Shown here piece after piece: positions 1-64,000 of a DNA stretch of 64,000 bases (positions within the stretch are counted from its first letter, which is position 1; each line of letters begins with the position of its first letter). A program made the translations under genes and the position numbers. This DNA is from Mobula hypostoma (taxonomy: Eukaryota): positions 76,820,001-76,884,000 of the forward strand of contig NC_086097.1 of the NCBI RefSeq assembly GCF_963921235.1, given 5' to 3'. The notes under the pieces are model-generated. The model searched no databases, was not told the DNA's origin, and worked only from the letters and a program-made list of their open reading frames with translations.

Positions 1-513
1 TCATTGAATTGATTAAATAATATAGTTACTAATTTGAAGCATTCAAATGAGCTGTTTTGCAAGGAAATTCTTCTATTTTAATTGTTGAATATTTGGGTAA
101 TTTTCACATTTCATTACCTTTGTGCACTAGACGTCAAAGTGAAAATTAGTAAACTTTACAAAATTAAACTTTACTAAACATTGCATTGTTTAAATTCCAG
201 TGACTTGGGTAATTCCTTGCTAATTTAATTAATATGATACACAGAGACCCCATAATACCTAGATTTTCATTTAATCCTCAATAGAAGAAGAAGGCCCAAA
301 ATCACATGTATGTAGGTTTATCCATCTGTAATATAATGTTATAATTATGTATGTTTAGATGTCGTGATTATCTATTGATTTGTAAACTAGGAAAGTCCTT
401 TACAACCATCTGGAATATTGCACTATTGTCATATTTCTTTAACTCTCATTATTGCCATGCATTTTAGTTTTGCCTGATGAGCCATAATGAGGTATATTTA
501 TCATATTTTTCAG

Positions 514-1321
514 GTCAATAGACATTCTTGAGCTAATTGAAAATCAAGACCTCATGAAGTTCCATTACCATACACTGAAACTGTACTGTGCCTTGTGTGC
601 CGTGGGCAACAACCGCGTAGCCCATGCACTTTGTAGCCACATCGATCAATCTCAACTATTGTATACAATTGATAATAAATATCTGCCAGGGCTTCTACGC
701 AGTGGATTCTATGACCTCTTCTTAAGTATGCACCTTGAATCAGCTAAAGAAGCTAGATTAATTATGAACAACGAATTCATTATTCCTGTAACTGATGAAA
801 CCAGGAGTATAACACTGTTTCCAAAAAATAATCGGACTTATGGACTTCCCGGTGTTGGACTCAGCACCTGTTTGAGACCTCGATTAAACTTTTCATTGCC
901 ATGTTTTGTTAGCACCAGTGACGATAGACGTCAATACAGCCCGAAGTTGCCATTTAATATTCTTAAGGTCAAAGCAATCGAAATGCTCACAGAGGCTGTA
1001 ACGGGTGGTGGACCACACATTCGAGACCCAGTGGGGGGAAGTGTGGAATTTCAGTTAGTTCCTATTCTCAAGCTGATTAAAACCATGCTGATCATAGGCA
1101 TATTTGATGATAATGATGTCCAAAAAATTCTGCTACTGATTGATTCTGACTTGTTTGGCGAACACCAAGAGGAGAGAGTGGATGAAGATAAAACAGAGAA
1201 AGAGATTGTCACTAAAAATGAAGAGAAGGCTATAGAGGCTGGAGAAGCAGTAACGCAAGTGACTCAACCCGCTTTCAAAGGACTGCTGGAGAAAAGTTTG
1301 CCAGAGTCTGTTAAACTTCAG
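514..1321 (+). CDS. RYR3: RyR exon A (808 nt): SIDILELIENQDLMKFHYHTL...LPESVKLQ
   Basis: tttttcag acceptor (511-513), CAG|gtac donor; contains ORF 554.. with ALGNNRVAHALCSH-like and HIRDPVGGSVEFQ motifs. Confidence 0.95.
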
Positions 1322-3610
1322 GTACAATACACCAGTACAATTTCTGCACTGTGTGGCAAACTAATGCATATTTTGTGCTTATTTTTGTTTTAGAGGACCT
1401 GAAAGATTAATGGAAAGCTTAGGGAACAGTGCATTACCCAGGAAATTATAGTGTATGGAGGAACTTACTGTAGAAGTTTGCCCAGAAAATTTGTTTTACA
1501 AATGGAAGAGCTAAATGAACAGATTGAAAACAAATTAATGGCTGTGATCTGCAGCAGTAATGCCAACAGCAACTGTGAAAGTTAGGGAAACACCAATGTG
1601 TGAGGGACTTCCACACTACTCATTCAGGCATCTGCTGGAAGCCTAAAGGTTTGCACATCTGGTCTTGGCACTCCTAATTTTGACTCCTTGTGATCTTCCT
1701 GTCAAGTCCAAAGCCAGAGTGCCCCTTTCTACAACATGCCCTGCATATTTGCTGGGAAATCCTTCAGTGTCACGTATGCACTTGTAGGAGGCTGGAAATT
1801 CAGAGGGTCACCTGATTGGAAAAGTTTCCACATAAAGGGTTAGGAAAACGAATAGTTGTGAGCAGAGAGCAGAATTTGAGAGGCTACACCAGCTAGACAC
1901 TAAGGCAGCCAAAGAAGCAGGCAAAATCTAAATAAAGCTCTGAAGATGTTTGGTATGCATAGTGTCTATTAGCTGGACCTAATTACTGCTGGAAGAGCAA
2001 TGACACCATAGTGCCACCTATTGGGCAAAACCCAAAACTGCAGTGCTGGCATTGATGTCATTTGCATAAACTTCAGGTTGCAGGAAGTGGGGATGGGAGT
2101 TTTTCCATTATAAGTATGGATATTGATGGGTGTCAAAGTTTATTCAGGTCACTACATATTAATATCATGCTGAACTTTAACAGTCAGTGATCTTTGAAAT
2201 TGACTGCAATGCTCATCTGAGTGAATAACTTGCTGATAGCTGAAGAATAATCACTTGAAATTAGTTGGGGTTTTGCAGACATCCCACCCTGCAAAAACTC
2301 ATTTCAGGGAGGTAGCACCACCACTCTGCCCCCTGCAACCCCATATCACTCCCCCCCCCACCCTCGGTCGACCTCCAAGGGTGTATGTATACACGACATT
2401 TGATTATGAAAGAACACAACAATTTGTTTGATCACATATTGAAACTATTTGCACAGAAATAGAGGGAGAGGAAATTATGAAACAAACAATGCCCTAAAGT
2501 AGATATATTTATCTAAAAGAAACATGCTGGTTTAACTTGGTGAGTTTTAAACTGGAAAGAAACTGATCAAACACAATCCCCAATAGAGCACAGTAAAATC
2601 ATACTGATTTTGTTTATAGAGAAAAATATTTTCCAATGATTCAGCTGCTCAGGCCAGTGAACATTTACACAGGCCGTTCCCAACCCCAGCCCCTCTTCCC
2701 ATTTATATTGCACTATTTGACTTTATTTTCAAATGTTTTCTCAAGATGCGGGTGTCAGTGACAAGCCGAGTGTTAATTGGCGACTACTTCATTGCTACAT
2801 CTAAATTCTGGGCCTACTTAGCCAGTAGCATTATGTGAACACTTTTACCAGAAGATGGCTCACTGCTATGACCCGGAGGCAGCTGGGAGTGAGGAATAAA
2901 TGCTGACAGTCCAGCACGGATCCTGAAAAATGAATAAATATCAACAAGGGACTCAACAATATATTTTGTACTTGAATATCTAGTCAGATTAATAGGATCC
3001 GTTTGGGTAAGATTATGGAACATGGTAATTTGAAGAGCCTCTTTACAAATATAATTTAAGCTATAATTACTCAGACTTTACACACTACAGAATGCTGACT
3101 GTCAGTTCATTGCTTAACTGTTCCTGCAGCAAACTGCATTTCATTTTACAAAACCAAAGTGTTGATCCTGACCAGTTTATGATTTGTTTAATTTTGAACT
3201 GGCATTTATTTCCATCTACAGTAGAGGGACAAACACTGAATAGGAGAGCAAAATGTCTAAACTATTGGATTAGATTTTAGATTTTGGACAATTGAATTGG
3301 GACAACCCCGTAATTTTGGTAAATAAGAATCTGGTATTTATGATGGCACTCAGATTGCCATGGAAACCAATTAGGAAGGAAATCTTCTGTTCTCTCCCGG
3401 TCAATACAGGACTTCTGATTCAAAGTAATGTGATTAAAATTGTTTAATAAGCCAATCAATTCAAGGAATATTTAGAGAAATAATAAGAAGAAGAATAACA
3501 ATAATAGCTTATTTACAGAGGTGCTTTACTATGGGATAAAATGCAAACATGAAAATTAAGGACAGAAGGATATTAGTTAAAAGCAAAGTTAAATAAATAT
3601 GTTTTGAGCT

Positions 3611-5692
3611 TGTGGAGTTCTGTATAGGTACGTTCCAATGAGACAGGGAAGTTATGGCAGGGTACAGGAACCGTGGTATACAAAGGCTGTAATAAATCTA
3701 GTCAAGAAGAAAAGAAAAGCTTACAACAGGTTCAGAGAGCTAGGTAATGTTAGAGATCTAGAAGATTATAAGGCTAATAGGAAGGAGCTTAAGAAGGAAA
3801 TTAGGAGAGCCAGAAGGGGCCATGAGAAGGCCTTGGCGGGCAGGATTAAGGAAAACCCCAAGGCATTCTAGAAGTATGTGAAGAACAAGAGGATAAGACG
3901 TGAAAGAATAGGAACTATCAAGTGTCACAGTGGAAAAGTGTGTATGGAACTGGAGGAAACAACAGAGGTACTTAATGCAACTCACAAAAAAAGTGCTGGT
4001 GAACGCAGCAGGCCAGGCAGCATCTATAGGAAGAGGTACATTCGACGTTTCGGGCCGAGACTCTTTGTCAGGACTTAATGAATACTTTACTTCAGTATTC
4101 ACTATGGAAAAGGATCTTGGTGATTATAGTGATGACTTGCAGCAGACTGAAAAGCTTGAGCATGTAGATATTAAGAAAGAGGATGTGCTGGATTTTTTGG
4201 AAAGCATCAAGTTGGATAGGTCACCTGGACCAGATGAGATGTACCCCAGGCTACTGTGGGAGGAGAGGGAGGAGATTGCTGAGCCTCTGGCGATGATCTT
4301 TGCATCATCAATGGGGATGGGAGAGGTTCTGGAGGACTGGAGGGTTGCGAATGTTGTTCAATTATTCAAGAAAGGGAGTAGAGATAGTCCAGGAAATTAT
4401 AGACCAGTGAGTCTTACTTCAGTGGTTGGTAAGTTGATGGAGAAGATCCTGAGAGAAAGGATTTATGAACATTTAGAGAGGTATAATATGATTAGAAGTG
4501 ATCAACATGGCTTTGTCAAGGGCAGGTCATGCCTTACCAGCCTGATTGAATTTTTTGAGGATGTTACTAAACACATTGATGAAGGAAGAGCAGTAGATGT
4601 ATTGTATATGCAAGGTATTTGATAAGGCACCCCATATAAGGCTTATTGAGAAAGTAAAGAGACATGGGATCCAAGGGGACATTGTTTTGTGGATCCAGAA
4701 CTGGCTTGCCCACAGAAGGCAAAGAGTGGTTGTAGATGAGTCATATTCTGCATGGAGGTCGGTCACCAGTGGGGTGCCTTAGGGATCTGTTCTGGGACCC
4801 TTGATCTTTGTGATTTTTATAAATGACCTGGATGAAGAATTGGAGGGATGGGTTAGTAAGTTTGCTGATGACACAAAGGTTGGAGGTGTTGTGGATAGTG
4901 TGGAGTGCTGTCAGAGGTTACAACGGGACATTGATAGGATGCAAAACTGACAGAATATAGTATTAATGGTAAGACGCTTGGCAGTGTGGAAGATCAGAGG
5001 GATCTTGGGGTCCGAGTTCATAGGACATTCAAAGCAGCTGCGCAGGTTGACTCTGTGGTTAAGAAGGTGTACGGTGGATTGGACTTCATCAATCATGGAA
5101 TTGAATTTAGAAGCCAAGAGGTAATGTTACAGCTATATAGGACCCTGGTCAGACCCCACTTGGAGTATTGTGCTCAGTTCTGGTTGTCTCACTACAGGAA
5201 GAATGTGAAAGCCATAGAAAGGGTGCAGAGGAGATTTACAAGGATGTTGCCTGGATTGGGGAGCATGCCTTATGAGGATAGGTTGAGTGAACTCGGCCTT
5301 TTCTCCTTAGAGCGACGGAGGATGAGAGGTGAACTGATAGAGGTTTATAAAATGATGAGAGGCATTGATCGTGTGTATAGTCAGAGGCTTTATCCCAGGG
5401 CTGAAATGGTTGCCACAAGAAGACACAGGTTAAAGGTGCTGGGGAGTAGGTACAGAGGAGATGTCAGGGGTAAGTTTTTTACTTAGAGTGGTGAGTGCGT
5501 GTAATGGGCTGCTGGCGATGGTGGTGGAGGCGGATACGATAGGGTCTCTTAAGAGATATTTAGATAGGTACATGGAAAATAGAGGGCTATAGTTAAGCCT
5601 AGTAATTTATAAGGTAGGGACATGTTCGGCACAACTTTGTGGGCCGAAGGGCCTGTATTGTGCTGTAGATTTTCTATGTTTCTATGTTTCTA
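3611..5692 (+). mobile_element. CR1-clade LINE, 5'-truncated, degenerate ORF2 (RT) with 3' tail
   Basis: SPGPD, NYRPVSLTSVVGK, QHGF..GRSCLT, SKFADDTK and LVRPHLEYC motifs with stops and deletions; (TTTCTATG)n tail. Confidence 0.92.
3978..4072 (-). mobile_element. 95-nt Penelope-like terminal fragment inserted in the CR1 copy
   Basis: Similar to 55505-55600; flanked by duplicated ACTTAATG (3970-3977 and 4073-4080); absent from the sister CR1 copy at about 29460. Confidence 0.85.
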
Positions 5693-6586
5693 AAGATACA
5701 GGAAGCCAATGCAGAGTAGCTAGGACAAGAGTGATACCCTCTCTCATCCTGGTTTTCTTTCACATCTAGCAGTGCCGTTCTGAATGAGTTGAAGCCTGTC
5801 AATGGATTGCTTTGGAAGGCGATTAAAAAGTGCATTGCAGTAATATGATCTATTTTATATAAGGAGCGTGTCAGTTTTTCAGTATCATTACATGACAGAA
5901 ATAGGTGTACCTTTGCAATGTTTCTTAAGTGTAGACATGCTGCTTTGGTCACTGTCTTTATAAGGGATTTAAAATTCAAATCAATATTTGCTGTATTGGG
6001 TACAGCTAATACTTGCCAGACTTAAAAGTGATGTTCACAAGACATGAATGAACTAAAAGGTGTAATTTTAGTTAAACAGATTGTTTGGAGACAATTGGGC
6101 ACTGTGGTAGAAATGGTTAAAACTAGTGTCTGATGGGATATTTGACCATTCTGGAGCAGCTGATGTGTGTCGAGAATAACCTTGGATGATAAGTGCAGTA
6201 CCAGGAACTCCAATAAACAAGATGCTAGGCCCTTGGAACCAGGAGGGAGGGTGCCTCTGGGGTAAAACATGAGTGCTGATAACAGGAAGCAGGAAGAACT
6301 GTTAGTCTGGTGCTGAGAGATAATTGACATGTCTTTTAAACAATTGATCATGTACTGACCATGGGATGCCAAACAAAGTTATATGAAGTCGTTTGTCTTG
6401 CTGTTTAAATATGAGCTCGGTATAACCTAAAAATCAGAGTTCTGGTGGTAGTGGAGACTGCTGCAGGCTCTCCATAATATCATGTTAATAAACTCTTAAA
6501 ATGAAACTCAAAGTCACTCTGGTGTTCTTAGTTAGGTTTCCACGACAGTCACTTACGTATGAAAAGCAATTTGTTCTCTTTTCTAG

Positions 6587-6787
6587 ATGTGCGAACTGCT
6601 TCACTACTTCTGTGACTGTGAACTCCGACATCGAGTGGAAGCCATTGCATCTTTTGCTGACAAGTTTGTTGTAAAGCTGCAAAGGAACCAAAAGTTCCGG
6701 TATGAAGAACTTATGCTGGCCTTCGATATGTCGGCAGCCTTGACGGCCAGGAAGTCAAAAGAATTCCGTTCACCTCCTCAGGAGCAG
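6587..6787 (+). CDS. RYR3: RyR exon B (201 nt): [10 protein letters not shown]...EFRSPPQEQ
   Basis: ttttctag acceptor, CAG|gtaa donor, phase 0/0. Confidence 0.95.
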
Positions 6788-8317
6788 GTAATGTCCAACA
6801 TTTCTGTGAATGGGTTAATTTCATATAATTAACAGCATACCTGTCTTTGCTTTTGGGTATTTTAGAGACTGCACTGTAAAGGAAAGCTGCTGCTTCCAAA
6901 GAATCTAAAGTGGATTTCTTCAGGTGGCATGAGATAGTTTTTCATTCTAATCTTTTTGAATGCAATTGTAATTCCACTTTTACATCAATGCAGAGTGGTT
7001 CTGAGTGGGCATTGTTGCAAATCCAGCAATTTATTCATTGCTCCTAGAAAATATAGTAAGCCATTTACTGGAAAGTTCCCCTCAGGAGATTACTATGTAA
7101 TGATTTCAATATAGACCCTGTGTTTAGGATTTTCCTGCATAGGCAGTTTTCACAAGCAGTGTCCATGATGTCTACCAATGGTAACATCCTCCAGGGCAAT
7201 ATCTTCGGCATTCAAATTTCCCATTCAATTACATCTAAGCAGGTGCAAGTTTAGATGTGAGGTGGGGCCAGGACAGAGGGAGTCCAATTGCTGCCGGGAT
7301 CATAACAAGGTAAGTGCAAATACTTCACAGATCATTGAAGTAAGGTTTTATTGGTAGTAGGGGAAAATTTTTATTTTGATAATTTTTGATGAGTAGTGGT
7401 AAGATTAAAATAAATGATTTTGTAAGGACAGTAGACAATTTAAGTGGTCACTGTTTACTCATGGCCTTCTGTTGTTGAGTCTGTAAATGTTCATGACTTC
7501 TCCAGATTGAGTAATCACTGATCAAGGATTCCCAGAAATTGTTAGGGACGTTACACTTTTTCACAGAGAAGTGCCTTACTTCTGTCTTCCAGTGAATCTG
7601 CCATTACTGAGCTCAGAGTGGGATGCTCCCTCCCAGAGCAAGCGGACAATGTGGTCTGCCCATCAGAACTGGTTGAGCATGACCACAGCTTCACTCTTGG
7701 GAATTGTGGTCAGGGAGAGGACACTGACATTGAGTGCCAATCCTGTCAAAGGATTTGTATTATTTTGTAGAGACTGTGATGGTGATATTTCTCCTGTGCT
7801 GTGAGGAGCTGCTCTAGGTTGTCTACAGTTAGTTGACCACAAGCTTGATACCAGAGCACTTGGAGTTTTCTACTTCCATGAATTTAGTGGAATTGTACAG
7901 AATTATTAACAATAAAAATTAGCACAGTGGTTTAAAGCGTTGAGTAAGTATACACATGACATTGTGATCAATGGGTTGAATCATTCATTTGAGCATCTGC
8001 CAGCAACTCACCAATAGTTTGAGATAACAACATGCATCACTTGCTGCTCTGGATGAATGGCCAACTCAATTTATCAGGAGTACCTTGGGGAGATCACATG
8101 ATAGTGCATTGACCTTGGAGATTCAGCAGCTTGGAGCTTTTCCCATTGGTTACCTTCTTTTAGGCTGAAGAGGAGCTTGCTGGCCATACCACACCAAACA
8201 AGGGACCAACTGAGGAATATTAGGGTTTTGTGGGGCAATTATTTGGGAGGAAGGGCATACTTTGAAAATATGTTTTTTAATTAACCTAGAAGCTGACTTT
8301 AAAGTACATACTGTATG

Positions 8318-9290
8318 TCTTAAGTAGTCTCTCAGGATTGAGGGTGGTTTTCTTCCACTCTGGTGGTGTGGGTTCACTGAGACAAATGCAGGAACAACAG
8401 ACTCTTCTATAGATGATGAGTGGATCCGAAGTTTCCAGTAACATCTCTGTTTTGAATGGCTACGTGCCTGGGATTGCAAGGTGTCAATTGAGATGTTGCA
8501 CTTTTGTCGAGGAGGATTTGAATGCATCTTCGAATCTTTTCCTCCATCCGCTTCGTAACCTCTTGGTGACTATTTCAAAATAGAGTGTATCCAGACTGGA
8601 ATATGAAGCAGTGAATAGCCCGACTTGCCCAATAGTCCAAAATGCATGCAAATGGCTCGGTGCTTGGAGATTGGCCTTGGGTGCTGGGTCACATATCCTT
8701 CCCGGAGATGTGAAGGAGTTTGTACACAAATGTTGCCCGTGAGATACTGAGTGGGAAGAAGTACCTTTGTGAGGCTGAGATGTTCGATCTTGATCTACCT
8801 GTAGCGACATTGTTGTTTTAGGGCCGTGTTGAAGGAACAAAGTGTTTGTTGACAGAACTGTTCTCCAAGCATTGTGTCAAGATAAGGACTCCACTGCAGT
8901 ATGCCTTTTCTTCTCCCTCCTTGAAGATCACACCATGACACAGAACTGCATTCTTTTCCAGTCATGCAGTGAAGGTGTCCAGGAGGATCAGATTGTCCCT
9001 GGAATGTAGACCAGGATGTTTCTCAAGGACGAGTGGAAGTCCTCCATAACCTCATCCATGTTTTACAGGGTCAAGGTGTAGGCTCTGGTTCTGTGTCAGA
9101 GTGAGCCCATGGGCCACAAGGTGTACTAGTACCGCTGAAGGCATAGCTAAGATGCCAGGCTATTGTTGGTGGTGAAACCCATTCCCTGAAGACAATGCTG
9201 ATCTTTCAGATTATGGCTGCAGATGAAGGCATACCTACTGCTTTAATCTTTAAACTAGCCATCTGCTGCCCATCAGATCTCACTTAGGAG
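8318..9290 (-). mobile_element. Old RTE-clade LINE fragment
   Basis: Minus ORF 8484..8840 ends LYFEI...R.RSG.RKRFEDAFK.S, resembling the RTE C-terminal motif; boundaries approximate. Confidence 0.55.
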
Positions 9291-10655
9291 AGCAATGTTA
9301 TTGTCAAAATGTCCAGGTTCCCCATAGTAATAATAACAGAACATCATTCAAATTTTTCAGCACTAACTTTCCAGATTGCAACCTTCAGACTATGGAGCGG
9401 ATGTTCTCTGTGTGTGATTTCCTATGCACACCAATTACCATGTGATCCCAGTTTCCCAGCTACACAACCTACCTGTGTAAAAAGTGTGAAGTGATACATT
9501 TAATGGAAATAATGAGGATAGACTGTATTAACAAATGACACATTTTAAAAGGCACAGAAACAACAGTATGTAGATATATATACAGAGATCTGTATGAAAT
9601 TAATTAAAGTATAAAATTAAAGTTGGAAAGATAAATTTTTAGAATATCTTAAATGTGTTCTTGGGATGCCTGGAAGCTAAACAAATCCATTGAAAACATA
9701 AGTAAGAAAGTTTGGCTGGAACCTTTTCAAAACACTAGTTAGACCACAACTGGTTTATTGCAGCCATTTCTAGCTATTGCATGTTCACATTTTGGAGACA
9801 GTGCAGATGACATGGCTGAACCTGTAGTTATATGCACAAGCTGCAGTTATTCTTTATAAGGGTTGAACAGTCTGTTTGGCACTTCATTAAAGTGTTCAAA
9901 ATCAGAACCTTTTGGCAGAGGTAAATATCCAGAAACTCTTTCCAGTAGGAGATAAGTCAGCAAACAAAATACGGATTTAGCAAAATTGATAATGTTAAGA
10001 AAGAAAAAGTCTTTACACGACAAGATTTTGTGGTCTGGAGAGTGACGTCTGAAAATGAAATAGGCTCATTAATTATCAATGTCCTTTTGAATATACAGTT
10101 GATTGGGAAAACAATCGCAGATATTTTAGAAAACAGCTGAAGATTAAGAGTTATCAGGTTACTGTATATAGCTTTGATTCTGAATCACGAGGATCCTATA
10201 CTAGGTAAATTCTATCATAGCCAAATTATTTTCTGCATCCATCTTTGCATACAATAACTAAAATGGGATTATCTTCCCCAAACTGAACTGAGAATAAGAC
10301 TGGACTAGCAGTTTCACATTACAAAAGTAAACAATCCTACAAACCACTATTGAATACAGGATGAAGAATTAAAGTAACTCAATATGTTTGAGAGTATACA
10401 TGTTGTGCACAGGTGCACTTCATGTTCCCATTTCAGAGCCTTTTCGATACAATGAGAAAACTATAGTTTTCCATTCAAATGAAACCTGTGGCAACTAACT
10501 GAATTGTATCCTCATGGAAAAAGAAAAGCCAATGGTCTGCAAACCTGCTCAGTGAAACTGCATTTTAAAAAACAGTATCAACACTGGTAACAAGTTATAT
10601 TTTAATAGCCTGTTCTTGCATACGTATCAGTTTGAGTTTTGATGTTTTCCTGCAG

Positions 10656-10758
10656 ATTAATATGCTACTGAACTTCAGGAGTGATGACGATTCCACCTGC
10701 CCCGAAGACATGCGTGAAGAGCTGTGTGACTTCCATGATGACCTTCAAACACATTGCG
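10656..10758 (+). CDS. RYR3: RyR exon C (103 nt): INMLLNFRSDDDSTCPEDMREELCDFHDDLQTHC(G)
   Basis: ttcctgcag acceptor, G|gtgagt donor; read by hand, not in ORF track. Confidence 0.93.
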
Positions 10759-12649
10759 GTGAGTAATGGGACTCTGAGGTCCCAGGGTATACCATTTCAG
10801 CTGTTCTGTTGAGCCAAGCTGCAGTGTTTATTTATAGTGATGGTAATGTTACCTTGTCCTCTTGCCAAATTAATAAATCAATGAATATGTCTAAGTAATG
10901 AAATTTAGGAAACAACTACTAAAGTATTAAAAGGCACAATGTACTAGTTTGGTGCTGGTGGCAATGTATCTGGTCAAGAGTACCGAAATTCAGATTCGAT
11001 ATCCACACAGGCATCTCTGAAGCTTGAGAAGTACACATATGATTCATCTCCAGTAGGCTGCTCAACTGATTCATCAAATAGAAGCTATCTTATTCCATTT
11101 GCTGATAGAGAAGAAATCGAATATAAACGAAGGTAATGCAGAAATAGTATATTGAGGCAACTTCGCCAAGCACTATTTGAGGTAGCTCGGGCTACTGGAA
11201 AACCTGCCATGTTGAAAATTCGTGCCTCCTCTTCAGCTGCTGTGGCCTTCCTCGAGGGAAAATTCTGTGGTTCCATATGCAAGCACAGACCCTATTATTT
11301 GCGCTTTGACTGTGGACAGTAAGCTGCCTGACGTAATCCTGTGACGCCATATGAGGAACCTGTAGCAACATGTGGGATGACCTTCATAACAAGCTAAGAG
11401 CTGTCTCAGAGGCTCTGGAGCAGCTGGCAATGAGGACACGTCTCATAATAGCTGGGAGTGATTTTTGTAGGCAGTTAATCCAGATCCTGTAGTATTAATG
11501 GTTCGCATGTGTCTTCGGAGGTGCCATTTATACCTGCATGTTAGGGTCTGAATCATGACACTGGAAAAATCTCTCTTACTCTATAAAGTCGTGAATGCAT
11601 TTGCATGAAATTCTGGTCGCTTGTATTACATCAGCAGACCAGTTCAACCAAACCTGAAATGCTGCCCTATCTTTCCTCCTTGAAAGACTAAAGACCCAGC
11701 ATTAATCTATTTCAAAGGCTGACAGTCCAGACAGCCGTCTTCCATTACAGGGTGTAATTATCTCTGATTGTCAGTTCTTTATTCAGATCAATAACCAACA
11801 CTTACTATCCAATCCATGGCGAACTTTTGCAGAAGCTGAGTCACCGGTCTGTTCCCTCTTCTGCTTGTGCCTCGATAATGATGGTGAAGTGGAGAGGAAT
11901 TGTAATGACAGAGAAAGCCTGTGAATGCCTGCTGGGTTTAGTGACAAGACTTCAATTCTGCTTCCCTTCCAGCGGTTGACCAGATTGAGAAGGCTGGCTA
12001 CCTACTGCGTGGGAAAGTCAGGGCTTGTCAGCTGGATAGCGCAAAGCAAAAGGAAAGGATTATGGCATGGTGTGTGTGACCATAAATGATGCTGGGGGCA
12101 CCACCACCTCATTTCCTGTCCTACATCCATTCGTTCATCTTCCGTGGGTCGAAATCCAGGAACTCTCTTTCCATCAGCATTGTGGAAGTATCTGCACCAG
12201 AAAGATGCAATAGTTGAAAGTCATGCACCACCACCATTCAGGATGGGCAATCAATCTTGCCATATCAGCAATGCCAAGATCCTTAAAAATGAATTAAACA
12301 GGAATTAATCCAATGTTGCAGCACTGCCAGGTGGCCGTCTAATTTTTAGGCATGCTTAATGTGGCTCCTAGCATGGCCTTTCCCACTGCTCATTGAAGCA
12401 ATGAATTCGTCATAGAGTCATAGAACACTATAGTACAGAAACAGGCTTTTCAGCTCATCTCGTCCGTGATGATCTTGTAGCTCACTTTCCATTTAAATGC
12501 AAAGAATTTTCAATTGCTCTTTATTGTGAGAGTCAATCACCCTGTGGACCCCTTCAATAATCATCATTTAGATCATCATTTTATTTAAGCACATTGAAGG
12601 AAATCACCCAGATATGGATTTCTAGAACGTCTAAATCATAGCTCCTATA

Positions 12650-13046
12650 TTATCATCATCATTATGTGCCTTGTCATATGATGTAGGTGATCATGGTGTT
12701 ATGATCATGATTGTTTTTTGCAAATTTTTCTGCAGAGGAAGGAAATGCTAAACCACTTCTGGGCAGTGTCTTTACAAGACAAGTGACGCCAGCCATTATC
12801 GATTTTCTTCACAGATTGTCTGCCTGGCGTCAGTGGTCGCATAACCAGTTCTTGTGATATGCACCAGCTGCTCATATGACCACCTACCACCTGCTCCCAT
12901 GACTTCATGTGACCCTGATCGGTTGGGGGGGGGGGCGGCTGGCTGAGCAGATCTTACACCTTGCCCAAGTGTGACCTGCAGGCTAGCGGAGGGAAGGAGT
13001 GTCTTACTCCTCCTTTGGCAGAGATATATCACCACCCCACCACCCA
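12650..13046 (-). mobile_element. Short non-autonomous retroelement (RTE-related SINE-like) with (TGA)n tail
   Basis: Probable TSD ATAGCTCCTATA (12638-12649) / ATAGCTTCTACA (13047-13058); short-repeat tail; non-coding. Confidence 0.65.
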
Positions 13047-13579
13047 ATAGCTTCTACAGTGATTATTATACTCATCATGATTATTACAAGTGACCAGTAT
13101 GATCCATTCTTAAGGATATGCATTATATATGACCAGCTTCTTTATTAAACCTTCTATGATAGGTCATTCATCCCCAACAGGTAGCTTCTTAGTAGCCATG
13201 TTTTGTCACCAGACCATTTGTGCTCTTATAGTAATCAACTCTTCCTGCATTTCCACAGAGGCTAACTGCTTTAGGAACAAATCGGTGGATCTTCACATCA
13301 GGCTGTGTGTTTATTATGCCCAGTCTGTGAGCTCAATTACTGGGGTCAGGGAGGGTTTACTTAATAGGTCAGAGGCATTTATTCTGTTGCAACATACTTG
13401 TATCAGTTGCATCAACATCAGAGTGCCATAAAAATAACACCCTCACACTTTTAAGTTTCAAAGAAAGTCAAGGTCTTCATAGATTTCAGAAATGCTCACC
13501 CTCAGGAGTGGTTCTCCTATCACTACAACTATATTTCTAGACAAGAAATAACTTAAACATATAAAAGATTCCTGTTAAT

Positions 13580-14203
13580 GTCACTCTCTCTCGCTATCTT
13601 TTTTGTTTACTCTCTATTGCTCACTAACTTTCTTTCTCACTGTCTCTGTCTGTCTTTCTCTCTCACTCTTCCCCTTCCCCCTTCTCCCCCACCCCCTTCA
13701 CCATGCTCCCCCTTCTCCCCCTCCCCCTTCTCCCCTCCCCTTCTCCCCCTCCCCCTCACCCCCTCCCCCTTCTCACCCTCCCCTTCTCCCCGTCTCTCCT
13801 CCCTCTCCTCCCCTTACCCCCCCTTTTCCTCCCCTTCCTCCTCCCTCCCCCTCCTCTTCCCCTCCCCCTAACCCCCTCTCCCCCTCCTCCCTCTCCCCCT
13901 CTCCTCCCCCTCTCCCCCTCCCCCCCTCTCTCTCTCTCCCTCTTATCCTCACCCCGTCCCCCTCCTCTCACCAATCTGTCATCCCCTTGCCCTCCCCTCC
14001 TCACCCTGCCCACCTTTCCCTCTCTTTCAACTTCCTTCCTCTCCCTCTCTCCCTCTCTCCCTCTCTCCCTCTCTCCCTCTCTCCCTCTCTCCCTCTCTCC
14101 CTCTCTCCCTCTCTCCCTCTCTCCCTCTCTCCCTCTCTCCCTCTCTCCCTCTCTCCCTCTCTCCCTCTCTCCCTCTCTCCCTCTCCCCCCTCTCTCCCCT
14201 CTC
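13580..14203. repeat. About 620-nt polypyrimidine tract ending in a (CTCTCTCC)n 8-mer microsatellite (about 14040-14190)
   Basis: Almost pure C/T on the + strand; gives spurious Pro/Ser/Leu ORFs. Confidence 0.95.
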
Positions 14204-14539
14204 AGGCAATTCTCATGATTTTAACACGTGAACATAATAGGTTTATGAAACTGAACTGACAGGCTATATATACCCTTGGATTTTAACCAGCCTTCCATCT
14301 GTTTGTCATTTTTAATGTAGCAGGCTTCGTTTGGAAGGCCACTTGTAAGTCAGTGTGTTACAGTAGACGTTTCAAAGTCTACAGGTATTTTATTTAGTGT
14401 TCAATGAAGTATCTCTATCAGTTTCACAACAAAAAAGGCAAAATTGGCACAATGTATGGATTAATGGCCTGTTCCTGAAACACTGTGGGCTATCAGGTGA
14501 AGTACGAGTATTTGTTGCCTCTACAGGTTAACAACAACC

Positions 14540-17500
14540 AATCAATTGTTCTTTTAAAGACCTCAGATACTGTTGAGGGAGACAACCTACCCGGGGCGAG
14601 CCACAGGCACTGAGTCTGGTGATGTAGCTCAGAAGAGCAGAGAGGTGAAGAGGACTGTGCAGTGTTGATAGGAGATTCCCTAGTCAGAGGAACAGAAACA
14701 GGGTTCTGTGGGCACGATGGAGACACCCAGATGGCATGTTGCCTCCTGGGTGCCAGAATTGGTTGCATGACATTCTCAAGGGCAGTGATGAGCAGCCATA
14801 AGTCTTGGAACATATTGGCACCAGTGATATAGGTAGACAAGGTGAGGAGGTCCTGAAGAGAGATTGTAGGGAACTAGGTAGAAAGCTGAGAACAGGACCT
14901 CCAGTGTAGTGATCTCTGGATTACTGCCTGTGCAATGTGCCAGTGAGAGTAAGAGTTGGATGATTTGGGAGTTAAATGTGTGAATGAGGAATTGGTGCAG
15001 GTGGCAGGTGTTCAGAATAATGGACCACTGGGATCTCTTATGGGGAAGGTATGATCTGTACAAGAGGGACTGGACCTGAGGGGGCCCAATATACTTGCAG
15101 GCAAGTCAGGCGGGGGGTGGGGGGTGGGAACCAGAGTGACAGTGTTAAAGATGAAGCAGTAGGTTTACAAGAGGCAATGTGTAGTAAGAAGAGGCTATCG
15201 ATAGGACAATTTGCAGTCAATACGATGAGTTGGAACGTAAAAGGCAGACAAAATCGAAAAAGGTGAAAACGGACTGAAGATGTTATATTTGAATGTGTGC
15301 AGTGTACAGAATAAGGTAGATGAACTTGTAGTGCATTTGAAGATTGACATGTATGATGTCATAGGCATTGCTGCATCATGGCTGAAAGATGCCTATAAGG
15401 AGTTTAATGTCCAAGGACACACATTGTATCAAAAGGACAGGGAGGAAGGCAGAGGGTATGGTGTTGCTCTGTTGGGAAAAAAATGAAATCAAATCATTAA
15501 AAAGAGGTTGAAGGACCCAGGCTGTAAAAATAGGGGACAAGCTCTCCTCTACAATCACTCTGAGCACCGGTGCCCCACAAGGCTGTGTACTCAGCCCCCT
15601 GCTGTACTCACTGTACACCCATGATTGTGTAGCCAAGTTTCCATCAAACTCAATATATAAGTCTGCTGATGACACAACAATTGTAGGCCGTATCTTGGAT
15701 AATGATGAGTTTGAGTACAGAGAGGAAATTAAGAACCTGGTGGCATGGTGCGAAGACAATAACCTATCCCTCAACGTCAGCAAGACGAAGGAATTGGTTG
15801 TTGATTTCAGAAGGAGTAGCGGACCACATGACCCAATTTACATCAGTGGTGCACAATTGGAACAGGTCAAAAGCTTTAAGTTCCTCGGGGTCAATATCAC
15901 AAATGACCTGACTTGGTCCAACCAAGCAGAGTTCACTGCCAAGAAGGCCCACCAGCACCTTTACTTCCTGAGAAAACTAAAGAAATTTGGCTTGTCCCCT
16001 AAAGCCCTCACTAATTTTTATAGATGCACCATAGAAAGCATTCTTTTAGGGTGCATCACAACCTGGTATGGAAGTTGTCCTGTCCAAGACCTAAAGAAGC
16101 TGCAGAAGATCGTGAACACGGCGCAGCACATCACACAAACCAATCTTCCGTCCGTGGACTCACTTTATACCACACGCTGTCGGAGCAGTGCTGCCAGGAT
16201 AATCAAGGACACGACCCACCCAACCAACAGACTTTTCGTCCCTCTTCCCTCTGGGAGAAGGTTCAGGAGCTTGAAGACTCGTACGGCCAGATTTGGGAAC
16301 AGCTTCTTTCCAACTGTGGTAAGACTGCTGAACGGATCCTGACCCGGATCTGGGCCGTACCCTCCAAATATCTGGACCTGCCTCTCGGTTTTTTTGCAGT
16401 CCCCTACTTCCCATTTTTCTATTTTCTAATTATGATTTATAATTTATATTTTTAATATTTACTAATTTTAACTATTTTTAATATTTTTAATATTTATTAT
16501 TTGTAATCCAGGCAGTGTGAAGCACAGAATCAAATATCGCTGTGATGATTGTACGTTCTAGTACCAATTGTTTGGTGACAATAAAGTATAAAGTATAAGT
16601 AAATAGGGTTGGAAGATGTTGAATTGTTGTGGATAGAGCTAAGGAACTGCAAGAGTGAAAAAACTTTGAATGGAGTTACGTACAGACCCCCAAATAGTAG
16701 TAAGGATGTGGTCTACAAATTACAAAGGAAGATAGAAAATACATGCCAAAAGAGCAATGTTATAATATTCATGGGGGATTTCAATATGCAGGCAGATTTG
16801 GAAAATGAGGTTGATGCTGGATTCCAAGAGGGGGAGTTTCTAGAATGCCTACGAGATAGCTTCTTAGAGCAGCTCATGGTTGAGCCCACTAGGGGATCAG
16901 CTTTTCTGGATTGAGTGTTATGTAATGAACTGTAATTGATCAGAGAGCTTAAGGTGAAAGAACCCTAAAGGGAAAGTGATCATAATATGATCAAATGCAC
17001 CCTAAAATTTGTGAAAGAGAAGCTAATATCAGTTGTATCAATATTACAGTAGAGAAAAGGGAATTACAGAGGCATGAGAGAGGAGTTGACCAGAATTGAT
17101 TGGAAAAGAACACTGGCAGGGATGTCGGCAGAGCAGCAGTGTCTGGAGTTTCTGGAAACAATTCAGAAGGCACGGGATATATACATCTCAAAGAAGCATT
17201 CTAAAAGCAAGATGACACAACCATGGCAAACAAGTATAATCGAGCAAGATACTGTGAAATACACAAAAAAATGCTAAAAAATAACCTAAATCCTGTGAAC
17301 TGAGAAAAATAGAATGAGGAGCAAGGACTTAGGCAGATTAGGAGAATGGGCAAAGAAATGGCAGATGGAATACAGTGCTGGGAAGTATATGGTCATGCAC
17401 TTTGGTAGGAGAAATGAAAGGGTTGAATATTTTCCAAATGAAGGGAAAATACAAAAAATCTGAGGCACAAGCAGACTTGGGAGTTCTTGTGCAAAATTCT

Positions 17501-18170
17501 GTAAAGGTTAATTTGCAGGTTGAGTTTGTAGTGAGGAAGGCAAATGTGACATTAGCATTCATTGTGAGAAGAATAGAATATAAAAGCAAGGATGTAACGT
17601 TGAGACTTTATAAAACACGGCTGAGGCCTCACTTGGAGAGTTGTGAGCAGTTTTGGTCCCCTTTATCTTGGAAAAAATGTGCTGAAACAGGAGAAGGAGG
17701 TTCACAAAAATAATTCCAGCATTGAATGGCTTGTTATATGAAGAGCATTTGATAGCTCTGAGCTTGTATTCACTAGAATTCAGAAGAATAAGGGGTGACT
17801 TATTCTTATTGAAGCTTATCAAATGGCGAAAGGCCTTGATAGAGTAGACGTGGAGGGGATGTTTCCTTTGGTAAGAGAACCTAAGACCAGAGATACAGCC
17901 TCAGAATAGATGGGCGTCCTTTTAGAGCAGAGATGAGGAAGATTTTCTTTAGCCAGAGAGTGGAGATTCTGTGGAATTTGTTGCCAAAGGGAGCTGTGGA
18001 GGCCAAGTCTGAATGTATATTTAATTCAGAGGCTGAGGATTCTTCATTGGTCGGGGGATGAAGTGATACAGAGGGAAGGCAGGAAATTGGGACTGAGTGG
18101 AAAAATGGATCAGCCACGATGAAATGGTGGAGCAGACTCGATGGGCCAAATGGTCTAATTCTGCTCATCT
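14540..18170 (+). mobile_element. Degenerate, internally deleted CR1 LINE (ORF1 esterase relic, endonuclease, RT C-terminus, 3' tail), interrupted by a Rex1-like copy
   Basis: IGDSLVRG (GDSL/SGNH-like) near 14665; YLN..S..NK..EL (15280); GV.YRPPN and GDFN (16609); RPHLE (17625). Confidence 0.85.
15510..16600 (+). mobile_element. Rex1/Babar-clade LINE, 5'-truncated, young
   Basis: Frame open 15512-16342: GAPQGCVLSPLLYSLYTHDC, YKSADD, LNVSKTKELVVDFR, KKAHQHLYFLRKL; (AAAGTAT)n tail. Confidence 0.9.
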
Positions 18171-18522
18171 TATTTACTTACTGTGCACGGATTCCCTTTG
18201 CCACTTAGTAAAAATGACATATATGCCCTACTTAAATAAGACTAAATGTGTATAACATATGAACTTAATGCACCTGTTTATGGAGTGAACTCAGTTGCAA
18301 ATATTCTTTCCAAGGAACCATACAAAATTTGGCAGTGCTATTGGAAACGACAAAAACTTGGTGCACAAAGATCAATCGCCCCTGATGGTTCTTTATAAGA
18401 TTATGAGAAGCATAGATAGAGCAGACAGATAGGATCTTTTATCCCCAGAGTTGAAATGTCTAATACCAAAGAGCATGCATTTAAGGTGAGACGAGGTAAG
18501 TTCAAGTGAAATATGAGTGTAG

Positions 18523-19500
18523 TTATCCCCTTTCATTCAAGAACCTGATGGGTGACAGGTGGTAACTCTTCTTGAACCTGGTTGTACAAGTCCTGAGGCA
18601 CTTGTACCTTCTACCTGATGGCAGCAGTGAGCAAAGAGCCTGGCCTGGGTGGTGAGGATATTTGAAGATGGATGCTGCTTTCTCATAGCAATGTTTCATG
18701 TAGAAGTGCTCAATGGTAGGGAGAGTTTTACCTGTGATGTAGTGGGTCGAATCCACTACCTTTTGTAGGATTTTCTGCTCAAAGCCATTGATGTTTCCAT
18801 ACCAGGCCATAATGTAGCCAGTCAGCACACTTTCCACCACACATGCCAAAGTCTTTGTTGACATGCTGAATCTCCGCAGACTCCTGAGGAAATAAAGGTG
18901 CTATCATGCTTTCTCCGCAGTTATACTTATATGTGTCTGAGAGAGGTTATATTTATAGGTTTCTGAGAATATGACACCCAGAGATTTAAAGTTACTGACC
19001 AACTCCACCTCTGATCCTCTGATGAGTATTGGCTCATGCACCTCTGGTTTCCCTCTCCTGGTCTACAATCAGTTCCTTGGCATTATTGACAATGAGTGAG
19101 AAGTTGTTGTTATTACACCACTCAGCCAAATTTTCAATCTCCCTCCTGTATGCTGATTCATCACCACCTTTGATACGGCCCACAATAATAATGCCATCAG
19201 CAACCTTGTATTTGGTGTTGGAGCTGTACTTAGCCACACTGTCATAGATATAAAGCAATTAGAGCAGGAGGCTGAGCACACATCCCTGTAGTGCTCCTGT
19301 GTTGATGGAGGTTGTGGAGGAGATATTTTTTGCCAATCTGAAATGACTGGGGTCTGCAGGTGAGGAAATCCAGGATCTAATTGCACAAGGAGGTATCGAG
19401 TCCTAGCTCTTCAAGTTTACTGACTAGTTTAGAGGAGATGATGGTATTAAAAGCTGAGCTATAATTGATAAACAGCATCCTGATGTATGTATTTTTGCTG
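18523..19500 (-). mobile_element. Rex1/Babar-like LINE fragment
   Basis: ORFs 19034..19258 (YKVADG, AYRREIENLAEWC) and 18523..18864 (LLPSGRRY). Confidence 0.85.
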
Positions 19501-20050
19501 TGCAGATTTTTGAAACATATTTTGTAATACTTAAGAAAATAGGCTAATCAAGATCTAGATAAAATGGAATGTGAAATACATGTGCAAATTAGCTTTGTTC
19601 TAAATTTCCCCTTTTTGGCTCCTCAATCGGTTCTGAAGACTTATACAGATAGGGTCATAATACAGTGTATGGCCCCTTTGGCTCTTGAAGTCCATGTCAA
19701 ACATAAAGCACTCAGTTATAGAAATTCCATTTTATTCTCCCCACTTTTCTTTCCATCAACTCCGCCAATTCTACTGATCATCAACATGTCAAGGGCAATT
19801 TTCTGTAGCCAATTAACCTAACCAACTGCACTTCTGTGGCATGTAGAAGGAAATCAGAGATTTCACGTGGCCACGTGGTCACAGAGAGGACATGCATACT
19901 TTATACAGACAGATGAAGCCCAGGTCACTGGAGCTGTGAGGAACTAGTTACTCCCCATTGTCATAACACCATTGATCACAACTGACATTTTATCAATGCC
20001 AGTGATCATGAACTGAATGCCAGCATTCTGACAATATGCTTTATCTTTAG

Positions 20051-20188
20051 GTATTCCATTTGAAGAAGAAGATGATGAAGAAAAAGATGGATCTATGATG
20101 GGAAAGTTACTTTATTTAGTGCATAAAATCAAAGGGAAGCCAAAGAAAGTGGAAGAGCCACCACGTGAAGAAGAAGTGGAAGAACCTG
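20051..20188 (+). CDS. RYR3: RyR exon D (138 nt): (G)IPFEEEDDEEKDGSMMGKLLYLVHKIKGKPKK...EEP
   Basis: tctttag acceptor, G|gtgagt donor, phase 1/1. Confidence 0.92.
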
Positions 20189-20354
20189 GTGAGTGCTAAG
20201 ATGTAGATGGAAATACTGCAAGCTTTCAATCTGGACTCTTCTGAAGATGAGTATCAGCTTCTTCGCATTGTTAGACCTTTTGGACCAGTAATTGCTAAAA
20301 GATACATACTGCCTGTGGTCATGCCTGAATGAAATACAGTACAGATTTGTAGAT

Positions 20355-21660
20355 GGTACTGTGGTACAGCTGCCTCACAGCACCACAAACCTATGTTTAG
20401 GACTGACCACTGGACTGGTAGTCATGGAGCACAATCTCACACAAATAGCCACTTCGGCCCACCTAGTCTATGCCAACCTGTTATTCTCCCTTGTCCCATT
20501 GGCCTGAACGTGGACCATAGCCCTCCATACCCCTCCCTTCCATGTACGCATCCAAAACTCCTCTTGAATGTTGAAATAAAACCCACATCCACCACTTCCT
20601 TTGGCAGCTTGCTCCATGCTCGCACTACACTCTCAGTGAAGAAGATCCCCCTCAGTTTCCTCTTAAATATTTCACATTTCACCCTTAAACTTTGACCTTT
20701 AGCTCTAACTTCACCCAATTTCAGTAGAAAAAGCCCGCTTGCATTAACCCTGTCTATACCCTTAATAATTTGTATACTTCTTTCAAATTACCCCTCATTC
20801 TCTGATGCTTCATTGAATGAAGTCACAACCGTTCATCCTGCCTGTATAACTCAGATCTCAAGTCCCAGTAACATCTCTGTAAATTTACTCTGTACTTTCC
20901 AATCTTACTGATATCTTTCCTGTAGGTAGGTTACCAGAACTACATACAATACCCCATGTTCGGCCTCACCATATATCATACAACTTCAACATAGCATCTC
21001 AATATCTGTATCAATGCTTTGATTTACAAAGGCCAATGTGCCAAAAACTCTCTTTATCACCCTGTCTACCTATGTTGCCACATTCAAGGAATTATGGATC
21101 TGTTTTCCCAGATCCCTTTGTTCTCCTCAGAGCCCTATCATTTACTATTTAAGTCCTTCGCAGGTTTGTCCTCCCAATGAGGAACACCTCACACTTGCCT
21201 GCATTAAATTCCATCTGTCATTTCTCAGCTCATTTTTCCAGCTGATCCAGGTCACTCTGCAAGCTTTGATAGCCTTCTCTGCTGTCTTGTGAGCTGGCAA
21301 CCTTGGTGTCAACTGCAGCTGCAAATTTGCACTCTATGTGCAGACTGCATATTCTCCCAGTGTCTGCTCAGTTTTCTTCCGGGTGCGCTGGTTTTTACCC
21401 ATGTCCTATAAACGTGTGTTGGTAGGTTATAGACAGAAGAGATTCTGATGATGCTGGAAATCTCGAGCAACTACTGAAAACTTGAGCACTGTAATTGTCC
21501 CGAGTCTGTGAGGGGAATGGTAGAATTGTTCATAAGAATCCAGGGAAAATAAAAAAAAACCAAAGAAATGAATGTAGGAGCTGTGTAAATGGGTGGTTGA
21601 TGATTATTGCAGGTTAATTGGGCTGAAGGGGCTACTTCTGTGTTGTGGCACTCTATTTTG
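20355..21660 (+). mobile_element. V-type SINE relic interrupted by a minus-strand CR1 3' fragment (about 20420-21320)
   Basis: SINE head at 20355-20420 and core TTCTCCCAGTGTCTGC..TTTTCTTCCGGGTG at about 21350; CR1 peptide FFTESVVRAWSKLP in ORF 20437..20718. Confidence 0.65.
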
Positions 21661-22169
21661 CAGATCCTCTGACATGATCTTACTGCTAACAGACCATGGG
21701 TTATATAATGCTATCATGGGGATGACTAAGAAAATGCGAAAACAGGAACGGCCAGACACCAAGCTTTACAAATTAAGAAAAATAAGAATTAATTAAAATT
21801 ACAAAAATTCTGTAGTATTTGAAAAAAGATTTTAAATCACTTTAAGTTCTGCTAAAACTAGTTCGAATAACACAAAAAATTGCAGTCATATATGTCTACC
21901 TTTGCAGTTATTCCTCCCCATTCAAGTGAATAGACCACGATTGTTGGAGACTCCAAACAGGTGGAAGTTGAGGAGGCAGATTCCCTTGCTTGACTGTTGG
22001 GCAAGACAACAATTCTGCGCTCTGCCACTTGTCTTCCTAACGGCACCTCAATGATATCGTCAAGCATACTTAAGTATTTCTACATCCACATTCTCATGAG
22101 GGACAGGATGATGCCAGTACTGTGCATTTACAACAAATTCTGTCTTTTCTTCAAGCACTCAAATAAGTA

Positions 22170-23005
22170 CAGGTCCACAATCCCTTATCCGAAATCCTTG
22201 GGGCCAGTTGCATTTCGGAATTCAGAATCTTTTTGGATTTCAGAACCCCCCCCCCCCCCGATACCAAAAAACGCGTATGCTCAAGTCCCTTATTTAACCT
22301 GTTTCTGTGTGGTGGACTTCAGGACCCAGCGGCACACCAAATCTACGCACATCCTTCCGTATACTTTAAATCATCTCTATACTTATAATACCTAATACAA
22401 TGTAAATACTATGTAAGTAATTGTTATACTGTATTGTTTAGGGAATAATGACTAGAAGAAATTTTATTTCCAACAAAAAGATTCAATAAAACATAAAAAT
22501 ATACAGCTTCAAACGAACCGAATCAACCACATGGTAAATGACTTATTGGAATAAATGTAGAACGTCACTGTCACTGTCACTATAAAACTTCAGTAACTTG
22601 TCTTTCTGATTATTTAAATCATATACAGTGGCAGTTCTGACACTATTTTCTTCAGTAAGATGCCGCACAGACACACCACAATCAAGGTTCTGCAATAACT
22701 CCACTTTCTGCGTTATTGGTAGAGAAGATTCCTTCTCTTTTTCTCATTGTTACCAATAGGGGTATCTGCAGCTCTTTTTGACATTTTCACAGTGAAATTA
22801 AACACAAGGTCAACAGTGAACACAAAATATCAGCAAACAGCAAATGCACGTGTAACCAGTATGAGCGCTGAGCCACAACTGACGTGTGGCGGCCTCCGCT
22901 AGTGCTGCCACGTCACACCTGAGTGACATCAGCTGCTGGCGAAAAAAACTTCGGTTTTCAGAGCTTTTTGGATTTCAGAATTTCGGATAAAGGAATGTGC
23001 AGCTG
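22170..23005 (-). mobile_element. Non-autonomous Tigger/pogo DNA transposon with N-terminal transposase relic
   Basis: 26-bp imperfect TIRs (CAGGTCCACAATCCCTTATCCGAAAT / CAGCTGCACATTCCTTTATCCGAAAT) with TA on both sides; minus strand from 22784 reads MSKRAADTPIGNNEKKR (frameshift) ITQKVELLQNLDCGVSVRHLTEE..VYDL..QKDKLLKFY. Confidence 0.9.
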
Positions 23006-24204
23006 TATTTAAGTTTGTTCCCAGCCTAGCAATCTAAACCAATTATTTCACAATCCTGATTTCCAAATAGTTAGAAGCATGCTAAAATTTCTGCATATAG
23101 TAAATAAATAATAATGCTTATTGCATATGCAAGAAAAGGTGATTTCTCCCCTTTACCAGCAAAGCACTTTCCTTGAAGCAAGATATTTTTCGTTATATTA
23201 CTTTGAATAATGATGAAGTCCCTGTATGAGGTAAGATTGGGGAAGTACTGTCATCTGCAGTTCCAGGTGTTTTGCTTCAGTAACTCCAGTGCGTTCTATT
23301 CTGAGATGGTTACAATCATTTACTGTTTACACCAAACATTAACCCCTCTGCACAATGGGATGTAATAGACCCCTTGAGACTGTATTTACTGCTGACACTT
23401 CAGGCAGTTGTGCTGATTAATTTTGCGGCTGAATCTTAAGCGATAGAGCTTTTAATTTTCTGCAAGGGTAGAGGAATATTTGTAGGGTCAACAGGTTGAT
23501 AAGCAGGGACCTCTCCAGCCCATAGCAGCATATCATTACTAATGATTGGCTTCCTTGGTCCAATTCACCCAAGAGAAATTGCTGTAATTTCCCTAAGTAT
23601 TGAAGAAGAGGCTGTCTGAATCAATGAAGGCATTGCCTATTTGTAACACGAGCTTATGACCTGTCTTATAGCTTTCATTTTTCTTTGGAAATATTCATAT
23701 ATAACATAAGAATATCTGTTTCTTCATTGGAGCAATCCAAATTAACTGGGCATAATCATAAAAGTGGATTAGGTCATTTGAGGATCACTTATTTTTACAT
23801 GAAAGGTGGCTACTTGTTTACAATATAAAGACAATGGCTACCACATATTAACATCTCCAGATATATGCAAAGATAGATGAAGAGCTGCTGCACTGATCTG
23901 TCATAACTTGATAGTCAGGCTTCAGAAAAAAAGATAACTTTTATTATCTGCATTTATGACAATAAATCATTGAGAGAGAACACCACGAATTTCAGGAGTG
24001 ACTGAGCAGATGTTAAAACTAAAAACCTCCATTTTGTCATTGATTTAAAAGGGATCATGAATCCCCATCCATACTAATAATCACATTAATATTACAGTTT
24101 ACATTTATACTAATTCTAGTTGGTTGATTTTGAATGTCTTAAATGCATCTGAAGTTATAGGTAACTTTTTTGGCAAAGGGGGATGCTTCAGTTTTATAAC
24201 TGAA

Positions 24205-24595
24205 TGAATGAAATTTATTTCGGACAGTACAAACAAAAAGCATCATTTTCAACAATGATTTCATAATGATGACTTCATAAGACAAAATTACAACAAAAAA
24301 AACATAGATATTCTTTAAAACAGGCCAAAAGGGTGTAGGCTGAAGCTACAGCTTACTACGCCTACCTCTCTTACTTATACAGCAACATCAATCACCACAT
24401 CAAAACAAAAAAATTCATAATCTTTTAACACAAAATCCAATTCCAAGTATCATTTATTTACATTACTTCCATTCATTTTAAATCATGTATTTTATATTTG
24501 TTCATTAAATTATTTTAAAATAATTTTTTAACTTGTTAAATGTGGTGCATGTTTTTAAATTCTCACTAAAACTGTTCCATGGATTCACCCCCTGA
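24205..24595 (-). mobile_element. LINE (L2/Crack-like) 3' end relic
   Basis: Minus strand reads GVNPWNSFSENLKTCTTFNKLKNYFK, then a stem-loop (GTAGGC..GCCTAC), AATAAA and a (TTCA)n tail. Confidence 0.6.
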
Positions 24596-24794
24596 CTGAA
24601 AATGTTCTCAAATTCTAAACAGTTACAGTTTATCTTTGCTGCATGGAGTAAATTTTAAGTTGCTTTTCATTGGAAGCTCTTCAAAAAGAAAAGCGTGGGA
24701 AAAGATGTTCAGTATAGCAGGTGGACATTCTCTCCTGTTGCGGCATCCTTGATTGCTTACCATTGAATTGTGCTTGGTATAAGATTAAAATATT

Positions 24795-25088
24795 TGGCCT
24801 AAGATAGAAGGAGATGAGTTATTAACTTCAAACTTTCTGCATAATCACTCAAAGAATTGAAGTGCACGTACATGTAACGAGAGATTTATAACTCATCTTC
24901 TACCTTAGGCCACAAACCTATCAGTCACCCCTGTTGTGGACACTTTCTGGAGGTTCAAGATCCGTACGCTCCACGACCATTGGACTAAGTGTGTAAATGT
25001 AGGAGGGGACTATGTTGAAAAATAAATGTGCTAGGTTTTCTAAAATTGACTCCTTCTACCTTAGGCCATGAACTAATCAATCACCCTG
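24795..25088 (+). mobile_element. Mariner-derived MITE
   Basis: TIR core TGGCCTAAG(A/G)TAGAAGGAG; transposase C-terminus WTKCVNVGGDYVEK* at 24981-25025. Confidence 0.8.
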
Positions 25089-25921
25089 TGTGTGTGTGTG
25101 TAACACACACACACTTTGCCCAAATGGTACATGACCACAGCTGTAATAAGTTCAAGGTAAATATAATTGTTGCATATGGTTTTGGATCTGGATACTCACA
25201 AAATATAAAACTACATATGCCTATTCAGTAATTTAGAGCGTATAATTAATTCCAGGGTTGGCTTATCTGATTATATCTCTTCAAGTACATTTGTAAGTCC
25301 CTCTGAAAGTTAAGAGTGGAATTGGATCTGACTGTCACCTGGTAGTTAAGTCAGCGAGTGTACAGTTTGCTCCATTGCTCTCCCGCACACTGAATACAGG
25401 ATCTTCCAAAATAATATACGCTGGCAAAATACATTCAAAGTGTCTTTTAAAAATAGATTGAAGTGTTATCTGATCACCGCACGAACAAGGAAATTACTGT
25501 TTAATGGATTTAAATAACAAGTTGACATATTTTTGCAGCCTTTTCACCTCTGTGTGACCTTTGTTCTGCTGCCAAGATCCTATCCCATTGAAGTCTCAGT
25601 CACTCATCCTCCTACCACACTTTCAGGTCGCACCTCTTGTGTATCTACTCTTCAGATTCACACATCTCAATCTGTAATAGCAGTTTCCACCATCAAACGA
25701 TACATTTCTTCCCCTAATCCCTCCAATTATTTCTACCTCTTTTTATCTTTGCATAAAATCTCTTGCATTGTACAGCCGAAACATTGATCACTCCTTAAAT
25801 AATAAATTTATTTTATTCTTGTCAAATTATCCACTATTTTTATGTAGCGTCAAGAATATCAATTTAATTAAGTAACTCACAAAGTGTGAATGATTTGTAT
25901 TCTGAACCTTCTCTGTTTCAG

Positions 25922-26195
25922 CCAACCTGTCGCAACTAATCTTACGGACTATTACTCATTGGTCGCAAGAATCGTACATTCAGGATGCAGAACTGATTAA
26001 AACTATGTTTAGCCTTTTGCGCCGGCAATATGATGCAACTGGTGAGCTCCTGCAAGCGATGCGGAAAGCATACACCATCAGTGCTGCCTCCATACAGGAA
26101 ACGGTCACTCTACTTGTTTCCCTTGGACAGATTCGATCACTCCTTAGTGTTAGAATGGGAAAGCAGGAAGAAACACTAATGATTCGCGGATTAGG
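25922..26195 (+). CDS. RYR3: RyR exon E (274 nt): (A)NLSQLILRTITHWSQE...LLRRQYD...MIRGL(G)
   Basis: tgtttcag acceptor, GG|gtatg donor; includes ORF 26005. Confidence 0.95.
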
Positions 26196-26262
26196 GTATG
26201 GACCAGTAAGACCTTTTTAAAATGTCTCTGTTGTTTTGCTGCTTTCAGCAGGAAATATTTTG

Positions 26263-28200
26263 TAGAGTCATAAAATGCTATAGTAAAGAAACAGGTCCTT
26301 TGGCCATGCCGAACTATTAATCTGCCTCGCCCCACTGATCTGCACCTGGCCCATAGCCCTCCCATCCATGTACCCTTCCAAATTTCTCTTAAGTGTTAAA
26401 ATTAAACTTGCAATTACCACTTTCACTGCCTGCTATTTCCACACTCTCACTACCTTCTGAGTGAAGAAGTTTCTCCTCATGTTCCCCTTAAACATTTTGC
26501 CTTTCACCCTTAACCCATGACCTCTAGTTGCACTCTCACCCGTGCTCAGTGGAAAAAAACCTGCTTGCATTTAATCTGTCTATACCTCTCATAATTTTGT
26601 ATAAATCTATCAAACCTCTCCACGTTCTTCTATGCTCCGGAGTTCTAACCTATTCAAATTTTCCCTATAACTCAGGTCCTCAAGTCCTGGCATCATACTT
26701 GAAAATTTTTGCTTTCAATTTTATTGACATCTCTCCAGTAGGTGGATGACAAAAACAGTACTTCAAATTAGTCCTCATCAACGTCTCCTACAACTTCAAC
26801 ATAACATCCCAACTCTTGTACTCAGTTCTTTGATTTATGAAGGTCAATGAGCCAAGAGCATTCTTTATGATCCTATCTACCTGTAATTCCACTTTCAAAG
26901 AATTATGGATCTCTATTCTCAGATTTCTTGGTTCTACTGCACTCCTCAATGCCCTACCATTCACTGTGTAAGGCCTACCCTGTTTTTTACTCCCAAAATA
27001 CAACACCACAAACTTTTGTCTGCATTACATTTCATCTTCCATTTTCCAGCCCATTTTTCCACTGGTCCACATCCTGCTGCAAGGGTTGATCATTTTCCAC
27101 ACTATCCACCACACCACCAATCTTGGTGTCAACCGCAAATTTGCTGATCCAGTTTACCACTTTATCATCCAGATCGTTGACATAGATGACAAACAATTTA
27201 TGGACCCAACTTGGATCCATAAGACCGTTGATCATAAGACATAGGAACCGAATTAGGCCATCTGGCCGATGAAGTCTGCTCTGCCATTTCATCATGGCTG
27301 ATCCATTTTCCTCTCAGCCCCAATCTCCTGACCTTTCCCCACATCCCTTCATACCCTGACCAATCAAGAATGTATCAACCTCTGACTTAAATATACATAT
27401 AGACCCGACCTCCACGGCTGCCTGTGACGAAGAATTCCACAGACTCACCACTCTCTGGCTAAGGAAATTCCTCCTCATCTCTGTTCTAAAATGATGCTCC
27501 TCTATTCTAAGGATGAGTCCTCTGGTCTTAGACTCTCCCACCATTCAGAAACATTCTCTCCACATCCACTCTATCAAAGCCTTTCACCAATTGATAGGTT
27601 TCAATGAGGTCACCCAGCATCTTCTGAATTCCTGTGAACACAGGCCCAGAGCCATCAAACGCTGTTCGTATGACAAAGCTGTTTAATCCTGGAATCATTT
27701 TCACAAACTTCCTTTGAACTCTTTTCAGTTTCAGCACATACTTTCTAAGATAAAAGGCCCAAGATTGCTCACAATACTTCAAATGAGGCCTCACCAGTGC
27801 TTTATAAGTCTCAACATTACATCCTTGCTTTTATATTCTAGTCCACTTGAAATGAATGCTAACATTGCACTTGCCTTCCTCAACACAGACTCAACCTGCA
27901 AATTAACGTTCACAAGCACCTTCAAGGCCCTTTGCTCCTTATTTTTTGTATTTTCTCTGTTTAGAAAATAGTCAACCCTTTCATTTCTTCTACCAAAGTG
28001 CATGACCATACACTTCCCAACACTGTATTCCATCTGCCATTTCTTTGCCCATTCTTCTAATTTGTCCAAGTCCTTCTGTAACCTCTCTACTTCCCCAAAA
28101 CTACCTGCCCCTCCACCTATCTTTGTATCGTCTGCAAACTTTGCAACAAAGCCATCAATTCCATGATTGTAATCATTAACAAAAATGTAAAAAGAATTAG
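26263..28200 (-). mobile_element. Two adjacent CR1 3' fragments (about 26263-27205 and 27218-28200)
   Basis: ISKFAVDTKIGG, WAKKWQMEY, RPHLKYC and RNFLSQRVV motifs in the ORF track. Confidence 0.88.
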
Positions 28201-28288
28201 TTCCAATTCAGTCTCTCCAATGACAGCACGTCCTTTCTGAGACATGGGGCCCAAAACTGTTGACAATACTCCAAGTGTGACCTGACTA

Positions 28289-28452
28289 GCGATGGTAGTA
28301 GAGATGGATACAATAGGGTGTTTTAACAGACTCTTAGATAGGTATATGGAGCTTAGGAAAAGAGAGGGCTATGCGCTAAGGAAATTCTAGGGAGTTTCTA
28401 GAGCAGGTTACATGGTCAGCGCAACATTGTGGGCCGAAGGGCCTGTAATGTG
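28289..28452 (+). mobile_element. CR1 extreme 3' tail fragment
   Basis: Similar to 5515-5690 (GGGCCGAAGGGCCTGTA..TGCTGTAGAT..CTATGTTCTA). Confidence 0.75.
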
Positions 28453-28749
28453 CTGTAGATTCCTATGTTCTATTTTCCTCACTGCTGCATTAGCTCGCAC
28501 CTGTAGACTCTATGTCTATCTCTCCAACAAATGCAGATGTAAAACAAAAACCTATTTAAAATCTCCACCATCTCTTTTGGCTTTGATTACCACCCTGATC
28601 TTCCAGAGGGTCAGTTTTATCCCTTGCTATCCTTTTTCTCTTAACATAGCTGTAGAAGCCCTTAGGATTCTCATTCATCTTGATTGCTGGAGCAATCTCA
28701 CGCCTTCTTTAGCCTTCCTGATTTCCTTCTCAAATGTTCTCTTATTTAG

Positions 28750-30590
28750 AAGCATAGAAACATAGATAACCTACAGCACAATACAGGCTCTTTGGCCCAC
28801 AAAGCTGTGCCGAACATGTCCTTACCTTAGAAATTACCTAGGGTTACCCCCAGCCCTCTACTTTTCTGAGATCCATGTACCTGTCCAGGAGTTTCTTAAA
28901 AGACCATATCGTTTTTCCCTCCACCACCATCATCGGCAGCCCATACCACGCACTCACCACTCTCTGCGTAAAAAAACTTACCCCTGGTATCTCCTCTTTA
29001 TCAACTTCCAAGTACTTTACAACTCTGCCCTCTTGTGTTAGCCACTTCAGCACTGGGAAGAAGCCTCTGACTATCCACATGATCAATCCCTCTCATTATC
29101 TTGTACATCTCTTACCAACCACTGAAGTAAGACACACTGGATTATAATTTCCTGAGCTATCTCTACTCCCTTTCTTGAATAATAGAACAACATCCGCCAC
29201 CCTCCAATCCTCCGGAACCTCTCCCGTCCCCATTGATGATGCAAAGATCATTGCCAGAGGCTCAGCAATCTCTTCCCTCGCCTCCCACAGTAGCCTGGGG
29301 TACACCTTGTCCAGTCCCGGTGACTTATCCAACTTGATGCTCCAAAAGCTCCAGCACATCCTCTTTCTTAATATCTACATGCTCAAGCTTTTCAGTCTGC
29401 TGTAAGTCATCCCTGCAATTGCCAAGATCCTTTTCTGTAGTGAATACTGAAGTAAAGTACTCATTAAGTACCTCTGCTATCTCCTCCGGTTCCATACACA
29501 CTTTTCCATTGTCACACTTGATTGGTTCTATTCTCTCATGTCTTATCCTCTTGCTTTTCACATACTTGTAGAATGCCTTGGGATTTTCCTTAATCCTGTC
29601 CACCAAGGCCTTCTCATGGCCCCTTCTGGCTCTCCTGATTTCTTTCTTAAGCTCCTTCCTGCTAACCTTTCCCGATCTCATTGGAATGTACCTATGCAGA
29701 ACTCCACGCAAATATCCCCTGAACATTTGCCACGTTTCTTCCGTACATTTCCCTGAGAACATCTGTTCCCAATTTATGCTTCCAAGTTCTTTCCTGATAG
29801 CCTCATATTTCCCCTTACTCCAATTAAATGTTTTCCTAACTTATCTGTTCCTATCCCTCTCCAATGCTATGGTAAAGGGGATAGAATTGTGATCACCATC
29901 TCCAAACTGCTCTGCCACTGAGAGATCTGATACCTGACCAGGTTCATTTCCCAATACCAGATCAAGTATAGCCTCTCCTGTTGTAGGCTTATCTACATAT
30001 TGTGTCAAGAAACTTTCTTGAACACACCTAACAAACTCCACCCAATCGAAACCCTTCGCTCTAGGGACATGCCAATCGATATTTGGGAAGTTAAAATCTC
30101 CCACCACAAAAACCCTGTTGTTATTACACCTTTCCAGAATCTGTCTCCCTATCTGCTCCTCAATGTCCCTGTTACTATTGGGTGGTCTGTAAAAAACACC
30201 CAGTAGAGTTATTGACCCCTTCCTGTTCCTAACTTCCACCCACACACACTCCGTAGACAATCCCTCCAAGCCTTCCTCCTTTTTCTGCAGCCGTGACACT
30301 ATCTCTGATCAACAGTGCCATGCCCCTACCTCTTTTGCATCCCTCCCTGTCCTTTCTGAAACATCTAAAGCCCGGCACTTGAAGTAACCATTCCTGCCCC
30401 TGAGCCATCCCAGTCTCTGTAATGGCCGCAACATCATAACTCCAAGTACTGATCCACACTCTAAGCTCATCAGCTTTGTTCATAATACTCCTTGCATTAA
30501 AATAGACACATCTCAAACCATCGGTCTGAGCGTGTCCCCTCTCTATCACTTGCCTATCCTCCCTCTCGCACTGTCTCCAAGCTTGTCTTA
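28750..30590 (-). mobile_element. CR1 LINE of the same subfamily as 3611-5692, with endonuclease domain and RT core deleted
   Basis: YFNARSI.NK, AITET, FYRPPN, GDFNFP, LDLVL and GDHN motifs; near-identical KELKKEIRRARRGHEKAL segment; deletion junctions near 29110 and 29668. Confidence 0.92.
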
Positions 30591-31574
30591 TAATTTCTTA
30601 TGCTTCTCGAGTATCTCATTTGCTTCTTCCTGCCTACATCTGCTATGTACTTGTTTCTTTTTTTAACCAGGGCCTCAATATCTCAAAAACCAAGGTTCCC
30701 TAGACCTGTTATTCTGACAGGAACATACAAACTCTATTCTCTCAAAATTGCACTTGTGAAGGCATCCCACTTAGCAAGTATGCCTTTGCCAGAAAACAAC
30801 CTGTCCCAGTCACAGTTGCCAGATCCTTTTTGATAATCATTAAAATCGGCCTTCCTCCAATTTAGAATCTCAACACTGAGGATCAGATCTATCCTTCTGC
30901 ATATTTATCTTGAAAGAAATGGCATTATGATCACTAGATGCAAAGTGTTCCCCTACACAATCTTCTGTCACCTGCTGTGTCTCGTTCCCAAATCAGAGAT
31001 CTAGTATTGCACTCTCTCTGGTTAATCCATCTTGCTTTATCATGACTAAAACAACGGAACCCTGGAACACTGAGCTGCCAGTCCTGCCCCTCCTGCAACT
31101 AAGTCTCACTAATGGCTACAACATCATAATTCCACATGCTGATCCATGCCTTAAGCTCATCTGCCTTTCCTACACTTCTCCTTGTAAAGATTCTTTCTTA
31201 TTATTATAAGTATGTTCATAATTGTGGTGTAGCTTTGGATTCTGATTTACCTGTTAGAAGCAATATCAGGCTAAAAAGCAGAGTTGTAACTATATGACAG
31301 TCAAGACAAGTCATATTCCAGGGAGAGATGGTAGTGAGGTTACATGGTCAAAACCCAGTTTGTAATTTGGCCTTTGACTAAGTTATGAGGGCACCATAGC
31401 TAACCTTTAATGAGCATCATCTCTGAGCAGACAGTCACTCCTGGCCTGCATAATTCAAGAAACCATGCTGAGGATGCATAACTTTGAAGGCTGAGTAGGA
31501 TTCTGGCTCTGACTGGGCTGAGCTTGTTCGTCCAATGGTCTGTGAATATTTACTGTCAGGACTCAGTTAGCCTA

Positions 31575-33050
31575 ACCTCAATGGTTGGGTAAGTGTTGGA
31601 GTCTATTATTAAGGATGAGGTTTTGGGCTACTTGGAGACTAATAATAAACAAAGTCAAAGTCAGCATAGTCTCTGGAAAGGGAAATCTTGCCTGACAAAT
31701 CTGTTAGAGTTCTTCGAGGAAGTAACAAGCAGGGCAGTCAAAGGAGAGGCAGTGGATGTTACTTACTTGAATTTTTGGAAGGTATTTGATAAGGTGCCAC
31801 ACATGAGGCTGCTTAACAAGATAAAATGCTATGGCATTACAAGAAAGATACTGGCATGGATAGAGGAATGGCTGACAGGCAGGAGGTAGTGAGTTGGAAT
31901 AAAGGGGGGCTTTTTTGGTTGACTGTCAGTGACTAGGGTGTATATCAGGGTGTATACCACTACTTTTCACGTTGTTTGTCGATGATTTGGATAATGGAAT
32001 TGATGGCTTTGTGGCAAAGTTTGCAGATGATATGAAGATTGGTGGAGGGTTAGGTAGTGCTGAGGAAGCAATGCTTAGACAAATTGGAAGAATGGACAAA
32101 AAAGTGGCAGATGGAATACAGTGTTGGGAAATGTATGATCATGCACTTTGGTAAAAGGAGTAATGGTGCGGGCTATTATCTAAATGAGAAGAAGGTTCAA
32201 ACATCAGACTTAGGAGTCCTCGTGCAAGTCTCCCAGAAAGTTAATTTACAGGTTGAGTCTGTGGTAAAGAAGGCAAATGCAATGTTGGCATTTATTTCAA
32301 GGGGAATAGAATATCAAAGCAAGGAGATAATGCTGAGCCTTTATAAGTCACTAGTCAGGCCGCACTTGGAGTATTGCCAATAGTTTTACATAGAACATAG
32401 AAAATCTACAGCACATTACAAGCCCTTCGACCCACAATGTTGTGCCGACCATGTAACCTACTCTCAAAACTGCCTAGAATTAACCTACTGCATAGCCCTC
32501 TATTTCTCCAAGCTCTTTTGGGCGCCGTATGTCAGAAAGGGTGTGTTGTCTTTGGAGAGAGTCCAGAGGAGGTTCATGAGGATGATTCCGGGAATGAAGG
32601 GGTTAACATATGAGGAACGTTTGGCAGCTTTGGGCCTGTACTTACTGGAATTTAGAAGAATGCCTGGGGTTGGGTGGTGGGGGGTGGGGGGAATCTCTTT
32701 GAAACCTACCGAATGTTGAAAGGACTAGATAGGGTGGATGTGAAGAGAACTAGAGGGCACAGCCTCAAAACTGAGGGGCACACTTTTAGAATGGAGATAA
32801 GGAGGATTTTATTTTAGCCGAAGAGTAGTGAATCTGTGGAATGTTCTGCCACTGACTGCGGTGGAGTTCAATTCCGTGGGTATATTTAAGGTGGAAGTTG
32901 ATCGTTTTCTGATAGTCAGGGCATCAAAGGATATGGCGAGAAAGCAGGTGTATGGGCTTGAATGGGATCTGGGATCAGCCATGATGGAATGGCGGAGCAG
33001 AATTTAAGGCTGAATGGCCTAATTCTGCTTCTATGTCTTATGGTCTTATG
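31575..33050 (+). mobile_element. CR1 RT/3' fragment with a nested minus-strand CR1 tail (32388-32515)
   Basis: GKSCLTNLLEFFE, AKFADD and LVRPHLEYC motifs; nested piece flanked by TTTT. Confidence 0.88.
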
Positions 33051-33264
33051 GAGTGACACTTCATTAATGGTTAATTGGTTAAGGTGACAGAAATCAGTCA
33101 GCGTTGGGGAAGCAGACTCAGCAAAATGCTAATATCTTCAGGGAGAAGTGAGAAAAATTGTTTCAACAAATAAATTGGAATCAGCATTAGCAGGTCATAC
33201 TTAGGGTAAATGACATTTAAATTGTGTTCTCCTGTGCTAATGTCTGATGGGTTGTGTTCATCAG

Positions 33265-33379
33265 GGACATCATAAACAATAAAGTGTTCTATCAGCATCC
33301 AAACCTGATGAGAGTGTTGGGGATGCATGAGACCGTAATGGACGTCATGGTAAGCGTGCTTGGAGGAAACAAATCACAG
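33265..33379 (+). CDS. RYR3: RyR exon F (115 nt): [38 protein letters not shown]
   Basis: ttcatcag acceptor, CAG|gtaa donor; start of RIH-like region. Confidence 0.95.
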
Positions 33380-33856
33380 GTAATTTGATGGAGAGAAGTA
33401 TCCCCAGGTGGGATTTGCTATAAAATTTAAATGCTTGTCTAAGTTTTCATTCTTGATCTACTATTAATCCAATATGAATTGTGCAATCGCTTTTCATTGC
33501 CATTCAACGTATTGTAAATTTTTGCACCTTGGAGATGTGCCCAGTACCTCTGGTGCATTAACTATTGCCAAGAAACCCCTCAGGTCCCTTTCCTACAGAC
33601 TGTTGTCAATTATTCTCTTCCTCTGTACAGGAAATGGGGATTGAATCCTCACTTCCATTCGTCAGAATCTATAAACAACTTACTGGCCTTGGGCAAAATT
33701 GTAAACAAGGTTCAACGTTATTTATTTTCCTACAACAAAGAATGGGGCTATTCAGCCCATTGAGCCGATGCCAACTTCCAGCACAAATTTGTCAATCTCA
33801 TATCCTCATGTATTTCTCTCCTAATCTCTCTCATTGCCCATCAACTCCACCTTAGT

Positions 33857-34530
33857 TCAAAGTTCAAGGTAAATTTATTATCAAAGTTCATATATATCAC
33901 CATATACAACCCTGAGATTCATTTTCTTGCAGGTAATCACAGTAAGTTCAAGAAACACAATAGAGTCAATGAAAGAACACACCCAAAAGGACAGGCAGCA
34001 ACAAAAAAATAACAACAAACTGTACAAATTCAAAAAGAAAGAGAAAAAAAGAAATAATAATATTAATAAATTAACAATAAATAATGAGAACATGAGATGA
34101 AGAATCCTAGAAAGTGAGTCCATAAGTTGTGGGAAAATTTCAATGATGGGGCTAGCGAAGTTGAGTGAAGTTATCCCCTCTGGTCCAAGATCCTGATGTT
34201 TGAGGGGTAATAGCTGTTCCTGAACCTGGTGGTGTGGTTTCTGCAGCTCCCGTACCACCTTCCTGATAGCAGTAACAAGAAGAGAGCATGGTGTAGATGG
34301 TGAGGTTCCTTGGAGATAGATCCTGCTTTCCTGTGACAGTGACCAGTGAATATACTCTCCACCACACATATATAAAAGTTTGTCAAAGTTCTAGATGACG
34401 TGCCAAATCTTCGCAAACTTCTAAGAATGCAGAGATGCTACTGTGCTTTCTTCATAATGGCACTTGCATGCAGGGCCCAGGACAAATTCTCTGAATATAT
34501 AACACCGAGGAATTTGAAGTTGCTGACTCT
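33857..34530 (-). mobile_element. Rex1/Babar-like LINE 3' fragment
   Basis: RRFG.S.RTLTNFY, LLLSGR.Y and TTRFRNSYYP motifs; (TTTGAAC)n tail. Confidence 0.85.
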
Positions 34531-36394
34531 CTTCATTTGACACTAGCAGTAATTTACAGTAATCAATTAGGTTACTAGCCCTGACATCTTTGAAATGTGT
34601 AAGGAAACTAGGGCATTCGGGGAATCCTGTGCTGTCTGTGAAAGAATGTGCAAATTCCATATAGACATCATGAGAGGGCAGGATTGAGCCTCTGTTACCA
34701 AAGTAGTGGGACAGCAGAACCTTCTGCTGCAGTATTGCACTGCCCTTGTCTCTGCTCCTTGTCACCCTGCATGAACCATTGGAAATTTTCAAGCTATTGA
34801 AGAATGTTTAAGATGTTTCAAAAAATGGATGACATGTGAATGAATAGGCGTTTCCAGTTGGACTTCTGCAGGGCTCAGAACTATATACTAGATACTTGTG
34901 TGACACCTGTCAGTGTTTTAGAGGGTAGAGGCAGTTCATGAAGGCAGACATCCATATGCCTTCACCATCCTATCCACCCATGTTGCTACTTATATCATCA
35001 ACATTCTTTAGGTCCCTACCGTCTATTGTATTGGTCCTAGTCTTAACTGACTTACCAAATATATCACCTTGCATTTGTTACGATTTACGTCCATCTGCTA
35101 ATGCTCTGCCCAACTTCTGATCAGTATCCTGCTATAGCCTTAGACAGCCATCCCTACTATAAACACCACCATCAATGTTCATGTCATTTGCAAACTTATA
35201 TTTATACCTTCACACCCAAGTCTTTAATATATATCAGAAGCTAGATTAATTATACTGATACGATCAAAGTACTTGAGCATTATTGAAGGTGTTCTCATTC
35301 AGGCAATTAAACATTGCTCTATGGCTTTCCCGACATGCTGTATAAAGTGTAGAAAAGCCAAATCCCAACTGAATATCAAGTTTCTGGCCTGTTCTAGTGG
35401 ATACAATATTTATGTGGCTAATCCACTAAATTTTCTGTTCACTGGTAACTCCAGGACTGTAATGTTGTGAGGCTTGGCAGTCAAATAATAAAGGAGGTGT
35501 TAAGACCCATTTTGCTGGTGATAGTTATTTTCTGGCTCTTGTATTGATGGTTATTACACTCTTGTCAGTCTGTTTTTAAATCTTACTTGGATCTTGCTGG
35601 TGTTTGCATTGGTTGTATTATACCATAAGGCTCAAGTCTAGCAAATCCTTCCACATTTCTATTCAGCATTCCCATACTCACCACTATAATTTCTGACTGT
35701 TAGGAAGATGAGCTTGCTTAAATAACAAGGTCTGGCAGAAACAGAGGAGGTAATTAGATTGACTCATGAAACTAAGTGGGTACATTTTGATTATTTTAAA
35801 GGAAATAGAGTGTCCATGAACCTAGGTTCAAATCCCAGTTTCAGCAAATGTTTGTAATTAACTAATCATATGAAAAATAGTTAATTAAATGGAAGAGAGG
35901 AGAAATTTACAATAAGCCTCTGCCAATTTGTATTTTCAGTTTTACACTTGTGTACAATCAAAATCTATTACTTTGAGAGAGAGGACTTCCAACACCATTG
36001 AAGTACACCTTTAAAGTGTTCGTGCAAAAGATCAACTTAATGCTGTTTTCAGGACAATTCGTTTTCTCTCCTTAAATGAGAAAAATGGCTGTAGGTACTC
36101 CTCAGAAGAATCTCCCTACGAAATAGATATTCTAAACCAAAGTCAAAACTTTACAACCATCTTTCTTCTTCTAATTTGTTTTTGTGATAAAGGTGGATTT
36201 ATTAATGAAGTCTGACTTCATTTCTAAATCCACCTTCATCTGCAAGCAGGGTGGATTTCAAACATATTCAAATCCTCAATCAAAATGATATTGAGTTCTG
36301 ATGAAAGCTCATCAACTTTAAGAATTAATTCTGTTTCTCTCTCCACAGACCAAACCTAAACTGCATGGGTATTTATTGCATTCCGCTAAGTAAT

Positions 36395-37170
36395 AAGACT
36401 TTATGTAGTGGCACCAGGAGTAGGCCATTTAGATCATCAAGCTTGTTCTGCCATTCAATAAGATTTAACATTCTTCAAGTTGACTTTCCTGATAAACCTT
36501 GATTCCCTTGCTAATTAGAATTTACCTACCTCAGCCTTAAATATACACAAAGACTGTACATGTAACTGGTAAGGAATTTCAAAGACTCTGAATCCTCATC
36601 CCAGTTCCATATCCTGAGGCCATGCTCAATTCAAGTCTCTCCCATAAGAGGAGGTATTTTTTTCAGCACTTACGTTGTCCTGTCCACTTAGAGACATACA
36701 TGTTTCATTAAGATCACCTCTCATTCTTCTGAACTCTGTTGAGTAGAGCCCCATTGTGTTTAACTTTTCCTCGTACAACAATCCCTCCATATACAGGATC
36801 AAACTGGTGAAATTCCTCTGGGCCATCTCCAATAATATAATAGTTTTCATCATTTCGAGGCTCAGTACTCCAGTGCTTTATATCATTGCAATAACACTAC
36901 TCTATGTTTATAAATTCAAATAAGTGCCAACATTTTATGGCCTTCCCTATAACTTGCTGCATTTGTCTGCTGGCTTTTTGTATTTCATGCACAAGCATCC
37001 CCAAGTCCCTTATGTTAGTGCGTTCGCAGTTTATTGCATCAATTCAAATAAAACTCGGTTCTTCTCCCTACAAAATGAGCAACATCACATTTTCCCCATA
37101 TTATACTCCATTTGTCAATGTTTTGCCATTTCTCTTAACCTATCATTGTCTCCTCACATCTTGAACTTTT
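36395..37170 (-). mobile_element. Old CR1 3' fragment
   Basis: ORF 36626..36853 contains LYEEKL..MGLYS.EFRRMRGDL.ET. Confidence 0.75.
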
Positions 37171-37292
37171 CACCATTTCTCCAGATTTTCAGCATCTGCA
37201 GTACTTTTGCCTTTGTGTTGGTATTTGAAGTTTTGTTTGCATTTTAGTTTCAGCAGGCATTTTCTAAAATCTTTTGTATTGCCTCTGCATAG

Positions 37293-37425
37293 GAGATTGC
37301 TTTCCCAGAGATGGTGGCAAGCTGCTGTCGATTCCTGTGTTACTTCTGCCGCATCAGCCGTCAGAACCAGAAGGCCATGTTTGATCATCTCAGTTACTTG
37401 TTGGAAAATAGCAGTGTTGGACTGG
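37293..37425 (+). CDS. RYR3: RyR exon G (133 nt; 130 if the distal AG is used): [44 protein letters not shown]
   Basis: gcatag|GAG acceptor, G|gtacc donor. Confidence 0.93.
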
Positions 37426-38150
37426 GTACCTTGTTTAATTTTAACTGATGAGATCGTTTCATGTGAACACGTGCACAAGTTCTCCAGTTTCTGCATTTAT
37501 GTTTGCCAAAGATTCTTTTTTTTAAATTACATTGAAATATTTTGGAAGCTACTTTTAATACTTTCACAGTTTCAGATTAGAACATGCTCTGCAAAACAAA
37601 ACATTCAAGTTTAGATGGTCCATTGTTTTACTGTTATGCTGGTTCATTTCTGAAGTGTTCATAAGGGTTCATAAGGCACAAGGCTATATAAATAACTCTT
37701 TTATCAAGTTTCTTTCTTTGGCATGTCATATTTAACACAGCTTTCAGTGCTGATTATATTTCTAAGAATATCTTAAACAGTAGCAGTAGTCAACAACAGG
37801 ATCTTCTCCTATTATTATTGAATACTAGTGACATACTAGTGGTATTAAGTGGAAAAATAGCATTTGGGAGTGGCCCACAATGACAGGTGCCAAAGTTGAT
37901 CTGTGAATTTGACGTTGGAATTTTATTCTAGTACTTTTGTTGAAAATGAAGATAACCCTTCTCCACATGCACATATAGGAGAGGCTGCCCTCTGCTGAAT
38001 GAATGATTGAACTGCAAATGCAGTTCCTTGCGTGGATTAGGGCTTTGGAACAATCTCTAAACTGTGGTCGTATATTGTTAATGGTTATTTTGGTTTATCG
38101 ACAGAAGTAAAAATTATATTATTGTAAATGCACTTATTCTTTCGAAACAG

Positions 38151-38254
38151 CATCCCCCAGTATGCGAGGTTCCACTCCTCTAGATGTAGCAGCTGCCTCT
38201 GTGATGGACAACAACGAGCTGTCACTTGACTTGCAGGAACCTGACTTGGAAAAG
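38151..38254 (+). CDS. RYR3: RyR exon H (104 nt): (A)[34 protein letters not shown]
   Basis: aaacag acceptor, AAG|gtaa donor. Confidence 0.95.
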
Positions 38255-38761
38255 GTAACTCAACTAATATAGGGTCAATATCACCTTACACTGATTTTCT
38301 TATATCTGAAGCATTTCGGGAGGATCCTCGGTGCATTTCAATACTTTGAATCATCTTAGGGACTAATTCAACTAAAGAACATTTGCAAAAAGGCTTCAGA
38401 ATGTTTGGATGCATTGTTTTTGCTTCGCGCCACACAGCAGTAAGCAGCAGAGTTTTAATACATGGTTTCTTGTTGGTGTGTTTTAATTCATTTTGTTTAT
38501 TTTTGGGTGCTTTATTTCTTGTGGCACTGTTAATTTGAGTACTTATTTAACCTGCTCTTTGCTACTAACCTAAAATTCATGGTGATGTATGATGAGTGGG
38601 ATTCCCAAAATGCCATTGGAAGAAGCTTGCAAGAGGGGAACACCATTTTCTCAAATAAAAGAACTTGGAAGATTGAAGGCACAGAGTGGTTTCATGGGTT
38701 TAGGATGAAGGTGTCATTTTGACATTGTGCTTTTTGTGCAAGGTGGTGCAAAGCAAAGCAT

Positions 38762-38966
38762 CACACACAGAGTGCTGGAAGAACTCAGTGGGCCAGGCAG
38801 CATCTACGGGAAAGAGTAAACAGCTGACATTTCAAGCCGAGACCCTGATGAAGGTTTACTCTTTTTTTTGCTCTTTTCCATAGATGATGCCTGGCCCACT
38901 GAGCTCGTACAGCATTAAGTGTGTGTTGCTTTGGATCTCCAGGATCTGTAGATTTTCTTGTGTTTG
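38762..38966. mobile_element. Miniature fold-back Penelope-like tail element
   Basis: About 58-nt inverted arms (CTCAGTGGGCCAGGCAGCATCTA / TAGATGATGCCTGGCCCACTGAG); centre carries CCGAGACCCTGATGAAGG. Confidence 0.75.
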
Positions 38967-39590
38967 GCATAAAACAAGTTCAGGTCTTCCCCAGCACATA
39001 GTTAGGTTCCATTGTTATGAGCTGTTCATAACCTGAGCAGTTTGTGAATCAGAAATGGGTCAGAAACTAATTTCCCACATGGCAGAAAATGCCTGCTGTC
39101 CTGCAGCAACTGGAAAATCTAACCCATCGATCTCCCAAGCACTTATTCACATGTATGGGCTGCACATAACTCTGATGTTTGTTAGCTGGGGACAAGCTGA
39201 ATGCAATCATGGAAATGCAGGTGTCATAAATTGTGGTGGGGAAACAGTTTTCTTTAGCCTGGTATGAAATGCATTTGCTCGGTAATTAAATTTTACATAT
39301 AGGACAACGCATCTTGTTAGCTTAGTGGATTAGTTACAACAGCGTAAGTTAAAATGTGAATAACCTGAACAAATGTGAGGATGAAACTAATGAAGGTTAT
39401 GTTCACAAGGACGTCTCTCCAAGTATAACATCTAAAGAGTAATTACAGAATTTTTTTGGCTGAGATCATTAACTTGCAAGTGTTTTATTATGATGTCACA
39501 AGTTATAAATGTTAAGTAAGCTAATGACAATATATATTGTTTCAATTATAAAAGTGGTATAAATAACAGATGAATGCTTCCATTTGTCAG

Positions 39591-39726
39591 GTGGTGACCT
39601 ATCTTGCTGCATGTGGCTTACAGAGCTGCCCAGTGCTAGTGGCCAAAGGTTATCCTGATATTGGCTGGAATCCTATTGAAGGAGAACGTTATCTGCTGTT
39701 CTTACGATTTGCAGTCTTTGTCAATG
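39591..39726 (+). CDS. RYR3: RyR exon I (136 nt): [13 protein letters not shown]...[15 protein letters not shown]...FAVFVN(G)
   Basis: tttgtcag acceptor, G|gtaag donor. Confidence 0.95.
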
Positions 39727-41003
39727 GTAAGCTTTATGCCAGATTTGCGATCATGGCAAATGTTGAGATACATTCAAAATTTAGGTCCGATCCCAATTAG
39801 CCTCAGTTTCTGCTACAGTAAGTCCAAACTAGGGTCTTTTCTGGAGTATTGGAACTGCTCTTGTGTTTACTGATGACATCATGTGAAGTTATTACTGATG
39901 GATGGTGGCAACTTGCAGATTTCTTGCCAGTGACTTGTCTTTTTAAGATGGCGTTCTGGGATTAGACTTAGAACATAGATGGCAAAATGAGGCTAAGGAC
40001 CTAACTTGCTTACAGGTTGTAGCATTCCTGTGAAAAATATGATGTGGTTTATTAGAAGAAGTGATTTCTGTTTGACCTTTGTAAATACTTAGTTTCAGTT
40101 GTTTAACTTAAAAAATTGGCTGATGATTTAAGAATATAAGGTTCTAAGACAAAAGGAGCAGGAGCAGGCCACCAAGCCCCTCAGTTCTATCCCAGTATAC
40201 TTTACAATCAGCCCAAGCCTCGCCTCCTGTTATGTGACGGTTCCCCATAGATTTCAAATCCGTGTCAAACTCACAGGTAAGAGTGGAAAGAGAATTTCAG
40301 AGATTCAGCAACCTGTTAATGAAAAGTTATTCTTTCAGAGCTCACTTCTCAACCTTGTCTGTTTTCTTATTTGAGATTCGTCCACTATTGGAAACATATC
40401 TCGACCTTGCAATCTACCTAGTTGTGACTTTGTACCTTACTGTCTGCCTGCAGTGTACTTTCTCTCCAACTACAATACTATTCTGCATTCTATTATCTTC
40501 CCTTATATTATCCCAATAAATTGATATGATGATCTGTATGGATGGTTTGCAAAACAAAGAATTTCACTGAACCTAGATACAAGTGACATTAATGAATCAA
40601 TTTACCAAACTTGATACCCTGCCATGCCCAGTTAAGACCTTGACTATTTTAGTAAGTTCAGCCCTCCAAAGTAAACCAGTCTAGACAGCTGATGACTTTA
40701 GTTGGTAGTTGATGGTTTTAATTTTCAAAAATACTCTAGATTTGGGAGAGGTTCCTTTTTGCAGAATATCAAATGTATCTCCTTTATTCAAAAAGCAAGT
40801 TAGTCAGAAAGTAGGACATTTCAGGATAAGTAACATACTGTAAGTCATTGGAAAATTGTGAGAAAGTATTACTGAGGTTGACCGAAGAGGGCAATTAGAA
40901 AAAGACAAGCTAATCAAACATGACATGCAATTGTGAAAGGTAATCGTGTTTGAGCAAGTTCAATGTATTATGAATAAAGGGTAACTGAAAGTATTGTTCA
41001 AAA

Positions 41004-41568
41004 TACTCAGTGTCCACTTTATTAGGTACTCATGTACTCCTGCTCATCAATGCAAATATCTAATCAGCCAATCCTATGGCCACAATTCAATGCATAAAAA
41101 CATGCAGATATGGTCAAGAGGTTCAGTTGTTGTTCAGTCCAGACATTAGAATGGGGAAGAAATCTGGTCTAAGTGACTTTACTGTTTCATGATTGTTGAT
41201 GCCAGAAAAGGTAGTTTGAGTATCTCAGAAACTGCTGATCATCGGGGATTTTCACGCACATGAGTCTCTAGAGTTTACAGAGAATGAGGTGAAAAACAAA
41301 AAAAAATCCAGTGAGTGGCAGTTCTGTGGGTGAAAACACCTTGTTAATGAGAGAAGTCAGTGGAGAATAGCCAGGCTTGTTCAAGCTGACAGGAAAGAAA
41401 ATAACAAATAACCATGCAGTACAGCAGGGGTGTGCAGAAGTGCGCCTTTGAATGCACAACATGTTGAAGCTTGAAGTGGATGGGCTACAGCAGCAGAAGA
41501 CCACAAATATACACTCAGTGGGCACTTTATTAGATACAGGAGGTACCTAATAAAATGGGCACTGAATG
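41004..41568 (+). mobile_element. Non-autonomous Tc1-like DNA transposon
   Basis: TIR CTCAGTG.CCACTTTATTAGGTAC, ends in TA; relic from 41151 reads MGKK..LSDF..MIV.AR....SISETAD..GFSRT.VSRVYRE. Confidence 0.85.
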
Positions 41569-41669
41569 TAGATTTCATAAGAGCTTTAATAAGCTGTCAT
41601 AACAAAGAATACTGGATAAAGTAAATATTCATGGTGCAGGAGATAGCATATTGGCATAAGATAAAATAA

Positions 41670-41970
41670 GAAAAAATGACAGATTTCGGAAATCTGCAAA
41701 ATAAAACAAAGCAATTCTGAAAAACTCAGCAAGCCAGGCACATCTGTGGAAACAAAGAGTTAACTACCAATTTTAGCCATTTGGTCTACCCTATCAGAGA
41801 TATTCCCTTTTTTCCACCAGACTTTCTTTATCGGCTCGTCCGCTTGAAACCAACTTGTTTTTTTTCTCTTCCCCAGTTCTGCTGAGAGTCCCGGACCTGA
41901 AATATTAACTGTTTCTCTTTCTACATATGCTACCTTACTTGCTGAGTATTTCCAGCATTTTCTGTGTTTA
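41670..41970. mobile_element. Old fold-back Penelope-like tail relic
   Basis: Inverted ACTCAGCAAG / CTTGCTGAGT arms; degenerate hammerhead motif at 41874-41911. Confidence 0.6.
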
Positions 41971-42701
41971 TGGTATGACTAGAAGATTGATTGGATAACA
42001 AAAAAGAAACAGGCATAAATAGTCAGCGTCTGCTTGGCATACGTGCCAAGGGATCAGTGCTGGTGCCCCTACCTTTTACAATTTACATAAGTAATTTGGA
42101 AAGAAGCACTAATTTTTTTTGATGACACAAAGCTTGGTAGGAAAATAAATTGTGATACGAATATGGAGTATCACACAAAAGGATATAGATAGGTTAAATG
42201 AGCAGGACAAGATCTGATAAGCGTGACCCACACTACTTGTTTAAAAAAAAAAGTAAGAAAGGAAAATACTAGAATCCATATCAAAGGATGTAATAGTAGA
42301 GCATCTTATAAAGAAACATCAGACTGAGCATAGCGTACATGGATCTATGAAAGAAAAATCACGTATAACTAAATGGCTGGAGTTATTTGGGGAAGTAACA
42401 AATATAAAGGAAGATATGTAATAGATGGATAAGTAATAGACAAGGGCGATCAGTGGATTTGGTGTATTGGGATTTTTTAAGGCACTCTCCCAATAACCCT
42501 TGATTCCCTTGATATTCAGAAATCTGTCACGCTCTAAATATGGCTTTATATGTCAATCTCGGGTCAGCTCCTGCCATGTTATGCATGGCAAGATAGTAAG
42601 TGTTCATCTGAATTGGATATTTCTCCCACATATTTACCTCGCTAAAGAGGTGTGACCTGATGAAAACATGTTAGAAAACACGATTCTTCTTGTTGCTTAA
42701 G

Positions 42702-42882
42702 GTGAAAGTGTTGAGGAAAATGCGAGTGTTGTTGTGAAGTTGCTGATTCGTCGCCCAGAGTGCTTTGGGCCTGCTGTAAGAGGTGAAGGAGGAAGTGGCT
42801 TGTTAGCGGCAATGAAGGAGGCCATTGAAATCTCAGAAGATCCCTGCCGTGATCTCCCTCCTGTTGAAGCTGGGAAAAATGG
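42702..42882 (+). CDS. RYR3: RyR exon J (181 nt): (G)[30 protein letters not shown]...GKN(G)
   Basis: ttgcttaag acceptor, GG|gtgagt donor. Confidence 0.94.
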
Positions 42883-42984
42883 GTGAGTCGCAGTTCTCTT
42901 TTTCAATCAAGTTGCTGTTCTGAAGTTAACAATCCAACAGAATTATGTATAGGTTGCCTACGTGAATAAAGATTTCCAAAGGAT

Positions 42985-44130
42985 CTTGAATCAAGATTCA
43001 AGTTTATCCATCACATGTGCACCTAAACATACAGAGAAATGTGTTGTTTGCATTAACAACCAACACACCTGAGGGTGTGCTGGGGGCAGCCCACAAGTGT
43101 CGCCACACATTCCGGTGCCAACATAGTGTGCCGACAATGCTTGGCAGAACAGCACAGAAAACAACAAGCAACAAAACAAGCCCCATTCCTCCTACCCACC
43201 CACATACATACGCAGCCCTTTAATCTCAGGACAACCCTCCAATCTCCAGTCACTGGACTTCAACCTCATCAGCAGACTTGCAAAGATTTTTGTTTGTATT
43301 TAACATTTTAACAAATTAACATGACAATGACAAGTAAGTTAGTAAAATTAATTTCAATAGGTTTCAATGGGTACTTTTAATGTCAGAGAAATGTATACAA
43401 TATACATCATGAAATTCTTTTTCTTCGCAAACATCCACAAAAACAGAGGAGTGCCCCAAAGAATGAATGACAGTTAAATGTTAGAACCGCAAAGCCCCCC
43501 CCCACCCACACGTAAGCAGCAGCAAAGCAACGTTCCCTCCTCCCCCGCCAGCAAAGAAAGCATCGGTGCCCCCCACAGAGCACTCAAGTGTGCAGCAAAG
43601 AATCAATAAAGACACAGACTTGCAGTACTCCGAAGACTACTCATTCACCCAGTATTTGTCATACCACAGTCTCTCTCTCGCTCTTGTCCCCATTTCACAG
43701 CGAGAGGGGAGACATAGCAAAAGAGCTCACTGATTTATGGTGTTAAAAATCTGCTGCATTGCTTCTTCCGAGCTCTGTGCCCAAAGAACTCGGGTCTCTG
43801 AGCACACAACCAGCAGCCAGCTCCCTGCTTTCGATCTTCCATCTCCCATGACACACCAGTTTTCAGCAACGGCACTGACCTCGAGTCTGCCCGCCTCCAG
43901 AGCCGCGAAATCCTGGAGCCCTGAAGGTGTGCTAGTCCTCTAGGCCGTGTCCTTGGCATATTGAATAGCTGCCAGTAGTGAGACCCCAAGGTCGGGGTCC
44001 CATTTCCGCAAAACCAAAGTCAGTGCATAACTCCAGGTCAGGATCTTCAAAAGTGCCCTGAAAGGGAAAAATAGAAATATTGAAGATAGAAATAGAACTG
44101 TTTCCAAAGATGCAGGCAAAGGAGTCGTAC
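42985..44130 (-). mobile_element. Two non-coding interspersed repeats with LINE-type 3' tails (about 42985-43230 and 43350-44130)
   Basis: AATAAA-like and short-repeat tails on the minus strand resembling the Rex1-like tails in this window; GC/CpG-rich interior. Confidence 0.45.
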
Positions 44131-44777
44131 ATCGTACTCCTAAGCTCTAGCTTTGAGGTAAAAAAAAATGGTTAACCAACAAAACTTGATATTACAATGG
44201 AATCAAGATCACTGGGAAGAAATGGAGGAAGTTAAAAAATGAGAAGACAAGGTAGAGCACTCCATGCACTTTACTGAAATTGGACTCCCATTGTGCCACT
44301 GCGAACCAGATTTACATTTTGCAAACACATGAGAAGTTTCCAAGGCATTTGCAATTACTGTAATCTGCAATCCATCATAAAATGCATTTAGAGCCTCTCC
44401 CAACATTTCTTATCGGATCACAAAAGACTTTTGGCACTTAAGCCAAAGAGTTTGTATACAAGGTTCTTTGAGTTAATAATTTAGAATTAATTCAAAATGA
44501 ATAGCTGTACACCAGAATTGAACTGTATGTAAAGTAAGTATGTTGTCATAAGATAAAGTGTAATGAGACTCTAACATAATCTAGTTCTGATATAATCTCT
44601 CTCCACTTTGCTCTGGTACCTGAACCCAAATTCATTTTCATTATATTTGCTGCATCAACATGAAGAAGAAAACATTTTCACCAAAGTTATGTGACAGCAC
44701 CCAAACTGCTGTACAGTTTTTTTTTGCTTCATTTATTTGAATAACTTAAACTGTTTAAATGGCTCCTTTTAAAACAG

Positions 44778-44880
44778 TGGTAAAGAAGAGGATGAAGAAG
44801 TTGTGCATATGGGTAATTCTATTATGTCCTTCTATTCGGCTCTGATTGATCTTCTTGGACGATGTGCTCCAGAGATGCAT
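44778..44880 (+). CDS. RYR3: RyR exon K (103 nt): [34 protein letters not shown]
   Basis: aaaacag acceptor, CAT|gtaag donor. Confidence 0.94.
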
Positions 44881-45054
44881 GTAAGAAAGCTTTTTAGAAG
44901 TTTATTTTAAAAAAATCATTCTACCCCTATATCAAATTAATGAAATATGTATTCTGAGATATTTAATGGGTTTACAATTTACTGAATGTGGAGATACATT
45001 ATTATTAAAGTCTTCAGTCTGCCAACTACTGCCTTTTCATCACTATTCCCTCAG

Positions 45055-45175
45055 TTAATCCAAGCTGGCAAAGGCGAAGCTATCCGAATCCGAGCTATTC
45101 TTCGTTCTCTAGTGCCAACTGAGGACCTGGTGGGCATTATTAGTATACCACTGAAATTGCCTGTTGTCAATCCAG
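45055..45175 (+). CDS. RYR3: RyR exon L (121 nt): [40 protein letters not shown]
   Basis: ccctcag acceptor, G|gtatg donor; follows a 174-nt intron. Confidence 0.95.
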
Positions 45176-46147
45176 GTATGCCATTTCTATTGAAGTACGT
45201 TGTTAAACATATTGGCAGCTCTTCAATGCAGGTAATTTTTTCCCATAATTTTCCCCATGGTGAGTCAAATTATACATCATTTTATGATTAGCCATGACAT
45301 ATGTGGCACATAAGATATTTTTCCCTACATCTGTATCCCCTTAGTGTGTAATGAGCAGATTTTAACATTTGCTCTGCCCTTGCTGGGTGTAATGTGGCTG
45401 GAATTATTGGAAACAACAGATTTCAGGTCTTGAATGTGTACCACATTTCAGCTTGCTTGTTTTAGTTGTCGGGGATTTTCGTTAGCTCTGACACTAGGAT
45501 GTGCCATCCCAGCAGGAGGACAGGAAGAAGGCATGTCCAATCCGGTTTTATCTGCTGCTATTTTTGTGGAATTGCTTCAGAACTACAGCTTGCAAGAAGG
45601 TTGTGGGGACATTTGTTCAGTAGGCTATAACCGTATTATTAAAATCACTTTATTGGGTGCTCAATGCCAGGGAATGTAGGTGAGGCACAATAGCTGGTTG
45701 CAGCAAATCCAATCAAGGAAGAGAAAATCAGGCAGACTTCCTACCTCTAGTCATTATGCCAACTGAAAGCTTGTGTATGTATTATGTGAGAACCAGATTG
45801 GGTTTTGCTATAATGCCAGACTGCTCCTTCTGTGTGACTGAATGCAGTTTTTAAATTTTCTCACCACCGAAGTTGGCAGATCAAGAGCTGTTGCGATGAA
45901 ATGGGGATGTCTACAACAGCCAAGGCCTCTGATGCAGAAGAGGCAGTCTTGTATGACTTTATAGTCTTTCCACAACTTGAGGATGACTCCTGCATGGTAC
46001 AAGATCTTGCAACAGTTAGCATGCATGGATCATAAAAGATCAGGTCTGAAGAGAAATTTGACTTTGATGGATGACACAAAGAAAGAATCAACAGCTTCCA
46101 ATGTTAACACAGTTTATCCAAGCTCACTCTCAAGGAATTGATAATTG

Positions 46148-47040
46148 AGTTCAAAGTTCAAAGTAAATTTATTATCAAAGTACATAGATGTCACCATATA
46201 CAACATTGAAATTCGTTTTTTTATGGGCATTCGCAGGAAATATAAAGAAACAAAAACATGCAAAATAATAATAACAATTAAACAAGCAATACATATCAGG
46301 AACATGAGATGAAGAGTCCATGAAAGAGTGTCCATAGGCTGTGGGAACAGTTCAGTGTTGGGGTGAGTGAAGGTATCCCTTCTGGTTCAAGAGCCTGATG
46401 GTTGAGGGGTAATAATTGTTTCTGAATTTGGTGGAGTGGGTCCTGAGGCTCCTGTACCAGCAGTGAGAAGAGAGCATGGCCTGGATGGTGAGGGTCTCTG
46501 ATGATGGATGCCGGTTACCTGCGACAGCGTTCCATGTAGGTGTGCTCAATGGTGGGGAAGGCTTTATCTGCTGCTTTTTGTAGGCTTTTCCATTCAGGGG
46601 CATTGATATTTCCATACCAACCTGTGATGTAACCAGTCAATATACTCTCCGCCATACATCAAAGTTTTAGATGACATATCAAATCTTCGCAAACTCCTAA
46701 GGAAGTGGAGGTGATGCCATGCTTTCTTTGGAACAGACTTATCTACAGCACAGATCCTCCCAAGTGATAACACCAAGGAATTTAAAGTTGCTGATCCTCT
46801 CCTCCTCTGATACTCCAGTGAGGACTAGCTCATGAACCTCTGGTTTAGTCCTCCCAAAGTCAACAATTAACTTGTTCTTGCTGACATTGGGTCAGGGGCT
46901 GTTGTAGCACCACTCAAACAGATTTTCAAATCTCCCTCCTATACGCTGATTCATCACCACCCTTGAGAACAGGGGTGTCATCAGCAAACTTATGTATGTA
47001 ATGGTGCTGTGCTTTGCCACCCAGTCATAAGTATAAATCG
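46148..47040 (-). mobile_element. Rex1/Babar-like LINE 3' fragment
   Basis: KKAWHHLHFLRSLRRF and STKFRNNYYP motifs; same tail as the 33857 copy. Confidence 0.85.
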
Positions 47041-47242
47041 AGGTGTAAAGGGCTGCAGCCTCCTTAAACCCAAACTCAGTTACAGTGAATATCTTTGGGA
47101 GAGGAAGAAGGTGGGGAAAAGCATTTTGAATGTATGATTATTTCTTGGACTTTGTCAATAATAAGATCCGATTTAATGCGGCAACAGGAAAAAATATTTT
47201 GTCAAGCTGTACTTTATGAACTATATTTTGGTGGTTTGACAG

Positions 47243-47412
47243 ATGGAACCATTTATGAGCCGACAATGTCTGCAAGTTTCTGTCCTGACCACAAAGCACC
47301 CATGGTACTGTTTCTGGATCGTGTTTATGGTATTGAGGACCAAAGTTTCCTGCTTCATTTGCTCAAAGTTGGGTTTTTACCTGATCTAAGAGCATCTGCC
47401 TCCCTTGAATCA
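47243..47412 (+). CDS. RYR3: RyR exon M (170 nt): (D)[29 protein letters not shown]...RASASLES
   Basis: tttgacag acceptor, TCA|gtgagt donor. Confidence 0.95.
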
Positions 47413-47961
47413 GTGAGTAAAAGTGGTTTATTAACATCAGCAATGTTATGTAAATTTGGTTCACTGCTATTTGTGCTGTTTCCTCTGTTGAGTTAGTATG
47501 TCATAATGCATTCTTTCAGTTGTCTTTCTCTCCTTATGTGTTTATTAATTTGATCAATGACATGAAAATTAAGTTTTGGAGAGTTAATATGCATTAGGCT
47601 TCTCTCCATTCTGACAGCAAACCAACAAGAGATTTCAGATAGAAACTTTATCCAATACTTCTATTCTTCCATTAGAGGGATTAAATGGCATTGAATTACA
47701 CCTGAAGGGCAATATTCTAATCGGCCAAAATTGAATTTGTAGAGCATGCCTAATCAGAGTAATTGACAATAATGTATTCTAATCACATGCTGAAGAAGAA
47801 AGTAACATTAAAGTTACAACTTAAGAAAAAATTGATAAATGAAATATTCATTGCAGTATTCTTTTTATCTTCCTTGTGTTATAATTATTAATTCAGATAA
47901 AAACAAATTTGCTGTCTTTAAAGTTTACCCATAAATAATTATTGTCTTTCCATTCCAACAG

Positions 47962-48182
47962 GCTGACTTAAATACAACGGAGGTAGCCCTTGCCCTTAAC
48001 AGATATCTCTGTTCAGCAGTGCTTCCATTGCTCACAAGATGCTCACCTCTTTTTGCTGGGACAGAACACTTTGCCCCTTTGATAGATTCTACGTTGCATA
48101 CAATATACAGATTATCCAAAGGACGTTGTCTTACCAAAGCACAGCGAGAGTCAATTGAAGAATGCTTGCTGTCAATATGCCG
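47962..48182 (+). CDS. RYR3: RyR exon N (221 nt): [27 protein letters not shown]...IEECLLSIC(R)
   Basis: ccaacag acceptor, CG|gtac donor. Confidence 0.95.
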
Positions 48183-48477
48183 GTACAAATATTTTAATTC
48201 ACAATTCCAAATCTTCAGAATTACATTTGGTGATATGTCTTTTCATATTCCATATGACTATGCTGATTATCTTTCAAGTACCTTGGGTAGAGCGAAGGAA
48301 ACAAAATCTAAGTTGTGATTTTTTAAAAATTTGCTCACCTAATTCATCAAAAAATTTTCCGATTTTTGACCAGGAGCCAATGTTATCCTGTACGCCCACT
48401 CCAAGTACTTGTGGTAATTAGTTAAATACGTTTGATTAAGAAAAATATCTTTCAACATCAGATTGAAAGTTACCAAT

Positions 48478-48704
48478 GAAGAAGAAGAAGAAGAAGAAGA
48501 AAGCCCTTAACTCTGAGTGGAGTCATCGGGACGCCGTCGTGATGGCGTTTTTTTAGTAGGCTTTCTTATTTTTATGAGGCCGAGTTGCTAGCTTGACGCT
48601 CAACCCAGCACTGATGGAAAGCGTGCAAGGGAGCCGGCTGTATTTGAACTCGACAGCCTTCGCTCCGAAGTCCGGCGCTGATGCCACTACGCCACCAGCC
48701 GGCC
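48478..48704 (-). mobile_element. Young tRNA-derived SINE with (TTC)n tail
   Basis: A box TGGCGTAGTGG, B box GAGTTCAAATA; TSD AAAG(T/C)TACCAAT at 48466-48477 and 48706-48717; CpG-rich. Confidence 0.88.
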
Positions 48705-48843
48705 AAAAGCTACCAATAGCCTTATATAAAATTGCCACCTACTGGCAAAGTAATGAGCTCCTACCACACTTAACATGTAGATCTATTTCGTCGCAACAGG
48801 CCTTAATTTTTTGACTGTGTCCTCTTCCCTTGGATTTGACATA

Positions 48844-49139
48844 CAGTACTCAGCAAAAGACTTAGGCAGATATATATTCCTAAGGTGCCGAAGTCTTTAG
48901 CACAGTACCGTATTTGTCAACATAGAGCGGAGAGTGAGTTTGTAAATCTGGTGAGAGCAAAGCATATTGGGAATGGTGAGAGTGGAGCACCACAGGAGGG
49001 CTGTGGGACAGGTGACACAGAAGGAGTCCTGGGGTGGGGGGCTTGTGGCGGTGTGTGTGTGTGTATGTGTGTGTGTATGTATATATATATGTGTGTGTGT
49101 GTGTGTATATGTATGTCTAAGGCTATTTGCACAGTACTG
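48844..49139. mobile_element. Tc1-like MITE containing a (TG)n/(TA)n microsatellite
   Basis: TA|CAGTACTCAGCAAAAGACTTAG ... CTAAGGCTATTTGCACAGTACTG|TA. Confidence 0.8.
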
Positions 49140-50204
49140 TAAAGGGGTGAATTCTGGATACACAGCAGGGGCAAAGGAGGCAAACATACCAAGAGATCGG
49201 GGGAGAGGGATGATTACTTTGGGAATTGTAGTTGTAACATAATAAAAATGTAGAGAAGTGATGACCAACAAGACCGGTAGGAATCTAAAAATGAGGGCAA
49301 GGGAGCACTAGGGGGCTGAGAACCAAACAGGTCAGCGAGTATCATCATGATAGTTGAGTAGGTATATTCACTTTGGCTAAAACATGTCTGTCAAAACATG
49401 AGGATATGAAACCAGTCAGGAGAACATAACATTAACTCTAGAGAATTAACTGTTTTAGCAGCAGGCAGAAGATGTAGATGTGCATCATAGGGGTGAAAGG
49501 AAACAGTTTTTGTAATTACAGGACATGGGAATGGAAGTTCAGTCTCAGTAATTCTGAAGGAGGATGGATGTACTACCATGGTACAGAGCCTGTGATGGGA
49601 ACAAAGGTCATTCTAAGATATGGGTAATCATTATTCATTCAAGTCTGGATATCAGGGGAAATAAACAATCTTGCTGTGTAGAGATATTGAAGGGATTGTG
49701 AGAAGTGATGAACAGGTGGAGCTATGCCATGAATGTACATTGTGTGGAGGTTACAGTGTCTCTAGGTCATGTTGTCAAAGATCAGATATAGAAAGGAGCA
49801 AGTTCAGGATGCATTCTTGGGAAACCCAAGAGAACAATTCAGGATAGGAAAAGAAGCAATTACCTGAGTTTCTCCTTATGACTAAGAGCAACATTTAAGA
49901 CATTTTCAGGAAGTTCTCATTTGTTCCTCTCTGGGTCTTTGGCTGCTACACATCAAAATGACCAAAATTATTGCCATTTCCTGCTAGATTTATGGTGTTC
50001 TGGATTTGTTTACAAAGAAATTGGGTGCAAATCCTCATCATCATATTCCTTATAGGATAATGAAGATGATGTCCATTACCTGTAAACCATGGTGCTATCC
50101 CACCCTTAGTGAACTTATTAAACTGAGCATGTTTTCAATGATAAATCTAAAGAACCTTTAATTTTCCCTACACTACACAATTTTTAATTGTTACTATTTT
50201 GCAG

Positions 50205-50295
50205 GTATCTTCAACCTTCTATGTTGCAACCACTTCTGCGCCGCTTTGTTTTTGATGTTCCCCTTCTGAACGAATACTGTAAAATGCCACTAAAG
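50205..50295 (+). CDS. RYR3: RyR exon O (91 nt): [30 protein letters not shown]
   Basis: ttttgcag acceptor, AAG|gtat donor. Confidence 0.94.
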
Positions 50296-50631
50296 GTATA
50301 TGCCTAACATAGTCTTTCACTGATTAAAAATTTATGTACTTTACAATTGTTGAACATTCGTTAAATTGCAATTGGAAGCCAAGTTTATGATTTCAACAAG
50401 TTTAAAGTTTGAGTTCCTGGATTTTATTAAAAATGTCCTGAAGTTGAGAAGTCTTTTAGTATAATATTTATGGAATACTGATTTCTCATATCACTGTTGT
50501 CATGACATTAATAAAGTCTGTGGAAAATACTGTATCTGGGTATGGATTTCCCAGTCAAGGAGAAATTGCAATGGATTCTGTGACAGTACCAGTCCTGCAC
50601 CCAGACATTTGCTTACATCCAGCCTGTTCTT

Positions 50632-51015
50632 AAACTCAAGGGATCCTGCAGATGCTGGAAATCTTGAGCAACAAGCATAAAATGCAAGAGCAACTCAGCA
50701 TGTCGAGCAGCATCTGTGAGGGGGAATAAACAGTTGACATTTTAGGCCTAGACTCTTAATCAGGACTGGAAAGGAAGGGGCAAGATGATGGAAGGGAGAG
50801 GAGTAGAAGCTTACAGGTGATAGGTGAAACCAGAGGTGTGTTGGTGGAGAAGGGGGATGAAGTAAGAAGCCGAGAGGTGATAGGTGGACAAGGTAAAAGG
50901 CTGAAGAAGAAAGTCTCTAATAGGAGAGGACAGTAAGCCATAGAGAAAGGGAAGGAGGAGGGGCTCAAGAAGGAGCAAATGGGCAGGTGAAGAAAGCAGA
51001 AGGGGTGTAAGGAGA
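50632..51015 (-). mobile_element. Penelope-like 3' tail relic
   Basis: CTGCAGATGCTGGAAAT terminus shared with 56701-56716; purine-rich UTR; degenerate hammerhead motif at 50731-50769. Confidence 0.7.
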
Positions 51016-51057
51016 ACTTTTTATGCTCCTCATGTTAATTTCTTATTTCAATTATAG

Positions 51058-51198
51058 CTTTTAAGTAATCATTATACACAGTGCTGGAAGTACTATTGCC
51101 TGGCATCTGGATGGGGCAGTTATGGAAGTGCATCTGATGAAGAGTTGCACCTTACCAAGAAATTGTTCTGGGGAATTCTGGATGCACTCTCAATAAAA
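51058..51198 (+). CDS. RYR3: RyR exon P (141 nt): [23 protein letters not shown]...[12 protein letters not shown]
   Basis: attatag acceptor, AAA|gtaag donor. Confidence 0.94.
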
Positions 51199-52578
51199 GT
51201 AAGATTAATCTTGTGTTCTTCAATTGCATTAAAGGTTTCCTAAAATTTGGGCTTGCATTGGTTATTGAAGGTTAGAGCTGTAAATGTGGAAATATGTCAA
51301 AAAAGGCAAGGAAATATCTGTATTTCACCAAGGTTAAAAAAAAGTAAATAAGCTACTGAAATGGTATATATGCCTCACATTATTTCAAACATTTTAATTA
51401 TGCTTCCTCAGAGTTACATTCTTTATTGAAAATAAATCTCTGAGCCTTGAATAATTGGTGTTTTAAGAATAATGCAAAGCCTAAAAAGTGTTTTTGGTGT
51501 CCTCTTGAACATGGGTATCCAAAGCAGCACTGTTAATTCTCTTGAATTATATAAACGCATTTTGACATGCTCAGATAGATTTTGGAAATATAAAACCAGA
51601 GCGTCACAGAACAGTTGCAGTGCAGAAGGGGGTCATTTGGTCATTTGTGTGTGTGCTAGTTATTTATCAGAGCAATTTTCTAGTCCCATCTCCCAACCCC
51701 AGTCCTTTCTCTGTAACTTTGCTGCACTGTATTTTTATCCCGTTCCCTCCTGAAGACCATATTAGAAGGCAGTGCATTCAGCTGAAATTGAAAAAGGAAA
51801 CTTAAGAAAGGCAGCAGCTATAAAAAAACACAAACTTAAGTTTTTTTGCTTAGTGACTTTCAGAAACAAGTGAACCTGTCAGACTGAAGACAAGTTTTAA
51901 GAAGCAGGCAACCAAGAAATGAGCAAAAGAGAAGAATAGTTCAGCACGAACTAGATGAGCTGAAGGATCTGTTTCTGTGTTTTATTTTTCTATGACTCTG
52001 TGATAAGTAAATGATTCCACTGAGCCAAAGAGGGTGGTAATGGAACAAATGAGAAAACAGAGATGTAAATGTGAGGAGCAGAGTCTCAGGGCTAAATGGT
52101 ACTGAAGATGATCTGGCAGTAACTATAGTAAAAGTGAAGATGTTACTTTAACAGAACAGCAAGATATGTTGGACGATGGGCTTGCTCTGAGAACAACAAA
52201 AGCTTGCTGAGACAATGTCCTTGTTTATCTTAAGGAGGTTTGAGAAAGGGTTAGATAATGGACTTGAATAGTATGTATTTTTTTGTTAAACACCACCCTG
52301 AGTTTGAAAATCGCAGAGCAAGCGGTGTTATTATTTCAAACATCTTCAACATTATTGAAGGAGGTTAATAGGCAATCTATTGTGTTGCACAGTGTTTGCA
52401 AATGTATAAATGATTGATGCTATTTCCATGTATTGCTGGCAATGATACTGCTCCATCAGTTGGAAATGAAGGTCTGAATATATTGCTTACCGTTACATTT
52501 AGTGTTTTATCAGTAATCAGCTGTACTTCTCATTGACGTTAATGATCCTGCCATCTAATTGCCAAATCTCTCCAACAG

Positions 52579-52742
52579 AAATATCACCCTGATCTCTTTA
52601 AAATGGCTCTGCCGTGCCTAAGTGCAATTGGAGGGGCCCTCTCCCCTGACTATGTCGATTCCAGCTTTTCCAATGACTTGGACAGACAGGCATCAGTGGA
52701 TGACAAAGGCAACTTTGACCCGAAACCCATCAACACTTCTAA
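52579..52742 (+). CDS. RYR3: RyR exon Q (164 nt): KYHPDLFKMALPCLSAIGGAL...GNFDPKPINTS(N)
   Basis: ccaacag acceptor, AA|gtatg donor. Confidence 0.94.
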
Positions 52743-53593
52743 GTATGATTTCAGAATAAAATAACAATGGCTTTCAATGAATATGGTCCCGATACGATAT
52801 CATTGTTTATGATTTGAACCGGATATTAATATGAATCTGCAAAATAACTCTCAATGCTTAGGTCATTAGTAATGTTAAAAAAGAATTGTAAATTCACATC
52901 TGCTTCAAAAATAATGCAATTCTGAACTTCATTCTGAAGGTTTTACATTTCATTGAAGAAGTTTTACTCTTAATACCTCTTCACAGATGAAGCAATTTAT
53001 TAGAATTTCTAACATTTTTTTATTTTGTCTGAATATTTGTAAAATTATTTCTTAAGTAATTTTTCTTTGAATAGCATGCATGAACTATTTCAGCATAACA
53101 TCAGGTCCATGAATATTGCTTTTTAATCTGCATTTACTAAGAGATTTGCAGAATTAGACTGGAGATATTAGGAAAGGAAGTAACGGTAATTCAGATGGCA
53201 TCAACACCACTGAATAATTTTATATAGTTTCTGTAAAACAACATAACCTCATTTTGCCTTTGTCTCATAATTGGCACAATTTTGTCAGAAAATATATAAA
53301 ACCCAAACTTACCGGCAGAACAGCTGCTCACATTGATAAAGCACATTGTTGAACCTTTAAAACCCACTGGCAGTAAGGTAAAATAACAAACTTCGAACTT
53401 CATTCACAAACTATTTGGTGCAAGGAGATCTTGACCAAATTTGGTGGTTCTTTGACCAATTTGGCAATCCTCCATTAGTTTCATTATAAATAATTGCCTA
53501 ACCTAGTTGCAGAGTAATTTTGTTTTGAAAATATAGCTTCTTAAAAACTTTTCATTTCAACTTGTTTATAGTGTCTTTAACTCTGTCTTTCAG

Positions 53594-53672
53594 TATTTCA
53601 ATTCCGGAGAAGTTGGAGCATATTGTGAACAAATATGCAGAACATCTCCATGAGAAATGGGCTCTTGAGAAG
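53594..53672 (+). CDS. RYR3: RyR exon R (79 nt): ISIPEKLEHIVNKYAEHLHEKWALEK (RyR repeat 3)
   Basis: tctttcag acceptor, AAG|gtaa donor. Confidence 0.94.
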
Positions 53673-53829
53673 GTAAAATAGTAAGGGCATATTTTGGACA
53701 TTGGCAATATTTTCAGAGAAAGGAGTTGAAAAAAAGTTAATTTTAAGTTAGAGTAAAAATGATAATGCTGGAAATCCTCAGCAGCTCTAGCTCCTAATGA
53801 TGGGTAAGTGACGAATAGATCTACTGAAC

Positions 53830-54085
53830 CAGGTTAAATTCTGACCTTGGTGCCATCTGTGTGGAGAGTACAACTTCTCCCCTTGACTCTGTGGGTTTTC
53901 TCTGGAACCCTCTGTTTCCTTCCATGTCCCAAAGATGACGGGATGCTAGCGTAATAGGCCACTAGAAATTTCCTCTGGTTTGGAGATGAATGGTAAAATA
54001 TGGGCAGATTTGATGGGACTGTGTGGACAATTGAATGAAATGAATATGCAAATGCTGAATGATGTGCTGTACTTTCACGCTCTGT
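53830..54085 (+). mobile_element. V-type SINE relic (similar cores at about 61490-61720 +, 34545-34740 -, 19800-19960 -)
   Basis: TGTGTGGAG..CTTCTCCCC..ACTCTGTGGGTTTTCTC..TTTCCT.CCA..TCCCAAAGA core. Confidence 0.6.
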
Positions 54086-56078
54086 AACTCAATGATTTCC
54101 ATCCAGAATTAAACCTAATCTCCATTTCTTGTCTTCAGCGCACTCTGCACAGCCCCCTGTTCTTACATGAAACAAGCTCCTGGGTGCCTTCTTCCAATGG
54201 GAAGCAGGCTCTCTGCTGGTCAGCCTAGTGCAATCAGTACTTGCAATCAATGTTAACAAGATGTGACAAGAAAATACTTTAAAATCCAGAGAAGCCTCAG
54301 CTCCAGCTTCGCTGAAATTGAAACTCACTGACACAGAGTAACAATAATTCAGAAACAATTCTATTAAATGTATTATTAAATAATAAGATCAAATAAGATA
54401 CAAATAGAAAACTTAATCCATATAAACACTAGGAAACAACTAAATACATTTAAATCAACTTGATTAAATAAAGAAGGCTCATACTTGCACTTTACTCCTT
54501 AGCTGATGTTTCTCCATTAAAACCAAAGGGACTGCTGAATTTAAGCCAAGTCTGACAGGCAGAATTCCCAACCGAAGTGCTATGAAATCTGCTGTAATTT
54601 TTGCTCTCCAGCTGGACTCCATGTAGAGTACAGTTGATCCATCATCTGTTAAGAAGTTTAAGGCTTGTGCTTTCATTCAGAGTAATCCACACAAAAGCAT
54701 GTATACAAGCCAACAGCCTTGAATTGGAACTGGTGGATTTTAAGTATAAGACATTTCATTAACTTGCATTTAGTACTGAATTGGACAAAAATTTAAATAC
54801 TGCTTCAAGGTTCAGCAGGCATCTGAAAGATACAATGCCTTTACATCAAGTTACCACACTTATTAAGTTGAAGGCGTAACTCCCTGTAAATGTTCTATAG
54901 TCATAACAGCTGTTTGCCTTGGTATATAATTGATTTTAATTGCATCTTAGAGTGACATTCAATTGCAGAATACTCAGCAACATTGAAATTCTGAATATTG
55001 CCTTCTGTTTACATTTGACAATCCAACTACACAGAAAACCTATGGAGAATTTTTTTTGGAGTTGTGGGCCTGCTTGCTCTGGTAGTGCAAGTAACATGCC
55101 AAAAGCATAAAATAAAAGTGGTAGCTAATTCTACATAGTACAGATTAGGGAGTAAAGGAATACTCTCTGCTTTCCTGGAGGAGTGCTGCTCCAATATTAC
55201 TCACAAAGCACTAGAAACTTCCGGAACACTATAGCCCACTTGACACGCCAATGACCATCTGTGTCCTGTTGCTGCAGTATGTATTATGTACAAAATGCAC
55301 TACAACTACTTGCCTGTGCTGTTTCAACAGCATCTGCCATATCATAGACCACGACCACTAACTAGGACAAGAGCAACGAAAACTTGGGCACCTATAAGTT
55401 TCCTTTTCACTGGCCCATCATCCCAACATGGAACTGCAAAGTAATTCCTTTACCGTTGCTGGATCTAAACCCTGGAATCCCCAGCCCAACAGTATTATGG
55501 GGTAACACACATCAAATTTGCTGGTGAACGCAGCAAGCCAGGCAGCATCTCTAGGAAGAGGTACAGTCGACATTTTGGGCCGAGACACTTCATCAGGACT
55601 AACTGAAGGAAGAGTTAGTAAGAGATTTAAAAGTGGGAGGGGGAGGAGGAGATCCAAAATGATAGGAGAAGACAGGAGGGGGAGGGATGGAGCCAAGAGC
55701 TGGACAGGTGATAGGCAAAAGGGGATATGAGAGGATCATGGGACAGGAGGCCCAGGGAGAAAGAAAAGGGGGAGGAGGGGAAAAACCCAGAGGATGGGCA
55801 AGGGGTATAGTCAGAGGGACAGAGGGAGAAAAAGGAGAGAGAGAGAAAGAATGTGTGTATATAAATAAACAACGGATGGAGTACGAGGGGGAGGTGGGAC
55901 ATTAGCGGAAGTTAGAGAAGTCGATGTTCATGCCATCAGGTTGGAGGCTACCCAGACGGAATATAAGGTGTTGTTCCTTCAACCTGTGTGTGGCTTCATC
56001 TTTACAGTAGATACGTCTATCCATGGCCTCCTCTACTGTAAATTCTGATATGTCTATCCATGGCCTCCTCTACTGTAA

Positions 56079-56297
56079 TTTGCTGAACACTTACGCTCTG
56101 TCCGCCAGAGAAAGCAGGATCTCCCAGTGGCCACACATTTTAATTCCACATCCCATTCCCATTCTGATATGTCTATCCACGGCCTCCTCTACTGTAAAGA
56201 TGAAGCCACACTCAGGTTGGAGGAACAACACCTTATATTCCGTCTGGGTAGCCTCCAACCTGATGGCATGAACATTGACTTCTCTAACTTCCGCTAA
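56079..56297 (+). pseudogene. C-terminal GIY-YIG endonuclease fragment of a Penelope-like element
   Basis: Reads FAEHLRSVRQRKQDLPVATHFNSTSHSHSDMSIHGLLYCKDEATLRLEEQHLIFRLGSLQPDGMNIDFSNFR* (72 codons; EH, VA.HF, E...I and P.G.N motifs). Confidence 0.88.
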
Positions 56298-56596
56298 TGT
56301 CCCACCTCCCCCTCGTACTCCATCCGTTGTTTATTTATATACACACATTCTTTCTCTCTCTCTCCTTTTTCTCCCTCTGTCCCTCTGCCTATACCCCTAT
56401 CCCATCCTCTGGGTTTTTTCCTCCCTCCCCCTTTTCCTTCTTCCTGGCCTCCTGTCCCATGATCCTCTCATATCCCTTTTGCCAATCAACTGTCCAGCTC
56501 TTGGCTCCATCCCTCCCCCTCCTGTCTTCTCCTATCATTTTGGATCTCCCCCTCCCCCTCCCACTTTCAAATCTCTTACTAACTCTTCCTTCAGTT

Positions 56597-56632
56597 AGTC
56601 CTGACAAAGGGTCTCGGCCCGAAACGTCGACT
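56597..56632 (+). ncRNA. Minimal type I hammerhead ribozyme motif (core G8 mutated)
   Basis: AGTC-CTGACAA-A-GGGT(CTCG)GCCC-GAAA-CG-TC^-GACT: stem I AGTC/GACT, stem II hairpin, palindromic stem III ACGT. Confidence 0.75.
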
Positions 56633-57024
56633 GTACCTCTTCCTAGAGATGCTGCCTGGCCTGCTGCATTCACCAGCAAATTTGATGAGTGTTGCTTGAA
56701 TTTCCAGCATCTGCAGAATTCCTCGTGTTTAAGTATTATGGGGTACCTTCACCAGGAGGTCTGCAGCAGTTCAAGAGATGGCTCACTGCCACTTTCTCCT
56801 GGACATTTAGAGAGAGTTAAAAAATGCCAGCCTGGCCAGCAGTGTCCAGTCTTGAAAACTGAGTTACTATCTACCCAAGTTAAATGTTGAATGTTTATAT
56901 TGTAAAGCGAAAAAGATAATATTAGAGAAAAATGTAATGAAGTCATTATGAAAAAGAATTGTGAAAAATGCATAATTGTCGTACATTTCAGCAAATGAGA
57001 TTTAGTTTTGCTACTTACTTGCAG

Positions 57025-57114
57025 ATACAAAATGGGTGGACGTATAGTGATACAATCAATGAGAATATGAAGACTCATCCATTATTGAGACCGATTAAAA
57101 CATTAACCGAAAGG
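57025..57114 (+). CDS. RYR3: RyR exon S (90 nt): IQNGWTYSDTINENMKTHPLLRPIKTLTER
   Basis: cttgcag acceptor, AGG|gtaagg donor. Confidence 0.94.
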
Positions 57115-57590
57115 GTAAGGGACTTCAGTGTATGTTTTGTGTCTAAATTGGGTTGTTACTACTGGTTGCTGCATTATTTTCATTAAATTATAGGAGTATT
57201 TACAATGAAGCTTTGGCTCCAACTACACTCTTGAATTTCTATTCATGGGTATAACTGTTAGGGAAGTGTTTGTTTCATATCAGGGCTTAAGGATAGTGTT
57301 TCATGGGAGAAAGCTGTTGTAGGAGGAGTGCAGGTGGGTGAGGAGTTAAAATATGTTGATACAGTAGCAGAACTGGAGTAGAGGATGAGGGATTACTTTA
57401 AGGGGTCAGTGTAAGAGCTGGACACGACTGTTGCAGCTCTCCACAGTGCAGTGCAATTAGAAGAGGCCTCACAGATTAAGAGCACAGTACTATTTTGTAA
57501 ATCCCCTTTAAACTTACCTCCTCACCTTAAACACCTCCAGTATTTGACATTTTAAACCTGGGAAAAGACTTCTTCTTCTATCTATAACAA

Positions 57591-58345
57591 AAGACCATAA
57601 GATAAAGGAGCAGAAGTCGGCCATTCGGCCCATCGAGTCTGCTCCACCATTTTATCATGAGCTGATCCACTCCCCCGCCTTCTCACCATAACCTTTGATG
57701 CCCTGGCTACTCAGATACCTTTCAATCTCTGCCTTAAATACACCCAATGACTTGGCATCCACTGCCGCCCGTGGCAACAAATTCCATAGATTCACCACCC
57801 TCTGGCTAAAAAAATTTCTTTGCATTTCTGTTCTGAATGGGCGCCCTTCAATCCTTAAGTCATGCCCTCTCGTACTAGACTCCCCCATTATAGGAAACAA
57901 CTTTGCCACATCCACTCCGTCCATACCTTTCAACATTCGAAATGTTTCTATGAGGTCCCCCCTTCATTCTTCTAAACTCCAAGGAATACAGTCCAAGAGC
58001 AGACAAACGTTCCTCATATGTTATCCCTCTCATTCCCGGAATCATTCTAGTCAATCTTCTCTGTACCTTCTCCAACATCAGCACATCCTTTCTTAAATAA
58101 GGAGACCAAAACTGCCCACAGTACTCCAAGTGAGGTCTTACCAGTGCCTTACAGAGCCTCAGCATCACATCCCTGCTCCTATACTCTATTCCTCTAGAAA
58201 TGAATGCCAACATTGCATTCGCCTTCTTCACTACCGACTCAACCTGGAGGTTAACCTTAAGGGTATCCTGCACGAGGACTCCCAAGTCCCGTTGCATCTC
58301 AGAACTTTGAACTCTCTCCCCAGTTAAATACTAGTCTATCCGTTT
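57591..58345 (-). mobile_element. CR1 3' fragment, relatively young
   Basis: ORFs 57875..58297 and 57655..57936 (RDLGVLV, LVRPHLEYC, RNFFSQRVV); (TCTTATGG)-like tail. Confidence 0.9.
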
Positions 58346-60335
58346 ATTTTATTAACATTGAGTTAATAAAAATAAAAATCAACAAAGTAGGTTGCTTTTT
58401 ACCCATTTTGTGTTTTTTATCTATATTGTTTCCCACATAAATTCCAAAAGAGCAGATTTTATTCCATATATCAATGTTTTGGTTGTGAATTGTGCGTCTC
58501 CTAAGGATGAATTTCCACCACTTGGACTGCTCTAATGCAAGGGTCCCATAATTTAATTTGATGCTGAACACCTGTATGTTGACCTGGTAACATTTTCCCT
58601 CCTACACCTAATAATGTCATAGCTGATATTAGAACACTTCTGTGGTTGAAGAATGCAGGTGCTTTAGACCATGACACTATTTAAATATGTGTGCCAGTTG
58701 GCTGAAATTGATTTCCTTGCTAAGATTAACTTTTATCTGTTTGATGGCAATATCAAACAAATGCAAAGATACATTTTGCTTCCGACAAATGTCTGACTAT
58801 CTTTAGTCTGTTGGTGGTAATGTTAAAGTAGATATAATGATAGTAGGTTTAAACCCCATATTCTTAATCTATATTTTAGGCTATATTTTGTCATGTTTTG
58901 TTTCCAATGCTAACAAGCAATTTTGTATCCAGTACATAGAAATTCTCTCTCCTTTGAAAGTATTTATTGTTTTCCAATAATTGTATATTGATTACTTTGA
59001 AATATCTTTAAAGTATTGGAGCTGAGTATTACCACACTATAAATGTTGTAGAGCAATCTTTGCCGAATAATTTTGTCAAATTTTTAAGCAGATTAAATAA
59101 ATCTCTTTAAACTTCTTGCATTTTTATACTGGGTTACCATGAAAGGTTTTATAAAATATGTCCTTTCTTTGCAATTTACATGTTGTGATGTATTTATTAC
59201 ATCACATAACATATTGCATGATTCAATATTGCAATGTTATAATGATCGTTGGAGTAAAGATCACTTCTGTAAATTCAGTCAATCAGAGATACCTTGCTTC
59301 AGTTGAAACCATGTTGGACATTGTCTATTTCAGATGGGCTTTAACCAAGATCTTGTAACCTTCATTTCAAAAAGGTTATTTGAACAAAATAATGGAAATA
59401 GTAGCCTTTATCAAATGCTCTATACTGATCTCCACTTCAAGCTACAGTCACATTGCACTGATGGGTTATGGTGCTCTAAATAGTTCCAGTTAAATATTGC
59501 TTGTACTTTTTAAAAACAAAGACATCACTCAGGATGCACTCGGGCTGGCAGACTGAATGTGTGCCATTGCCGGGGACTGGCAGCACCTGCTTCAAGTGTT
59601 GACAGACTGCCCAGATCATATGGTATCTTTCATCACCTCCTGTTAAATGTGAAATCTGCCTTCTCCACAGCTCTTTTTCTTTGTCAGCACAGCTCTCCCA
59701 AGCCTTGAGATTTCTCTATAGTAAAGAAAGCTCAACAGTTTGTAACCACCCTTGCCATGGCAGAGTGTACCCCTGAATATCACATCTCAGTGCTTACCAA
59801 CAGCACTGTTTGCCCCAACTCGCCAAACATCAGACTCTTGGACATCACTTTTATGCTGAACCTTGGTGATTCATAGTGTTGAGGAGGACATAGTGTCAGA
59901 TTCTTGCTGCAGCAGCAATGAGACGGTTTGAGGTTTATGCCCAGTTCCCAGAATGCAACAGCAGAGGGCAAAGGGTTGCACACAGTTTCTCAGCACAGCA
60001 GGAATCAGCAAGGAGGTACCAGTGTACAGTAGAAATGTGAAACAGGCCACCACGTGAGATGACACATTGGAGTCATTATTTAAAGCATATATACACGACC
60101 CTCAAGACTATGTAACTGGGGGTCTGACTTTGTATCTATAGGTTTATCCACAATAAAAGAACAATATAAACCTCATAATGCTTTAATTCTAATTTCATTT
60201 TTTATGTATATGCATCACTCCAGCAAAGTCTATAAATATCAGGTAGTCATGGAAATTTGCAGAGTCCTTAAAACTGCTTTGTGTACTTCCAATATAGTTT
60301 TAAAATTATTGAATTGAACTACTCTTGCTACACAG

Positions 60336-60473
60336 GAAAAGGAATTGTATCGCTGGCCATCCAAGGAATCTTTCCGGATCATGTTGGCTTTAAATTGGAA
60401 CATCGAAAGGACAAAAGAAAGTGAAGCCATGATGCAGCACATTGAAAATGAGAAACTACGCAAGTCTTCTCAG
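60336..60473 (+). CDS. RYR3: RyR exon T (138 nt): EKELYRWPSKESFRIMLALNWNIERTKE...ENEKLRKSSQ
   Basis: ctacacag acceptor, CAG|gtac donor. Confidence 0.92.
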
Positions 60474-61852
60474 GTACAGCAACTTCTCTTCGGTCTACCA
60501 AAGCGGCTCCTGTTACTTTCTCAAGTATGTTTTATGAAGAGATTGGAGAAATAGTCATTTTAGATTTCACTTATTCATGTGGCTTTTTGGTGTATGTTCA
60601 GCTTTGATCAGACCCTGTAAGCCAGTTATCTCTGTAGCATTGATTTGAATTAAGTTGTTAGCACCTGCAAGATCTTGATGTGAGGAGATTTCATTTAGTG
60701 TACATGTTATCTTTCTAAATTAATAAGTAATTGGACCAATGGATTTTCCCAAATTATTCTGACTTAATAGTCTTGATGTTAACACGACAAGATGGGAAAA
60801 TAACAAGCGGTATGATGAAACATAAAGAATGCTGAATATGACCCAATGGGTCAAATATACACCTGCTGGCATATCTCCAGTAGCAGACTTAGTTCCATGT
60901 AAGTGTCCCACTGTGTGAGCAAACAGCTGGTTTAAACCCTACAGGTTCTTTGTATGTCCATGTGAAGTGAAGGAAAGATGAGAAATGAACTCCACATTAA
61001 GTTGGCCAGAAGGAGCGGATGTTCTACCCTAGTCACTTGATGAAAGGCCACCCATAAAAATGTTGACATTTCTTTCCTTGTTTCCTTTATCACTAACTCC
61101 TTTGCTATTTTTGACCTCCCCTCTCACTGCAGCCCTGATATCTTTCACTAATCATGCCAAGATCACAGCTAGTACATTTTTCCTTCTGCCAAATTCCCTT
61201 TTGTGGACTTCCTCTGTGATTCTCCACACAACACCTGACCATCATGTCAATTTGGCCACTTGCCTTGTTGGGAATCAAGGAACAAATGATCATTTGTATT
61301 GATCAAGTCCTCCTCATTCCCAGCTTTACTGAGTCTTCATCTGCTTCACAGCCCCTTGGATCTTCCTGCTTACCTGCAAATCCAGAGGCAAATGTAACTC
61401 ACTGCATGAAAAAAATGTTCATTTCATGCAACTGATGGCAAGTATAGTAAATGAAGCTAATGTGTCATAGATCCAGGGGAAGGGATGTTGTCAATGTGGA
61501 GTTCACATGTTCTCTCCATGACTCTCCGTACTCCAGTCACTCTAGTTTCTTCCCACTTCCCAAGATGGTTCAAGTTAATGACACAAAAGTTAAATGACTT
61601 AGTGGGTTTGTGTGAGAAATTAAGTTGTATGGGAACAGGGGAAATAACATGGGGGGAATGGAATGAATGGGATTGTCCCGCTAGGACCTAGCATGAACCC
61701 AATGGGCTGAATAGCAGCCTCCCAAGCCTTTACTAGTACTGTACAAATATTTTTACTAGGTAGTCCAGGATAAAGGCATTTAATTTGTTTCAAATTGAGA
61801 GCAAAACTGCGACTTAATCTGTGGTGATAACTTCTTGAATTGTCTCTTGCAG

Positions 61853-61918
61853 AGTTCAGGGGGATACACTCCAGTTCCTGTTGACTTGTCAAATGCTCTG
61901 CTCTCCAGAGAGAATCAG
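61853..61918 (+). CDS. RYR3: RyR exon U (66 nt): SSGGYTPVPVDLSNALLSRENQ
   Basis: ctcttgcag acceptor, CAG|gtcagt donor; matches the Y.P.P.DLS...LSRE motif after the phospho-loop. Confidence 0.88.
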
Positions 61919-62512
61919 GTCAGTGGCACCATCTGCTGCCTGCCTTCTCATATAAATTGCAGTTCAAACTAGACATCCTGCAATGTGATCAAATTTCATC
62001 CACTTTTGTTTACAGATAAAGGTGCTTGATGGGAAATTTTCCAAAGTAGTCACTCTTCATTTGCAAATATTTTACTCTCAAGCAGCGAAGCCCAAACTTT
62101 AATCTTGATAAATTAACAAAAGCAGTAAATGGCTTATTAGGGTTTGTGCTGAATATTTGATACAATTCAGAAGAGACAGTTTCACTGTGTGAAGTCAAAC
62201 TGAGATGGGTATTAATATTGATTAATTTATTTTGCTTTGGTCTGCTGGTCTTCCATGTGACATGCAGAAGTATGTTATGAGGTTTGCACACGAAAACTAA
62301 CTTTCCCTAACTAAACTATTCTAATATTGATGTGAGTATCTAACTGTGTAGGATGTCGTTCAGTGTATGGTCTTCACAATAAACATAATATATCCAAACC
62401 TTTATCTACCACTGTATTAATCTCTTCCCCACTTATCAGTAAAAGAATGGGAGGGATGGGAGAACTCGACACTGGTAATGTCATTTGTTCCCTACTTAAC
62501 AGCTTTTATTCC

Positions 62513-62960
62513 AGGCCTCTGTACCACCCTCTGCAATTGGATCCGCATCTTCCTAACCGGAAGACCACAATCTGTGCGGATTGGTGATAACATATCCTCC
62601 TCGCTGATGATCAACACTGGCACACCTCAGGGGTGTGTGCTTAGCCCACTGCTCTACTCTCTATATCCACATGACTGTGTGGCTAGGAATAGCTCAAATA
62701 CCATCTATAAATTTGCTGATGATACAACCATTGTTGGTAGAATCTCAGGTGGTGACAAGAGGGCATACAGGAGTGAGATATGCCAACTAGCAGAGTGGTG
62801 CTGCAGCAACAACCTGGACCTCAATGTCAGTAAGATGAAAGAGCTGATAGTGGACTTCAGGAAGGATAAGACGAAGGAATGCAGACCAATCCTCATAGAG
62901 GGATCAGAAGTAGAGAGAGTGAGAAGTTTCAAGTTCCTGGGTGTCAAGATCTCTGAGGAG
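62513..62960 (+). mobile_element. Rex1/Babar-like RT fragment
   Basis: LCNWI..FLTGRPQSV, PQGCVLSPLLYSLY and YKFADD in ORF 62478..63014. Confidence 0.88.
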
Positions 62961-63510
62961 ATCTTGCCTGATTTTAGAAATTGGCTTAAGAACTCAATGC
63001 CCAAAACCATGTAACCTCCCCTTTCAAAATTGGGGGAGTTTTAACAAACTGAGCTCAATTCAGCAGGGAAAATACCGAAGTGATTGAAGTCATTCCTGAT
63101 GTACAAATAATTTTGCATCTTGGAGATAAATTATCACAATCCAAGGATACTATTGCTTAGATCATTGTATTCACACATCTCCAGCTGTTTCATCAACAAT
63201 CAAGGGTGAAGTTGATTATCCTACTACTTAGTTGCATTTCCAGCATTGATGGAGGGTCAGCCCAGGCTAATGTCCAAATGGATTCAGGGTGCTGCATACA
63301 TTCTCACCTCTGCATGGTAAAGATTAAGGTCAACCCCATTGTGTTTTCTTTCCTTTTGAAATTGAAAACATCTTCTTTGAAGATTGCACTTCACGGCCAG
63401 ATTTTAATTGTCCTATAATTCCTTGATCAGTGAGATGATTATCAAGAAACTTCATCTCATCTTTTTAAAATATCCACTCATCTTTTGGACATATAAGTTA
63501 ACTTTTAACA

Positions 63511-64000
63511 TAAGACCATAAGATGCAGGAGCAGAATTAGGACATTTCGCCCATCAAGTCTGCTCTACCATTTCTTCATGGCTGACCCATTTTCCCTCTC
63601 AGCCCCAGTCTCCAGCCTTCTCCCCATATCCCTTCATGCGCTGACCAATCAAGAATCTATTAACCTCTGCCTTAAATATACATAAAGACTCGGCCTACAC
63701 AGCTGCCCGTGGCAACGAATTCCACAGATTCATTACTCTCTGGCAAAAGAAATTCCTACTCATCTCTGTTCCAAAAGGACGCCCCTCTATTCTGAGGCTG
63801 TGTCCTCTGGTCTTGGGCTCTCTCACCATAGGAAATATCCTTTCCACATCCACTCTATCAAGGCCTTTCATATAAGTCATCTTTTAACATATAAGACACA
63901 AGAGTAGAATCAGGCCATTCACCCCATCTAGTCTGCTCTGTCATTTGACCATGGCTGATTTATTTTCCCCTTTCAGTCCCATTCTCCTGCCTTCTCCCCA
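63511..64000 (-). mobile_element. Two tandem CR1 3' ends (63511-63868 and 63890 to window end)
   Basis: TRGHSLRIEG and RNFF.QRV.NLWNSLP motifs; repeated tail. Confidence 0.85.

What the first reader, a model, noticed from the sequence alone, without database searches (positions are those of the whole stretch)
55565..56632. Family of minimal hammerhead-ribozyme motifs in Penelope-like tails inside RyR introns
Seen: 56597-56632 reads AGTC CTGACAA A GGGTCTCGGCCC GAAA CG TC GACT. The mirror copy (55600-55565, minus) reads AGTC CTGATGA A GTGTCTCGGCCC AAAA TG TC GACT, and 4075-4040 (minus) reads AGTC CTGACAA A GAGTCTCGGCCC GAAA CG TC GAAT. Their consensus (stem I - CUGANGA - stem II - GAAA - palindromic ACGU - UC cleavage site - stem I') is a type I hammerhead. 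Established: Penelope-like elements carry minimal hammerheads that cleave mainly as dimers. Inference: the ancestral element was self-cleaving. Each copy here has a core lesion at a CpG (G8>A or G12>A).
Basis: partly seen in the sequence, partly recalled or inferred. Interest (0 to 1): 0.75.

Follow-up and report, generated by a model that had tools for sequence, protein, structure and literature searches.

The report
Decayed Penelope hammerheads in RyR introns
These three motifs are real but ordinary: broken copies of the small, predicted self-cutting RNA motif already known from Penelope-type jumping genes, left by a very abundant family in introns of a calcium-channel gene, where they likely do nothing.

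Summary
Confirmed. The three 36-mers are minimal type I hammerheads in the pseudo-LTR of a Neptune-type Penelope-like element (RT + GIY-YIG, 3.5-kb unit), inside introns of a + strand RyR3-like gene. Two are arms of one inverted insertion (14-bp target duplication); the third is a 98-nt stub. Each has G8>A or G12>A; only 56597-56632 is sense in the pre-mRNA, and it is broken. The genome holds 83,064 matches to a CpG-tolerant form of the motif, and other core-bearing families have compensatory stems. This is the known PLE min-HHR class; the scan noted it before in this and at least 14 other genomes. Two additions. An estimated 0.7% of copies begin at the predicted cut, so templates were mostly copied uncut; 5' ends gather instead at the ribozyme's front edge. 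Cleavage itself was not tested.

The parts
56597..56632 (+). minimal type I hammerhead copy, C11.1 subfamily, G8>A; sense in RyR pre-mRNA; predicted cut after 56628
55565..55600 (-). hammerhead copy in the inverted arm; G12>A, G10.2>U, N7 C>U, C15.2>U; antisense to RyR
4040..4075 (-). hammerhead copy; G8>A, G10.2>A, one stem I mismatch; antisense to RyR
56079..56731 (+). right arm: 5'-truncated Penelope-like element (end of endonuclease, pseudo-LTR, hammerhead, long tail ending +103 from the cut)
56079..56294 (+). open frame: last 72 residues of the GIY-YIG endonuclease
   Evidence: tblastn E 6.5e-39 to the L063 ORF; no Pfam hit on this piece alone
55505..56011 (-). left arm: inverted, shorter copy ending at the short 3' site (+64/65); 95.1% identical to the right arm over 508 nt
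56012..56078 (+). junction between the arms: two short repeats of element sequence from 56161-56198
55491..55504 (+). 14-bp target-site duplication, left copy
56732..56745 (+). 14-bp target-site duplication, right copy
3978..4075 (-). 98-nt stub from stem I to the short 3' site, inserted in a LINE ORF2 fragment; 8-bp duplication at 3970-3977 and 4073-4080 (3 bases shared with stem I)
   Evidence: (arms I4 and I9 overlap by 8 nt in the uninterrupted copy)
50667..50768 (-). older sister-family copy, G8 and G12 lost
38757..38930 (.). older sister-family fold-back pair (38757-38846 minus, 38869-38930 plus), 5' core missing
41714..41967 (.). very old relatives (41874-41967 plus, 41714-41759 minus), core decayed
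491..1390 (+). reading frame holding the RyR exon before the 4-kb copy (RyR2 residues 1637-1907; best match RyR3)
6587..6793 (+). next RyR exon (RyR2 residues 1906-1974)
53592..53675 (+). RyR exon before the 56-kb insertion (RyR2 residues 2710-2737)
57025..57117 (+). next RyR exon (RyR2 residues 2738-2766)

Best explanation
The three motifs are decayed copies of a minimal type I hammerhead carried in the pseudo-LTR of a Neptune-type Penelope-like retrotransposon, and they are likely inert where they lie in RyR introns. Shown: full-length elements have one motif in each pseudo-LTR, 3,485 nt apart, around an RT + GIY-YIG frame; copies end at two 3' sites about 65 and 100 nt past the predicted cut; the window holds one two-armed insertion and one stub, both with target duplications. 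Inferred: reverse transcription starts inside the RNA at those two sites and runs through an uncut ribozyme; in source elements the motif likely cuts only weakly, as a dimer through its ACGU palindrome and probably with help from the element's protein; after insertion, methyl-CpG decay removed G8 or G12. The one sense copy lacks G8 and has no intact sense partner in the window, so it is predicted not to cut the RyR pre-mRNA.
For: pLTR-ORF-pLTR copy L111 with motifs at 3393 and 6878. RT and GIY-YIG Pfam hits (E 2e-5 and 1.9e-4, both just under the curated cut-offs). CX4CXXC linker in the L063 ORF, which PMC8557442 gives for Neptune and Nematis. 3' ends: 32 of 66 at +51..+80 and 29 of 66 at +81..+125, like the two RT start sites and tail of PMC11167929. 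The arms differ at 23 of 508 sites and carry different lesions, each intact where the other is broken. CpG change at N7-G8 is symmetric (8 TG, 6 CA of the first 100, by eye; 3 and 2 of 30 by script). Across five core-bearing families 82.9% of cells pair against 60.8% in shuffles, covariation score 0.50 against 0.20, slid controls at most 0.19. The lesion-free monomer folds its core into an inactive rod. 25 of 31 young copies in 540 kb of arbitrarily placed stretches read through the cut and 0 of 31 start there.
Against: No cleavage was measured. On 'pairs with a two-sided change' the covariation test was not significant (5 observed, 324 of 500 shuffles as high), sequences are related within families, and family A rows were gapped at two stem II pairs. 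Families C, D and E were not shown to lie in PLEs. Rfam found no hammerhead. All three named copies carry a core lesion whereas about 10 of 100 CpG-tolerant matches do (by eye); this is more than expected, though these are older copies and two are antisense. The Neptune assignment rests on one motif, not a tree.
Confidence: 0.88

Rival explanations
1. In the source lineage the motif has become a structural signal rather than a nuclease: the youngest and largest subfamilies fixed G10.1-U11.1, cleavage is weak or absent, and the fold is kept because it marks the RNA 5' end, stops RT or binds the protein. This concerns the family, not the window copies.
For: Exact counts: U11.1 32,886, C11.1 4,891, mirror change G12>A 1,121, so U11.1 was fixed in active masters. 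U-type copies are younger (2.4%, n=57, vs 4.3%, n=19, p=8e-5). The stem II segment drops from -5.1 to -2.5 kcal/mol. 5' ends gather at -60..-25 (9 of 20 ends in -300..-25, 13% expected, p=5e-4), not at the cut. In Anolis PAc, ribozyme mutants did not affect insertion in vitro (PMC11167929), and Naiads spread without canonical HHRs (PMC8557442).
Against: All other core positions keep the canonical base as the majority, and the change fixed is the one that still pairs. U11.1 also permits a slipped A-U register at -2.2 kcal/mol with canonical spacing. PMC3088659 tested natural variants with weak stems or a U10.1-U11.1 mismatch (passage read). The -60..-25 interval was chosen after reading earlier notes.
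Confidence: 0.3
2. Ribozyme cleavage makes the template 5' end for a minority of insertions, leaving a small excess of junctions at G1.1.
For: By eye, about 16 of the first 100 truncated copies start at +1 against 1-10 at each of 14 other positions; 36 of 100 within -4..+1; 15 of 30 by script.
Against: 13 of those 15 join other element sequence (8 inverted, 5 direct), where GAC/GACT microhomology exists because stems I and II are inverted repeats. The best-matched position (-3, also a G after C) had 21 of 100. The estimated share of all copies is about 0.7% (420 filtered matches of 90,843; my filter correction about 4-fold). No clear pile-up of 3' ends at C17 among the first 100 of 1,934 matches, which were mostly small indels (by eye).
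Confidence: 0.2
3. Intronic copies regulate or damage the RyR pre-mRNA by self-cleavage, and the lesions were selected.
For: All 8 family hits in the window lack an intact core. Two sense, core-intact copies lie further down the gene (L070:4074, L072:3182). A preprint reports that retrozymes are depleted in introns of Xenopus (10.64898/2026.07.22.740005, passages).
Against: Two of the three named copies are antisense. Lesions are ordinary CpG transitions, symmetric in the family. 10 sense vs 15 antisense hits in 124 kb show no clear bias. The intact sense copies are about 19 kb apart, and min-HHRs were inactive as monomers (PMC4209133).
Confidence: 0.05
4. The hammerhead likeness is chance; the stretch is just a hairpin in a repeat's untranslated end.
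For: Descriptor hits in the window do not exceed shuffles; no Rfam hit; no unusual folding energy.
Against: Every core position, the extra nucleotide, the palindrome and the pLTR location match the published class; unrelated stems in other families pair; an older sister family keeps 32 of 36 positions but only 32 of 72 upstream (6 copies, selected by motif, so biased upward).
Confidence: 0.02

Closest known systems
Minimal type I hammerheads (min-HHR) in pLTRs of metazoan PLEs (Cervera and De la Pena 2014, PMC4209133)
   Same: CUGANGA/GAAA core, extra nucleotide between 9 and 10.1, short stem I, no loop 3, palindromic 15.2-16.2, place in the pLTR, mostly solo truncated copies, opposed pairs a few hundred bases apart.
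   Different: Stem II is 4 pairs, not 7-8 as in Schistosoma; the majority allele has G10.1-U11.1 where that paper calls G-C highly conserved; 83,064 pattern matches against about 4,000 (coelacanth) and 9,000 (Xenopus) there, by different methods.
Neptune-clade EN+ Penelope-like elements (Craig et al. 2021, PMC8557442)
   Same: RT then C-terminal GIY-YIG, CX4CXXC linker, inverted 5'-truncated copy, 30-40-bp tail at one end only.
   Different: No microsatellite target at the two window insertions; clade not tested by a tree (Nematis shares the linker).
PAc, Poseidon element of Anolis carolinensis (Frangieh et al. 2024, PMC11167929)
   Same: Two internal 3' ends that define a tail; uncut RNA as the main template.
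   Different: There the ORF starts inside the ribozyme; here the first ATG is 141 nt past the cut. Different clade. Activity was measured there, not here.
Non-LTR retrozymes (10.64898/2026.07.22.740005)
   Same: Type I hammerhead, pLTR ancestry.
   Different: No short tandem array here; copies are truncated ends of an autonomous element.

Membership tests
PLE minimal type I hammerhead | Core C3-U4-G5-A6-N7-G8-A9, G12-A13-A14-A15.1, U16.1-H17 | tested here: met
   Met by the family; each named window copy fails at G8 or G12
PLE minimal type I hammerhead | Stems I and II, open end in stem I, compensatory changes | tested here: met
   82.9% paired, score 0.50 vs 0.20; one of five measures clearly not significant, families related
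PLE minimal type I hammerhead | Extra nucleotide between A9 and 10.1; palindromic 15.2-16.2 | tested here: met
   Extra A unchanged in 58 of 58 copies, CG majority at 15.2-16.2
PLE minimal type I hammerhead | G10.1-C11.1 pair (conserved trait, not in the descriptor) | tested here: inconclusive
   Met in the window copies and 4,891 exact copies; G-U in 32,886
PLE minimal type I hammerhead | Located in both pLTRs of a PLE | tested here: met
   L111, motifs 3,485 nt apart
PLE minimal type I hammerhead | Self-cleavage after position 17 as a dimer | not testable with these tools
   No assay; the lowest-energy cofold was a duplex, not a double hammerhead
EN+ PLE, Neptune clade | Single ORF with RT and C-terminal GIY-YIG | tested here: met
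   836-residue open frame in L119; Pfam hits just under cut-off
EN+ PLE, Neptune clade | CX2-5CXXC linker | tested here: met
   CX4CXXC in L063 ORF
EN+ PLE, Neptune clade | Inverted truncated copy and one-sided tail | tested here: met
EN+ PLE, Neptune clade | RT phylogeny with reference PLEs | not tested
   No reference PLE proteins fetched
Non-LTR retrozyme | Tandem short repeats, each with a hammerhead, no ORF | tested here: not met
   Solo or inverted copies with ORF remnant
Conserved intronic hammerheads (HH9/HH10 type, recalled) | Single-copy, intact, sense, canonical helices | tested here: not met
   Multi-copy, broken, two of three antisense

The most novel reading that the evidence does not exclude
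In this genome the most recent and largest bursts of the element came from masters whose hammerhead traded the conserved G10.1-C11.1 pair for G-U, about 99% of copies do not begin at the cut, and 5' ends gather at the fold's front edge. The PLE hammerhead would then be kept mainly as a structural or boundary signal with cleavage tuned down, and this family, with dated alleles in tens of thousands of copies, would be a ready test set for the open question of what PLE hammerheads do.
Probability: 0.3. Interest if true: 0.55.

Novelty: new member of a known kind. Interest (0 to 1): 0.25.

Why it matters
The window copies matter little: they are predicted-dead debris of a published class. The family has some value because the role of PLE hammerheads is still unclear (PMC8557442, PMC11167929), and it offers natural alleles (C11.1, U11.1, G8A, G12A) with whole-genome counts, relative ages and thousands of junctions against which cleavage models can be tested.

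Tried and rejected
Rfam scan: no hammerhead family. Generic descriptor: no better than shuffles; its hit at 51137 lies in a reading frame that looks like an RyR exon (by eye) and is taken as chance. Folding z-scores: uninformative. Dimer cofolding: the lowest-energy form is a duplex, which neither supports nor excludes the double hammerhead. Apparent protection of the core in dead copies (22 of 22 intact) shrank when copies were anchored outside the motif (G8>A in 6 of 58), so selection on inserted copies was dropped. 3' ends at the cut: pattern mostly caught small indels. Sequencing runs: no RNA holder listed; four runs were contigs only and show no starts or ends. Linking families C, D, E to a PLE protein: no hit. 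Pfam on the L063 and L065 frames: no hit. Literature searches found no paper on this family or on a G10.1-U11.1 PLE variant; Lunse et al. (PMC5785218) is not held, and no supplements were opened, so either could already list it.

Full report
Observation. The three 36-mers are present as written. Read as RNA: stem I AGUC/GACU, CUGANGA, one extra A, a 4-pair stem II with a CUCG loop, GAAA, then ACGU with no loop 3, and C17 at 56628. The copies at 56597 and 4075 have G8>A; the copy at 55600 has G12>A. Motif searches alone do not lift them above chance: 2 one-mismatch descriptor hits against 0-5 in 20 shuffles, no hammerhead among 10 Rfam matches, folding z-scores near zero. The family does. In the 3.48-Gb genome the lesion-free C11.1 36-mer occurs 4,891 times exactly, the core pattern 29,396 times against 20 for the control, and a CpG-tolerant 35-mer 83,064 times.

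Host. Consecutive RyR exons on the + strand flank both sites: RyR2 residues 1637-1907 and 1906-1974 around the 4-kb copy, 2710-2737 and 2738-2766 around the 56-kb pair. The two longest exons tested score best with RyR3; shorter ones do not settle the paralogue. Only 56597-56632 is sense in the pre-mRNA. That the animal is a cartilaginous fish, likely a ray, is recalled from the look of its repeats and was not tested.

Anatomy. 55505-56731 is one insertion between two copies of a 14-bp target duplication. Its right arm (56079-56731) begins with the last 72 codons of a GIY-YIG endonuclease and ends 103 nt past the predicted cut. Its left arm is an inverted, shorter copy ending at +64/65. The arms differ at 23 of 508 sites and each is intact where the other is broken, so the lesions most likely arose after insertion. 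The 4-kb copy is a 98-nt stub with an 8-bp duplication inside a LINE fragment. A profile search finds 8 family hits in the window, none with an intact core, and none in 5 shuffles.

The element. L111 is a pLTR-ORF-pLTR copy with motifs 3,485 nt apart; L119 has an 836-residue open frame. Pfam RT and GIY-YIG hits fall just under the curated cut-offs. The linker is CX4CXXC, the Neptune/Nematis trait in PMC8557442 (passages read). The first ATG is 141 nt past the cut. 3' ends are bimodal: 32 of 66 at +51..+80, 29 of 66 at +81..+125, 5 elsewhere. This matches the two internal RT start sites and tail shown for Anolis PAc (PMC11167929, parts 1-2 of 4 read).

Is it a hammerhead? A pattern that excluded this family's stem II gave 955 matches against 136. 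Of 30 loci, 28 fell into four further families. I aligned 14 of these (leaving out 14 more of family B and 2 unassigned) with 5 copies of this family and its older sister. 82.9% of 123 cells pair (shuffles 60.8%), covariation score 0.50 (shuffles 0.20; slid controls at most 0.19). The count of pairs with two-sided change (5 of 7) was reached by 324 of 500 shuffles, rows are related, and family A was gapped at two pairs. Family B has an upstream frame that looks like a Poseidon-type endonuclease end (by eye, recalled); C, D and E were not tied to a PLE. An older sister family keeps 32 of 36 motif positions but 32 of 72 upstream (6 copies, picked by motif). All traits listed for metazoan min-HHRs in PMC4209133 (parts 1-2 of 4 read, supplements not seen) are present.

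First addition: the majority allele. Exact counts are 32,886 for U11.1, 4,891 for C11.1 and 1,121 for C11.1 with G12>A. CpG decay is symmetric at N7-G8 (8 vs 6 of 100 by eye; 3 vs 2 of 30 by script), so decay explains only about 1,100 of the U11.1 copies; the rest come from masters that had fixed U. U-type copies diverge 2.4% from their group majority (n=57), C-type 4.3% (n=19), p=8e-5 (groups under 5 copies left out of 91 aligned). All three named copies are C-type. U11.1 weakens the stem II segment from -5.1 to -2.5 kcal/mol and permits a slipped A-U register at -2.2. Its effect on cutting is unknown; PMC3088659 (passages).1-11.1 the most conserved pair after 15.1-16.1 but describes natural variants with a mismatch there.

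Second addition: copies do not begin at the cut. Of 90,843 copies with the 3' anchor, 420 lack the GAAA block under a filter that I estimate passes a quarter of junctions; 36 of the first 100 start at +1 (by eye), about 0.7% of all copies. There is a local excess at +1 (about 16 of 100 against 1-10 elsewhere, by eye), but 13 of 15 such junctions checked join other element sequence where microhomology is available. In 540 kb of arbitrarily placed stretches 25 of 31 young copies read through the cut and none start there. 5' ends gather at -60..-25: 9 of 20 ends between -300 and -25, p=5e-4 (65 ends kept; 8 and 11 of two sets of 30 loci dropped by filters; interval chosen after reading earlier notes). 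The 4-kb stub is such a copy. This agrees with PMC11167929, where ribozyme mutants did not affect insertion and cutting needed the protein.

Mechanism. Shown: element structure, ends, duplications, lesions, allele counts. Inferred: a source RNA with two pLTRs can pair its ACGU palindromes into a double hammerhead that cuts weakly, probably protein-assisted (by analogy to PMC4209133, PMC11167929 and review passages in PMC6765202); RT starts at +65 or +100 and copies through the uncut motif; truncation and inversion give stubs and two-armed inserts; CpG decay follows. G8C abolished cutting in PAc; that G8>A and G12>A do likewise is inference from established hammerhead chemistry (recalled). In the 124 kb of the RyR gene examined there are 10 sense and 15 antisense hits; two sense copies beyond the window keep the core, about 19 kb apart.

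Novelty and score. This is a new member of a published class. Five searches found no paper on this family or the G-U variant, but Lunse et al. was not available and supplements were not seen. PMC544870 and PMC2837043 (passages) did not bear on G-U at 10.1-11.1. The scan has noted the same kind of element many times. Interest 0.25; the novel reading (hammerhead kept as a structural signal with cutting tuned down) has probability 0.3 and would deserve 0.55.

Noticed in passing
L070:4074-4174 (+) and L072:3182-3281 (+): Two sense, core-intact copies further down the same RyR gene, about 19 kb apart; better candidates than the window copies for any effect on the pre-mRNA.
   Followed up: partly
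L231-L260, around position 1501: At least four more hammerhead-core families with different, pairing stems (955 matches vs 136 control); one has an upstream frame resembling a Poseidon-type endonuclease; three not tied to an element.
   Followed up: partly
L220, L224, L229 around 1513: Copies that read from the 5' arm of stem I directly into the 3' arm, as if the whole ribozyme core were deleted through a 3-base microhomology.
   Followed up: no
L212 and L213: 31-nt tandem duplication whose unit begins exactly at the predicted cut.
   Followed up: no
L113:2914: A full-length copy whose 5' end lies inside the hammerhead, upstream of the cut.
   Followed up: no
window 41505-41575: About 30-bp near-perfect inverted repeat; weak Rfam microRNA hits far below the gathering score; probably a MITE-like remnant.
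   Followed up: no
window 3770-4433 and 29111-29669: Two opposed copies of one LINE about 90% alike; the second is uninterrupted and shows the empty target site of the 98-nt stub.
   Followed up: partly
window 13650-14210: Long pyrimidine-rich tract with an 8-nt tandem unit in an RyR intron.
   Followed up: no
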